A stretch of DNA of 63,170 nt, counting the filler, from Octopus bimaculoides (taxonomy: Eukaryota), in assembly GCF_001194135.2 (NCBI RefSeq). It is 4 parts of 4 records of this genome, joined end to end, with 100 filler letters (N's around TTAATTAATTAA, not from the genome) between each part and the next. Parts side by side here need not be neighbours in the genome. Positions count along the whole stretch, not along the records: positions 58,001 to 61,308 come from NW_026330383.1; 3 more parts are not named here. The stretch is one strand, 5' to 3'. Each line of letters begins with the position of its first letter. Positions within the stretch are counted from its first letter, which is position 1. A program made the position numbers and the translations under genes. The notes under the pieces were generated by a model. It had not been told where the DNA came from and made no database searches. It saw only the letters and a list, made by a program, of their open reading frames with translations. Below, in pieces: positions 1 to 63,170 of this stretch.

Positions 1-36
1 CATCAGCAACCACGGCATGTTAAAATAATAATAATA

Positions 37-144
37 GCGGCTGGACGTCACAGCGGCTAGACGTCACAGCGGCTAGACGTCACAGCGGCTAGACGTCACA
101 GCGGCTAGACGTCACAGCGGCTAGACGTCACAGCGGCTAGACGT
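37..144. repeat. 16-bp CpG-rich tandem repeat (GCGGCTAGACGTCACA) x ~6.7
   Basis: Units start at 37, 53, 69, 85, 101, 117 and 133 (partial); one substitution in the first unit. Confidence 0.95.
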
Positions 145-277
145 GTTCCTCGTTACGCTGAACAGTCAGCAGCTGAAGACACAGAAACACTAGTATAACC
201 CAGCAGGACAATTGAAAAGCAATTCCCGAAGACTGGAATATCTATAATTTCCTGCAAGTATTTTGAATTACCCTCAA

Positions 278-1370
278 AATAAGTTAAGGATCTTACATAT
301 CTACAGTTTTCGAACACAAAAACGATCAGCTTTAAAACCTTTAATTTCTACAACTTCTGTGAATAGCTATCCTATCCTCTCTCCTAGAGTATTCGAAAAT
401 GTAAAAATCCTCTTTATTCCAAGAATACTACAGTTTTCTCTGTTCGGACAGAGAAAAGATCAACTCCATTAAATTTAAAACCTTCATATCTACGATTTTC
501 TGTTAAAATTTTACCTTCCTTTCTCCCTGAATATTCGAAAATGTAAACATCCATTTTATTTCAAAAACACTAGTCTTCTCTGAACAAACATACAAACGAA
601 CATCTAACAAGAAAAGTTAGAAACTTTAATATCTCCAATTTTGTGTGAACATTTTTCCCTGACTACTCGAATATGTAAACACACCTTTTATTGTAACAAC
701 ACGATTAAATGCAATTAAGGAGGTAAGCACATGCAAATATATACATATTTCACAACTACAAAAACTGCAACTCACAGCAAAATTTTAGAAAGAAAAGAAA
801 AATTCCAAAAGAAAAAGAAATTCAGAAATTCAAAAATTCAACAAGAACATCACTTCCTCCTACTATTCTCAAAGCCTGGAATATCAACAATTTCCTGTAA
901 ATATTTTAAATCTCCCTCAAAATAAGTTAGGAAACTTATATACCTACAGCTTTCGAACACACAAACGTTCAGCTTTAAACAAAATCTTTAATATCCATAA
1001 CTTCTGTGAATACCTATGTTTTCCTTTCTTCCTGAGTATTAGAAAATGTAAACATCCTCTTTATTCCAAATACACTACGGTTTTCGCTGTTCGGATAGAC
1101 AAAATTTCATCTCCAGTAAATTAAAAAAACTTAATATCTACAATTTTCTGTTAAAATTTTAGCTTCCTTTTCTTTCTTTTTCTTACTCCCTGAGTATTCG
1201 AAAATGTAAATGGCCTTTTCATTGCAAAAATGCTAGTTCTCCAACTGGAGGGACAGACGAACGAACAACTCAAGAAAACTTAAAAACTTTAATATATTAA
1301 ATTTTGTATGAAAATTATCCCTGACTACCCAAATATGTAAACGTACCGTTTATTGCAACAACACAACTGA
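278..1370. repeat. Degenerate higher-order repeat: ~130-160 bp monomers in two ~640 bp-offset blocks
   Basis: Motif TTCGAAAATGTAAA and variants near 392, 535, 667, 1039, 1197 and 1328; block starting AAATAAGTTA at ~278 recurs at ~921. Confidence 0.8.
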
Positions 1371-1929
1371 TTTCAGAAATTGAAAAATTCAACGACGTGA
1401 ATATATATATATATATTATTGTTTTTACTTCCAGTAATTACAAATAGAACAGGTTGATTGGCTTCATTTCAAGTCCAAGGGCAGCACTCTTCGTGATCAC
1501 TGGTAGTAGTAAACACATTTGACTTCTGCTGACCCAAAGGGCGCGAAGATTCTTTCGTCTCTATGACTGACCGCCACGCCATCTACCTAATCTATCTATA
1601 GACGTGTAGAATTTGATCTATTCAACAAGTTGCTAGTCTTCCCTCAACTATTTCCTCCAGCAATCACATATTTATGATTATCTTAATTACGAGACAAACG
1701 TTGAAAATAAAGAACATTTAGTAAAATCTTTAATAATATGTGGTAATAGTAATAATGGTAATAACAATAGGAGTTGTGGTGATGGTGATAATGATAAAAA
1801 TAAAGACAATGATAATATGCTGCAGCTGTTAATACTACAACTACTACTATTCTTATAGCACATGAATCTGAGCCCCCAACTACCACTACTGCCACTTCCC
1901 CCCACCGCATGTGTAACCTCTGAGTCCGT

Positions 1930-3975
1930 TAATGTAACAATGACAAACAGTAAAAAATAAAAACAATAATAGTGATATCAAAGACGATAAAAAAGATAAT
2001 AATGAAAGGAAATGGGTGGAGCCTCTCCATGTCCTGATTAATGATATATCTAGTGATGGTGTCACAATAAAAACACTGGTTATTGCGCAACCTGATAATC
2101 CCTACCTCATATGAGTGACAATGAAAAAACAAATTATTGTGAATAACGTTGTTAATGAACCTAATGGTGACAGTGTTACACCCGGCAGGCTCAGAGATTC
2201 TGTTCCGGCTCCAGCCTGTCGTTATCCAGAAAGGGACCACTACACACGGCGTAGATGGAGCAAGCAAATTAATGCTGTGGTCATGGAGTGTTACTACCTG
2301 AGCAGCCCGGTAGATGAAAATGGTGCTCAAATTAGGGATTACCGACAAGGTATGTACGATCAATAGAGGGAAAAGGGGTTGTTTCAACTCACAGAACAGA
2401 GATTATGTGACCAAGCTTAAGCAATAATAAAAAACTCTTTGGTTCACAGAAGTAGAGCTCGAAGCTATCAAAAGAGGGTCTTGGAAAATAGCAGCAGCGG
2501 TAGCGATGAAAATGTAGTTCTTACTAATAGAAGTAATCTCATAGCACAGGAAAGGAGCAGTGCTAGTTTACTTGATGAGAAACATATAGATGAACTAAAA
2601 GGAGGCAGTAAAGCTAATGGTGACATGACAAATGAATGAAAGGTTATCTACGACAGAATAAAGGCAATACTACAGGAGAACGATAGAGACATTATTTGCA
2701 ACCTTAAAACGGTTGATCGGTGGAAATTGAGCCAAGAAACGGAAAATGTCAATGGAATTTTGAAATACATCAGAAGAAACAACATCACAGAAGCAAATAA
2801 TTTGATGAAGGCAGCAAATATTGTTGCAGCAAGAAACGTGTGTGTTGATGTCAAGAAAAAGAAATATAATGGGAGTGACAAAAGAAAAGATCCATGGTGG
2901 AAAAGAAGAATACAGGCAGGGTTACATATCTTCTCGAAAGAAATTTCAGTGTTAGACCGAAAAGAGAAAGGAGAGCTTCAAAGGAAACAAAAATACAGGG
3001 CGCTGAAAAGAAGTGTAATATTGAAAGAAAGGGCTTGAAAGAGGTAATGGAGGAATTGAAACAGCGCCTCGTTGCAAAGAAAGCAAAGATGTTAAGATAC
3101 GATCAAAGAGTGAAGAGTTACCACCAGAATAGGTTATTCAGAGTAGATCAGAAGAGATTCTATAAAGAAATAAATGGAGAATCTACAAATGAAAAGTTGA
3201 GAGCACATAACATTGAAAGTCAAAGGTTTTGGAGTGACTTCTGGAACAAAGACAAGGAGGACAAGAAGGATGCTGAATGCTCGCAAGTAGTCGGCGACTA
3301 CTTGCGACAGTAGTCTGCCCCAAACAGAACTAGTTATTTCAGTTAGGGAAGTGAAGGAAATCAACAAACAAAGGAGTAACTGGAAGGCTCCGGGGCCAGA
3401 TGGTTTCAAGGCTACTGGATCAAAAGATTTGTTGAATGCCGACCAGTTAACGCCAGAGTGGTTGACATTGGGTAGGACAGTGCTGTGCTTGAAAAACATC
3501 GAACACGGCAATACGGTAGACAATTACAGGCTGATATTCTGTTTGGCACTTACGTGGAAATTATTCACTGGAATACTCGCAGAGTCAATGTACGAACATC
3601 TGGAAAAAATGGACTCCTGACTCATGAGCAGAAGGGTTGAAAGCGTAAGTGCAGCTGTACCAAGTTCCTTCGTTGATACGGTGTATAATTTCAGTGCTAG
3701 ATGAGAACGACCTACAACCTGTCAAACAAAAGGGGTGTAGACATAAGAGCAGAGAAACAAAGGATCAATTACTAATCGATAAGACCATTCTGGCTGACTG
3801 CAAGAAGAGACGTAAAAATTTGGCGAAGGCATGGGTAGACTACAGGAAAGCATATGACATGGTCCCACAGTCGTGGATCATTGAATGCCTTAAACTGCTT
3901 AAGTTCTCCCACAATATCCTGAAGTTAATACAAAACTTAGTGGCATCGTGGCGAACTGAGCTCACAAGATGGAGT
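1930..3975 (+). mobile_element. R4/Dong-clade non-LTR retrotransposon, 5' part of ORF, frameshifted and 3'-truncated
   Basis: Fragments RRRWSKQINAVVMECYY, DPWWKRRIQ, LKQRLVAKKAKMLRYDQRVKSYHQNRLFRVDQKRFY, WKAPGPDG, PEWLTLGRTVL, TWKLFTGILA and [36 protein letters not shown] match the R4/Dong N-terminal region and RT motifs; multiple stops and frameshifts. Confidence 0.9.
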
Positions 3976-5180
3976 GATATTTTTGTTTCGTTGCCTTAAA
4001 GTTTTAGTCGCTTTTATTATGCATTAATTTAATCCATGTATTTTTCTTCATTTAACTTGACTCGTATTACCCTTTGAGGTTTTATCACCTTATATGTGTT
4101 TATTTTATATTGTTAGGTTTTACCATTGGGTACACTGAAGTTTTAATATATATCTATGCTCGATTTATGATAATATGGGAATGTTATACAGTTGTTTTGA
4201 CCAATCGGAACGTTTATTCATTATACCTTCCAGTTTATTTCTCCTTTTGCCTCAGTGTTACCTGAGCACTTCCAGCTGCAGTCCTATTCTTATTCTTCGG
4301 TTTCACGAAATTACTTTCCGGTTTAAATCTTAAATATTTACTTTGTACTAAACGTTTTTTTTAAGTCATTTGGCTGGTAACAAATAACATGAAGTCTGTA
4401 GGTTTCCTACTTACTCGTGTTGTAATCATTGTTGATACTAATGTTTGCTGATATTAATGGTTAAGGTTTGTTTGAATTGTTCTGTAATTTCCGTTTCGGG
4501 ATGTTTATATTCTTCATTCATTTCCTGTTGCTTATAAATAAATACCGACCTTTCGTGGCAATATAATGCGAAGTCTCTCCCTCTTATTATTGTTACTATT
4601 GTCGTTCTCGTTTCGGTCATTGTTCATATCATTTAGTATTTTCCCTGAAGAAGATTCCACTCCATGTTTCCACATTTATCTAAAGTGCAGTTTTGATAGT
4701 CATAACCAAAACTGCATATTTTTATCAAGGAAGGTGGTTTGTTGTGATACCCATTTGATATTGAAATGTGAATAATTGTGTATTATAAATCCCAATTGCT
4801 CTTCGTAATTTTCTTGTGAATTGTAGACTGTTCACTGCTCATTTTGGAGAAATCACACAAGCTTTTATTCAATCCAAATATTCGTTGGAAATACTTTCGG
4901 TAGTTTTTTCACGTGTGGTAACTAACCACATTTTTTGGTCCCGCTGTAGTGTATGTTGCAGTAAGCTACACACTGTTTCATTTGATACTTTACCACTTGC
5001 TTACTGCTAAGATCTTTTCTAAATATGTAGTTATAGTCATTTATTCAAAAGAAGATAAACACTTTTTGTTACTAGCCTTCTATTAATGGACAGAACTTTG
5101 AGGTTTAACATTCATAATATGAAACATTAAAAGATTATTAATGCCTGGCATGTCTACATTCGTTCCTATATTGTATGTAT

Positions 5181-5191
5181 ATGTATATATG

Positions 5192-5269
<78 letters not shown>

Positions 5270-5278
5270 GCTAGCTAG

Positions 5279-5312
<34 letters not shown>
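5181..5312. repeat. Compound microsatellite (TATC)n(TAGC)n(TA)n
   Basis: Direct reading. Confidence 0.97.
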
Positions 5313-5314
<2 letters not shown>

Positions 5315-5991
5315 TTCATTATGCGAAAACCACAGTGAACGTCACAACTACTTGTTACTAGAGTCGATGATATTTGTTTTGTCTCCACTAATATGAACAC
5401 TAATTCTGTGGCAAAGTACAAAGTATATAATTTAAGACTATAATCGTCTAATTCTAACAAAAGTGAATGTAACAACGAATTCATTCACTTCTATGCAAAT
5501 CACGGCATAAGCGGGACATTCTTGCAAGTATATGTAATAAATTAATGTTATATTGCGTAAAGAGCCATCGCTCGTTTTTAGCAAAATAGAGACCAAGTTA
5601 GTGTAGACGCAGGAAAGAAAAGTAATAGCAATCCGATATTTAATGTTGACATCCTGTTAACTTGTCACCAAATCTTTATTTTGTCTTTATTTTGTTATTC
5701 ACTGTTTTACTCTTAGGTAAACTGTAGCGATGCAGGAGTGCCATTCTCAACGGTTTTAATCTATCATAAAGTGCACCTTGTTTACATCAGATTAATACTG
5801 CTTTATAAATTTCTATTTACCGACCATTGACCTTCCTCTTCATACGAAGAATGTAAATCGACCGGATTGTATAAATTCACATACGGATACACCAAAATAC
5901 TTATACACTTATCGTTTCCGGCTTTTTGTTTCTTTGTAATTAAATTGGGATTCCAGAAAACAATTATACTTACATCGATATGCACGCATAT

Positions 5992-6060
5992 GTATGTACG
6001 TACGTATGTATGTATGTATGTATGTATGTATGTATGTATGTATGTATGTATGTATGTATA
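5992..6060. repeat. (TATG)n microsatellite
   Basis: Direct reading. Confidence 0.97.
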
Positions 6061-6199
6061 TCATTGTTCAGTTTTCTTTCAAGATTCCTTGCCAATAGAG
6101 AAAGAGCCGGTTTCTAACCTAGATTCAAAGCTCCTTAATTGGAATTTCAACATCATGAACACAATATTTTTGTTTGTATGTATGTACATGTGTAGATTT

Positions 6200-7190
6200 G
6201 TATGCTTTGCTTTATGTCTGTATTCTCAGGTTGCAAACGCATACGCTTCAAAGTGGGAGGTAGTAATCCGGTTATTGGTCCATGATAAACTGCTTTGATG
6301 GTCGACGTAACTATCATCTCGGAGCGTTCTACTAACACATCCATGCCTACTCTTCTGCTCATATAAGCTCATCCTTTCATCTGATTATAAGGTGCGGTAG
6401 AGTCCTGCGACTTCTTGGAGATGTAGTCTAGTGTACCAGACAAAGAATATTGCTCAAGGAGCTGCCTTCCAAGTCTTATGATGTTATCAGCCTCATGTAT
6501 GCAAACTTAATCAAAGGATGCACTTCGACACTTGGTGGTTAAAAGATGTTGCCGAAGAGATATGATACGACATTCAAAGGCATTTTGGATCGATGTTAAG
6601 TCTCTGCCGCCTTATTTTCGTTTTAGGTAGGAGCGCTCTACGTCACTGTTTATGTGGAAATTATGTGTGCTTGTTAGTATTTTTCGGGTTTCCACATCAG
6701 TGGCTCGGAACTCATCAAGCTTCCAATCACGCAGCCCAAATATTGGCATGAGTTTTGACACTGCAAACACATTGTGGGTTACTGCTTTATTGAATGCAGA
6801 GAGTTTTGAGGTCCAAATTTTCTTTATTCGGCTGTAATATTTTTTAGTGACATGTGTTTTGTTACAAGTGACATTGTAAGATATTTATTTCTTTATTGCC
6901 CAATGGGGGTGGGGTGGGGCTAAACATAGAGGGGACAAACAAGAGCAGATAACGAGATTAAGTCGGTTACATCGACCCCAGTGCGTAACTGGTACTAATT
7001 TAATCAACCCCAAAAGGATGAAAAGCAAAGTCGACCTCGGCGGAATTTGAACTCAGAACGTAACGACAGATTCTGCCAGCTCGCCACTGTAAGATATGCC
7101 TTTATCCACTCCTAGATACCTGTAACATCCCTCATCAGATATAAAGGAAACAGTCAAGTCCTTGATGGAGATGTTGCTTGACCGATCTCC
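6200..7190 (-). mobile_element. R4/Dong-type RT C-terminal fragment interrupted by a SINE
   Basis: Minus strand reads YRYLGVDKGISY [SINE] NVTCNKTHVTKKYYSRIKKIWTSKLSAFNKAVTHNVFAV..DVETRKILT..HINSDVERSYLKRK*GGRDL, then VDHQSSLSWTNNRITTSHFEAYAC. Confidence 0.85.
6890..7085 (-). mobile_element. tRNA-derived SINE family A, with ~13 bp target-site duplication
   Basis: Minus strand GGCGAGCTGGCAGAATC..TTCTGAGTTCAAATTCCGCCGAGGTCGACTTTGC..AGTACCAGTT; flanks CATTGTAAGATAT (6872-6884) and CACTGTAAGATAT (7085-7097). Confidence 0.9.
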
Positions 7191-7239
7191 AACACTACAT
7201 CCTTTGAAAATGCTGTAATTAAGTCGAGACAACTGTGGA

Positions 7240-7419
7240 AGACAATTGCCCAAAGTACCACTCAGTGGAATTGAACCCGGAACCATGTGACTAGGAAGTA
7301 AGCTCTTACCACACAATAACATCTTTGGTCGGCCCGAGGCTATAGCAGGAGAGACTTGCCCAAGATGCCACGCATGTGGCTGGTAAGCAAGTCACTTACC
7401 ACACAGCCACTCCTGCGCC
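7240..7419 (-). mobile_element. SINE family B (CORE-like), two partial heads
   Basis: Reverse complement GGCGCAGGAGTGGCTGTGTGGTAAG and CTTGGGCAAGT; homologous to the full copy at 50143. Confidence 0.85.
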
Positions 7420-8559
7420 TATTTCGTTGTAATTAACAGAACCATATACACGTTCGGCTCTAGCGGTGAACAACTTGTATAATATTCTGGGAATTGCCAC
7501 TAGCAGTTCGTGCTGAAGATGGAGCAGATTTTCTCGGTAAGAGATTTTTAACTCCGAAACCTTGGTCCACGAATAACTTTTTAATTATATGTAATTTTCA
7601 ATGTCTTGCCCGCTTACGGTTTGGTATTTCGCAAATTTTTTTTTTTTTTGAGAACTACTAGGTCTTAGTAGACTCAACATGTGAGCTATTTCTAGCATAT
7701 TAAATGTCCACCCTACTGGTCATCTTTCTATATATAAAAATATACCTTAATCCACTTAGATTTCAGATATTTTTTCTGAATCTCTCGGATTCTTTAAATA
7801 TGCTAGCTTCCTGGTAATAAATCGATATTAATTAATATCTGATTTTTACCCTATATTTTAATTAACCATAATCCNNNNNNNNNNNNNNNNNNNNNNNNNN
7901 NNNNNNNNNNNNNNNNNNNNNNNNNNNNNNNNNNNNNNNNNNNNNNNNNNNNNNNNNNNNNNNNNNNNNNNNNNNNNNNNNNNNNNNNNNNNNNNNNNNN
8001 NNNNNNNNNNNNNNNNNNNNNNNNNNNNNNNNNNNNNNNNNNNNNNNNNNNNNNNNNNNNNNNNNNNNNNNNNNNNNNNNNNNNNNNNNNNNNNNNNNNN
8101 NNNNNNNNNNNNNNNNNNNNNNNNNNNNNNNNNNNNNNNNNNNNNNNNNNNNNNNNNNNNNNNNNNNNNNNNNNNNNNNNNNNNNNNNNNNNNNNNNNNN
8201 NNNNNNNNNNNNNNNNNNNNNNNNNNNNNNNNNNNNNNNNNNNNNNNNNNNNNNNNNNNNNNNNNNNNNNNNNNNNNNNNNNNNNNNNNNNNNNNNNNNN
8301 NNNNNNNNNNNNNNNNNNNNNNNNNNNNNNNNNNNNNNNNNNNNNNNNNNNNNNNNNNNNNNNNNNNNNNNNNNNNNNNNNNNNNNNNNNNNNNNNNNNN
8401 NNNNNNNNNNNNNNNNNNNNNNNNNNNNNNNNNNNNNNNNNNNNNNNNNNNNNNNNNNNNNNNNNNNNNNNNNNNNNNNNNNNCCCCCTCCCAAAAAGAA
8501 AAGCTCTTCATTGTATTTGTCCCGTCTTTGTTGAGCCCTGTGTGGCTAATAAAGGAAAT

Positions 8560-8560
8560 G

Positions 8561-8619
<59 letters not shown>

Positions 8620-8725
8620 ATCTCTCTATCTCTCTATCCACACGCATATGCACACAAATATATATATGTGTGTTTGTGTGTGTGTGTGTGGTGTTTATAT
8701 TTGCGTGTGTGTGGGTGTATGTATA
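8560..8725. repeat. Compound microsatellite (TATC)n/(TA)n/(TG)n
   Basis: Direct reading. Confidence 0.95.
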
Positions 8726-10387
8726 TATGTATTTATGTACACACTGTGCCGATATCCACCATGTATAAGCGTAGACAGTGGGTCTCCGCACAGTTAAACA
8801 TTACTAAATTGCAGTCACAAGCATTTGGCCATTTTGAGTTAGCAGACAGTCGTACGAAGTACTGCATGTGATATGTAGCTGTATTAGCTTTATTTGGGAG
8901 ATTTTATCACACGAAGAGATAAGATTGAAGAAAAATCGAAAACAATTTTTAGGCTAAGTCATCGTATACAAGAAACTGGATAAAATATCTAGAGGGGTTG
9001 AAAAGATCTCGAAAAATGATTTTTAAAACGTGCAAAGGGCTTATAAGAGGAAGGAGAAACACTGTGCTTATACACAAGAAAAGGATGGATTAATTATGAT
9101 GTATCTATCACGTTTTCTTTTAAATATGCAAATTGATTAAACCTATTCGTGTACGTACGATATCGTACATCTATTTGAAATGTATCGCATGATTACAGTG
9201 ACATTAACTGTTCTCTAAAGAAATCTAATAACACCGAAATATTTCTGCAACTGTTTCGCGTATTTATCAAAAATAATAATACTGGTGACTGAGCTTCCAT
9301 AACTGAACACAATGTTCTAAATCCATAGAATGTTTTTATATTTCTAAATGATTAGAAATATATTATTAGAAAATCAATATCCTCTAATTAGCCACATTAT
9401 GTATGATAACGTTAAAATGAGTAGACAAACTGTAATTATAATGAACCTAATGCACTATATTACACGAATGAGTACGATAGATGCAATAGTGTGTGTAAGG
9501 TGAAGATTAAAATGAAGAAATTAGGCAAGATTGTTGAAGGTTCGTAATAGACGATCACTGGATGATGTTTAATGGTACCTTCGAGTTTGTAGCACTTTAA
9601 CGATATAATGTACCTAAAAGGTAAATGCAGCCAAAGATAAATTCAATCAAAATCGCATTCTAATTGCTACAATAAAGGAGCTTATGAAGAACATGAAAAT
9701 AATCAAATAAATTGTATACATTGAAATAGCATCTACGCTTCACATGATCCGTTGTTCTGTTAGGCCAGTTTCCAATACAAATGGAAACCAAATCTCTTCA
9801 ATTTCAATCACTTCCTGTTTATCCTTCTTATGATAATAACCCTCATCAATATTATCTTGCGGTCGTCATTGTCGTCGTCTCGCCAATATAGTAAATCATA
9901 CTGGTATCTACATAATTGTACGTTACACGAATGCATTTTAAACGCTAAAACACACGCAGATATATTCATAGAATTCATATATTGATATCAGTTCCAGCAC
10001 AAGTTCTTATTAATTATGATTTGGCGTGTCCAACATTCTAGTTGTAAATTCTAGCCAATAATGTGTTCAGAATAATATTTCATGTCACTTAATAATGTAT
10101 TTATTCATAAATAAAGCGAAAACAATTTTCATTCCCCTTATAGTTATAACGTAACAGTGTTGTCGTAGAATATGTAGAGAAGTAAGTAGTTTAATTATAA
10201 AACCTAAATAATGTTATCTTATTAATACGAAAAATTTCGGACAAATAATACTTTCCTTATTTGAACTTATAGAATAACGATTACATGTCCGTATTTCTGT
10301 GATGAAATATCGATTTCAAATTTTAGCTCAAGACCAACATTTTCGTAGGATGGACCAAGTCCGTTAGAACGATGCCATTGATCACCT

Positions 10388-10515
10388 GGTACTATTTTAT
10401 CGACCCCGATAAAATAGTGCACCTTGGCGGAATATCAATTCAGATCGGAAAGACAGACGGAAAGCCGATATACAATTTGTTCGTTGCCGCAACGACCCTG
10501 CCAGCTCGCCGCCTT
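10388..10515 (-). mobile_element. SINE family A, degenerate copy
   Basis: TGGTACTATTTTATCGACCCC...CTGCCAGCTCGCCGCC. Confidence 0.75.
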
Positions 10516-13500
10516 ATACTGTAATGAAATATCAATAACAAGACTTCATTATCGTAAGATCTATGTCTCACATTAATATCTGGTCTAAAGTTCTGGTTAA
10601 GCTGTGTAGTCTTGTGTTAACCCATATATATATATATATATANNNNNNNNNNNNNNNNNNNNNNNNNNNNNNNNNNNNNNNNNNNNNNNNNNNNNNNNNN
10701 NNNNNNNNNNNNNNNNNNNNNNNNNNNNNNNNNNNNNNNNNNNNNNNNNNNNNNNNNNNNNNNNNNNNNNNNNNNNNNNNNNNNNNNNNNNNNNNNNNNN
10801 NNNNNNNNNNNNNNNNNNNNNNNNNNNNNNNNNNNNNNNNNNNNNNNNNNNNNNNNNNNNNNNNNNNNNNNNNNNNNNNNNNNNNNNNNNNNNNNNNNNN
10901 NNNNNNNNNNNNNNNNNNNNNNNNNNNNNNNNNNNNNNNNNNNNNNNNNNNNNNNNNNNNNNNNNNNNNNNNNNNNNNNNNNNNNNNNNNNNNNNNNNNN
11001 NNNNNNNNNNNNNNNNNNNNNNNNNNNNNNNNNNNNNNNNNNNNNNNNNNNNNNNNNNNNNNNNNNNNNNNNNNNNNNNNNNNNNNNNNNNNNNNNNNNN
11101 NNNNNNNNNNNNNNNNNNNNNNNNNNNNNNNNNNNNNNNNNNNNNNNNNNNNNNNNNNNNNNNNNNNNNNNNNNNNNNNNNNNNNNNNNNNNNNNNNNNN
11201 NNNNNNNNNNNATTAATTCATTTGGTATTTATTGTTGGTTGAGATATATATATATCTAATTATTGTTCTACTTACGATCTGACGATTAGCTATATTTTGA
11301 ATAGAATTTATTTTCGATAATTTCAATTGATTTTAATCGATTTAAAGTTCCTTTCTATTTGAAAATTAGTTATGAAACACGTGTAATCATTTTATTATAT
11401 TTATCTCATGATATTTACTTTGCTTGATATTATACTCATTTATTGTGCTTTTAATTGTTAATTTTTCTATATGTGATAGTGGATTTTCATCGATGAGTTC
11501 TTGAAACTTGGTTATTTTCCCTAAAACTATATATATATATATAACCGGTCAATTTTTTTTTGTCGTCTATGGAATGATGAAAGGCAAAATCTATCTGGAT
11601 AAGATGTAAAATGTAAAGATTGAAGAGTATTTTTCCGTTGTTATCGACGTTTTGCCGATCTCCGACTGAATAGAACTTTCTCCATATTCAACCTAGTTAT
11701 AGTAGTTGACTTGACATTAGTTGATTAGAACAGAATTATCTTACAGCATCCAGTTTTGTCCCTCTACGTTTTCAGTAAAAATTATGATCGAAACAAGTGT
11801 TGTTTTATATGTGGAGCAGACGCTAGACTTGAACACAGGTAGAGTGTTCTACTCTTTCGCTAATACTGTTACGTACACAAATTACTCTATGTCTCTTACA
11901 TGCTTTGTATTAATATGTCATTTTTTCTTTATAAGTCAAGCACATTGAGACAAAATGTGTACTTAAACTTCCATATTAATACGTAAATGAGCTGCGCTCT
12001 CATGATATCTGTTTTAAATTATTCATGTATCTCGAATGAACTACAAATTTTGGTGCCCTCTTAAAATCTTTGACTTTGAGAGACATGTACCAAAGTCTGA
12101 TTTCTGCAGAATAATTTGCACGAATCAGTAATCATTTTTGCCGCAGTGTCTGTGTCAAGTTATATAATAAATAAAGCAATTCTTCCATGAGAAAATTGAG
12201 ATTAAGACAATTGTCGAAGAAACTCATTTTTACCCGGAAGATCCTTTCTCACTAATGATATCTTCGTATTTGTCTATTTCCGCAAGAATATGTGTAAAAG
12301 TAGCAATGTTAAATCTCTGGACACAGATGTGTGTCGATAGTCAGCTGGAGGAGATGTTCTCCTGGGGCTAAAAGCAACAGTAACATCCACCCTTAGGGGT
12401 CAGCCACATTTAAGTGGCAAATATACTTCACTTTGATGTGTAAAACTGTTTTCCTTATAATACTGTGTCTGCATTATATATAGTACAACACCTGCCGAAC
12501 AATTTATCGTATGAATGAATTTTCATGTTTTTTTTTGCCTTGAAGTCTATTTTTCTAAATATTATAGTACTTATTGTGCCCGCAATTATCTGGAACGTCG
12601 ATTGGTTCCTCTTAAATTTGTATGTTATGCACGTCGATGCTATATTGTTATAGTGAGCTTTTACTTATAAAGACATGTAATCCAGTTGTTCCTATTTCTG
12701 GGATTAAGTGATATTTACAATGGATTTATTCTTCGTGTTCTTTCTTTCCTTGTAATTTTTACTCATATTTATTTTTCAAACAACGGTAGCGATAAAATTG
12801 CTGGTACTGTTTGTACACTCGTTACTTTACAATATTTTTTATTTCGCATTGAAAATAAAACTATTTTCAGATACCGGTTCCGCTTTTTGATATTCCTTCT
12901 GAATTTATTTCTACTGAAATACACGCTACACAGACCGTTGTGGTTACTTGTTTTGTGAAAGAAATATTTTCTCTACTTTATTCAGAGGGAAACACTAGCT
13001 GGCGAATAAGACTATTTTGAAGACTTGTCGACACGCTTCCCGAAGCAGCATGCTTCTATAAGCCCTGATATTCTTAGCGTCGAGAAATCATCACGTGGTA
13101 CCAGTTAGATGTTGCCCATTGTTACATGGATCATTTTAGTTATGTCAAACAAATATTTTAGAAAGTTTTCCAAGTTATTGCAAGTTAATAATATTTGATG
13201 GGATGTGAAATTTGAATTTGGCATTACACATTATTGGGGAAATATGCATAGAGTTAATATATACTTTTCTTTTCGTTTTGTTCTTAACGTTGGTTGTCGA
13301 TGATATTTAGATATAGTACAATTTCATTCTTTTTAAAAATCATCAGAATTATATTACTTGTGATTTATAACTTAAACATTGAAGTGAGAAATAATTACAG
13401 TCTCCTGGGAATTCTTAGAAACATTAGTGGTTTAGTAATCAAGAGAAAAGTGATAAAGAATTCTTACTGTTTCCATTCTGCATAAATATTTCCACAGAAT

Positions 13501-13670
13501 TCTACTTAAAGTAACCAATAATTCCGATTTTAACAAAAAAGACAACACCCCACAAAAAAAAAAGAAAAAAATTGAAATAAATTTACAAGCCGTTTTCCGA
13601 TATAATTTTTGATGAAAATATATTAAGTATCAAGCTGCTATCTTGAAGTTGAATATCTATTGTAAACATA

Positions 13671-14872
13671 TGAGGGTGCGTTAAAAAGTTCGTTGGCTGC
13701 ATAGGCTGACTATGAAGGAGTGACGTTTGAGCTGTGTAATCTGGCATGCAATAATTTCAACACTTCTTATTAATAACTGAATTATTTCTTTCCTGGTAAA
13801 CTGACATCTAACGTTTCAAAGATTTCAAAAGTAACCAATTGCAACTTCTCTTGAAAAGGGACACAAGTTGGCAGAGTGGTGTTATCAAGTGCCTGCAGAA
13901 AAAGGATTTAGCTCCCAAACAATATTCATGCTGACATAGTTGCTACATTAGGGAATAACGTTCCAGCTTTATGAATGATGCAGCTGAGTTGAGGAGGGGA
14001 AGGGAGAGTTGAATATGACCCAATGTCTGGACGTCCTGCAACAGCTACTACCAAGGAAAATATTATTCGTGTTCACTACATGGTGATAGATGGCAGGCAA
14101 CTGACTATAATTCAAATACCAATGCTATTAGCACGTCGCGTGAGAGAGTTGATAATATTCTGTACAATGATCATGTCATGACAAAGGTTTCTGCTCGGTG
14201 GGGGGCATGTCTTCTGAAACCTGATCAAAAGTGCAACCAGGCTGATCGCATCACGGAAAATCTGACATTATTTGAGGAAGACCAGCTGCGAGTGTTGGGT
14301 TCATCACTTTGAGCCAGAGACAAAAAGACAATTCATGAAGCGGAAACATTCGAAAGTAGGCCAATGTTGTTTCGTCTGCAGGGAAGGTGATGGTGTCATT
14401 TTTAAGGAGCGTAAAAGGGCCGCATCTTCAACAGAGAGTACTATGCCAACTTGTTGAGGTAATTACGAAAGACTATCAAGTTAATACGCACAGGAAGCCT
14501 GAGGAAAGTGAACTGCTTTCATTAGGTCAGTGCTCCAGCACACAAGTCCTTGGTTTTAATGGTGTCTGTGCGTGGCTGTGGCTTGGAAATTATTGATCAC
14601 CCTCCCTACTCTCGTGATTTGGTCCCATCTGACAAGTATCTGTTCCCTATCGTGAAAAACAAAGGTCTTGTAACGAGTATCACAGTGATGCTGACGTCAT
14701 ATATGTGCTGTTGTTGACTTTTCTCAGCAACAGTATGAAAGCTTCAAGCACTGACACATCGATGAAAGAAAAGTGTGGGCCGCAAAGAGCACTGTGTTGA
14801 AAAGAAAAGTCTATTTGGTTACATTCCACGAGAACATCTTGCTCAGTCTATGAAATTTTCAATCAATCCTCG
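13671..14872 (+). mobile_element. Decayed mariner (DD34D-type) transposon 1
   Basis: TA flanks; TIRs TGAGGGTGCGTTAAAAAGTTC / GAAATTTTCAATCAATCCTCG; transposase remnants KKGLAPKQIHADIVATLG, SGRPATATT, WVHHFEPETKRQ, HPPYSRDLVPSD. Confidence 0.9.
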
Positions 14873-15279
14873 TAAAGCTTTAACAGTTACCAACAGTTTA
14901 AACGAGTCCTTCGAAATCACTGATAGAATGTTTCGAATGTGTGCTTTTCCCCATTACAAGGGAGATAATCGATTCATCATAGTATTCGGGGAGATTAGAG
15001 ATTTGAATTTGAAATTAAGAATTTATAAGGAAAATATGCATAAATTTCACACGTCTTTATTTTATTCCATGCTTTTTGGAGATCACCAATTTAACATAGT
15101 TATTTATGAAGCAGATCATTTAATTGAAGATGGAAATTCTAACAGCCTGGCAAAATTCATGGAATGTTTTTCTTATATTTCATAGAGAGTAAGTATATTA
15201 ACAAACGAAAGGTTGAAAATCTGCTTACAAATTTAAATGAAAATAAATATCTATTCAGAATAAATTCCTATGATTATAT

Positions 15280-15400
15280 GTACGTATACATACATACATA
15301 AATACATAAATACATACATACATACACACACACATACATACATACATACATACATACATACATACATACATACATGTATGTGTGTATGTGCATATATCTA
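15280..15400. repeat. (TACA)n microsatellite
   Basis: Direct reading. Confidence 0.95.
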
Positions 15401-16651
15401 TGTCTATGAGTGTGAATGAGTGCAAACAAAACCTGTCTTTCAACACTGATTTAGAACAATAACCGTCATTTGAAGATGTCGTGAACAAAATATTTCGTGT
15501 GTTATTTGGAATGAAGAAAAGTTTATATATGTTTTTATAAATTTGAAGTCTAGTGGTTAAATTTGTTTGATAAGTATTATATTTCATTTCTTGAAAGAAC
15601 ATTCATAATGATATGTTCGGTGAAAAGCTGAAAGCTTACATTTTTAATTGTTTGCTAGCTTTAGTGTTTATTATGATGATGAAATATCGAGCATTTATTT
15701 CTATTTATGTGTTGCTATGTCCTTTGTCAAACCGCCAATTAATTATTCAAATAAAGGTATTGAATTTCTTACATCCGAATTTCCTTTATTGTTAGCTTTC
15801 TACCTTGTTACAGCAGTTAGCCACATTTACTACATACCATTTTCAGTTTAACCTGGAGTCTGTTGTTTTAATATACCGTATCTCATCGTACAATCTCTAT
15901 TGTTATCATAGAAAATCCTCAGTAATTCATTATCTGCCATATTAAAATCGTATAATCTCATAAGAATTCGTCTCTTAATATTGATACCAAATCTGATACA
16001 AAAACTTTATCACATCCGAAGTTTAACGTAATAAAATAAAGAGAAAGAGAATGAAATTATTTGAAATTTCTGGAACAAATTGCTGTAAGATAGAGAACAA
16101 GCATTCTATCATCAAAGATTGTTTCCTGTGATATCTTCCCCTATATTCAGATACAAGGTTTTCTAACAGGCTGTATGTTTCTCGGTAGCTGTTGCCAAAT
16201 CTTTAGTTTTTGCAGCAACAAAAACGAATCGTATGCCAGGTTAGAGATTAAAAATTATATGTACCATAATAATTGCATTACTTCAACATATTGAATACGA
16301 GATGTCGAAAGGAATTTAAGTAAATCTGTGGTTTTGAAGTATGCGTCTGTTCAGTCTAAAAATTCCATGTAATATAAGAGAATAACGATAGAGATATCAT
16401 CATCAGTAGTAGTAGCAGGGCTGGCGAAAAATCTGATTATGCTGCATTATATTGCTTTCAAACGGGAGAATGAAAAACTGGCCTACAGTACATAGATTGC
16501 TGGCAACATTTCATAAATATCAAATTATGTTAGAAATATAATCTGCAAAAACAGGCCCAAACCTATATTTTTTGCATACATACATACATACATACACATA
16601 TGCAGACAAACAAACAGACAGGTAAACACGCATACATGTACACACATACGC

Positions 16652-16682
<31 letters not shown>

Positions 16683-17489
16683 NNNNNNNNNNNNNNNNNN
16701 NNNNNNNNNNNNNNNNNNNNNNNNNNNNNNNNNNNNNNNNNNNNNNNNNNNNNNNNNNNNNNNNNNNNNNNNNNNNNNNNNNNNNNNNNNNNNNNNNNNN
16801 NNNNNNNNNNNNNNNNNNNNNNNNNNNNNNNNNNNNNNNNNNNNNNNNNNNNNNNNNNNNNNNNNNNNNNNNNNNNNNNNNNNNNNNNNNNNNNNNNNNN
16901 NNNNNNNNNNNNNNNNNNNNNNNNNNNNNNNNNNNNNNNNNNNNNNNNNNNNNNNNNNNNNNNNNNNNNNNNNNNNNNNNNNNNNNNNNNNNNNNNNNNN
17001 NNNNNNNNNNNNNNNNNNNNNNNNNNNNNNNNNNNNNNNNNNNNNNNNNNNNNNNNNNNNNNNNNNNNNNNNNNNNNNNNNNNNNNNNNNNNNNNNNNNN
17101 NNNNNNNNNNNNNNNNNNNNNNNNNNNNNNNNNNNNNNNNNNNNNNNNNNNNNNNNNNNNNNNNNNNNNNNNNNNNNNNNNNNNNNNNNNNNNNNNNNNN
17201 NNNNNNNNNNNNNNNNNNNNNNNNNNNNNNNNNNNNNNNNNNNNNNNNNNNNNNNNNNNNNNNNNNNNNNNNNNNNNNNNNNNNNNNNNNNNNNNNNNNN
17301 NNNNNATATATATATATATATATATATAATTGAAGGGATAAACTCAGAAACAAGGCTTTTTTTCTATAGGTAGTTTATCATATTATTTTCAATCTCTATT
17401 TGTATTTCTGTTACCGTGTTTTCCTTCGTTTCCACTCACCATATTTATATCTTGCATATGTTTCCGTTCTTAATTTATAATTCATATTA

Positions 17490-17640
17490 TTATCTATATA
17501 TTTATCTTATGCTTTTATTTATATAGATTTATTTAGATTATTTATATTTGACGGATATTTGTCCTCATCACCTTTGTTGTTAACACAGGTGTCCTGGGGG
17601 AATTTCGAACCTGGGTTCTCATTCCTAAGGTATTTTCCGA

Positions 17641-17674
<34 letters not shown>

Positions 17675-17762
17675 ATCATTGCCTGGAATCGAACTTGGAA
17701 TCTTGGGGTTAGTAGCCCGCACTCTTAACCTCTATGCCATATGCCCGTGGCAAATTATGGAG
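17490..17762 (-). mobile_element. Penelope 3' terminal repeat (pLTR): tRNA-like head + (TAA)n + tail whose hammerhead core is deleted
   Basis: Starts ~25 bp after the PLE stop; minus strand GGGCATATGGCATAGAGGTTAAGAGTGCGGGCTACTAACCCCAAGATTCCAAGTTCGATTCC; GACACCTG joined directly to TGTTAAC at ~17587. Confidence 0.85.
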
Positions 17763-17775
17763 TGAACCTTAGGGC

Positions 17776-19025
17776 TTATAAATCTAATATTTTCCTCTCC
17801 TTCTTTAATACCGGTTCCCGTATGCTACTCATATCTGCACTAGCTCTGCTTAGGAGGGTATTATATCCTAGCATATGTGCTGATTCTTTTAGTTTTCGTA
17901 TTTTCCAGTGGTGTTCTCTGTCTATTATTTTAACTTCATTCCACAGGAGGAGGTGGTCTCCATTTTTCCATACATGATCAGCTATACCCGATTTATCAAT
18001 ATCTCCTCGTCTCACAGCTTTGCGAGGTTCGTCTACCCTTATTTTTAGGGGCGGCATGTTTCACCTTTGAATAACGTACCACAGCTGCATAGGCTGCAGC
18101 ACACGCAGTTTTTGGTCATATTCTCTTCTATTGGTGGTTTTACTCGAAGGAGATATTTGCGAAGTGTTGTATTACTCTTGAATACTGTACTGATGCCACA
18201 TGGGCCGCATATCCTTTGTATCTTTTCGGAGAAGCCTTTCACATAGGGTAGACAGACTGTGGACAGTTATGGGTTTCATCCACTCTTCTCTTCATAACTG
18301 GAGTGGATAGTATGTTTTTGGAGTAGATGTTTAATAGATTGTTACTTAGCTCCATCATTTCTTCGTGGTGTGTATCAGGATCACTACTTATATTTTTTGC
18401 TCGATGTTTTAGGCACTGAGCAATCGCTCTCTTAACACTGTATAGATAGTGGGAATTGAAGTTGAGGTATCGTCCAGTGAAGATTGGCTTGCGGTATACT
18501 GATGTCCTGGACCCATACTTGCTGCGTGTTACTAATACTTTCAGGAATGCAAGCTGATTGTCTTTTTCCTTTTCCATTGTGAACTGTATGTATGACTTTA
18601 CTAAGTTCACATGATCTAACAGTAAGTACTTGGAATCTTCCTGGAGGGGCCAGAGTATAAAGATATCATCAACATATCGCAGTCATAGGGCTGGTTTTAG
18701 TGGTATTGATCCTAAAGCCAAAGTCTCAAAATATTCCATGTTTATATTGGCTATTATCGGTGATATAGGTGAAACCATAGCTAAACCCTCTTCTTGTCGA
18801 TATATATCAGTGTCCATACTGAAGTAGGTAGTTTCTACGCAGAAGGTCAACATTTCCATCAACTTTCCTATTGGTATACTTGTGCGTTCTTTCAGATAGG
18901 TGTCTGTCACCAATTTTTTCTTGAATCACAGATAGTATTTCATCGGTTGGGACTTTGATTAACAGACCTATCACATCTAGACTCACCATCTGGTTGGATC
19001 CAATGGGAGTATCCTTGATCAATTC
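17776..19025 (-). mobile_element. Penelope-like element (Penelope/Poseidon type): 5'-truncated, frameshifted RT plus C-terminal GIY-YIG endonuclease
   Basis: MVSLDVIGLLIKVPTDE, YRQEEGLAMVSPISPIIANINMEYFE, LRYVDDI, IQFTMEKEKDNQLAFL, VYRKPIFTGRYLNFNSH, KGETCRPLKIRVDE..SGIADHVWKNGDH..WKIRKLKESAHM. Confidence 0.92.
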
Positions 19026-19026
19026 T

Positions 19027-19090
19027 CTGATGAGGACAAATATCCGTCAAATGTAAAGTATGTACATAATTCCTCATCTCTCAAATATAG
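19027..19090 (+). mobile_element. Inverted copy of the pLTR terminus at the truncated 5' end of the Penelope element
   Basis: GATGAGGACAAATATCCGTCAAATGTAAAG..CATAATTCCTCATCTCTCAAATATAGA matches the outer ends of the dimers at 40962 and 51962. Confidence 0.85.
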
Positions 19091-19564
19091 AAGTATGACT
19101 AAATTTGTATTGATCTGTTTTAATATATATTAATGTATATGTATTTTTAAAAATATTTTCAAAACTTTACGTCTGTTTTCCGTTTGGGATTTTGCTGACT
19201 GATCTAAACTTTTATTCTGAGCTTAACCCTTCAATTATCGTTCGTCTCATTCGGAGCACTTCTTAGTTACAGCCCATATGTCTCGAAAGATATATTTGTG
19301 CGTCTTTGTGTGTGTGTGTGTGTGTGTGATTAGACCATTTCAAAAGACATTATGAAAGCCACGTATCTTCGTTGGGCACATTGAGAAAAGAAAAGCCACT
19401 AAGTTGGTTAGCCACTTATTGAGTTTCAAGACTAACTGCATAATATTTGCGAGAATCGTTGAGAAACTCCTGCCATAAGCAACTGAATCTAAGTCTTACG
19501 AATTACATCACACTAGTTAATTTCAGATCTGAAATTTGCAGCACATGGAATCATAAGTGCATAT

Positions 19565-19857
19565 TTCTTTTGGAGAACTGTAGGAGACCACCCTATTCGG
19601 ATTGAGAAGCTGTCTTGCACACTTTGGTTCCCTCTCCGTTCAATTATTCCATAATGACTTGTTTAATTAATGATTTTACGGATAAAAATGCTGTAACTCT
19701 AATTGAGTTTCTTTTGGAGAACGTTAGACCACCCTGCTTGGATTAGGCAGCTGTCTTGCACCATTTGGTTCCGTCTCTGTTCAATTATTCCATAACGACT
19801 TATTTAATTCCGGATTTTACGGACAAAGATGGTGTAACTCTAATTTCGTTTCTTTTT
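19565..19857. repeat. Tandem duplication of ~145 bp (2 copies)
   Basis: TTTCTTTTGGAGAAC..GACCACCCT..AGCTGTCTTGCAC..TTCAATTATTCCATAA..TGTAACTCTAATT occurs at ~19565 and ~19709. Confidence 0.9.
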
Positions 19858-20016
19858 ACGTTTTTAATAACCCTTCCACTTTTTCATACATTTTTCTTGT
19901 GATTTCACATGTACCAGCGTCCTGATATTCAAATACAAAATCATGTGTTCAGATAAATGATATTTATCTCTCACTGAATGTAGTAATTTTTTGGTATAAC
20001 GATAACAGAACGCTAA

Positions 20017-20038
20017 TACACACACACACGCGCGCGCG

Positions 20039-20087
<49 letters not shown>

Positions 20088-21045
20088 NNNNNNNNNNNNN
20101 NNNNNNNNNNNNNNNNNNNNNNNNNNNNNNNNNNNNNNNNNNNNNNNNNNNNNNNNNNNNNNNNNNNNNNNNNNNNNNNNNNNNNNNNNNNNNNNNNNNN
20201 NNNNNNNNNNNNNNNNNNNNNNNNNNNNNNNNNNNNNNNNNNNNNNNNNNNNNNNNNNNNNNNNNNNNNNNNNNNNNNNNNNNNNNNNNNNNNNNNNNNN
20301 NNNNNNNNNNNNNNNNNNNNNNNNNNNNNNNNNNNNNNNNNNNNNNNNNNNNNNNNNNNNNNNNNNNNNNNNNNNNNNNNNNNNNNNNNNNNNNNNNNNN
20401 NNNNNNNNNNNNNNNNNNNNNNNNNNNNNNNNNNNNNNNNNNNNNNNNNNNNNNNNNNNNNNNNNNNNNNNNNNNNNNNNNNNNNNNNNNNNNNNNNNNN
20501 NNNNNNNNNNNNNNNNNNNNNNNNNNNNNNNNNNNNNNNNNNNNNNNNNNNNNNNNNNNNNNNNNNNNNNNNNNNNNNNNNNNNNNNNNNNNNNNNNNNN
20601 NNNNNNNNNNNNNNNNNNNNNNNNNNNNNNNNNNNNNNNNNNNNNNNNNNNNNNNNNNNNNNNNNNNNNNNNNNNNNNNNNNNNNNNNNNNNNNNNNNNN
20701 NNNNNNNNNNNNNNNNNNNNNNNNNNNNNNNNNNNNNNNNNNNNNNNNNNNNNNNNNNNNNNNNNNNNNNNNNNNNNNNNNNNNNNNNNNNNNNNNNNNN
20801 NNNNNNNNNNNNNNNNNNNNNNNNNNNNNNNNNNNNNNNNNNNNNNNNNNNNNNNNNNNNNNNNNNNNNNNNNNNNNNNNNNNNNNNNNNNNNNNNNNNN
20901 NNNNNNNNNNNNNNNNNNNNNNNNNNNNNNNNNNNNNNNNNNNNNNNNNNNNNNNNNNNNNNNNNNNNNNNNNNNNNNNNNNNNNNNNNNNNNNNNNNNN
21001 NNNNNNNNNNNNNNNNNNNNNNNNNNNNNNNNNNNNNNNNNNNNN

Positions 21046-21137
<92 letters not shown>
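20017..21137. repeat. (CA)n-(CG)n-(CA)n...(TA)n microsatellite spanning an assembly gap
   Basis: Direct reading on both sides of the N-run. Confidence 0.9.
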
Positions 21138-21138
<1 letters not shown>

Positions 21139-22503
21139 ATATACGCACAAACACATACACACACACAGACTGACACACATATATATGCATATATTTAAAT
21201 AATCTTTCAGTATCATAATCACTTTCTCTGTCTAAGATGTCGCATCTTATCTAGACACTATGTATTCCATTTCAGATCATCCCAACAATTTAGATACTAT
21301 TTTCGCCTGTTAATGTACTTCACACTCTTTCTATTTTACTCCTATTAATCAGCCTGATTATGCACACACACACTCACGTACACATTGTATCTGACTCACG
21401 TATTCTTTTATCCTAACTATACTGCGAAGATACTGCGGTGATATAATTTCGTGATTGTTTTTTTATGTTCTTCCAAGACAAAAATTCGATGCTGTTAAAT
21501 TTCACATATATGCTATATTACTGCATTTGGTATATTAACAATGATGGCTATTATAGATAGATTTACTAAAATCATCATATTTACTTTTAAGAATTTTCTG
21601 AGCATCTCGAAAACTTGAAGATTAGATTTTACACAGTATCTTCCTTATAACATTTAACAGTGAATTTATCAAGAGTGTTATATATCTATCTCAGGAAGTG
21701 CTAAATGCTTGAAGGAAGCAAAACCAACTTTATGTGTTAATGATTATTTACTTAAATATCACAGCTCTATGCACTGGATTGTATTCAAAGTTTATTGAGA
21801 ACAAAATAGGTACTGTGTCTTTATTATACACATATTTTTCAAAGATTTTAATAAGAGAAATAACTCGAACAAATATTCAAAACAATATCATTTAATCATT
21901 TAGCCAGTTGTCTGGCCGTTGAGGTAAATACGAACTTTATATTTCACACATAATGCTAACTAAAATATTTTACACTTTTGATTTGTTGCATCGCTTTCCT
22001 TACTTTGGTTCTGTTTACTCTGGTCGATTTAGTTGAATATGATCCTAATTTACGTAGAATTGTGTTATGCTCTGTGAAATTTAATCATTATACATGAATA
22101 TCATGGTAACAGAGTTTAAGAAACTTATATCAGTTTGCGTTTGATGTACGACACTTCTACTCCGGAATACCTGATATGTACATAGTGTCAGATTTTCGAA
22201 TTTTATGGTATCTTAGTCGATTTTGCAAAGAATACATTTGTGTTGAAACATGTTTCAATGGCAAGGTATATTTTTCAAAAATCATAATGATAAACATTTC
22301 CTTCATAATGTTCATGTAATAATTCAAAATTAAATTCAAACAGCGGATATTTCAAAGGAAAGCAGGATCGGATTAACATCTGAATGAACTAAATGTTTAA
22401 CGTAGTGTACTGGAGCCTTTCTATTTTAATGCTTTAAAGAATATACTGTACATGTATTTGTTTTGGATATTGTAATTTATCGTTTCTGGTGAAACAACCG
22501 AGA

Positions 22504-22506
<3 letters not shown>

Positions 22507-22588
<82 letters not shown>

Positions 22589-22607
22589 ATATGTATGTAT
22601 GTATGTA
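22507..22607. repeat. (TA)n/(TATG)n microsatellite
   Basis: Direct reading. Confidence 0.97.
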
Positions 22608-22728
22608 TTCCGAGCAAAAGCACCTTTCTATGGTGATATAAACACACAGAATGAAGTAAACAGATATATCCACATCACGTGATTTAGAAGAGTGGTCTTT
22701 ATCAGAATAAAATCACATTATATGGATA

Positions 22729-22925
22729 CAGTAATCCCTCGAATATAGCAGGTGTTACATCTCAAAACCCCCCGCGAAGTACAAGCAGTGCTGTATATTT
22801 CTATTATTATTTTTATAATTTGTATATTTATTTTATTATAAATGCAAAACAACCCCACAGATGTATCGACGTAAGCTTAAATAATTAACCCGATAGGTGA
22901 ACCGCGATATGGCGAGAGATTACTG
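22729..22925. mobile_element. pogo/Tigger-type MITE
   Basis: TIRs CAGTAATCCCTCG / CGAGAGATTACTG with TA on both sides. Confidence 0.85.
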
Positions 22926-23314
22926 TATACGCGTTTACATAATTTTGTGCGTTTATTCCACTATAGAAAGGTGCTTTTGCTCGCTCCCTCACTTTTCGTG
23001 ATTCTCATAAGGTTTGTGTGGCTATCGAGTTGTTTTTGATTTTTATTTCTAGCAACACTGGTACTATTTTTGTATCCTTGTTTATTAATTTTCCTTTAGA
23101 TTTTAATTGCTAGTGGGTCACCTATATCATGTGTTTAATATATCATATATTATATATATATATATGTTTGTGTGTGTGTTTACAGTTCATAGCTCCTTAA
23201 AGCTATCATAACTGCGTTCCACCCATGCTACTACTGGTGATATCATCAAATTTGGAATTTATCCACAGATGATATGAACAGTAGTGACATCTAACTTCAA
23301 ATCTCAGTGTTTGA

Positions 23315-23358
<44 letters not shown>

Positions 23359-23360
23359 CA

Positions 23361-23396
<36 letters not shown>

Positions 23397-23400
23397 TATA

Positions 23401-23582
23401 TATGTTCGACCGCTGAAACCTACAAGTGTTTTTCATTCCCTGTTTATTTTCTCTTATTCCTTTCTGTTGAAGAGCGTTGGCTTGAAACATAAAAGACTTT
23501 TTCATTTTCCAGAGTGTCAAACTAATACACTGGCTTGTTCATACACCCGTCTTCGTCTTTTGTCTTTCTATAAATTTTAACT
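23401..23582 (+). mobile_element. Probable solo pLTR remnant of a second Penelope-like family with a degenerate hammerhead-like motif
   Basis: CTTT-CTGTTGA-A-GAGC-GTTG-GCTT-GAA-ACAT-A-AAAG at 23460-23495 has the same layout as the family-1 ribozyme; bounded by (TA)n. Confidence 0.45.
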
Positions 23583-23683
23583 ATATATATATATATATAT
23601 ATACGTACACATACGCGCGCACACGCACGCAGAGAAACACAGACACAAATACACACACACAAACACACACACACAGACGCACA

Positions 23684-24937
23684 TTGGGTTGTCTGAAAAG
23701 TTCTGACAGTTTTTTAAGTCAAATCTCTTAACACTTCATTGAACACACCTGAAACGTAACAGTTAAAACTTTGCTTGAAGTGGCTGTGCATCTCATCTTT
23801 GTTCCTGACGAAAAATAGATTTATCTTTCATTCAGGTTACCCTTTATTGACATTTGAAATGGATCACCAAAAATTTCATATTCGAGTTGCAATGCCATTC
23901 TTTATTTTAAAAAAAGGAGAAAATGCTGCAAAGGCTTGCAAAAGCATTTGTGAAGTTTACTGTTATGGTGCTGTAGGTGAATTAACTGTTCGTGGGTGGT
24001 TTGCAAAATTTAAAGCTGGAGAGTTTGTCCTGGGAGATGACAGTAACAGTAGAAGATCTTCAAAATTGGATGAGGATGTTTTGAAGGCAAAAATCGAATA
24101 AAACTCAAATATCACAACTGGATAACTTGCAGAAGCGTTGGAAGTTTCTAAAAGTATGGGTCAAGAACACTTAATGAAGCTAGGATACATTTCTCACTAT
24201 AATGTATAGGTCCTTCACAATCTCTCAAAAAGGAATTGCTTGGACCGGTATTCCGTTTGGAATACGATTTTGAAACGGAATGAAATTATGCCTTTTTTAA
24301 ACGACTTGTGACTGGAGATGAAAAATGGATTGTGTACGAAAACGTAGTGCGCAAAAGATCCTAGAGTTTGCGTAAGGGTCCCCCGAAACAGCAACCAAAA
24401 ACGAATATCCATGCCAAAAAGCTATCTTTTTATTTGGTGGGTTCATAAAGGAATTATTTCACAAAACCAGACCATTTGTTTCGATATGTACTCTCGTCAA
24501 CTGACTAAGGAGTGTGGCCGGCGGTTGCCAACAAGAAAGAGGTTCCAACAAGACAATGCCTGATTACATGTGTCTTTGGCTAACAGAACAAAGTTAGATG
24601 AACATGGCTGAGGGCATGGCCCCAACCACAATATTCTCCTGATATTAGGCCATCTAAATAACACTTGTTTTTGTCTCTACAAAACTCATTGCAAGGAAAA
24701 ACATTTAATGATTTAGATGGAGTCAAAATGCATCCAGACAACATTTTTTTTTCTTCAAAACCGGTCAAATTATACGCTGATGGAATATTTAAATTGCCTG
24801 ATAGATGGGCAAATGTCATTAATGAAAATGTAAATTATTTTATTGAATAAAATTTATTGAAAGGTCAATTATATATATATATATATCTCCCTGCATATTA
24901 AAAAGAAAAAACGCTCAGAACTTTCCGGACAACATTA
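23684..24937 (+). mobile_element. Decayed mariner transposon 2 (Hsmar1/cecropia-like)
   Basis: TIRs TTGGGTTGTCTGAAAAGTTCTGA / TCAGAACTTTCCGGACAACA; KKGENAAKACKSICEVY, TVRGWFAKFKAG, LVTGDEKWIVYEN, YSPDIRPS, LPDRWANVI. Confidence 0.9.
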
Positions 24938-25247
24938 GATATGTTGTTGGTATAAATGGTACAGACAATCCAACAGATTCGCTCATAGGCCACATTAGTA
25001 GTAAAATATGTAACTTCCATGAATCAGACAAGACGAACATCACTTCGGCAATTGACCTAGGATATATTTGCACTGTTTGTAATGCAAAATTTCAACTGGC
25101 TCTAGGGACTCAAAAGGCACTTAGGTGCGCATACACGAAAATAGTACCTCAAACAAGAAGTTGGCAACATATATCTCTTGATATATGCACTAAGGCACAC
25201 ACACGTACACACATACACGCACATAAATTAACAGAAATGTGTGTGTG

Positions 25248-25296
<49 letters not shown>

Positions 25297-25689
25297 NNNN
25301 NNNNNNNNNNNNNNNNNNNNNNNNNNNNNNNNNNNNNNNNNNNNNNNNNNNNNNNNNNNNNNNNNNNNNNNNNNNNNNNNNNNNNNNNNNNNNNNNNNNN
25401 NNNNNNNNNNNNNNNNNNNNNNNNNNNNNNNNNNNNNNNNNNNNNNNNNNNNNNNNTATATATACATACATACATACATACATACACCAACACACAAACA
25501 CACACACATATACAAAGCTGTGTGTACACATCACACATAGTGAAAGGAAACAAATACTGAGTCATACGAAAATCAATATCAATATATGGTAAAAATAAAA
25601 ATAAAAATAATAATAATAATAGCAACAATATGTTATCATGTATATGTTTTGATTTGGTATAAATTGATGAGCTACACAAATATTCTGCT

Positions 25690-25840
25690 CAATAGTACGG
25701 ACTTGTTTGTCTTGTGAGAAGTTGTGGAGATTTAGGTCTTTTCGCTCAATAAACACTCACAACGCTCGGTCTTGAAACCGAAACCGCGATCCTATGACCG
25801 CGAGTCCACTGCCCTAACCACTGCGCCATTGCGCCTCCAC
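25690..25840 (-). mobile_element. tRNA-derived SINE family E
   Basis: Minus strand GGCGCAATGGCGCAGTGGTTAGGGCAGTGGACTCGCGGTCATAGGATCGCGGTTTCGG (A box and degenerate B box). Confidence 0.75.
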
Positions 25841-26059
25841 ATAAATCAAAATAAGCAACAAGGATATATAAAGGTAATGCAGTACGATCGATTCATGCGA
25901 CTCCATTTAATTGAGCAATGTAAACATTACATCAAATATAAAATGTAGAGCAATCTTCAGCTGCACAAAGATAAAATCTAAACTCTCCAAGTAGAAAGGA
26001 GGAATACAAAAAAACATTTTGACTTAACCAAACCATACCGACTAGATGGTATGATCAAT

Positions 26060-26820
26060 TTACAGGTGGGCTGAAGATAATAATTTTAATGCTAAAAAAT
26101 TCCAAGACCTGCGGTACCAGCGTCCAAAACTGAATATGAAAATTACAGGATACACTGGTCCACAGGGCATTACAATCCCAGAGCCTAAATCAATGAGAGA
26201 CCTGGGTATCGACGTAAGTGATGATACCTCTTTCCAAGTCCACATTACCAGAATGGCGAGAAAGTGCAGACGAGTGGCTGGATGGATCCTGAGAACATTC
26301 AGAACCAGAGATACAGAAATAGTAATGGTCCTTAACAGCGGACCTTGAAGCAATCCAGCGAAGCTTTACAAAGAAGATCATCTCTTTGCAACAGCTCAGC
26401 TACTGGGAAAGACTAAAACAGCTAAGACTCTACTCCCTGGAGCGAAGGCGGGAGAGGTATGCAGTAATATATATCTGGAAGATCCTGGAAGGAATTGTGC
26501 CAAATTTTGGCATTGGCAGCTACATCAATGCCAGAAGGGGAAGTCACTGCAGAACTGCTTTTTAATATTGTCCCAAAGACCCTGAGGAACATGCAAAAAG
26601 TAGATGTAGGTGTTTTTAAATCAAGGCTGGATTTTTTCCTGTCGAGAGTCCCAGACGAACCTACATCAGGGCAAGAGGTGAAAATGAGGGTTGCTACACC
26701 AAACTCTACTCTTCACCATGTGTCACATATTAGAGGAGGATCTCAGTAATAACAGTGTAGCAAAACGGTGGTGCTCCAGCCTGGCCACAGCTCTGAGCTG
26801 AAACTAAAAGAAAAGATATA
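26060..26820 (+). mobile_element. CR1/L2-type LINE 3' fragment (RT end and 3' UTR)
   Basis: MRDLGIDVSDDTSFQVHITRMARKCRRVAGWILRTF, YWERLKQLRLYSLERRRERY, LFNIVPKTLRN..FKSRLDFFLSRVPDEP. Confidence 0.88.
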
Positions 26821-26863
26821 TATATCTATAAATTTGTATATGTGTATGAATAATACGTATATG

Positions 26864-26919
<56 letters not shown>

Positions 26920-27019
26920 NNNNNNNNNNNNNNNNNNNNNNNNNNNNNNNNNNNNNNNNNNNNTTAATTAATTAANNNNNNNNNNNNNNNNNNNNNNNNN
27001 NNNNNNNNNNNNNNNNNNN

Positions 27020-27170
27020 TCGATGCCTCGACATCACAACTAGTGATCAGCTCTGCCAAACTCAGCCTCCCTCACTTTCACATACAGAACTTTTCTTATT
27101 GTGTACCCAAGATCTGGTATAATTGCTCACGTGTCATTGACTCTTTCTCTGCTGTAATATTTCACATACA
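27020..27170 (+). mobile_element. Possible L2/CR1 3' remnant
   Basis: HIQNFSYCVPKIWYNC resembles the FS.R.P..WN.LP motif at the end of CR1/L2 RT. Confidence 0.4.
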
Positions 27171-29136
27171 CACATGTATCACTCACATACACACTTTTCT
27201 TTGTATGACGGCCTGTCTTTGATTATGTTATTATATGTCGCATTCACACTCTCACACAGACATACATCTTTAACGCTACAATAAATATATCTGTTATTCA
27301 TCTAATACGGTTGTGGTCTTTCATTACTGGTCATCTATGTTATTGTAGCATAACATATCATATATATCATCATTGATATATATATTTGTATGTTCGACCG
27401 TGTGACGCGTTCAAATAAAAGGAGTCCTCTGTTTTTCCATTCGTCACCATATCTCCTTTTATGAGTTCGCACGGTCGTCCCTAACATATATATATATATT
27501 AAAAGAAATACAAATAATAGGACAAGAGCGCAAAACATCCAGACAGCTAGTTGATACAAAACAGGGACAACAAAACATCCAGACAGACAGATGATACAAA
27601 AAGAGAGACAAAAAAAAAAAAAAAAACACGGACGGGTCATTCAAAGTTTTCTTTCCTCAGTCAAGTTCCAGATAAGCAACACGATATCCAGAGGTGCTGC
27701 AGTACGACTATTTCAAGCGGCTCCATTTAATTGAACAATGCGATCATTACATCAATTTAAACACATGGCTATCTTCAGCTGCAAAAATAAATAAATAGAA
27801 TTTTTTTAATCAGTCAGACACATTTGTATAATTTTACTTAAATCCTCTAAAAAGGTAAAAAGACAAAGTCCATGTTGTTGTCACTTCAGCTTAGTTTCTA
27901 AGACATAAGGAAAAAATCTGTTTGGGTCATAGCTTGTCACTTTTAATTTATTAAATCTTGTTTATCAAATCTTTGTATATCAAACCTGAGACTAGAGAAT
28001 AGTGTCAGTTAGGAAAGGGCATGAGGGAGTTGACAGAATCATAGTGGGTATAGTCATAAAACTTGTCAAGATTATTTTGAAGCAGTATAAAGTAACTGGC
28101 TATAATGAGGTTGGGTAGTGGAAGACCTCAAATCAAGTTGTTAATTACCAACATTTTTTTATGTAGTGTTTTTGGTACCGAAACACTTTCAAACTTCGTA
28201 TACTTGTATATTTTGTGGTATACAACAGATAATAAATTTTGTATTCGAAGTTATTTCACGTTAAAAATTGTCTTATTTCGATAATTTCAACTAATCACTG
28301 ACGTCTATTCAGTTGAATACAGTAACTGCTGTGATGGTGTATATGGTATTAATCCCCTTTAGTTCTGACATTTCCGATTAACTAGACTGTTCGTAAACAA
28401 AGGGGAAAAAGCCATCAAAGTACTTGAATATTGCCTGCACTTGTTATTGGAGCTNNNNNNNNNNNNNNNNNNNNNNNNNNNNNNNNNNNNNNNNNNNNNN
28501 NNNNNNNNNNNNNNNNNNNNNNNNNNNNNNNNNNNNNNNNNNNNNNNNNNNNNNNNNNNNNNNNNNNNNNNNNNNNNNNNNNNNNNNNNNNNNNNNNNNN
28601 NNNNNNNNNNNNNNNNNNNNNNNNNNNNNNNNNNNNNNNNNNNNNNNNNNNNNNNNNNNNNNNNNNNNNNNNNNNNNNNNNNNNNNNNNNNNNNNNNNNN
28701 NNNNNNNNNNNNNNNNNNNNNNNNNNNNNNNNNNNNNNNNNNNNNNNNNNNNNNNNNNNNNNNNNNNNNNNNNNNNNNNNNNNNNNNNNNTATGACAACT
28801 TTAACATGAAATAACTTGCGATGTACGTTTTTTTGTTAAGAAGGCTAAGAGGAAAAATTGTTTTGTATGACACATTCTACCAGTGTCCCAAGTTTGAAAG
28901 TGTTTCGTTAAGAAAACAAGTGTTGCCCGTCAAATCACAAAGAGCCGGGCAAGATGCTAATAAAACCAATGATGATAATACAGAGGAAATTTTATCATGG
29001 GATACTATAGGTGATTGATTTAAACAATATTGTTTTATTGCATAAAGATAAAATATGGGGTTATTAAGAAAAATGTTATAACCACAAAAATGAATTTTGA
29101 ATATATACCAAAATTTTCAACAACCGAGAGAGAAAA

Positions 29137-29456
29137 ATTACATAGAATTAGTTTAATATTCATTCATATACTTAATTATTCACTTATTAGGTAGTTTCTA
29201 TAAAGACTGATCACAGGGAGTTATTAAAGGAATACTGGGGCGATAGAACATGCTAACTATATATTAATTATAATCTATGAGGTTTATTATAAGTTGTGAA
29301 GTTACCAGTGCTATTATATACAAGCTAATATAAATGTCTAGGGGTACAAAATTAGGAGGTTTACTTACATAAAGGCTAATAAAGATAATAATATGATCAG
29401 TAGGGTAGAACACCATAGAAAAGAATAAATAGTTTAATCACTAAAACCATGATGAA

Positions 29457-29491
<35 letters not shown>

Positions 29492-29832
29492 ATATTTATC
29501 AACAATAGAAAGAGAAGATTATATAGAATTTGTTTCATAATTCTATCATTATACATAATTATTTACTTATTCGGTGATATCTATAAAGATTGATCACTGG
29601 TATTTACTAAAGGAATATTGGGGAGATAGAACATGCTAACTATACATTAATTATAAGCTAAGAGGTAATATATAAGTTGTAAAGTTTTCGGTGCTAAATA
29701 CATACACGATAATATAGTTTGCTAAGAGGACTACTAACATAAAGGCCTTTATAAAAATAATAATATGATCAGAAGAGTGCAATGCTATAGAAAGGAATAA
29801 ATAGTATAATTACTAAAACCATGATAAAGTTA
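29137..29832. repeat. Diverged tandem duplication (~320 bp x 2) separated by (TA)n
   Basis: Shared colinear anchors CTATAAAGA.TGATCAC, GATAGAACATGCTAACTATA, AACATAAAGGC, ATAATATGATCAG and CTAAAACCATGAT. Confidence 0.85.
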
Positions 29833-30419
29833 GACTAACTATATATAAGGTGGGGGCAAAGCTTGGTAACCGGGGTAAAATGAATAATTTCTGATTTCTC
29901 GTCATTTTCTCCCTGCTGGTTGAAATCATAACATTGCCGATATTGCATCATTACTAAGTACTGTAGCATTGTGTTTAGGAGCTAGAATTGGTCAGCATAA
30001 TTGTTGTCGAAGTTGAGGTACTTCTTCTATTCAAGAAATTTTTCTTCATCTTTCAACTCAATTGTAATTGAGGTTGTTATAAAACATCTGAATAAATGGG
30101 GGTATTTAACGATCAATATTCTTTTCTGTGTTGGATTCCAAGTAATTTTTTTCCCACACTAATGTTTAATTTCATAATTTTCAAGTTTCAAAATATGTTT
30201 AAATTGGGGTAAAATGGGTAATGTCTAATTGCAATAATTTCTTCTCGTTAACTGCATGGTATGTAAATAGATCACAAAGAGAAACACTTCAGCAGATCCT
30301 GAAGAAGCAATAAAGGATACTTTTTGTTGGGTTTTTTATTTAGTCGAGTCTCATAATTTCATACCATGTGCAATTTTTCCCTGAACCTCCTTCATTTGAC
30401 CTAGATATTTTATTTTATT

Positions 30420-30486
30420 TCTTCTTCTTCTTCTTCTTCTTCTTCTTCTTCTTCTTCTTCTTCTTCTTCTTCTTCTTCTTCTTCTT

Positions 30487-30545
<59 letters not shown>

Positions 30546-30664
30546 CATTATCATCATTATTATTATTATTATTATTATTACTATTATCATCATTATTATT
30601 ATTATTATCATCATCATCATCATCATTATTATCATTATTATCATTATTATTATTATTATCACAA

Positions 30665-30696
<32 letters not shown>

Positions 30697-31089
30697 NNNN
30701 NNNNNNNNNNNNNNNNNNNNNNNNNNNNNNNNNNNNNNNNNNNNNNNNNNNNNNNNNNNNNNNNNNNNNNNNNNNNNNNNNNNNNNNNNNNNNNNNNNNN
30801 NNNNNNNNNNNNNNNNNNNNNNNNNNNNNNNNNNNNNNNNNNNNNNNNNNNNNNNNNNNNNNNNNNNNNNNNNNNNNNNNNNNNNNNNNNNNNNNNNNNN
30901 NNNNNNNNNNNNNNNNNNNNNNNNNNNNNNNNNNNNNNNNNNNNNNNNNNNNNNNNNNNNNNNNNNNNNNNNNNNNNNNNNNNNNNNNNNNNNNNNCATC
31001 ATCATCATCATTATTATTTTATTATTATTATTATTATTATTATTATCATTATTATTATTATTATTATTATTATCATCATCATCATTATT

Positions 31090-31154
<65 letters not shown>

Positions 31155-31171
31155 CATCATCATCATTATTA

Positions 31172-31214
<43 letters not shown>

Positions 31215-31262
31215 CATCATCATTATCATCATCATTATTATTATTATTATTATTTTTATTTA
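30420..31262. repeat. Trinucleotide mosaic (TTC)n/(TTA)n/(TCA)n spanning a gap
   Basis: Direct reading; explains the homopolymer ORFs in the track. Confidence 0.97.
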
Positions 31263-31554
31263 TTTATTTATTAATATATTTATTTATTTATTTTGTATCT
31301 CTGATCTTTCTGATGTCTAGAGATGGACATTGATGCATATGAGTCTGTTTCTGGAGAAGTAAAGCAAGAAACATACCTATCTTGGCTTACTCATTTTGCC
31401 CCAACCAAATTTGTCATTTATATGCTCAAAGAAAACAGCGATAATTTTCTTAAATAGCAATCAGATTGTGTTGTAATGCTTTTAATGCATTTAGGAAAGG
31501 CCATTCGCTTAGCTGATATAGTTTTTGTAATGTAGTGAACAATTTAAAACTATA

Positions 31555-32025
31555 TATCAGTATGCCACTCTTATGGACATCGTCAAAAGGAACCTCGGCA
31601 CAGCTGAATTCCTGTCAGAACTGGAACCAAGAGGTCTTGATCGCAGAGATGGTAAGCGTCCCAATGGAATAACCCCACTTCCCAAATGAAGAAGGTAAAT
31701 GCCTAATCTCAGACATGATGTACTGTAACATGTTCTTTGTCTCCAGCTTTGCGGCATCGGCAACAGACCTAGGTATCTGAGTTCATAATGCAAAGCAGAA
31801 GATGTTAAACAAATAGCGGAAACTGACCGTTGCTATTTGTTTGTGTCAGTTGCCGTTGAAACCTTAAGTATTCTTGGATGCCGTACAACTGATTTCCTCC
31901 ACAAAATCTGGATAACAGCAGCTTGTCTGAGAAATGAGCCCCGTGAGGTAGAGTGGTTGTTGCAGCGAGTGTTGCTGGTCATTTTCCGAAGCAACGCCTT
32001 TGCAGTTATGTCCAAGTGGCGTAGC
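31555..32025 (+). mobile_element. CRE-clade non-LTR element, restriction-like endonuclease fragment
   Basis: HATLMDIVKRNLGTAEFLSELEPRGLDRRDGKRPNGITP, then VAVETLSILG..EPREVEWLLQRVLLVIFRSNA. Confidence 0.8.
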
Positions 32026-32145
32026 TGGACACACCATTTGGACAGCAAAGTACAGGCTGTTACTCCCTCCCCACCATCTTTTGCTGACTAAATCCCCTAG
32101 CTCCCTTTTCCCATTTTCTTTGTTTCCTTGTTACTGAATATTTAA

Positions 32146-32366
32146 CCCTTTAGTGTTCAGATTAATCTGTTAAATGTAATACTTTTTTCACTCAAATTGT
32201 TTTGAATTAATCATGCATTATCTTACAGCTTTGAAGTTTCGATGGTGTGATAGTTTATTCTTAGAATGTCAATGTAGGTTAGGTGTGAGGGGCTAGGTAT
32301 GGCCAGTTTGAATTTAAAACACGTAGAATATTTGGGCCGGATATGGCTGGCTTAAACACCAAAGGG
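32146..32366. mobile_element. piggyBac-type MITE
   Basis: TTAA-CCCTTTAGTGTT ... AACACCAAAGGG-TTAA; related sequence in reverse orientation at ~57560-57878. Confidence 0.85.
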
Positions 32367-32643
32367 TTAAGCACACCGGATGATCATGGGAAACACTTTA
32401 TTGCATTATGTTCGAAACATCAGATGTCTGGGCATTTAATAGACATTTGATATCTGTAAGATAATGCAATAAAATGTTCTCATGATGATCCGTTCTGATT
32501 AAGTGTCCAGTTACAATTGGAACATTCAATGCTAAGATTCCAAACAACCACAACGATGAAATGTACATAGGGAACAAATAATTTAAAATAGAGTTTATCA
32601 TAATTTTCCCTAGATTTGCTCTCTTTATCACAAGCTGTAAAAT

Positions 32644-32684
<41 letters not shown>

Positions 32685-33922
32685 GTAACCTCGTGGATAT
32701 CGATGGCGATTTTTTCTTCCTCCGTTTTTCCCTTCTTTGGACTTTCTTTGTTTCCGACGANNNNNNNNNNNNNNNNNNNNNNNNNNNNNNNNNNNNNNNN
32801 NNNNNNNNNNNNNNNNNNNNNNNNNNNNNNNNNNNNNNNNNNNNNNNNNNNNNNNNNNNNNNNNNNNNNNNNNNNNNNNNNNNNNNNNNNNNNNNNNNNN
32901 NNNNNNNNNNNNNNNNNNNNNNNNNNNNNNNNNNNNNNNNNNNNNNNNNNNNNNNNNNNNNNNNNNNNNNNNNNNNNNNNNNNNNNNNNNNNNNNNNNNN
33001 NNNNNNNNNNNNNNNNNNNNNNNNNNNNNNNNNNNNNNNNNNNNNNNNNNNNNNNNNNNNNNNNNNNNNNNNNNNNNNNNNNNNNNNNNNNNNNNNNNNN
33101 NNNNNNNNNNNNNNNNNNNNNNNNNNNNNNNNNNNNNNNNNNNNNNNNNNNNNNNNNNNNNNNNNNNNNNNNNNNNNNNNNNNNNNNNNNNNNNNNNNNN
33201 NNNNNNNNNNNNNNNNNNNNNNNNNNNNNNNNNNNNNNNNNNNNNNNNNNNNNNNNNNNNNNNNNNNNNNNNNNNNNNNNNNNNNNNNNNNNNNNNNNNN
33301 NNNNNNNNNNNNNNNNNNNNNNNNNNNNNNNNNNNNNNNNNNNNNNNNNNNNNNNNNNNNNNNNNNNNNNNNNNNNNNNNNNNNNNNNNNNNNNNNNNNN
33401 NNNNNNAATCACAACAGTACACTGAAAGCAGACTGGATGATGATAATCTACTCGACCACCCAGTTGTACATCTGAATAGCACAACCAGCCATTGAACAAT
33501 GACAAGAATACCACTAAGAGAGACCAGCCTCTGGTACCAATTTGCTGCATCTCCCCTTCCGATCTCAGTGGCTGAAGAGGAGGTGATAACCACTCCGAAA
33601 TGCATTTATCCCTCGGTCTGGTTAGGGAAGGCTGTGAGCTGACTCAGTGTAACAAAATACAGTCAATGGCTTTCTTATGGGTTCAAATATACCTCGAGTA
33701 TATTTGAAATTTGAACTGAAACACACACACACACACACACACGCATTTTTTAAGGGGAGGTGCGAAACTGCATTACCCCCTAGTATCCATCTTTCAGTGA
33801 ATGAGGACCACCTGGTCAGAATTTCGTTGAAGTTAAAGAAGGAAACAGGACTTTGGATTTCAGATGTTCTGTATGTGTATGCACATACACACACACACAA
33901 GCACACACACGCACACACACAC

Positions 33923-33959
<37 letters not shown>

Positions 33960-34055
33960 TGATAATGACTTTTAATTACCCTTCTCTAGAGAGAGCGCGA
34001 TTTCTTTTGAAGTTGGCATGTGTGTGTGTAATGTTGCTGGTGTGTGTGTGTGTGA

Positions 34056-34117
<62 letters not shown>

Positions 34118-35392
34118 AAGAAAGAAAGATAACTGAAAGTATTTTCATTTCCTTTTTATAGTGAGTATGCGAGACAGAAAGCGCGGTGTGTATGTGAAGT
34201 TCTTTTGGCGTAGGAGTGGCTGCGTGGTAAATAGCATGCCAACGTCAAAAGAAATCGCTCTCTCTCTGTCTCTTTCGCGTTCTTTCCCACATTCCTAACC
34301 CAACACTTTTTACGGAAAATGCCGAAGTGATGCAAATAAACACAAGTCGTTTTCGGAACTAGTATCGAAAGATCGCCAAAACATCTTTTTAAAATATGAA
34401 TAGCATCAGGATAGAAGCTGAAACTATTTTTCTACGAAAGTACGCCAAAAATATAGAAGAGTTCTTTTAATGTTTATAGCCTTAATTTACAACGATTCCA
34501 AATGGGTGTGAGCTTAGCCGTGTGGTTACTTCGTAAAACTGAACTCTCTCGAATTCTTCCTACCCTAACACCGCTGGCGCTGTCTCACACTTTTAAAAAT
34601 TTTCTACCCATTCATATATATAAGAAGTATGCATCTAGCTTATCTAAAGCTACCATTACCTTATAAATGAATTAGTTTGTGATTTAAAAGACGCTTCGTT
34701 GCTACTTTTCGTAGGTGCTTCGCTCGCTGGCTCACTGGTTCATGAGTTAATAGGTCCTCTACTAGTCTTGTAATTATTTTTACGCGATATCGAAGTAGTG
34801 TGCGACCGCAGGCGCAACCCCCCGCGCTCTTATACCAGTTTTCTTCCCCATTTGCCCATTTTTCTGTAGCTTTCAGAAAAGTGTGCATGATTACCATTTC
34901 ATTTCTTTAGGCTTCCTAATTATTTATGTTAGTATCCGGGGCTGATGCAGTTTCGCGTCTCCTTGAAAAATGCATATTTTTTGAAAAGAAATTTCGGATT
35001 AAAACGTAGGAACCCGAAAATATTTTTTCAAAACACGCATTTTTGAAGGGGAGGCGCGAAACTGCATCACCCCCTGGTATCCATCTAATCGGTGAATGAG
35101 GACCTGGCTAGAATTTCGTCGAAGTTAAAGAAGGAAACACGACGATAGCTTTCTGATGTTTTGTGTGTATATGCACGTATACACACACGCACACGCACAC
35201 GCACACACGATAATGACTTAATTATATTTCTCTATCTCTCAAATGTATGTAGAAAAACATCCGGCACTGTCATGGTATTAGCTGTCAGAATTGAAAGTAG
35301 AACTGACAAGGAACGTTACTGCTGGTTTGAGTTGATTCTTTGGCTACTGACTAGCCGGAGCTATCTATCTGTCTGTCTGTCTGTCTATCTCA

Positions 35393-35426
<34 letters not shown>

Positions 35427-35786
35427 NNNNNNNNNNNNNNNNNNNNNNNNNNNNNNNNNNNNNNNNNNNNNNNNNNNNNNNNNNNNNNNNNNNNNNNNNN
35501 NNNNNNNNNNNNNNNNNNNNNNNNNNNNNNNNNNNNNNNNNNNNNNNNNNNNNNNNNNNNNNNNNNNNNNNATAAAATTATAATTTTCAACAGAGAGAAT
35601 TTATCAAAATAGAAAACAAATGAAGTTTGAAGTTTTAAAATAATAGGATCGACCACTCACGACTAGCTAGCGCGGATGCGCGACTGCGCGTTCGGGACCA
35701 CTCTGCTTTAGTAGTACCCTTTTATACTCTCTGTGTTTTCAAATGCATGGATATAGGTGTCAAATTTGTTTCAATAACTTTCGAGT

Positions 35787-35840
<54 letters not shown>

Positions 35841-37099
35841 GACAGACAGACAGATAGCTCGCTCCGGCCAGTCATGGTATTAGCTGTCAGTAGCCAAAGA
35901 ATCAACTCAAACCAGCAGTAACGTTCCTTGTCAGATTTTTCTACTTTCACGTCTGACAGCTAATACCATGACAGTGCCAAACATCCTTTTAAAATAAGAA
36001 TAACATCAAGATAGAAACTAAAACTATTTTTTCTACGAAAGTACGCCAAAAACGTAGAAGAGTTCTTTTAATGTATATAAGTTTAATTTACAAGAATTAT
36101 CTTCGTTTGTGAGCTTAGCCGTGTGGTTACTTCGTATTTAAGAACTCTCTGGAATTCTTCCTACAAAACACCACTGGCGCAGTCCCACCCTTTTTGTTTT
36201 CTACACATTCATATATATATAAAAGTATGCTAGATAATCTACCATTACCGTATAAATGAATTAGTTTGTGATTTAAAAGACACTTCTTTGCCACTTTTCG
36301 TAGGTGCTTCGCTCGCTGGCTCATTTGTCCATGAGTTAATAGGTCCTCTACTAGTCTTGTAATTATTTTTACGCATTTCAGTAGCCTTCCAATATTTGTA
36401 CTTTCACCAATATTATTTACTAGTGAAAGTCTGCATTGAAAAACACACTTTGTAATATAATTAAAACGACTATATATATAGTTTAAAATGTGCATCTGGT
36501 TTGAACGTGGGGGCTTAGCTATGGGGTTACTTCGTTTTATCAAATATCTAAGTAGTGTGCGACCGCAGGCGCGTATCCTTCCGCGCTCTTTTACCAGTTT
36601 TTCTTCCCCACTTCCCCATTTTTCTGTAGCTTTCAAAAAGTGTGCATGATTACCATTTCATTTCTTTAGTTTTCGTCATTTTCTATATAACTTCTGGTTA
36701 TCTTTTTCTGTTTTTATTATCCACATTTAATTTCCTTGTGGAATTCTTCCAGCCCTGGCACCACTGGCGCTGTCTCACGCTTTTTGCTTTTCTTTACGCG
36801 TATACATACATAAAAGTACGTTTGATAAGCTACGATTACCGTATAAATGCAGTAGTTTGTGATTTAAAAGAGATTTAGCTGCTATTTTTCGTAGGTGCTT
36901 CGCTCGCTGGCTCATTAGTTCATGTTTTAATAGGTCCTCCACTAGACTTTTAATTATTTTTACGCATTTCAGAAACCTGTTCGATAAAACTATCTTCGAA
37001 TATTTGTATCTTCACGGGGTAAAAATGTCACCAATATTATTACTAGTAAAAGTCTGCACTGCAGAACACACGTTTGAAGTAATATACCTGCATATATAT

Positions 37100-37258
37100 T
37101 CGTCTGTCTTTACGTTCTGAGTTCAAATTCCGCCGAGGTCGACTTTGCCTTTCATCCTTTCGGGATCGATAAATTAAGTACCAGTTGCATACTGGGATCG
37201 ATTTAATCGACTGGCCCCCTCCCCCAAAATTTCAGGCCTTGTGCCTAGAGTAGAAAAG
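37100..37258 (+). mobile_element. SINE family A
   Basis: TTCTGAGTTCAAATTCCGCCGAGGTCGACTTTGCCTTTCATCCTTTCGG. Confidence 0.9.
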
Positions 37259-37859
37259 TGTATATATAGAAAACGACAATATGTATTTTAAAATGTGCAC
37301 CAGGTGTGAGCGTGGGAGCTTAGCTAAGTGGTTACTTCGTTTTATCAAATATTCAAGTAGGTGTTTCAAACTTGTGCCACCAAAGGCGCAATGTCACGCA
37401 CTCTTTTCCCTGTTTTCTTCTCCACCTCCATTCTTCTGTAGGTTCCAGATATATGTGAAGCTGGCTGAAGTGATGTGCCATATCACGTCGATATGAAGTA
37501 GCCCACTACCGAATGTAGCGTGTAGATGTAACGCTTAAAGGTTATCGCGTCGGATTAACCAGTGAACATCGAAGAATCAACACCAAGAGGAAGAAATATT
37601 ATTTACATATATTTCTTCGTGATTTGCCCGACAGGTAGTTAAAGAGACGGTAGCAATTCTAGTGATAGTGGCAACAAGGTTGGCTCGATGGTTAGTAGTT
37701 GATAGTGTAGAAGTTGCTGTCTGTCAGTAGATTGTGAAAGAGTAAGGAATGCACGGTGCTAACTAGAAAGGAAGAAAAGATAAAGGTGGCATCGTCTTTC
37801 AGACACACACATATATACATAAAGAGAGAAAGAGAGGGGAGGGGAGAGAGCGATACGCC

Positions 37860-37992
37860 GGGCTTCTTTCAATTTCCGTATACCAAATCCGCTCACGAGG
37901 TTTTAGACATCCCGAGACTAGAGTAGAAGACATTTGACCAAGGTGCCATGCAGTGGGATCGAACTCAAACCATGTGATTGGGAAGCAAGCTT
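37860..37992 (-). mobile_element. SINE family B
   Basis: Homologous to the reverse complement of 50160-50300. Confidence 0.8.
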
Positions 37993-38005
37993 GTTATCAA
38001 ACATG

Positions 38006-38236
38006 TTTCTTATTTCTTTATTGCTCACAAAGGGCTAAACATAGTGGGGTCAAACAAGGACAGACAAAGGGATTAAGTCGATTAGATCGACTCCAGTGCG
38101 TAACTGGTACTTAATTTATCGATTCCGAAAAGATGAAAGGCAAAGTCGACCTCAGCGGAATTTGAACTCAGAACGGCAGACGAAATACCACTAAGCATTT
38201 CGCCCTGCGCGCTAACGTTTCTGCCAGCTCGCCGCC
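38006..38236 (-). mobile_element. SINE family A, near full length
   Basis: Minus strand GGCGGCGAGCTGGCAGAAACGTTAGCGCG..GAGTTCAAATTCC. Confidence 0.9.
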
Positions 38237-38391
38237 TTGTTTCTGCACACACACACATACACACACACGGGTGAACGCAGCCAATGATATAATGAGATAT
38301 TGGGTAATCACGTAAGGGACATAACTCTATGTATTGTGGAAAAATTCATGAGGTGGTTTTGATCCGAAAGAGCGATCTAAGTAGGTTATAG

Positions 38392-38460
38392 GGCATAACT
38401 ACAGGGTTTTACCCCCACCCACACTTTGGGAGGTCATAAGTAAAACCCTGTAGTTATGCC
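38392..38460. other. Perfect 21-bp inverted repeat with 27-nt loop
   Basis: GGCATAACTACAGGGTTTTAC (38392-38412) / GTAAAACCCTGTAGTTATGCC (38440-38460). Confidence 0.95.
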
Positions 38461-39670
38461 GGTTATAGAATATTAAGTTAACGAAATGATAACGGTAAAG
38501 TAATTGTAAATAATCTATACTATATTCAATAAAAAGCTAGTGTGTAACAAGAAGTATTATATAAATACATAGACATTCGATTAATTATGACCTACTTCAC
38601 ATAATAGATATAATGCTAAAATTTTCCGGTGGAGAGTGATATTATTTAATGACAGAAAATACTAATTCAAATATTTCAATTTCATAAATAACGACACCAG
38701 AATAGGAAAATTACGTGACAAGATACGACAAAAATAATAAAAGCAAGACATTTTAAAATATCTATCTAAAATTTCTTAACCTAAAAGTCGTAATTATTAC
38801 ATAGAAAAAAAAAAAAAAAATCAAGGTACATTTCATATAGTAAGATATAATTTACTAAGGGTTCATTCTTTCCCTTTGGCTACCGGGACTGCCAGATTTA
38901 ATACCTTTTTGACTTAAGAACCAAAACAATAACAATAACAGTATTGTATTTACACACGAGTAAGATTTTCTGTCTGTCGATGTGCTGTAAAGAACGGCAT
39001 AGGACTTCCTAATTATGTGTAAAACAGCGGTGAGTATAACTCAACAGACATTCATTTTTATATTTAATGGTTGTAGGGGAATGAGGACCTGGCAAGAATT
39101 TCGTCGAAGTTAAAAAAGGAAACACGCTGTCAGATGGTTTGTGTGTATATACACACACACATATGATAATGACTTTTAATTAAGTACGCCTCTTTGCTTA
39201 TCGAATATGTACAGAAAAACATTTTTTTTTTAAATATACGCTTTAGAACAGCATCACGTCAACGAAACGACAACCAATTAAGCAATTGGGCACTATCATG
39301 CTATTAGCTGTCAGAAGTGAAAGTGCTCACTGCTAGTGAAGTATCTGTCTGTCTGCCTGCATGCCTGTTGCTGGCCTGTCGATTCTTTGGCTACTGACAG
39401 CTAATACCATGACTGGCCGGAGCGAGCTATATGTCTGTCTGTCTGTCTCTCTCTCTATCTATCTATTACTCGAAAGTCCGCGTTAGCTAGTCGTGAGTGG
39501 TCGATCCTATTATCTTTAAACTTTAAACTTCAAACTTCATTTGTTTTCTATTTTGATAAATTCTCTCTGTNNNNNNNNNNNNNNNNNNNNNNNNNNNNNN
39601 NNNNNNNNNNNNNNNNNNNNNNNNNNNNNNNNNNNNNNNNNNNNNNNNNNNNNNNNNNNNNNNNNNNNNN

Positions 39671-40880
39671 GCTTCTCAAACGTGGTGGGTATTTTCTTCT
39701 GCACCAGCTTTCACTCTTCTTTCAATTCTGTTTTAACAACGGTGCTACTCCGGAGCAGTGGAAAACTGCCAGTGACATTCCTCTGTTCAAAAAGGGTGAC
39801 CGCACGTCGCCTGTCAACTATCATCCAATCAGTCTTACTAGCTGCGTTGCCAAACTGATGGAATCCTGTATCAGAGAAAAACTCTGGAACTTCTGGAATT
39901 CTCACAGCCTTATCCGGCCCTCGCAATTTGGATTTATCCTTAACTCCAGCTGCTGTGATCAACTTATCGAGTTTCGCGAAGACATCACCCGGATCACTGA
40001 TGGCGGCTCATGGCTGGATGTTGTTTACCTTGACTAAAGCTTTTAATTCTGTTCCACACAAAAGACTTATGGCAAAACTCTCTGCAATGGGTGTGAAAGA
40101 TGATCGTTTTAACTGATTGGAGTCCTTCATTCTCAGTTGAAAAGAAGTAATCACAGTTCAAGGACAGCCTTCTTCACCCTATGAGATGTCATCTGATGTA
40201 CCGCAGGGATTTGATTTTGGCATACCTTTTGTTTGTTGCATACATTAACGGCATAAATGCCAACTTAATGAATGCCACAGTGCAGATGACATCAAGCTGT
40301 ACCTGGAGATAAAAAGGACAGATCCTGAACACAATAGATCTTTCCTGCAATCGGACCTGAACACAGTGCAGCAATGGATCACGGACTGACAACTCAAGCT
40401 GGCTGTGGACGTGTACCACCATGCATTTTTGGGAGGAAAAACCCAGCGTCCACATATTTCCTCCACAACACTAATATCAAGAAGTCTTTTTGTGAACATG
40501 ATCTGAGCATTACTGTCGGCAGCGATTTGCGCTGGACAAAGCACATCTTTGAAATTGTCAAGAAGGCCGAGGGTGTCTTGGCATCACTCAGCAAGACCTT
40601 TTCAGCCGCTCTCTAGCTATCTAGTCATCTATTTAAGGCTGATTATGACTATGGTGCAACCAGACTTGGAATTTGCATCACCAGAATTCTATGTGTTTAA
40701 CACCCGTGGGCATGCCTACAAAGTCAGAAAACAGCACAGCTCCCATGACTTTCGGAGAAATTTTTCCCCACTCAGAGTTGCTGAAGCATGGAACAAACTA
40801 CCTGCATCAGTTAACTGCCGAGACATTGCATCCTTTAAAATCTCTATGCTTCCTAAAATTCGTCAACACTACACCTGATA
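39671..40880 (+). mobile_element. CR1-clade LINE RT fragment with frameshifts and an internal deletion
   Basis: PLFKKGDRTSPVNYHPISLTSCVAKLME, VVYLD.KAFNSVPHKRL, SDVPQG, LQSDLNTVQQW, TRGHAYK..RVAEAWNKLP. Confidence 0.9.
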
Positions 40881-41039
40881 TCTCCACCTCCATACGCATG
40901 CACACATGAATATCATGATGTTATTATTATATATGCATATTCAAACTCGGATATCTGTACAGTTCTATATCTAAGAGATGAGGAATTATTTACATTATTT
41001 ACATTCGACGGATAGTTGTCCTCATCTTGTTTGTTGTTA

Positions 41040-41083
41040 ACACAACGTTTCGGCTGATATACCCTCCAGCCTTCATCAGGTGT
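41040..41083 (-). ncRNA. Minimal type I hammerhead ribozyme motif, intact
   Basis: ACAC-CUGAUGA-A-GGCUG-(10 nt)-CAGCC-GAA-ACGU-U-GUGU: stem I ACAC/GUGU, stem II GGCUG/CAGCC, palindromic ACGU stem III, GUU triplet. Confidence 0.75.
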
Positions 41084-41132
41084 CTTGGGGAAATTTCGAA
41101 CCCGGGTTCTCATTCCTAAATATTTTTTTCGA

Positions 41133-41189
<57 letters not shown>

Positions 41190-41539
41190 CATCATTATTG
41201 TTGTTGTTGTTGTTGTTGCTGTTGTTCTTGTTATTGTTCAGGTCACTGCTTGGAATCGAATTCGGAATCTTGGGGTTAGTAGCCCGCGCTCTTAACCACT
41301 ACCGCATACGCCCGTGGACATATAGGGTAGTGGTTAAGAGCGCGGGCTACTAACCCCAAGATTCCGAATTCGATTCCAAGCAGTGACCTGAACAATAACA
41401 AGGACAACAGCAACAACAACAACAACAACAACATCATCATCAACAACAACAACAACAGCAACAACAATAATAATAATAATAATAATAACATCGAAAAAAT
41501 ACCTTAGGAATGAGAACTCGGGTTCGAAATTTCTCCAAG

Positions 41540-41583
41540 ACACCTGAAGAAGGCTGGAGGGTATATCAGCCGAAACGTTGTGT
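41540..41583 (+). ncRNA. Minimal type I hammerhead ribozyme motif, intact
   Basis: ACAC-CUGAAGA-A-GGCUG-GAGGGUAUAU-CAGCC-GAA-ACGU-U-GUGU; predicted cut after 41579. Confidence 0.75.
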
Positions 41584-41642
41584 TAACAACAAACAAGATG
41601 AGGACAACTATCCGTCGAATGTAAATAATGTAAATAATGATC

Positions 41643-41686
<44 letters not shown>

Positions 41687-42643
41687 GATAGAGGAAGAAA
41701 AAGGAATAAAGTCAAATAAAGACAGTAATTGAACCGTGTACATTTTTACAGCCCACACGCTGTCGTCTGCTATAAGATTCATTACACAGATTTAATCATT
41801 TCTAACTGAGGTACGACATCATGAATTTAAATGGGAATGTTATTTGATTAAATGAAACCAAAATCTCAACTAGCACTGTTTTACCTGCAACGGAAATATG
41901 AAAGACCTCGGAGAAATTTGAACCAAGAACGTGAAGAGCCGAATATATTCCCCAAGGTATTTTGAGCGACGCTTTGCAGATTCGCTACTTCCAACGTCCT
42001 GTCTTATCGAGAATATATTTCTTTCGAAGGGAATAAACAAAGTAAAAGAAAGAAAAGGAAAAGATGGGTGAGATTGCGCCAATGGTTGCAAGCTTTACAC
42101 CGTAATTACGACGTTAAACGAAGTAACCACACAGCTAAGCTCACACTCAACGTTTTGTTCCTAAAATAATGCATATATCCATAAGGTTAATTAAACGGCT
42201 TGCATGGCAGATACAGTATACAAGAAATGGATAGAGATTTCTTAACAATTTTGAACTGATTTTAAAATATATTTAATATGACTTACATTAATTTGTTTGG
42301 TTTTGAAAATGTATCTTCTAATTCCGAGCATTTTAGAAATTCAAGTTTATAACACACACACACGGAGAAATGCACGCACACATTCACACACACGCGCACA
42401 CGCGCATCTCAAATATTTATCGACCCTACAAAGAGGCCTCTGCACAATCTCTTCACGCGCTAGAAAGAGCAGCCAAATCCACTGCAGACCTCATTGTCTA
42501 CCTTAATCGGGAAAGGAAAATAAACACTAGATGATATTGCGCAGGTATATTAACTACGTCTGATTAAAAAAAACAAAACATAAATAAAACATAAATTAAA
42601 CCGGAGTGGAACGGGTGAAATACATTCGATCAACAGACTACAG

Positions 42644-42875
42644 CAGTGTTCCTCAACCTGTTTTTGCCTATAGACCCTTTTGATTCTGATTTTACCATCT
42701 AATGTTTTAAAAAATCTTTTTATATGTTTATAAGTAATTGATTAGGAATTGCATAAAAAATTGTTTAAATACTTTTTGTATCATAGAAATATAACCAATT
42801 TATTGCACATAGACATTAACTACAAAATCTTGTATGGACCCTAAGAATTATAGAGGCCCCAGTTGAGAACAACTA
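42644..42875. mobile_element. hAT (Charlie-like) MITE
   Basis: Termini CAGTGTTCCTCAAC / GTTGAGAACAACTA; 8-bp flanks GACTACAG and GTCCACAG (6/8 match). Confidence 0.8.
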
Positions 42876-43160
42876 GTCCACAGGATTGTGGTTAACTTGA
42901 GGCTAAATAATAAGATAAATATACATTAATTTGGTCAAGATTATTCATTACTAAATGTAATTGTAATAAATATTACTTTACAATACCTGAGTTATTATTA
43001 TCAAAAACTCTTAATTACATCCACGTTACTAAACTGTAATACAAATATTATTTGTATAGAACAGAATATTTGTTATCTTGCAGCGAAAAGATGATGGAAA
43101 TTATTTGGAATTATGAAATAACAGAAATTTATTTAATGTGATGTAATCTCTATATATAAT

Positions 43161-43195
<35 letters not shown>

Positions 43196-43280
43196 TTTAT
43201 TATTTCTATTTTATGAATTCAATATTCTTCAACATGCCTAATGTTTTTGCTTTGAACTATAATCACAGCCATTATAAATT

Positions 43281-43409
43281 ACCACCGAGGTCAACTCTGC
43301 TTTTCATCCCTTCGGGGTCGATAAATAAAGTACCAGTTGCGTACTGGGTCGATCTAATCGACTGGCCGCCACCCCGCAAAACTTCGGGCCTTGTGCCTAG
43401 AAAAGAAAA
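43281..43409 (+). mobile_element. SINE family A, 5'-truncated
   Basis: CCGAGGTCAACTCTGCTTTTCATCCCTTCGGGGTCGATAAATAAAGTACCAGTT. Confidence 0.85.
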
Positions 43410-43689
43410 GATTATAAATTTGACCAATTGAACTTAAAGTTATGTCCCTTGTTTTATTACCTAATTAATAAATTGATTTTTTAAAGAAGTTTTTAATACA
43501 AAAACTCTAAAGCATGTAATTACAAAGAAAATGTTCTCGTATGGAATCAATCTGTGAATCAGATGATGTTGGCAGTACAACCATCACTCTATTTTCTGTA
43601 AATAATGGATTTTAGATGAAATATATTATTATTTGTGTATATTTCTCTTCAGTCGTAACTATTTCATTGAAAAAGGTTAATTTTTACGA

Positions 43690-44095
43690 TAATCATCCAG
43701 TTTAGGGAGGTAAAAAAGTAAATAAAATACAAGGGAAATAACTTAACGTCTTACTAGTATTGTCCGTACTCTCCCCACCCCACCCGTTTGCGAGCGCGCA
43801 TTTTTTTTCTTCATATTCGTTCACAGCAAGTTGTTTAACACCTATTACACTAATTTTTTTTTCATTTTTGAGCTCGGGTCAAACGCTTTAGTTTGACCGT
43901 TATTTCCCTATACTGGAAGATTACCATAAGTTGTTGTGCAGCTGGTACTATGATATTCAATCACGTGTGTGATTTATTTATAAACAGCTAAGAAAAAAAA
44001 AAAAAACACATTTCAGAGCAGTACGGATAATACTAGTAAGACGTTAAGTTATTTCCCTTGTATTTTTATTTACCTCCCTAAACTGGAAGATTACC
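43690..44095. mobile_element. MITE/foldback element with ~80-bp terminal inverted repeats
   Basis: TCCAGTTTAGGGAGGTAAA..AAATACAAGGGAAATAACTTAACGTCTTACTAGTATT and its reverse complement at 44016-44095. Confidence 0.85.
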
Positions 44096-44127
44096 AATTT
44101 TTGCATGTAAGAATATTTACCTACATA

Positions 44128-44995
44128 CTAGGTGGTATCAAAAAGTTTCAGGACTAGCTTTGTAGCGCGCCGACAGATGGCAGCACACAGGTGCGTGTGC
44201 AGTAAGTGCTAGCAACTGCCGAGTGACATTGCTGTGTTTACTTCATCGCAAGTTCTGAAATTTGTGTTTTTGTGATCATGTCTATGCTGTAGTCTGCGAT
44301 TTTTGTCATGGACAGGAAGCTGGAACAAAGAGCCAATGAGAAATTTTGCATTACACTTGGGAAGTCTGTTACAGAGACATTGAGCATTCTTCAGCCAGCT
44401 TATGGCGATGAAGCAATGGGTTTCGTACGCTATGTTTCAAAACTGAAAGAACATCCCTGGAAGAAAATGAGTGATCTGGAAGAACTGCCATGAGGGTCAC
44501 CCCAAGAAATGTGGAGAAAATTCATCAGCTTGTGCATGAAGATCATTGGAAGACAATCAAAGCTGTTTTGCAGTGTTTGTGGGACATAAAGGAAAAAGTG
44601 ATTGGATCTCTTGAGTGTTACGCACTGGATTCTTCACAACAACAATGAACCCTGTCACTGGGCTCTTCTCACTTGTGAGTTTCGCACTGAAAACAACATA
44701 ATATTGCTTCCATACTTGCTCTATTCGCTAGATTTAGCACCAGCAGACTTCCATCTCTTCCTCAAGATGAAAATGCAGCTCAAAGGTCATTGTTTTAACA
44801 CTGATGTCGAGATCAAGAGTGAATTGCAGCAGGTCTTCGACTTGCTTACGGAAAACAACTTCCAGACTAAATTCCAAAAGTGGCACCAGTGTATTGCTGT
44901 GCAAAGTGACTATTTCAAAGGAGATGTTAAAACTTAGGTAAATAAGTTATTTTTTATTAAACATAACTAGCCCAGGAACCTTTTGATCCACCTCG
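44128..44995 (+). mobile_element. Internally deleted mariner transposon 3
   Basis: TA flanks; TIRs CTAGGTGGTATCAAAAAGTTTCAGGACTAG / CTAGCCCAGGAACCTTTTGATCCACCTCG; MDRKLEQRANEKFCITLGKSVTET and YSLDLAPADFHLF. Confidence 0.9.
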
Positions 44996-45762
44996 TATAC
45001 ACAATCTGTGCGTGTGTTCTTTTGACTAGAATTGCAGCTCCTCCTAAAGAGAAAACTGAAGCTAGTACTTTCAATTAAAAATATCCTGTATGGTGTTTGT
45101 TCCTCTCGAGTTGGATGAAAGATCAATTGTTATTCCTATCGTCAGAAATCCAGTGAAGCAGTGATTGGTTGGCTCCTAGGAAGCTTACATTATTGTTCAG
45201 AAAATGCATAATTCTTTCAGATTTTTTGGCACATTTTCAGTTCTTTCAAATATTGGGTTTTAAAAATGGAATTATAAAAATTCATAATTTTGGCCTCCTT
45301 ACATGCTAACAAAAATTAACTTTAGCTAATTAAAATTTTTAACAAAAGTTAAAGTTTACATTTGTTTATAATTGTGATGGAAAAATGTCGTTATTCACAG
45401 TTCATGTTCCAATGAGCAAAATGGAGCAGTGAATGAAATGTTTGGTTGTGTTAAAAATCTTAATGATTTTCTCATTAATATGTCACACTTTCAGGATTGT
45501 AGGTACAACACAATGACTTTTGTAGCAAAATCATTTCATTTGAATATTCTTCCATTCTATTCCATGCCCGATGGTCATAAAATTAAGTATACTTTTATCT
45601 TTTTATTATTCACTCATTTGACTGTGGCCATGCTGGGAAACTGCTTATTCTATCAGTCTCTTACCAAATTGCTAATTTATAGAAATGTGAACAAACCAAC
45701 AGTAACTGTCAAGCAGCAGTGGTATAAACATGCACACACACACATATATATCATCAATATCC

Positions 45763-46060
45763 TTTAACGTCCGTTTTCCATGCTGGCATGGGTTGGACAG
45801 TTTGACCAGGAGGGCTGCACCAGGTTCCAGTCTGATTTGGCTTGGTCTCTATGGCTGAATGCCCTTCCTAACACCAACCACTTTACAGAGTGTATTGGGT
45901 GTTTTTGTGTGGTACTGGCACAAATGGTTTTTAAGTGGCACTGGCACAGGTGCTTTTTACGTGACACCAGCACAGGGGTCTTGCATTAATGCTGAGGGAG
46001 CAGCATTAACACTTCTGCTGTGAAGGAGTCTTCTTGAGTACGGTTGTGGAGGACATGATT
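45763..46060 (-). mobile_element. SINE-like/RTE-tail family D
   Basis: TTTAACGTCCGTTTTCCATGCTGGCATGGG..GCTGAATGCCCTTCCTAACACCAACC; relatives at ~50560, 53547, 53990 (+), 54800 and 61198. Confidence 0.8.
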
Positions 46061-46198
46061 GACTTCTTTCAGTTTCTGTCTATCAAAGCCACTCTTAAGA
46101 CTTCGGTCAGCCTAGGGCTATAGCAGAAGACACATGCACAAGGTGCCACACTTTGGGTCTAAATCTGGAGCCATGTGGTCAAGAAGCAAACTTCTCAT
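46061..46198 (-). mobile_element. SINE family B, degenerate
   Basis: Homologous to the reverse complement of the 50143 copy. Confidence 0.75.
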
Positions 46199-48327
46199 TG
46201 GACAGTGAAACATGTGCTTACAGACTGGGTCGGGGAGGGGGGAGAGAACAAACAAAAAACATATTATAATTAACAAATAAAACAAAAATATAATTTTAAC
46301 TGTTTTATTGGTTTGTTCAAAAAGGTTACTACAACTGAGTGTATTTGTCAAAATAAGTATTAAGGAAGATCAGTTTCACAACATTTTAGTCTGAACAAAA
46401 TTGATCACCTTGGAGCAATATATTCAATGCTTAAATAAAACAACTGTTAAACCTCCTTCACACATGAACATATATATATACACACACACGGCCATACAAA
46501 CATGGAGTACTCAAGGTAACTGAGATGTCTTTAATGAATTGTCTTGGAAAATTACATCTTCCTTCCAAATAGAATTATACTTTTTGAGCCAAAGACAGAG
46601 GCAACATGAGAACACTGCGTTGAGAAATTATCACCCTAACCACAAGACCTGTGTTTTGCAAACTAGTGTTATTCACAAGTCGTTTTTGTTAAACTTTAAA
46701 ATCTGTAATGAATTTCCTTTCCATATTTTTATCAATATTTCAAATCAAGAACAATTAGTTCTGTAAATCTGACATTCTTGTAGTTATCCGGCTACCTTAC
46801 AGTACTGAGTGACACCTTGATCAATAGACAGTGAACAATAACACCATTATGTCATATTTTTCATATACTTTTCCAAAATAAAAATAGCTGCCATCCAATT
46901 CACATTTATTTGGCAATATGCTGTTATTCCAGTTTTTACTTAATATGAGTCTAATGTGATATTTCCATTTTTCATTTTTTTTTTAGTTAGGAAATTAATG
47001 ACGATTCCATAAAATAGAAATGAAGACTGAGACAAGAAAGGTTATGAGTCTTGCCTAAGAACAAAATGCTAGCAGTTGATTATTGATTTTTCACACATTT
47101 AACTGTTACACGTCATTGTTACTTTCATTCAACATGAAGCAGTTGATACAAGATGATGGTTTCTCAAATGACATGAGCATAACAAGTCCTCTTAAGTTTA
47201 TACTGAAAATTCATCATTCCAATTAAGAGCACTTGGATACTATAAAGCCATAAATGTTCACCTTTCCATCAACTATGGTGTGTGTTTTATACACACCATA
47301 GAATGGCACAAACCACTACAGAATGGCACAAACTCATTTTCCAACACACTTCAATGATATTAATAATTACTGACATGACCATGCACATACGGGTTAGACA
47401 AATATATTATTTAAGAACTGTTTTACAGCTGGATATCTTCCTGCTCCTAACCCGTAACTGTTTTCCAAAGGAAAATGCAGAGTTAGCAGATGATCTGTTG
47501 ACAGGAGAAAATAATGTCATCACTTGCATATCAATGATTTTCAGAGAAGTGCAGATATAAACACACACTCATATGCAACAGGCTCAGTACAGTTTCTATC
47601 CACCAAATTTACTCAAGGCATTGGTTGATCTGGGGCTATAGCAGAGAACACTTACTCAAGTGCTACACAATGGAACTAAATTTAAAGTGTATCTTATGTA
47701 AGTGATTGAATTATTGAGAAAGAACAATGGAGTAGCTGTGATGTTTATGTATTTCTTAAGAGCATAGAAAATAGTTGATTTACTTTCAATAGCATTTAAC
47801 TAAAGAATAATTTACACATCTTACACAGGTGTGACTACTTAGGTTTGAATGGAATATGTTTATAACAGGTTATTCTTTTACTGGTACTCAATGATCTTGG
47901 AAGGGTGGAACAAAAATCTCCATTGTGATTTGAATTGCAAACTGAAGAACTGTCTTTTGGTTGCTATAAAGCCTCAAAGAGAATCAACTGTTCACTATAT
48001 CAGATCCACTAATTATTCTAATTATAAAGGTTTTCTTACATATGAAATAAACCTGAGATATATATTTTTTTAGGGGACAAGTTTATGTTTTCCTTCAACC
48101 ATGAACTTTACATCATTTCAATACGAATTGAAATAATCTGGTTCTAATTTGGAGTTGACACTAGGGAAGGAAAATCCTTCTTTAAGAAGCCCACCAATCT
48201 TGGTTAATAACAATATGAAAATATTTCTTTAAAGTCTTCAGCATTATAAATAAAAATTAGGGAAGACTGACTAGAAACTGACAATACAATCCTGAAAAAA
48301 AACACACACACATACACCAAATTTTAC

Positions 48328-48375
<48 letters not shown>

Positions 48376-49530
48376 GTGTATATGAGAGTATTTTCTCTAG
48401 CCCTCAGTCAATGTTATCCTTGCTCATTAAATGTTAACATCTCTTCCAGCACTGAGAACTGAAGAGCCTTCAAGCAATGTGGCTACAATATTCTCACTTG
48501 AACCAATATAACTTTACTGATTCATGCTAGCATAAGTTGAATTATTTCGCAAACTGAGGTCATTTGTAAAAAATTGTTTGATACATCACTCTTCAGATAG
48601 CTGGATGACGTTGACAGAGTTAACCATTTCTCAGTGGTTAACAGATCTATTTTTTCTTTCTTTTTTTTTATAAATCATCAGTTGAGATACAAACAGTTAC
48701 GTCCTTGCAGCAATGCTTGATGAAGGGTAAAAATGAGACAGTAATTATGAATAACAGGAAAATTCTTAGAGAAGTGAAATTAACAGAACTAAACATTAAT
48801 TTTATGATAACATAAATAAAAAAAAAATCTCCATGCTTCAATACATTCTATGAACTGTAATACAACAAAGAATATAACAAATATAATTTTCTCTAAACTT
48901 TTGTTGTAAATTTCTGTGATTCTTAACCCCACAACAAAATTTAATAGTTTTTCTTTCTTTTGCTATTTTTAAACTGAATTAGACTAACTGCAAATTTATA
49001 GAACTGCTGAAGCAAACATCTATAATATTTTGACAGTCAAAGAATTTTTAAGAAAAACTGCTTTTTCTTCAAGTTGGAAGTTGGTAAAAGAAAAAAAATA
49101 AACCAAACCAAACTATGAAATGAGAGAAAAAAAAATACAGAAAGTAAAAAAGACAAAAAGCAACAAAACAAGAGATGAAGCTAAATATTAGGGAAACCCT
49201 AAATTTTCAATTCTGTGGTAAATCATTTTCTCAGATTTTAATAACCATTCCTTACCCCCAAATCAAAAAAAGAAAATTCATGAAATAGAAAACATTACTC
49301 ACATTCATACATACATGCATTAAGTATCACATGTGAAACTGAGGCTGCCAAAAATGTAGCCTGTTCTTGATAGGTGCCAGTTCCTAGTATCATGGAGAAC
49401 AGCACTATATTATGCACACTAATCATACATGCATTTGTGCAAATGAATGCAGCTCATACAATGAAACATACACACACATACACTCTGTTTTTTTTTTTAG
49501 ATATATAGTTAATTGTTTGATCAACATGTT

Positions 49531-49811
49531 TTATAATTCTTCGTGAACAAGATGAAGATGTTTTCCATAATCAGTAGCCTGACTGCCCACAAATGTCTCA
49601 AAGTTTTCTAAAATTTCTTCTTGGCTAAGAATATTGTCCTTATTTGTATCAGCTTCACTCATAATATGTTCAGCTTCTTCCTTGGAATTTTCCATTGTAG
49701 AGGGGATGATCCAAGGTTTCATTTCTTCTGTATCTAAGAAACCGTCTTTATTTGTATCAAATTCTCCAAACTTCATTTTCTCAGCAATCTTTTCAGCTTC
49801 ATCTGATTGAG
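49531..49811 (-). CDS. CALU: Calumenin/reticulocalbin-like (CREC family) terminal exon: EF5, EF6 and HEEL ER-retention signal
   Basis: Acceptor TTTTTCCCAG at 49812-49813, phase 1; DTNKDGFLDTEE, DTNKDNILSQEE, FVGSQATDYG, HEEL-stop. Confidence 0.93.
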
Positions 49812-50142
49812 CTGGGAAAAAAAAATGAGAAGTAAACGTGAAATGTAAGTAAAATTAACAAGACAGGTTTTTTATCGCAATGGCAACCACCACATGAATA
49901 ATATTATTTTCAATTAACAAAGCTGATAATATAGTAGTTGTTCCGAGTGCTTTGAACAGCTAATGTTCAAACGTTGGACTATCTAACGACGTATGAAAAC
50001 ATCAGTACTCTTTCATTCCATTTACAGGTTTCATATTTCACCAAATTCAAAGCATAATCTAGTAATGCTCATATTTAATTAATTTTATTGCAAAACAAAA
50101 ATATACAATTTTATATGTGATCATATAATATTATTTTACATT

Positions 50143-50548
50143 CAGGAGTGGCTGTGTGGTAAGTAGCTTGCTTACCAACCACATGGTTCTGGGTTCATTC
50201 CCACTGCGTGGCACCTTGGGCAAGTGTCTTCTACTATAGCCTCAGGCCGACCAAAGCCTTGTGAGTGGATTTGGTAGACGGAAAACTGAAAGAAGCCCGT
50301 CGTATATATATATATATATATGTATATATATGTGTGTGTGTGTGTGTATGTATGTGTTTGTCCCCCCAACATCGCTTGACAACTAATGTTGGTGTGTTTA
50401 TGTCCCCGTAACTTAGCGGTTCGGCAAATGAGACCGATAGAATAAGTACTAGGCATCCAAAGAATAAATCTTGGGGTCGAATTACTCAACTAAAGGCGGT
50501 GCTCTAGCATGGCCGCAGTCAAATGACTCAAACAAGTAAAAGAGCAAA
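50143..50548 (+). mobile_element. SINE family B, full length (tRNA head, CORE-like CCTTGGGCAAGT, microsatellite, LINE-like tail)
   Basis: CAGGAGTGGCTGTGTGGTAAG..GGGTTCATTCC..ACCTTGGGCAAGTG..GGCGGTGCTCTAGCATGGCCGCAG. Confidence 0.9.
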
Positions 50549-51465
50549 AGATTCACTTTCCTTGGGTTGGACAAGTTTGCACAGTCAAAGTCAGTACATA
50601 TTTAAGGGGGGGCAGCAGACAGCATTTTACTCACATTTCATTTTGGCTTACTTTCTACAGCTGAATGCCCAGTATAATGTCAACCACTTTACAGAGTATA
50701 TGGGGTGCATTTTTCATGACACCAGCACTAGTGAGGTAGCTCTGTCCTTTGACATGACAAAAGAAACCTCACAACTATTTATCTCTGCTTGCTAGCTTGC
50801 CTCTTTACAGCATGGGAGGCACAAAGGATTGAAACGTGAACATTAGTATGGAAAAAAAGAAAACAAAATTCTTTTGTAATTCTTTGAAATTTTTTTTTCC
50901 CGTCTCATTTTTCTAATTTTGCAAATTTTCTTTAAAAAAAATCAGTTTAAAATCTGCACTGTCTAAATTTTTTGCTTAAATCTCAGCAATAGACTACTAA
51001 ATGTGTTTGTGAGGAGAAAGATATTGAAAAACAACAATATGTCAGAGTGACAAACAAACGAGGATAGTATGAGGTGGTTGTGTCATGTGCTAAAAATAAC
51101 AACTAAATAACCCTTAAATCGCAGAAATTTTTTTTTTGCTTTTTTTCAGAGTTGTATGAATTCCTGTGTAGAGCACAAATTTGCAAAAATTTTCTGACAA
51201 TTCCGAAAAATAAAGTAGTTATAGGGGACTATATTGTGCGCTTAAAGCAGAATTCTGCCCAATAGTCTTAAGAAGGATTTATGATAGAAGGGGTGAGTGA
51301 TAAGAATACTCAGTATTCTGAGACAGGTACATATACTCAGCATAAGACGACCAAAATAATATGGTATTGGCAAAAGAAAACATTCAATTCTGCATTTTAG
51401 AAAGGTTTCTTTCACTGGCAGCGCAAAAATTTACACTTCAGTAAAATTTCGAAATGATCCACAAA

Positions 51466-51962
51466 CATTATTTACATTATTTACAATTGACGGATATTTG
51501 TCCTCATCTTGTTTGTTGTTAACACAACGTTTTGGCTGATATACCCTCCAGCCTTCATCAGGTGTCATAGAGAAATTTCGAACCCGGGTTCTCATTCCTA
51601 AAGTATTTTATGATGTTGTTATTATTATTATTATTCAGGTCACTGCCTGAAATCGAACTTGGAATCTTGGGGTTTGTAGCCCACGCTCTTAACCACTACG
51701 CCATATTGCCCATGGGCATATGGCGTAGTGGTTAAGATTCCAAGTTCGATTCCAGGCAGTGACCTGAACAACGACGCTGCCGACGACAACAACAACAGCA
51801 AATACCTTAGGAATGAAAACCCAGGTTCGAAATTTCCCCAAGATATCTGATGAAGGCTGGAGGGTATATCAGCCGAAACATTGGGTTAACAACAAACAAG
51901 ATGAGGACAAATATCTGTCAATTGTAAATAATGCACATAATTCATCTCTTAAATATTAGAAT
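51466..51962. mobile_element. Second head-to-head palindromic pLTR dimer, in the last intron of the calumenin-like gene
   Basis: Centre palindrome TGCCCATGGGCA at 51707-51718; arms are reverse complements; right arm lacks the anticodon-arm segment; minus-strand core reads CAGCC-AAA (G12A). Confidence 0.95.
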
Positions 51963-52052
51963 GAACCATAAAGTTACAAGGCAATCAACAGAAAAAAGCA
52001 GGCCATTGTAAGCAGTAAACAAAGGAGAAATACATGAGGCTTGCATACTTAC

Positions 52053-52257
52053 TCATTTCGTTGTCCATGCCATATTCAGCTAAATCTATTTTGTTATCGC
52101 CGTTCTTGTCATGTTCCCGAAGGGCTCGTTTTATTTCATGATCATACATGAATTCATAGTCATAGGGATGAAGAATAGCTGGGAATTCACTTTCATCCAA
52201 ATTTCCATCCTTATTTCGATCGGCCACTTTGAATTTCTCTTCATCATCTTCAATAAT
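52053..52257 (-). CDS. CALU: Calumenin-like exon: EF3 and EF4
   Basis: TAG acceptor and GTAAGT donor, phase 0 to 1; IIEDDEEKFKVADRNKDGNLDESEFPAILHP..HDKNGDNKIDLAEY. Confidence 0.93.
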
Positions 52258-52723
52258 CTATTTTGAATGAAGAAAACATATTTTAAAAGTTGCTCATTCA
52301 TTTGTTTTATGCCTACTTTTGCATGCTAGCATAGGATGGGAGATAAAATATGTATGTTTTACAGCTGGATGCTCTATTAGTCTTCCATAAGGGATTTTTT
52401 TCATCTTTGAAAACACAGAGCTAGAGGATAATTTGTTGACAGAGAATATCAACATAACGTAAACTTCTTTCTTTTGCTCAACGCTTTTATGCAAATATGC
52501 AACATGTAAACATGTACAGACACACACATACACTTATGTCTATAGACACAACAATGTTCATCACTCAATTTGTCCCTGTCAAGCCTTCCAACCCTCTCAC
52601 CTTCCTGTCAGCAGAACTACATATTTCATATCCATTTTCTACTACCAGTTATCCCTCCCTTTCTGCTGAAACCACTTTCTTTTGACATCTAATTTTTATT
52701 CTTAATGTTAAACATTTTTTAAG

Positions 52724-52935
52724 GCAATGAGCTGGCAGAATTGCCATAGGCTGGGCAAAAAAGCTTAGCAGCATTTCGTCTGTCTTTGCATTCTGAGTTC
52801 GAATTCCACTGAGGTTGACTTTGCCTTTCATCCTTTTGGGGTTAATAAAATAAGTACCAGTTGGGTACTGGGGTTGATGTAATCGACTGACCTTTCCCCT
52901 GAAATAACTGGCCTTATGTCAAAATGTGAAACCAA
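52724..52935 (+). mobile_element. SINE family A
   Basis: GAGCTGGCAGAA..TTCTGAGTTCGAATTCC..TTGCCTTTCATCC. Confidence 0.85.
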
Positions 52936-53546
52936 CATTAGATCATCTTGCCTTAATTTTCCACCTTTTCTATGTCACTAGTTATCTCCCCCTTCCCTCT
53001 CTTACCAGCTATTCTCATCCACCCTAGTATAATGCATGGTGGCCTTGTATCCCCCACCCACAAAAAAAAAAAAGATACTTGTTCTAGTCCCTTTATCATA
53101 CTTTTGTCTCTCAACACAAACCTCCACAACTTGCCAGATTTAGTTGGAATGTCTAACCTGCATCTGTATGGAAGATGGACGTTACTTAACAATTATGAGG
53201 ACAATATAAATACAACAGGCTTCCATACAGTTTCTGCTGTTTGGAAGCCTTCCACTATAGAAGACATTTGTCAAAGGTGCCACACATTGAAATAAAACTC
53301 AAAATCAAACAGTAACAAGGGAAATGTTGAAACCACACAACCATGCCTGTACTTGTATTTTTTTAGAATTTGTTACCAAAAAAATTTTCTGCTTTAGAAG
53401 TTATATTAGTAAACATTGTTGTATGATATAGAGAACGGGCAAGGGTGACTGGTGGGGGAATTTATATAAATGGCTAAAAGTTGTATTAAGAAAGGCAGAC
53501 AAAAGAAGGAAACAATAAAGAGGAAAAATTCTGAAGAATGTTCTAA

Positions 53547-53910
53547 CTCATCATCATCATTTAATGTCTGTTGTCCATGCTGGCATGTGTTGGACAGTTT
53601 GACCAAGGTAGGTAAGCAGAGGGGCTGCACCAGATTCCCATCTGATTTGTCGTGGTTTCTATGGCTGGATGCCCTTCCTAATACCAACCCCTCTGAGAGT
53701 GTAATGAGTGCTTTTATGTGTCCATTAAGACAAGTGAAATCATAGTCATGGCAGTTACATGACACCAGTATCTGCCATGACTATGATTTCACTTGTCTTA
53801 ATGGATCTTTCTTCTCAAGCACAGCATATTGTAAAAGGTCTCGGTCATTTGTCATTGCCTCCATGAAGCTCAGCACTCGAAAAGTGCTTTTTATGAGCCA
53901 CTGGCATGGT
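53547..53910 (-). mobile_element. Family D copy containing a perfect 34-bp hairpin
   Basis: GGCTGGATGCCCTTCCTAATACCAACC; inverted repeat arms 53721-53754 and 53772-53805. Confidence 0.85.
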
Positions 53911-54460
53911 TGCTAATTCCACAAAACAAAATTACAATTATCATCAAAATCTTATGCCTGTTGAAAGGATCCCTATTTTTGTCTTGTCCAGAGTGTGGTA
54001 ACCTCTTTAGTGCTGGTGTTATAAAATGCACCCACTGTAAAGTGGTTGGTGTTAGGAAAGGTATCCAGCTAAAGAAATCTTCGGAATTAAACCAAACTTA
54101 CAATGTATGAATGACACAATTCCCTGAGCTGTTATGGTGAACAATAACTAAGAGAATTAAAATAAACATGCTGTTCTTGGAAATAATCAGAAACCCTAGA
54201 CATTACAAAAATTGTTAAATATTAAAGGCTTGAGAATTTGTGCAAGCTATGGGTCAATCATGGACAAAGATGCTGGCAGGGCTTTCTGAGTGGCATACCT
54301 AACAAAGAATTACCTTGAAATTTTTTAGGAGTGGGGCCTGTTTGATAATGAGTCATGTCTCATGTGGCCTGCTTCTTGCAAAAGGTTGCCCATGCTTGCT
54401 ATAGACATTATGTACAAACAACAGATTGGGTCAATTACATATCAGTTACATCCACCTTAC

Positions 54461-54626
54461 CTTTAATATTTCTTCATTTTCTTGGCCGCCTTTTGCTTTC
54501 ATTTCTTTCAGAAATTCTGGTGTATATGAATAAAATTTCTGCACATATTCTTCCCAAGTGATCTTCTTATCTCCATTAGTATCCATGCTACTAAATTCTT
54601 CATTAATCTCATCCTTGTCAAGATTT
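54461..54626 (-). CDS. CALU: Calumenin-like exon: EF2
   Basis: TTTCTTTCAG acceptor and GTAAGG donor, phase 2 to 0; NLDKDEINEEFSSMDTNGDKKITWEEYVQKFY. Confidence 0.92.
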
Positions 54627-55582
54627 CTGAAAGAAAAACAAACTACATTGTAAACAAATCATCCTCTAGCACTGTAATTTCAAAGACAAGTGAAACAAAG
54701 TGGAAAAAAAAAAAAACTAAGGATTTATAGCAAGAGGGCATCTGTCTGTAAAACAATGCTTCAAAACCTATTTGTCCGACACATACTATCAGCTACATCA
54801 TTTAAAGTCCATTTTTCATGTTGGCATGGGTTAGACAAATGGAAAAACGAATATAAAACAACTGAATGAATAAACCATCTACTGAGTTCCAACACAATTT
54901 TACAGAAGTTACTAAAAAGAAATGGAAATAGTGTTTGTAGGAATTTTTTGAGTGTATAAGTGAAAATTTAATAGCTGCAGTTATTCCTTCCTTTTGGAAC
55001 TGGCTAAAATTGGATTTCAATTTGTCATCATTGCAAATTAGTACTCAATGTCATAATATATATTTATAGTTGAAATGTTCAAGGACTAGTCAGAATGACT
55101 CATTTCACTATATAATTTCAGCTGAGGTGGGACAGCATTCCATCACAAAGTCCATCTTTATTGCAGTGTAGTGGTCCTGAGAGCTCTGTCAGTAGAGCGC
55201 AAGCTTTTGGTAGGGCCTCCCATACTAGACAGATCAAAAGATAGAGGACAAACTAAGAAAGACCACTGCTTCCTAGAGATGGAAATGGGTTTGTGTGGGG
55301 CAAACACACCTACCTAGAAAAATTACAAAGTTACAGCAGCATAAATGGCAATTCAAAACCAACAGGGCCTGGAAGAAGGCCTTCAATTGTGGTACAGCAA
55401 AATCCAAATGGAAAAAGAAGGACCCAACTGGAGAGAAGCAAAAACGACAGTCTAAAATCAAAAACAGTGGCGAAAATTCATTGATGGCTTACATTTAATA
55501 GGAGCCAAAGGGCTTAAATAAATGAAATAGTATAGTATTAACTTGATGGAATAAACTCAGTAGCATTATTATTATCAAACCA

Positions 55583-55797
55583 AAGGCGGTGAGCAGGCAA
55601 AATCATTAGCTCATCAGATGCAATGCTTCGTGGTATTTCGTCTGCCTTCAAATTCTGAGTTCAAATTCCACAGAGGTCAATGTTGCCTTTCATATTTTCA
55701 GGGTCGATAAAACAAGTACCAGTTGAGTACTGGAGTCGATGTAATCATCTATCCCCCTCCTCCCAAGTATCAGGCCTTGTGCCTGTAGTAGAAAGGA
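55583..55797 (+). mobile_element. SINE family A
   Basis: GGCGGTGAGCAGGC..TTCTGAGTTCAAATTCC..AAGTACCAGTT. Confidence 0.85.
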
Positions 55798-55959
55798 TTT
55801 TTAATATCTAAGACATGAAACTATCCATCTATAAATGCTTGCATTTAAATTAAATCTCTCCATAATTTTTACACAAGATACCTTTAGTTAAGTTGCTTCA
55901 AATGCCAGGTTAATAATTGTTTCTCGTTAAGGTATAATGCCAGTGATTTTAACAGGAGG

Positions 55960-56970
55960 GGATAAACTAATTAAATTGACTGGTACTTTATTTTAATGAT
56001 CCTTGAGGAATGAAAAGCAAAGTTGACTTGAGAAAATCAGTATCTGGAGTATAAAGAACTAGATGAAATACTGTAAAACATATTGGTTGATGCCCTAACA
56101 ATACTGCCTATCTACAGTTCATAATAATGTTTCGACTGGTATTTGACCTTATTAACTATTTGTTTAGTATTCAGTCCATAATACTTCTTACAAAATTCAT
56201 TAGGATTATTTACAGTTGAAGCAAGTGTCACAATGTTGCAATATCTTGCACAAAGATAGGAAGGAAAACAAGACTAACACATTAAAAGTTACTGTTTGCA
56301 AATATTTAAGACATTATTTAAAGATGATAATCAATATATTACAACATCACATGATACTAGACAAACTATCATGTATATTGATTTTTGAAATGACTTACAA
56401 ATATAAAAAGGAAGAACTAGGGAAAAAAACAAACATGTTGAGAAAAGAAAAAAAATATAAAAAAGACAATTTTTGCACAAGGTTGGCGATTTTAGGAGAA
56501 GAGTAGGTCAATTACATCAACCCCAGTAATCAACTGGTACTTATTTTATCGACCCCCAAAAGATGAAAGACAAAGTCAACCTTTGTGGTATTTGGACTCA
56601 GAATATAGTCAGACAAAATGCTGCTAAGCATTTTGTTTGACATGCTTAAGCTTTTGCCAGCTCAAGAAATTATGCTAACAATATAATTTTTTCCATTAAA
56701 GGCACACAGCCTGAAATTTTGGGGGAAGGGTTAAGTCGATTACATCAACGCCAGTGCTCAACTGGTACTTATTTTATCAACTCCTAAAGAATTAGAAAGG
56801 CAGAATTTGAATTTAGATAGACAAAATGCTGCTAAGCATTTTGCCCAGTTTACTAACAATTCTACCAGCTCACCACCTTAATAATAATAATAATAATAAT
56901 AATAATTCTACTGAACCTGAAATTTTGTGGGGATAGGCTAATCGATTACACTGAACCCCAGTGCTTAAGG
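55960..56970 (-). mobile_element. Cluster of 3-4 minus-strand SINE family A copies
   Basis: AACTGGTACTTATTTTATC motif near 55978, 56530 and 56760; heads end GCCAGCTC at ~56662 and ~56870. Confidence 0.8.
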
Positions 56971-57029
56971 AGAGGAGCAAAGAAGTTAATATTTATATGA
57001 ATGGCTAAAATGAACCATGTTTTACTTAC

Positions 57030-57177
57030 TTGAAAGAGTTATAGACCCAAGATTGTAGTTCAGGAACAACAAGTTTGCCATCTTTATTTAGATCCATCAT
57101 TGGAATTAAACGTGTAAGTCTTTCCTTGGCTTCATCCGGAGGCAGTTCATTAAATTCTTCTTCAGCCTTTTTAGACC
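57030..57177 (-). CDS. CALU: Calumenin-like exon: EF1 (first visible coding exon, begins in phase 1)
   Basis: TTTCATCAG acceptor and GTAAGT donor; GSKKAEEEFNELPPDEAKERLTRLIPMMDLNKDGKLVVPELQSWV parallels the calumenin FDQLTPEESKERL region. Confidence 0.92.
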
Positions 57178-57559
57178 CTGATGAAACAAACAAGCACACA
57201 ATTGCAAAAAATGGTAGATACTTTCACTTCAGTTTCCTTATATTTAGCTTAATTCAATTTCAAGAATTTTATCAACAAAAGCATTATTGGGTATAGAAAG
57301 TCACTGATTAATCCTGGTCATGCAAGACTTATGGGTAAAGGCCTTCCAGCCTTTACCACCATTCACAACTTTTAAGACAAAGAAGAATGTACTCAAAACA
57401 GGTCACTGGTTAATACTTTAGAATAAGAATTAGAAAGACTGAGATACAGAAAAGAGACTGGAGAAGGAAAATACGAAAGCTACAACTCCTCTCCTACATA
57501 TATATATTTTCAGAGTGATTACAGATGATGACCTTCGACGCTAGAAATGGCAGCTGACA

Positions 57560-57878
57560 CAAGCAACAACAGAGTGGTGTGTTCACCACAACAATGTGAA
57601 TAAAGAAGAATTACAACTGACAGAGTAATCTGAACGCTAAAGGGTTAAGCTGGCCAGATCTAGTATAAATATTCTACCTGTTTTATGTTCAAACTGGCCA
57701 GATCCAGTTTCTCACACCTACCCTTTATGAGACAAAAAGCATTTTGAGAATGCCATTCTCAAAATAAGCAATCACATCACTGAAATCTAAAAGCTATGAG
57801 ATAACACATGATTAAACCAAAACAATGGGAATAAATAAGCCACAGATATGAGAAAGAGCTGTGAATGCTAAGGGGTTA
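57560..57878. mobile_element. piggyBac-type MITE fragments (two right ends)
   Basis: AACGCTAAAGGGTTAA at ~57633 and ATGCTAAGGGGTTAA at ~57864; internal similarity to 32146-32366. Confidence 0.7.
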
Positions 57879-58000
57879 AGGGATAATCCAATACTATTTT
57901 NNNNNNNNNNNNNNNNNNNNNNNNNNNNNNNNNNNNNNNNNNNNTTAATTAATTAANNNNNNNNNNNNNNNNNNNNNNNNNNNNNNNNNNNNNNNNNNNN

Positions 58001-59060
58001 TTTACATTGAAATGGTTTCTCTCCAGTCTGTCTTTTCTCATGCATTTTTAAGTTACCAGAATGAGAGAATGACTCCTTACATTTTTCAGAACGAGGTGGT
58101 TTCTTTCCAGTCTGTCTTTTCTCGTGCCCTTTGAAATCACCAGAACGAGAGAATGACTTTGTACNNNNNNNNNNTGAGAGAATGACTTACCACATTCCTG
58201 ACATTGAAACGGTTTCTCTCCAGTGTGTATTCTCTCATGTATTCTTAATTTAGTAGAACGAGAGAATGACATTCCACATTCCTTACACTGATATGGTTTC
58301 TCTCCAGAATGTATTCTTTCATGTCTTGTTAAATCACTAGACTGAGAGAATGACATTCCACATTCCTTACACTGATATGGTTTCTCTCCAGAATGTATTC
58401 TCTCATGTATTCTTAAACCACTAGAACGAGAGAATGACTTACCACATTCCTGACATTGAAACGGTTTCTCTCCAGTGTGTATTCTCTCATGTATTCTTAA
58501 TTTAGTAGAACGAGAGAATGACTTACCACATGGCTTCTCTCCAGAATGTATTCTCTCATGTGTTCTTAAATCACCAGAACGAGAGAATGACTTTGTACAC
58601 ATTTTACATTGAAATAGTTTCTCTCCAGTCTGTCTTTTCTCATGTGTTCTTAAGGTACCAGAATGAGAGAATGACTTCTTACATTTTTCAGAATGAAGTG
58701 GTTTCATTCCAGTGTCTTTTTTCACTTGTTTACTGAAGTCACTAGAGTCAGGTAATTTCTCTCCAAAATCCTTACTCTGGAATGCTTTCTCTCCAGAATG
58801 GATTTTCTTGTGTTTTGTGAATATACAAGAGTCAGAAAATTTCTTTCCACAGTTCTCACGCCGGAATGGTTTCTCTTTGGAATTCACATCAGTGACATTT
58901 GATAAATCATCTTTTCTGCAGTTTGTTCCACTCTTAATTGATTGTGTTTGTATTTTATTATTTTCCGGTGACAAATTCATTCTAGGTTGCTCCAAGTCTT
59001 CAAGCATTTTGGTACTCTCAAGAAATGTATCAATCTGAGAAATTGAGGAATGACAGTTAT
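58001..59060 (-). CDS. PRDM9: PRDM7/9-like gene, C2H2 zinc-finger array exon (incomplete, gap-interrupted)
   Basis: TATTTACAG acceptor at 59061-59062, phase 1 matching the SET exon donor; three degenerate then canonical TGEKP-linked fingers; 10-N gap at 58165-58174; fingers continue in another frame into the gap at 58000. Confidence 0.85.
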
Positions 59061-59633
59061 CTGTAAATATAAAGAAACATGACTGAGAAAAAACTGTTTT
59101 TAAATATCAATAAATACACACTCACACACAGACACACACACTTTGTAGAATATTGGGTGAGAAAACTTCTTGGGTGACAAATTCTTGGTGTTAAGAACAT
59201 AGCTTCTTAATTAGATGGAGAAAATTCTAAGGTTTGCTTTGGTGTAACGGTAGCACATCTGACATCTGTAGTATGGACAACCCTTAAAATTTTTTTCATA
59301 TGAGGGTCTCTTTTGTTTAACTCAATATTTTGCCAAACTGCTAAGTTATGGGGACGTAAACACACCAGCGAAACTCCATCTATAAGTCATTTGTGGATGC
59401 AGACCACCTTCTACTAATATTGTTGTATCTAATTATATAAATAGCTACATCTGTTGCTTCTAAAGGAAGAAAAGGAGAGACTGTTGGCAGCAATAGTAGT
59501 GGTACAGATGTTGGTGATGATGATGATGATGACTGTAAATGATGAGAGAGAGAGAAAGAGAGGTGGAAAGGGAGGGAGGGAGAGTGAGAGAGAGAAAGTG
59601 AGAGAGAGTTAATTATAAATAAGAGATTTTTAC

Positions 59634-59928
59634 CTGCAGAACTGATTGTTTCTGATAACTCTGCCCCAACAGTGGAAACAGTCTTTGTTTTCGGTTGTTT
59701 ACCTCGTAGTATACCAAGATATTTGGCATATTCTTCTCCATACCAGACAAGTAATTCTTCACCAGGAACAATGTTTCTTAATGTTCTATAGTAAATATTA
59801 TCATTGTACTGAAAAGCTGTTAAATTCTGTTCTTCTTCCGTCCTTGCGCAGTTTACGTATCGCAACCAATTAGAGATTTTCACATTCTTTGCTTCAACAG
59901 AATGGCTATGTTTTCCATTCCTTTTAAT
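59634..59928 (-). CDS. PRDM9: PRDM7/9-like gene, PR/SET domain C-terminal exon
   Basis: GATGCAG acceptor and GTAAAA donor; [55 protein letters not shown]. Confidence 0.9.
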
Positions 59929-60261
59929 CTGCATCAGAAATGGAACTAACAATGATTTTCAATAGTCATGTGACATAGAAGAAAGGGCAGTGTTCCTAAC
60001 CATTATTGTCCCTCTCAGACTGATATGGTGGTTAAGTTAGTGTTAATGTTATGCAAAGACTATAATTCTATTTTCTTTCACCAACAAGTTGACAATATTC
60101 TACATTTATTTAGTGATCTTTGCATCTCTTTAGCAATCCCAACTAAGGTGTCACTTCAGGGATGATAAGAGATCCTAATACAACAGATTCATATCCAGAA
60201 TTTTCCAGAAAAATCCAAAAGAAATCTTTTGTTATTGAATAGCATTGCAAATTTTTTTATG

Positions 60262-60562
60262 CATTCTCTATTACTTGTTTCATTCATGTGACTGTGGCCA
60301 TGCTGGAGCACTGCCCAAGCTATTCTCGTTCTAGCAGCTATACTCTCAGAGCATCCACCCCTGCTACTGACTTGCTCACTTAGGTAACAGAAGCCATCAA
60401 CTACTTCTAGTTTTCCCTTCTGGCACGTGATTGAATCTATTTTATGTACATTTTTGGTGTTAATTGTACCTGTACACCTTCCACACACAAAAACAATCTT
60501 CCCTGTTAACCTTCCTCTAATATTGCTGCACCTCTTATGTGTCCCTAGCTTACACTGGCTAC
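60262..60562 (-). mobile_element. RTE-clade RT fragment joined to a SINE-B/CR1-type tail
   Basis: CKLGTHKRCSNIRGRL..FVCGRCTG..KLEVVDGFCYL.EQVSSRGGCSESIAARTRIAW, then GGCAGTGCTCCAGCATGGCCACAG. Confidence 0.8.
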
Positions 60563-60810
60563 ATTATTATTATTAACTTAGCTAACTGCTTATCGTTTTC
60601 ATCACAAAACCATATCTTATAAGCTAATATATGAACTGAAAAGAAATTACATGATACAGTACATCATTCTATAGCAGCAAATGGAAAACGAGTTATAATA
60701 GGTTTAATGTTGATGAAAAATTAATGATTTAAAATTGCTATAGTTAACACATTATGAATATTTTATAAATATTACATGTTGAGTATATTCCATTGTTTTT
60801 AACACATTAC

Positions 60811-61005
60811 CTGCCAACTGTAACCAGATACATAAGTATCATCCAAATCATTAATAATTTTTCCTTCGTAAGGGCCAAACGTGCTTCTAGCATGAATTGT
60901 AACAAGTGCAATAGCTCCAAGACCAGCTCCTGGAATTTTTGATTCTGTGATAGACACACAAGGTGGGGCAGTTAATTTGGCCCGATTGGGAGTTCCTTTA
61001 GCAAC
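60811..61005 (-). CDS. PRDM9: PRDM7/9-like gene, PR/SET domain N-terminal exon
   Basis: TTTACATTTAG acceptor and GTAATG donor; 65 codons, phase 0/0; VAKGTPNRAKLTAPP..SKIPGAGLG..TFGPYEGKI..SGYSWQ aligns by eye with human PRDM9 VDKGHPNRSALSLPP..SGIPQAGLG..HFGPYEG..GYSW. Confidence 0.9.
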
Positions 61006-62668
61006 CTAAATGTAAAGAAAAATAATTGATAATTGCATCAACTCTAATAAATTCTATGTTAGTAATTAACATAGATGGACTATATGTATTATCTCTTATC
61101 AGCCATAACAACATCTAGCATCATATTTCATTTTCTTTGAAGTCTTGCTATAAATGGTTGGAACTTCATATTACCAGACTAATATAAGAAGTATCTATCA
61201 TCGTCATCGTCGTCATTAAACATTCTTTTCCCATGTAGCATGGGTCAGATGAAATTTGTTGAAGCAGATTTTCTTTGGGTAAATTACTTTCTTATCACCA
61301 ACCCTTACNNNNNNNNNNNNNNNNNNNNNNNNNNNNNNNNNNNNNNNNNNNNTTAATTAATTAANNNNNNNNNNNNNNNNNNNNNNNNNNNNNNNNNNNN
61401 NNNNNNNNAAACAAGCTTTTGTCGGTTTTATAGATATTTCAAAATTATGATGCTATGACGCTAGGTGTTTCAATTATCTCATCCAACCCCTGTATATATG
61501 TTTTTGGGAGATTCTTTTCATAATGTGAATGAAGGGAGAAAAGTTATCTCTTATAAGTTGTCTCATTTGTGCCTTACCTGAAAAAGAAAAAAAAANNNNN
61601 NNNNNCCTCGAATTTGTATATACCATTGAAATCATACTTGTAACTTTCCGGTCTTCAGTGAACAGCTATTGTTCTTCATTTCTAAAATATTGCTTGGTAC
61701 CTTGTTCGGAATCTAGAAAACTAATGGCATTTTGTACAAGAAAGAATTCCTGTAGCAAAGATACTGTATATTCCAGATTTTAAATGTCCCATTTGGGATA
61801 AACATGAGGAAAATCGAGATGATAACGCATGAATTTTGTATGTTTGCTTCAGTATTAGCCATCATTAACTTCGAATNNNNNNNNNNNNNNNNNNNNNNNN
61901 NNNNNNNNNNNNNNNNNNNNNNNNNNNNTTTTTTTTGCGTTGCACTGATAACAATAAGCGATGAACCGTGCATATCATGTATAGATATACTTCTTTTGTG
62001 CGTAGCTCTGTGGATCAATACAGGAAGTAACATTCTAACTTCTCACAAAAAATATTATTGATTGGAACCATTTACTAAGGTCTGAATCCGGCAGAATTTT
62101 GGGAATATTTACGCAATGAAGGGAAATTTTATTCTATTGATTGAGTGATATATGTGAAAAGGTAACACATTTCTCTAGTAATTCCGAACCGAAATGTCTA
62201 AAAAGCCAAAATCTGAATAGCGATTAAAGCAGCTGCAGTTGGTATACTTGCAAACAGGTTCGAGGATAGTACAGTTTTTGNNNNNNNNNNGCTGCAGTTG
62301 GTATACTTGCAAACAGGTTCGAGGATAGTACAGTTTTTGCTTTTCTAAAATGTATCGTCTTCCATTTCCTGTACATCTACAACCAAGGACATTGACATTA
62401 ATATCATGCATTGCTATTGGGAGTTCAGCCCAGTTTACTTATCTTATTTTTGATATATTAATATATAAGNNNNNNNNNNNNNNNNNNNNNNNNNNNNNNN
62501 NNNNNNNNNNNNNNNNNNNNNNNNNNNNNNNNNNNNNNNNNNNNNNNNNNNTTATTTTTACTAAACCTAGAAAGATGAAAGGCAACGCCGATCTTGGTAA
62601 CTTTGCCACTAGAAAGGAATGTAAGTAAACACTGTAGCACTTAGTTCGGTTCATCCAGTAATCAAAGG

Positions 62669-62741
62669 TTACACATTCACAGAGACGAGGCACAATTGAC
62701 TGAATCGAGCCACTTCATCATTGGGTATCATTTCATCATCC
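62669..62741 (-). CDS. Possible terminal exon of an unidentified upstream gene
   Basis: Strong acceptor TTTATTTTTTGCTCTCTAG followed by DDEMIPNDEVARFSQLCLVSVNV-stop; no homology recognised. Confidence 0.25.
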
Positions 62742-63170
62742 CTAGAGAGCAAAAAATAAAAGAAATTCTTGTGAGATTAGAGCTAGATTAAAACACAAAT
62801 TTACATCTAAGGATTATTCAAACACTTTCCGGTGAATTTCCATGACTTTCAAAGATATTAATTTACGTTTGCTTACGTTTAATAGAGAAAGGGTTTCAGT
62901 TTGTGGTTGGGACAATAATGCTTTCACCAATGTCATTAGTTGCATCAGTTAAATTTCTGTAGTGATTTACACAAGGGAAATAAAGCATTGTATTGATACT
63001 CTAGGAAAAATCCGGTTATTGTACAATGATTGCCTAAGCAAAGAAATCCTATACTTTAGGAGGAAATAGTAATTTATGAGAGTTTGTTTGAGAATAAAAT
63101 AAATACATGGTAGCGATAGGTCGTAAGTAGAGTGAATTCGTGCAATGCCGTTCGTAAGAAGACCATTGCC

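Follow-up and report, generated by a model that had tools for sequence, protein, structure and literature searches.

A probable PRDM9 orthologue in Octopus bimaculoides, with a SET domain that looks catalytically intact and a partly degenerate zinc-finger array

Does the octopus carry a gene of the PRDM9 type, and could such a gene place meiotic recombination in a cephalopod? The question is raised by a locus on the minus strand at positions 58001-61005 of the window, by which is meant the whole stretch of DNA analysed (63,170 nucleotides including filler). The source is a cephalopod, Octopus bimaculoides, and thus an invertebrate, as the preliminary description had it. In many vertebrates PRDM9 marks recombination hotspots. 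To our knowledge, PRDM9-directed recombination has been demonstrated in vertebrates only, and we know of no invertebrate PRDM9 that has been functionally demonstrated to direct hotspots; the ancestry of the mechanism across animals is a question now being pursued in cnidarians. The locus is very probably the 3' part, roughly the back two-thirds, of the O. bimaculoides PRDM9 (Prdm7/9) orthologue, comprising two exons for a PR/SET histone-lysine methyltransferase domain and a last exon with a linker and a C2H2 array.

The gene model consists of three minus-strand exons. Exon A (60811..61005) encodes the first half of the PR/SET domain, VAKGTPNRAKLTAPP...SGYSWQ, and is recognised by its translation, its splice sites and a Pfam match (PRDM2_PR, 6.5e-42). 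Exon B (59634..59928) encodes the second half, IKRNGK...SSA, with one extra base at its end (phase 1), and exon C (59060 to at least 58175) holds the linker, a set of degenerate units and the finger array. The splice sites are all of consensus type: acceptor tttag/GTT and donor CAG/GTAATG for exon A, acceptor gatgcag/ATT and donor GCAG/GTAAAA (phase 1) for exon B, and acceptor tttacag/AT for exon C. Since the two introns (intron 1, 59929..60810, 882 nt, phase 0; intron 2, 59061..59633, 573 nt, phase 1) are each a multiple of three in length, the three exons lie in one genomic frame, as had been noticed at the outset. Splicing yields a 458-aa partial protein, with no stop or frameshift in its 458 codons, that is identical to XP_014789468.1 [Octopus bimaculoides]. 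NCBI names this protein "zinc finger protein 391, partial", a name that is misleading for a member of the PRDM9 family and that the present gene model corrects. The protein was recovered by the finger-exon query only, the identical octopus entry having escaped a word-indexed protein search that took the SET exons as query, and exact look-ups of the window's ORFs in other assemblies gave no match. The locus lies on an unplaced scaffold, LGKD02035502.1, of 15.4 kb and about 40% N, so that repeat-collapse errors are likely; positions 58001-61005 are bounded by a run of 2,067 N upstream and by the scaffold end downstream.

The SET domain looks catalytically intact, judged by its residues. The three catalytic tyrosines picked out in the preliminary description are confirmed by alignment to human PRDM9 (PDB 4ijd): the tyrosine of FGPY in exon A (Y46, codon 60870-60868) corresponds to Y276, and those of IYY (Y112, codon 59790-59788) and VWY (Y128, codon 59742-59740) in exon B correspond to Y341 and Y357. 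They align to positions 82, 147 and 163 of the 4ijd chain (221 aa), along which the human numbering was counted by taking it as residues 195-415. The octopus domain retains 38 of the 40 columns that show at least 85% conservation, and accepted vertebrate PRDM9s deviate at 0-4 of these.

The assignment to the PRDM9 (Prdm7/9) family, already made from the sequence, is upheld by SET scores, by a tree and by intron positions. In a phmmer search of the SET against the PDB, PRDM9 scored 130-131 bits (E ~1e-37), against 84 for PRDM11 and 83 for PRDM12, and identity is 50-55% to PRDM9s compared with 36-37% to the other two. PRDM11 and PRDM12 thus share the PR/SET fold with the octopus protein but match it at only 83-84 bits versus 131; PRDM11, unlike the octopus gene, has no fingers and is vertebrate-specific, and the Prdm7/9 subfamily was already present in the bilaterian ancestor (PMC4760075). 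All named homologues are PRDM9/7-like, the closest among the matches listed being Lottia LOTGIDRAFT_156439, at 58%. The SET phylogeny against PRDM7/9/11 that had been suggested, run as a neighbour-joining tree, sets the octopus beside spiralian sequences within the Prdm7/9 group, with bootstrap below 50% for its exact position. Gene structure agrees: all three splice junctions (the exon A acceptor and both introns) are identical in position and phase in the PRDM9-like genes of the brachiopod Lingula and of Haliotis, and exon C opens at the same codon (GAT) and in the same phase as the Haliotis post-SET finger exon, a single last exon that holds both the post-SET finger and the array. At the level of sequence, the analysis shows the family membership of the SET, the conservation of its catalytic tyrosines and a gene structure in common with other spiralian PRDM9-like genes.

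Searches for cephalopod relatives have to be read with the behaviour of the octopus protein in mind. A SET profile search listed no cephalopod among the best 120 of 510 matches, and the word-indexed SET search missed the octopus itself, so this is not evidence of absence; in a search of 50% representatives the octopus protein was likewise not listed, and other cephalopod orthologues could not surface there. A literature search found no paper connecting PRDM9 with cephalopods.

The molluscan PRDM9s available for comparison were Lottia gigantea LOTGIDRAFT_156439, a PRDM9-like protein of Liolophura sinensis and those of the bivalves Potamilus, Solemya and Mulinia. The full-length architecture (KRAB-like, SSXRD-like, knuckle, SET, ZF) is found in a gastropod, a chiton and bivalves. 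Their PR/SET domains are 52-58% identical to that of the octopus and have the catalytic tyrosines in common with it, and in both a tandem C2H2 array of homogenised repeats sits in the last exon. In the molluscan proteins the N-terminus is KRAB-like, and there are also an SSXRD-like stretch, a zinc knuckle and a post-SET finger of canonical form, whereas the N-terminal part of the octopus protein lies outside the readable sequence; the fingers of the chiton are also far more uniform in protein sequence than those of the octopus. Vertebrate PRDM9 (human and mouse; PDB 4ijd, 6nm4 and 4c1q) is about 50% identical in the SET (E ~1e-37) and shares with the octopus Y276, Y341 and Y357 as well as a minisatellite-like array whose variation takes in positions -1, 2, 3 and 6, and which opens with a degenerate finger.

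The array is the less regular part of the gene. Exon C starts with a 61-aa linker (58876..59060, DNCHSSISQIDTFLEST...DVNSK) in which there is no C2H2 pattern, followed by three degenerate units of 84 nt each: d1 (58792..58875), with its ligands reduced to R-x2-C; d2 (58708..58791), with no zinc ligands; and d3 (58624..58707), with S-x2-C and H-x3-Q. The core array (58219..58623) is a mosaic of half-finger types with pairwise nucleotide identities of 80-96%, made up of F1 (58540..58623), F2 (58471..58539), F3 (58387..58470), F4 (58303..58386) and F5 (58219..58302). F2 is a 69-nt unit with an in-frame deletion of 15 nt, its first Cys gone, and the canonical C2H2 fingers before the gap number only four. 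A partial finger F6 (58175..58218, EKPFQCQECGKSFS) is cut by the gap at unit position 44, which is where the NCBI protein model ends.

Two exact repeats run through these fingers, 58176-58270 being the same as 58428-58522 (95 nt) and 58260-58317 the same as 58344-58401 (58 nt). The long identities of the preliminary description are therefore real, although its ranges overshoot by one base each (92 of 93 and 55 of 56 positions match), and the helix strings RSGDLRT, RSTKLRI, RSSGLRI and QSSDLTR that it listed are found in the finger translation. TRF gives a period of 84, 4.2 copies and 87% matches, higher than Lingula (82%) and Haliotis (68%), the two genes with which it was compared. The inter-finger DNA identity characteristic of concerted evolution is present, both in the 95- and 58-nt exact repeats and in the 80-96% identity of F1-F5. 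The picture of fingers identical over long stretches and differing mainly in the helix holds in part. In its favour are the exact repeats and the concentration of variable nucleotides in codons -1, 2, 3 and 6 (8/12, against 18/72 elsewhere; Fisher p=0.007, with 5-6 fingers only), an enrichment at contact residues that is expected in any C2H2 array. The array is, however, less homogeneous than that wording implied, since distinct fingers are 80-88% identical and seven non-contact codons also differ in amino acid between fingers. Mammalian PRDM9 arrays are longer and more uniform, with more than 95% identity outside the contact codons. The octopus array combines recent internal duplications with variation at contact residues.

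Beyond F6 lies an assembly gap of 10 N (58165..58174), and beyond that a contig (58001..58164, minus strand) with finger-like units, ..TKSFSRSGDFKGHEKRQTG / KKPPRSEKCKESFSHSGNLKMHEKRQTG / EKPFQCK.., in frame 2 and open to the scaffold end. The finger frame moves from 0 to 2 across the nominal gap. The array stops at unit position 44 before the gap and starts at 26 after it, so that 65+84k bases must be missing for it to be continuous; lengths of this class would also bring the finger frame back into register. If the array is continuous, 10 N therefore cannot be the true gap size. Simple continuation was considered for the 164 nt after the gap and rejected as unproven, as they resemble the degenerate start of the array (85% identity to 58603-58746) and not its core. 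They contain two degenerate units, which with d1-d3 makes five in all, and could derive from an allele or a paralogue.

A further departure lies between the SET and the array. A post-SET finger of the form C-x2-C...H-x3-5-H occurs in 11 of 11 relatives, 25-51 aa after WYG, and it is present in vertebrate PRDM9. In contrast, the octopus has no canonical post-SET C2H2 finger, either in the spliced product or in intron 2 read in every frame, and exon C reads DNCHSSISQIDTFLEST instead. The octopus post-SET finger thus appears absent or degenerate, with its zinc ligands lost. In mammals a regulatory effect on the SET domain is ascribed to this finger. Nor were KRAB, SSXRD or a zinc knuckle found in 58001-61005, so that, as first described, none of the four elements is recognisable in the sequenced part. 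The 10 kb upstream (49% N) were searched by tblastn, with N-termini of vertebrate, brachiopod and molluscan origin, and as six-frame pieces with an HMM of molluscan N-termini; both gave chance-level matches only. One of these, MKRNFLFNINIGIP at 573-617 of the upstream 10 kb, is AT-rich sequence adjoining a SINE copy and was set aside. In Lingula the knuckle exon precedes the first SET exon by 6.7 kb, and the octopus knuckle may therefore sit within or past the gaps.

What kind of PRDM9 gene this is can be read in more than one way. The locus could be a PRDM9 paralogue in truncated or decaying form, or an incipient pseudogene, one that has kept its SET and lost specific DNA binding, as in the truncated copies of teleosts and cnidarians; this is possible, though we doubt it. 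Such a reading is suggested by three units at the array start and two after the gap without zinc ligands, by the 15-nt deletion and the missing post-SET finger, and by the unplaced, gap-ridden scaffold. Truncated copies are common in the PRDM9 family, which undergoes frequent birth-and-death evolution, and the visible architecture of the truncated paralogues (in teleosts without KRAB and SSXRD) is SET plus ZF, as in the octopus piece. However, the teleost and cnidarian truncations are known from complete gene models, whereas in the octopus the truncation is a limit of the assembly only. The uninterrupted reading frame also speaks against decay, as does a SET conserved as well as in accepted PRDM9s. 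It is normal for PRDM9 that the array starts with a degenerate finger (in the hippopotamus it reads YKGDCGQGF), and with repeats of 84-nt period the 15-nt deletion could have been introduced by the assembly. Short of decay, the octopus protein may be a derived or weakened version of PRDM9, because its array is partly degenerate and its post-SET finger ligands are lost.

By analogy with vertebrates, a hotspot role for the octopus PRDM9 is plausible. The fingers would recognise a DNA motif and the SET, as in vertebrate PRDM9, would then place trimethyl marks on H3K4 and H3K36 of the nucleosomes close by. The hotspot role in vertebrates also requires the N-terminal KRAB-like and SSXRD domains. 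The preliminary description went too far in speaking of a candidate hotspot determinant, a standing that calls for KRAB and SSXRD, a polymorphic array and expression in the germline. In its complete form, in which a full-length, active protein positions the meiotic hotspots of the octopus, with fingers that pick the sites, a SET that deposits H3K4me3/H3K36me3, KRAB and SSXRD domains that recruit the break machinery and a Red-Queen turnover of the array, this proposal seems unlikely. It is favoured by the intact SET with its three tyrosines, by the recent duplications within the array and the variation in contact codons, and by the full-length architecture, from KRAB-like domain to fingers, that other mollusc classes have retained. 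Outside the octopus, positive selection and concerted evolution have been described for invertebrate Prdm9, with concertedly evolving fingers in Lottia gigantea (Oliver et al. 2009, PMC2779102), and cnidarians have the same hallmarks (bioRxiv 10.64898/2026.09.07.749791). Against it are the N-terminal domains lying beyond the readable octopus sequence, the loss of the post-SET finger ligands and a visible array that is short and partly broken.

The weakest alternative, which the preliminary description had offered beside PRDM9, is that this is a gene of the cephalopod C2H2 expansion with a PR/SET domain by chance or through a wrong join, its array being due to recent finger duplication of the ordinary sort and not to evolution of the PRDM9 type; although C2H2 genes are greatly expanded in coleoid cephalopods (PMC12513265; PMC9068888), the NCBI model is named after a zinc-finger protein and array homogeneity was compared with Lingula and Haliotis only, this is very improbable, as the SET and the exon structure have PRDM9-like orthologues outside cephalopods, in abalone and Lingula, with the three intron positions and phases in common, the intron before the fingers has the position, phase and first codon of the Haliotis gene, the nearest relatives of the SET are, among the matches listed, molluscan PRDM9s, and the consensus splice sites go with an independent NCBI model that joins identical exons.

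For the PRDM9 orthologue favoured here, the consequences depend on how much of the mechanism is retained. The strongest version, a full-length and catalytically competent octopus PRDM9 with rapid array turnover that positions meiotic hotspots without a canonical post-SET finger, is quite unlikely; if true, PRDM9-directed recombination would have its first protostome example in a cephalopod. As an orthologue with an intact SET, the gene is an added data point for Spiralia. Molluscan PRDM9 with concerted finger evolution has been known since 2009 (PMC2779102), and the octopus fragment is a new member of this known kind; it is no discovery in its own right and is of use in marking a locus that would repay re-assembly.

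The introns contain some minor features. An Rfam search of the piece gave no match. Intron 1 has a SINE-like repeat fragment at 60264-60315 and an ORF of 99 aa with no Pfam match, which may resemble the tail of a LINE reverse transcriptase. Intron 2 has another SINE-like fragment at 59328-59369, together with microsatellites of (GAGA)n and (GAT)n at 59507-59608 and of (AC)n at 59116-59141.

The octopus gene can be assigned securely to the PRDM9 family. It lies on the minus strand, where six-frame translation and junction inspection give three exons: exon A at 61005-60811 (acceptor tttag/GTT, donor CAG/GTAATG) and exon B at 59928-59634 (acceptor gatgcag/ATT, donor GCAG/GTAAAA), which encode the PR/SET domain, and exon C, which encodes the linker and fingers and runs from 59060 (acceptor tttacag/AT) to an assembly gap at 58175. 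With introns of 882 and 573 nt, all three exons share one genomic frame, and they are in phase as the preliminary description had it, though intron 2 is itself phase 1. The spliced product is stop-free over 458 amino acids. Pfam places a PR-type SET domain (PRDM2_PR, 6.5e-42) at residues 18-138 and also reports SET and C2H2 finger families.

In a PDB-wide comparison the octopus SET domain matches human and mouse PRDM9 best (130-131 and 125 bits, E ~1e-37), followed by PRDM11 (84 bits), PRDM12 (83 bits) and then other PRDMs. Its identity to PRDM9s is 50-55%, against 36-37% to PRDM11 and PRDM12. Among 40 columns that are each at least 85% conserved over 26 PRDM9-type SET domains, the octopus domain carries two differences, conservative changes of V to A and D to E; accepted vertebrate PRDM9s carry zero to four. 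Counting along the alignment to structure 4ijd, whose 221 residues were taken as human 195-415, puts the tyrosines of FGPY (60870-60868), IYY (59790-59788) and VWY (59742-59740, all minus strand) opposite residues 276, 341 and 357, the equivalences first proposed. The SET phylogeny suggested as a check places the octopus within the Prdm7/9 group, among spiralians (Haliotis, Lingula, Gigantopelta) in a neighbour-joining tree that gives weak support to its exact position. In an exhaustive HMMER search the single-domain protein closest to octopus is Lottia gigantea LOTGIDRAFT_156439 (58%); next come a chiton, bivalves and amphioxus, together with numerous PRDM9s of vertebrates.

The exon structure points the same way. 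When the Lingula and Haliotis PRDM9-like proteins are mapped onto their own loci, all three octopus junctions match theirs in position and phase. A GTT (Val) codon opens the first SET exon in octopus and Lingula, a phase 0 intron common to the compared genes follows ...YSWQ, and behind the second SET exon lies a phase 1 intron, one G being carried across it. These common junctions are a further, independent line of evidence for orthology. They also speak against the SET domain having been joined by chance to one of the cephalopod C2H2 expansion genes and do not favour the suggestion that the gene is a PR-ZF member of that expansion.

The protein is already in the databases, as XP_014789468.1, ‘zinc finger protein 391, partial’ [Octopus bimaculoides], identical to our product across 458/458 residues and derived from an independent NCBI model that splices the same exons. 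This name masks the PRDM9-type PR/SET domain (window 58175-61005) and is a mis-naming; surveys of PRDM9 by name would overlook the record. A word-indexed protein search with the SET exons as query also missed this identical protein, which only the finger exon retrieved, so negatives from that search are not proof of absence. The record is encoded on LGKD02035502.1, an unplaced scaffold of 15,405 bp in GCA_001194135.2. The gene-bearing piece (window 58001-61308) matches this scaffold exactly at 9698-13005 and is bounded by a run of 2,067 N upstream and by the scaffold end downstream. An interspersed, SINE-like repeat of ~250 nt, which we take to resemble the abundant octopus SINE, has at least four copies upstream (scaffold 1-250, 1182-1432, 6542-6742 and 7137-7289; 75-92% identical), and fragments of it (42-52 nt, ~90% identity) lie at 60264-60315 and 59328-59369, one in each intron. 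Intron 1 holds a 99-aa ORF (60189-60488, minus strand; ..KGKLEVVDGFCYLSEQVSSRGGCSESIAARTRIAW..) that has no Pfam match and presumably resembles the C-terminal end of the reverse transcriptase of a non-LTR retrotransposon. Intron 2 carries microsatellites at 59507-59608 and 59116-59141, namely (GAT)n, (GAGA)n, a 14-mer variant and (AC)n.

A canonical C2H2 finger follows WYG by 25-51 residues in all 11 relatives compared (five molluscs, Lingula and five vertebrates). A search of the spliced octopus product and of all frames of intron 2 finds none, in agreement with the first reading. The last exon of the Haliotis gene opens with the same GAT codon and encodes post-SET finger, linker and array; octopus exon C starts at the homologous codon and reads DNCHSSISQIDTFLEST, which looks like a relic of that finger without its ligands. 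Towards the N-terminus, the piece extends upstream by 303 nt in which no recognisable coding sequence is seen, and the upstream 10 kb, about half of it N, gives only chance-level matches to a PRDM9 N-terminus, both by tblastn with the N-termini of ten invertebrate and several vertebrate PRDM9s and by an HMM from molluscan N-termini on six-frame pieces. In Lingula 6.7 kb separate the knuckle exon from the first SET exon, so this failure carries no meaning.

Read from N to C, the array begins with three degenerate 84-nt units that have lost their zinc ligands (d1-d3, 58875-58624), continues with F1-F5 (58623-58219), of which F1, F3, F4 and F5 are canonical, and reaches the gap with a partial finger, F6 (58218-58175). 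F2 (58471-58539) is 69 rather than 84 nt long; its in-frame 15-nt deletion removes F/Y-Q-C-x-E, first cysteine included, and may be a real allele or an assembly artefact in the repeat. The first array finger of hippopotamus PRDM9 likewise lacks its first cysteine, and degenerate units at the array edge are not unusual for PRDM9. F1-F5 are 80-96% identical in DNA, and TRF gives period-84 matches of 87% in octopus, 82% in Lingula and 68% in Haliotis. The array is a mosaic, F5 combining the first half of F4 with the second half of F2 and F6 starting as F3 does, which produces two exact repeats, one 95 nt long and offset by 252 nt, the other 58 nt long and offset by 84 nt. The long identical stretches of the preliminary description are real, although each range was one base too long. 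Its view that fingers differ mainly in the helix holds in part: codons -1, 2, 3 and 6 contain 8/12 variable nucleotides against 18/72 elsewhere (Fisher p=0.007), but amino acids also change at seven non-contact codons.

Over the nominal 10 N gap (58165-58174) the finger frame switches from 0 to 2. The 84-nt unit stands at position 44 where the pre-gap sequence ends and at 26 where the post-gap sequence begins, so a continuous array requires 65+84k missing bases, a length class (2 mod 3) that also brings both sides into one frame. The gap therefore conceals at least part of one finger junction, and the 10 N serve just as a placeholder. The 164 nt beyond the gap are open up to the scaffold end and are 85% identical to the degenerate array start (58603-58746), not to the core; this stretch may be the array's continuation, or it may be a small contig that derives from an allele or a paralogue.

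That the octopus gene could be a hotspot determinant is plausible on grounds of homology, but three things weaken this reading: there is no post-SET finger, the array as visible is small and broken in part, and the N-terminus cannot be read. The locus is of value chiefly as a starting point for re-assembling it and for sequencing it in populations. The Prdm7/9 subfamily was already present in the bilaterian ancestor, and PRDM11 is confined to vertebrates (PMC4760075). Oliver et al. (2009) described a Prdm9 whose fingers evolve in concert in Lottia (a mollusc), Capitella and Nematostella, with gonad ESTs (PMC2779102); bivalve PRDM9s have been annotated and their expression profiled (PMC10451705), and a 2026 preprint used domain, tyrosine and finger-evolution criteria on 28 cnidarians (bioRxiv 10.64898/2026.09.07.749791). 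Our literature search found no paper tying PRDM9 to octopus or cephalopods in substance.

The retrieved Lottia, chiton and unionid proteins have the full architecture of KRAB-like, SSXRD-like, knuckle, SET, post-SET finger and array. The array of P0260, from the chiton Liolophura sinensis, has at least eight fingers with a nearly invariant framework (EKPFKCTWCDYRC..QS.LTQHVRTHT) and essentially helix-only differences. This is far cleaner concerted evolution than in octopus, and makes P0260 a better invertebrate candidate for PRDM9-type dynamics. Many annotated PRDM9-like proteins contain two to four PRDM9-type SET domains per model, among them P0249 (Priapulus, four SET stretches), P0250 (Physella, three), P0060 (Bradybaena), P0027 (Gigantopelta), P0017 (Clarias) and P0024, from the butterfly Vanessa tameamea, a pattern that points either to tandem duplication of SET domains or genes, or to annotations that fuse tandem paralogues. 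In the nemertean Lineus longissimus, P0004 (‘lipoxygenase homology domain-containing protein 1-like’) has a PRDM9-type SET domain together with a PLAT domain, a combination that may reflect gene fusion or mis-annotation.
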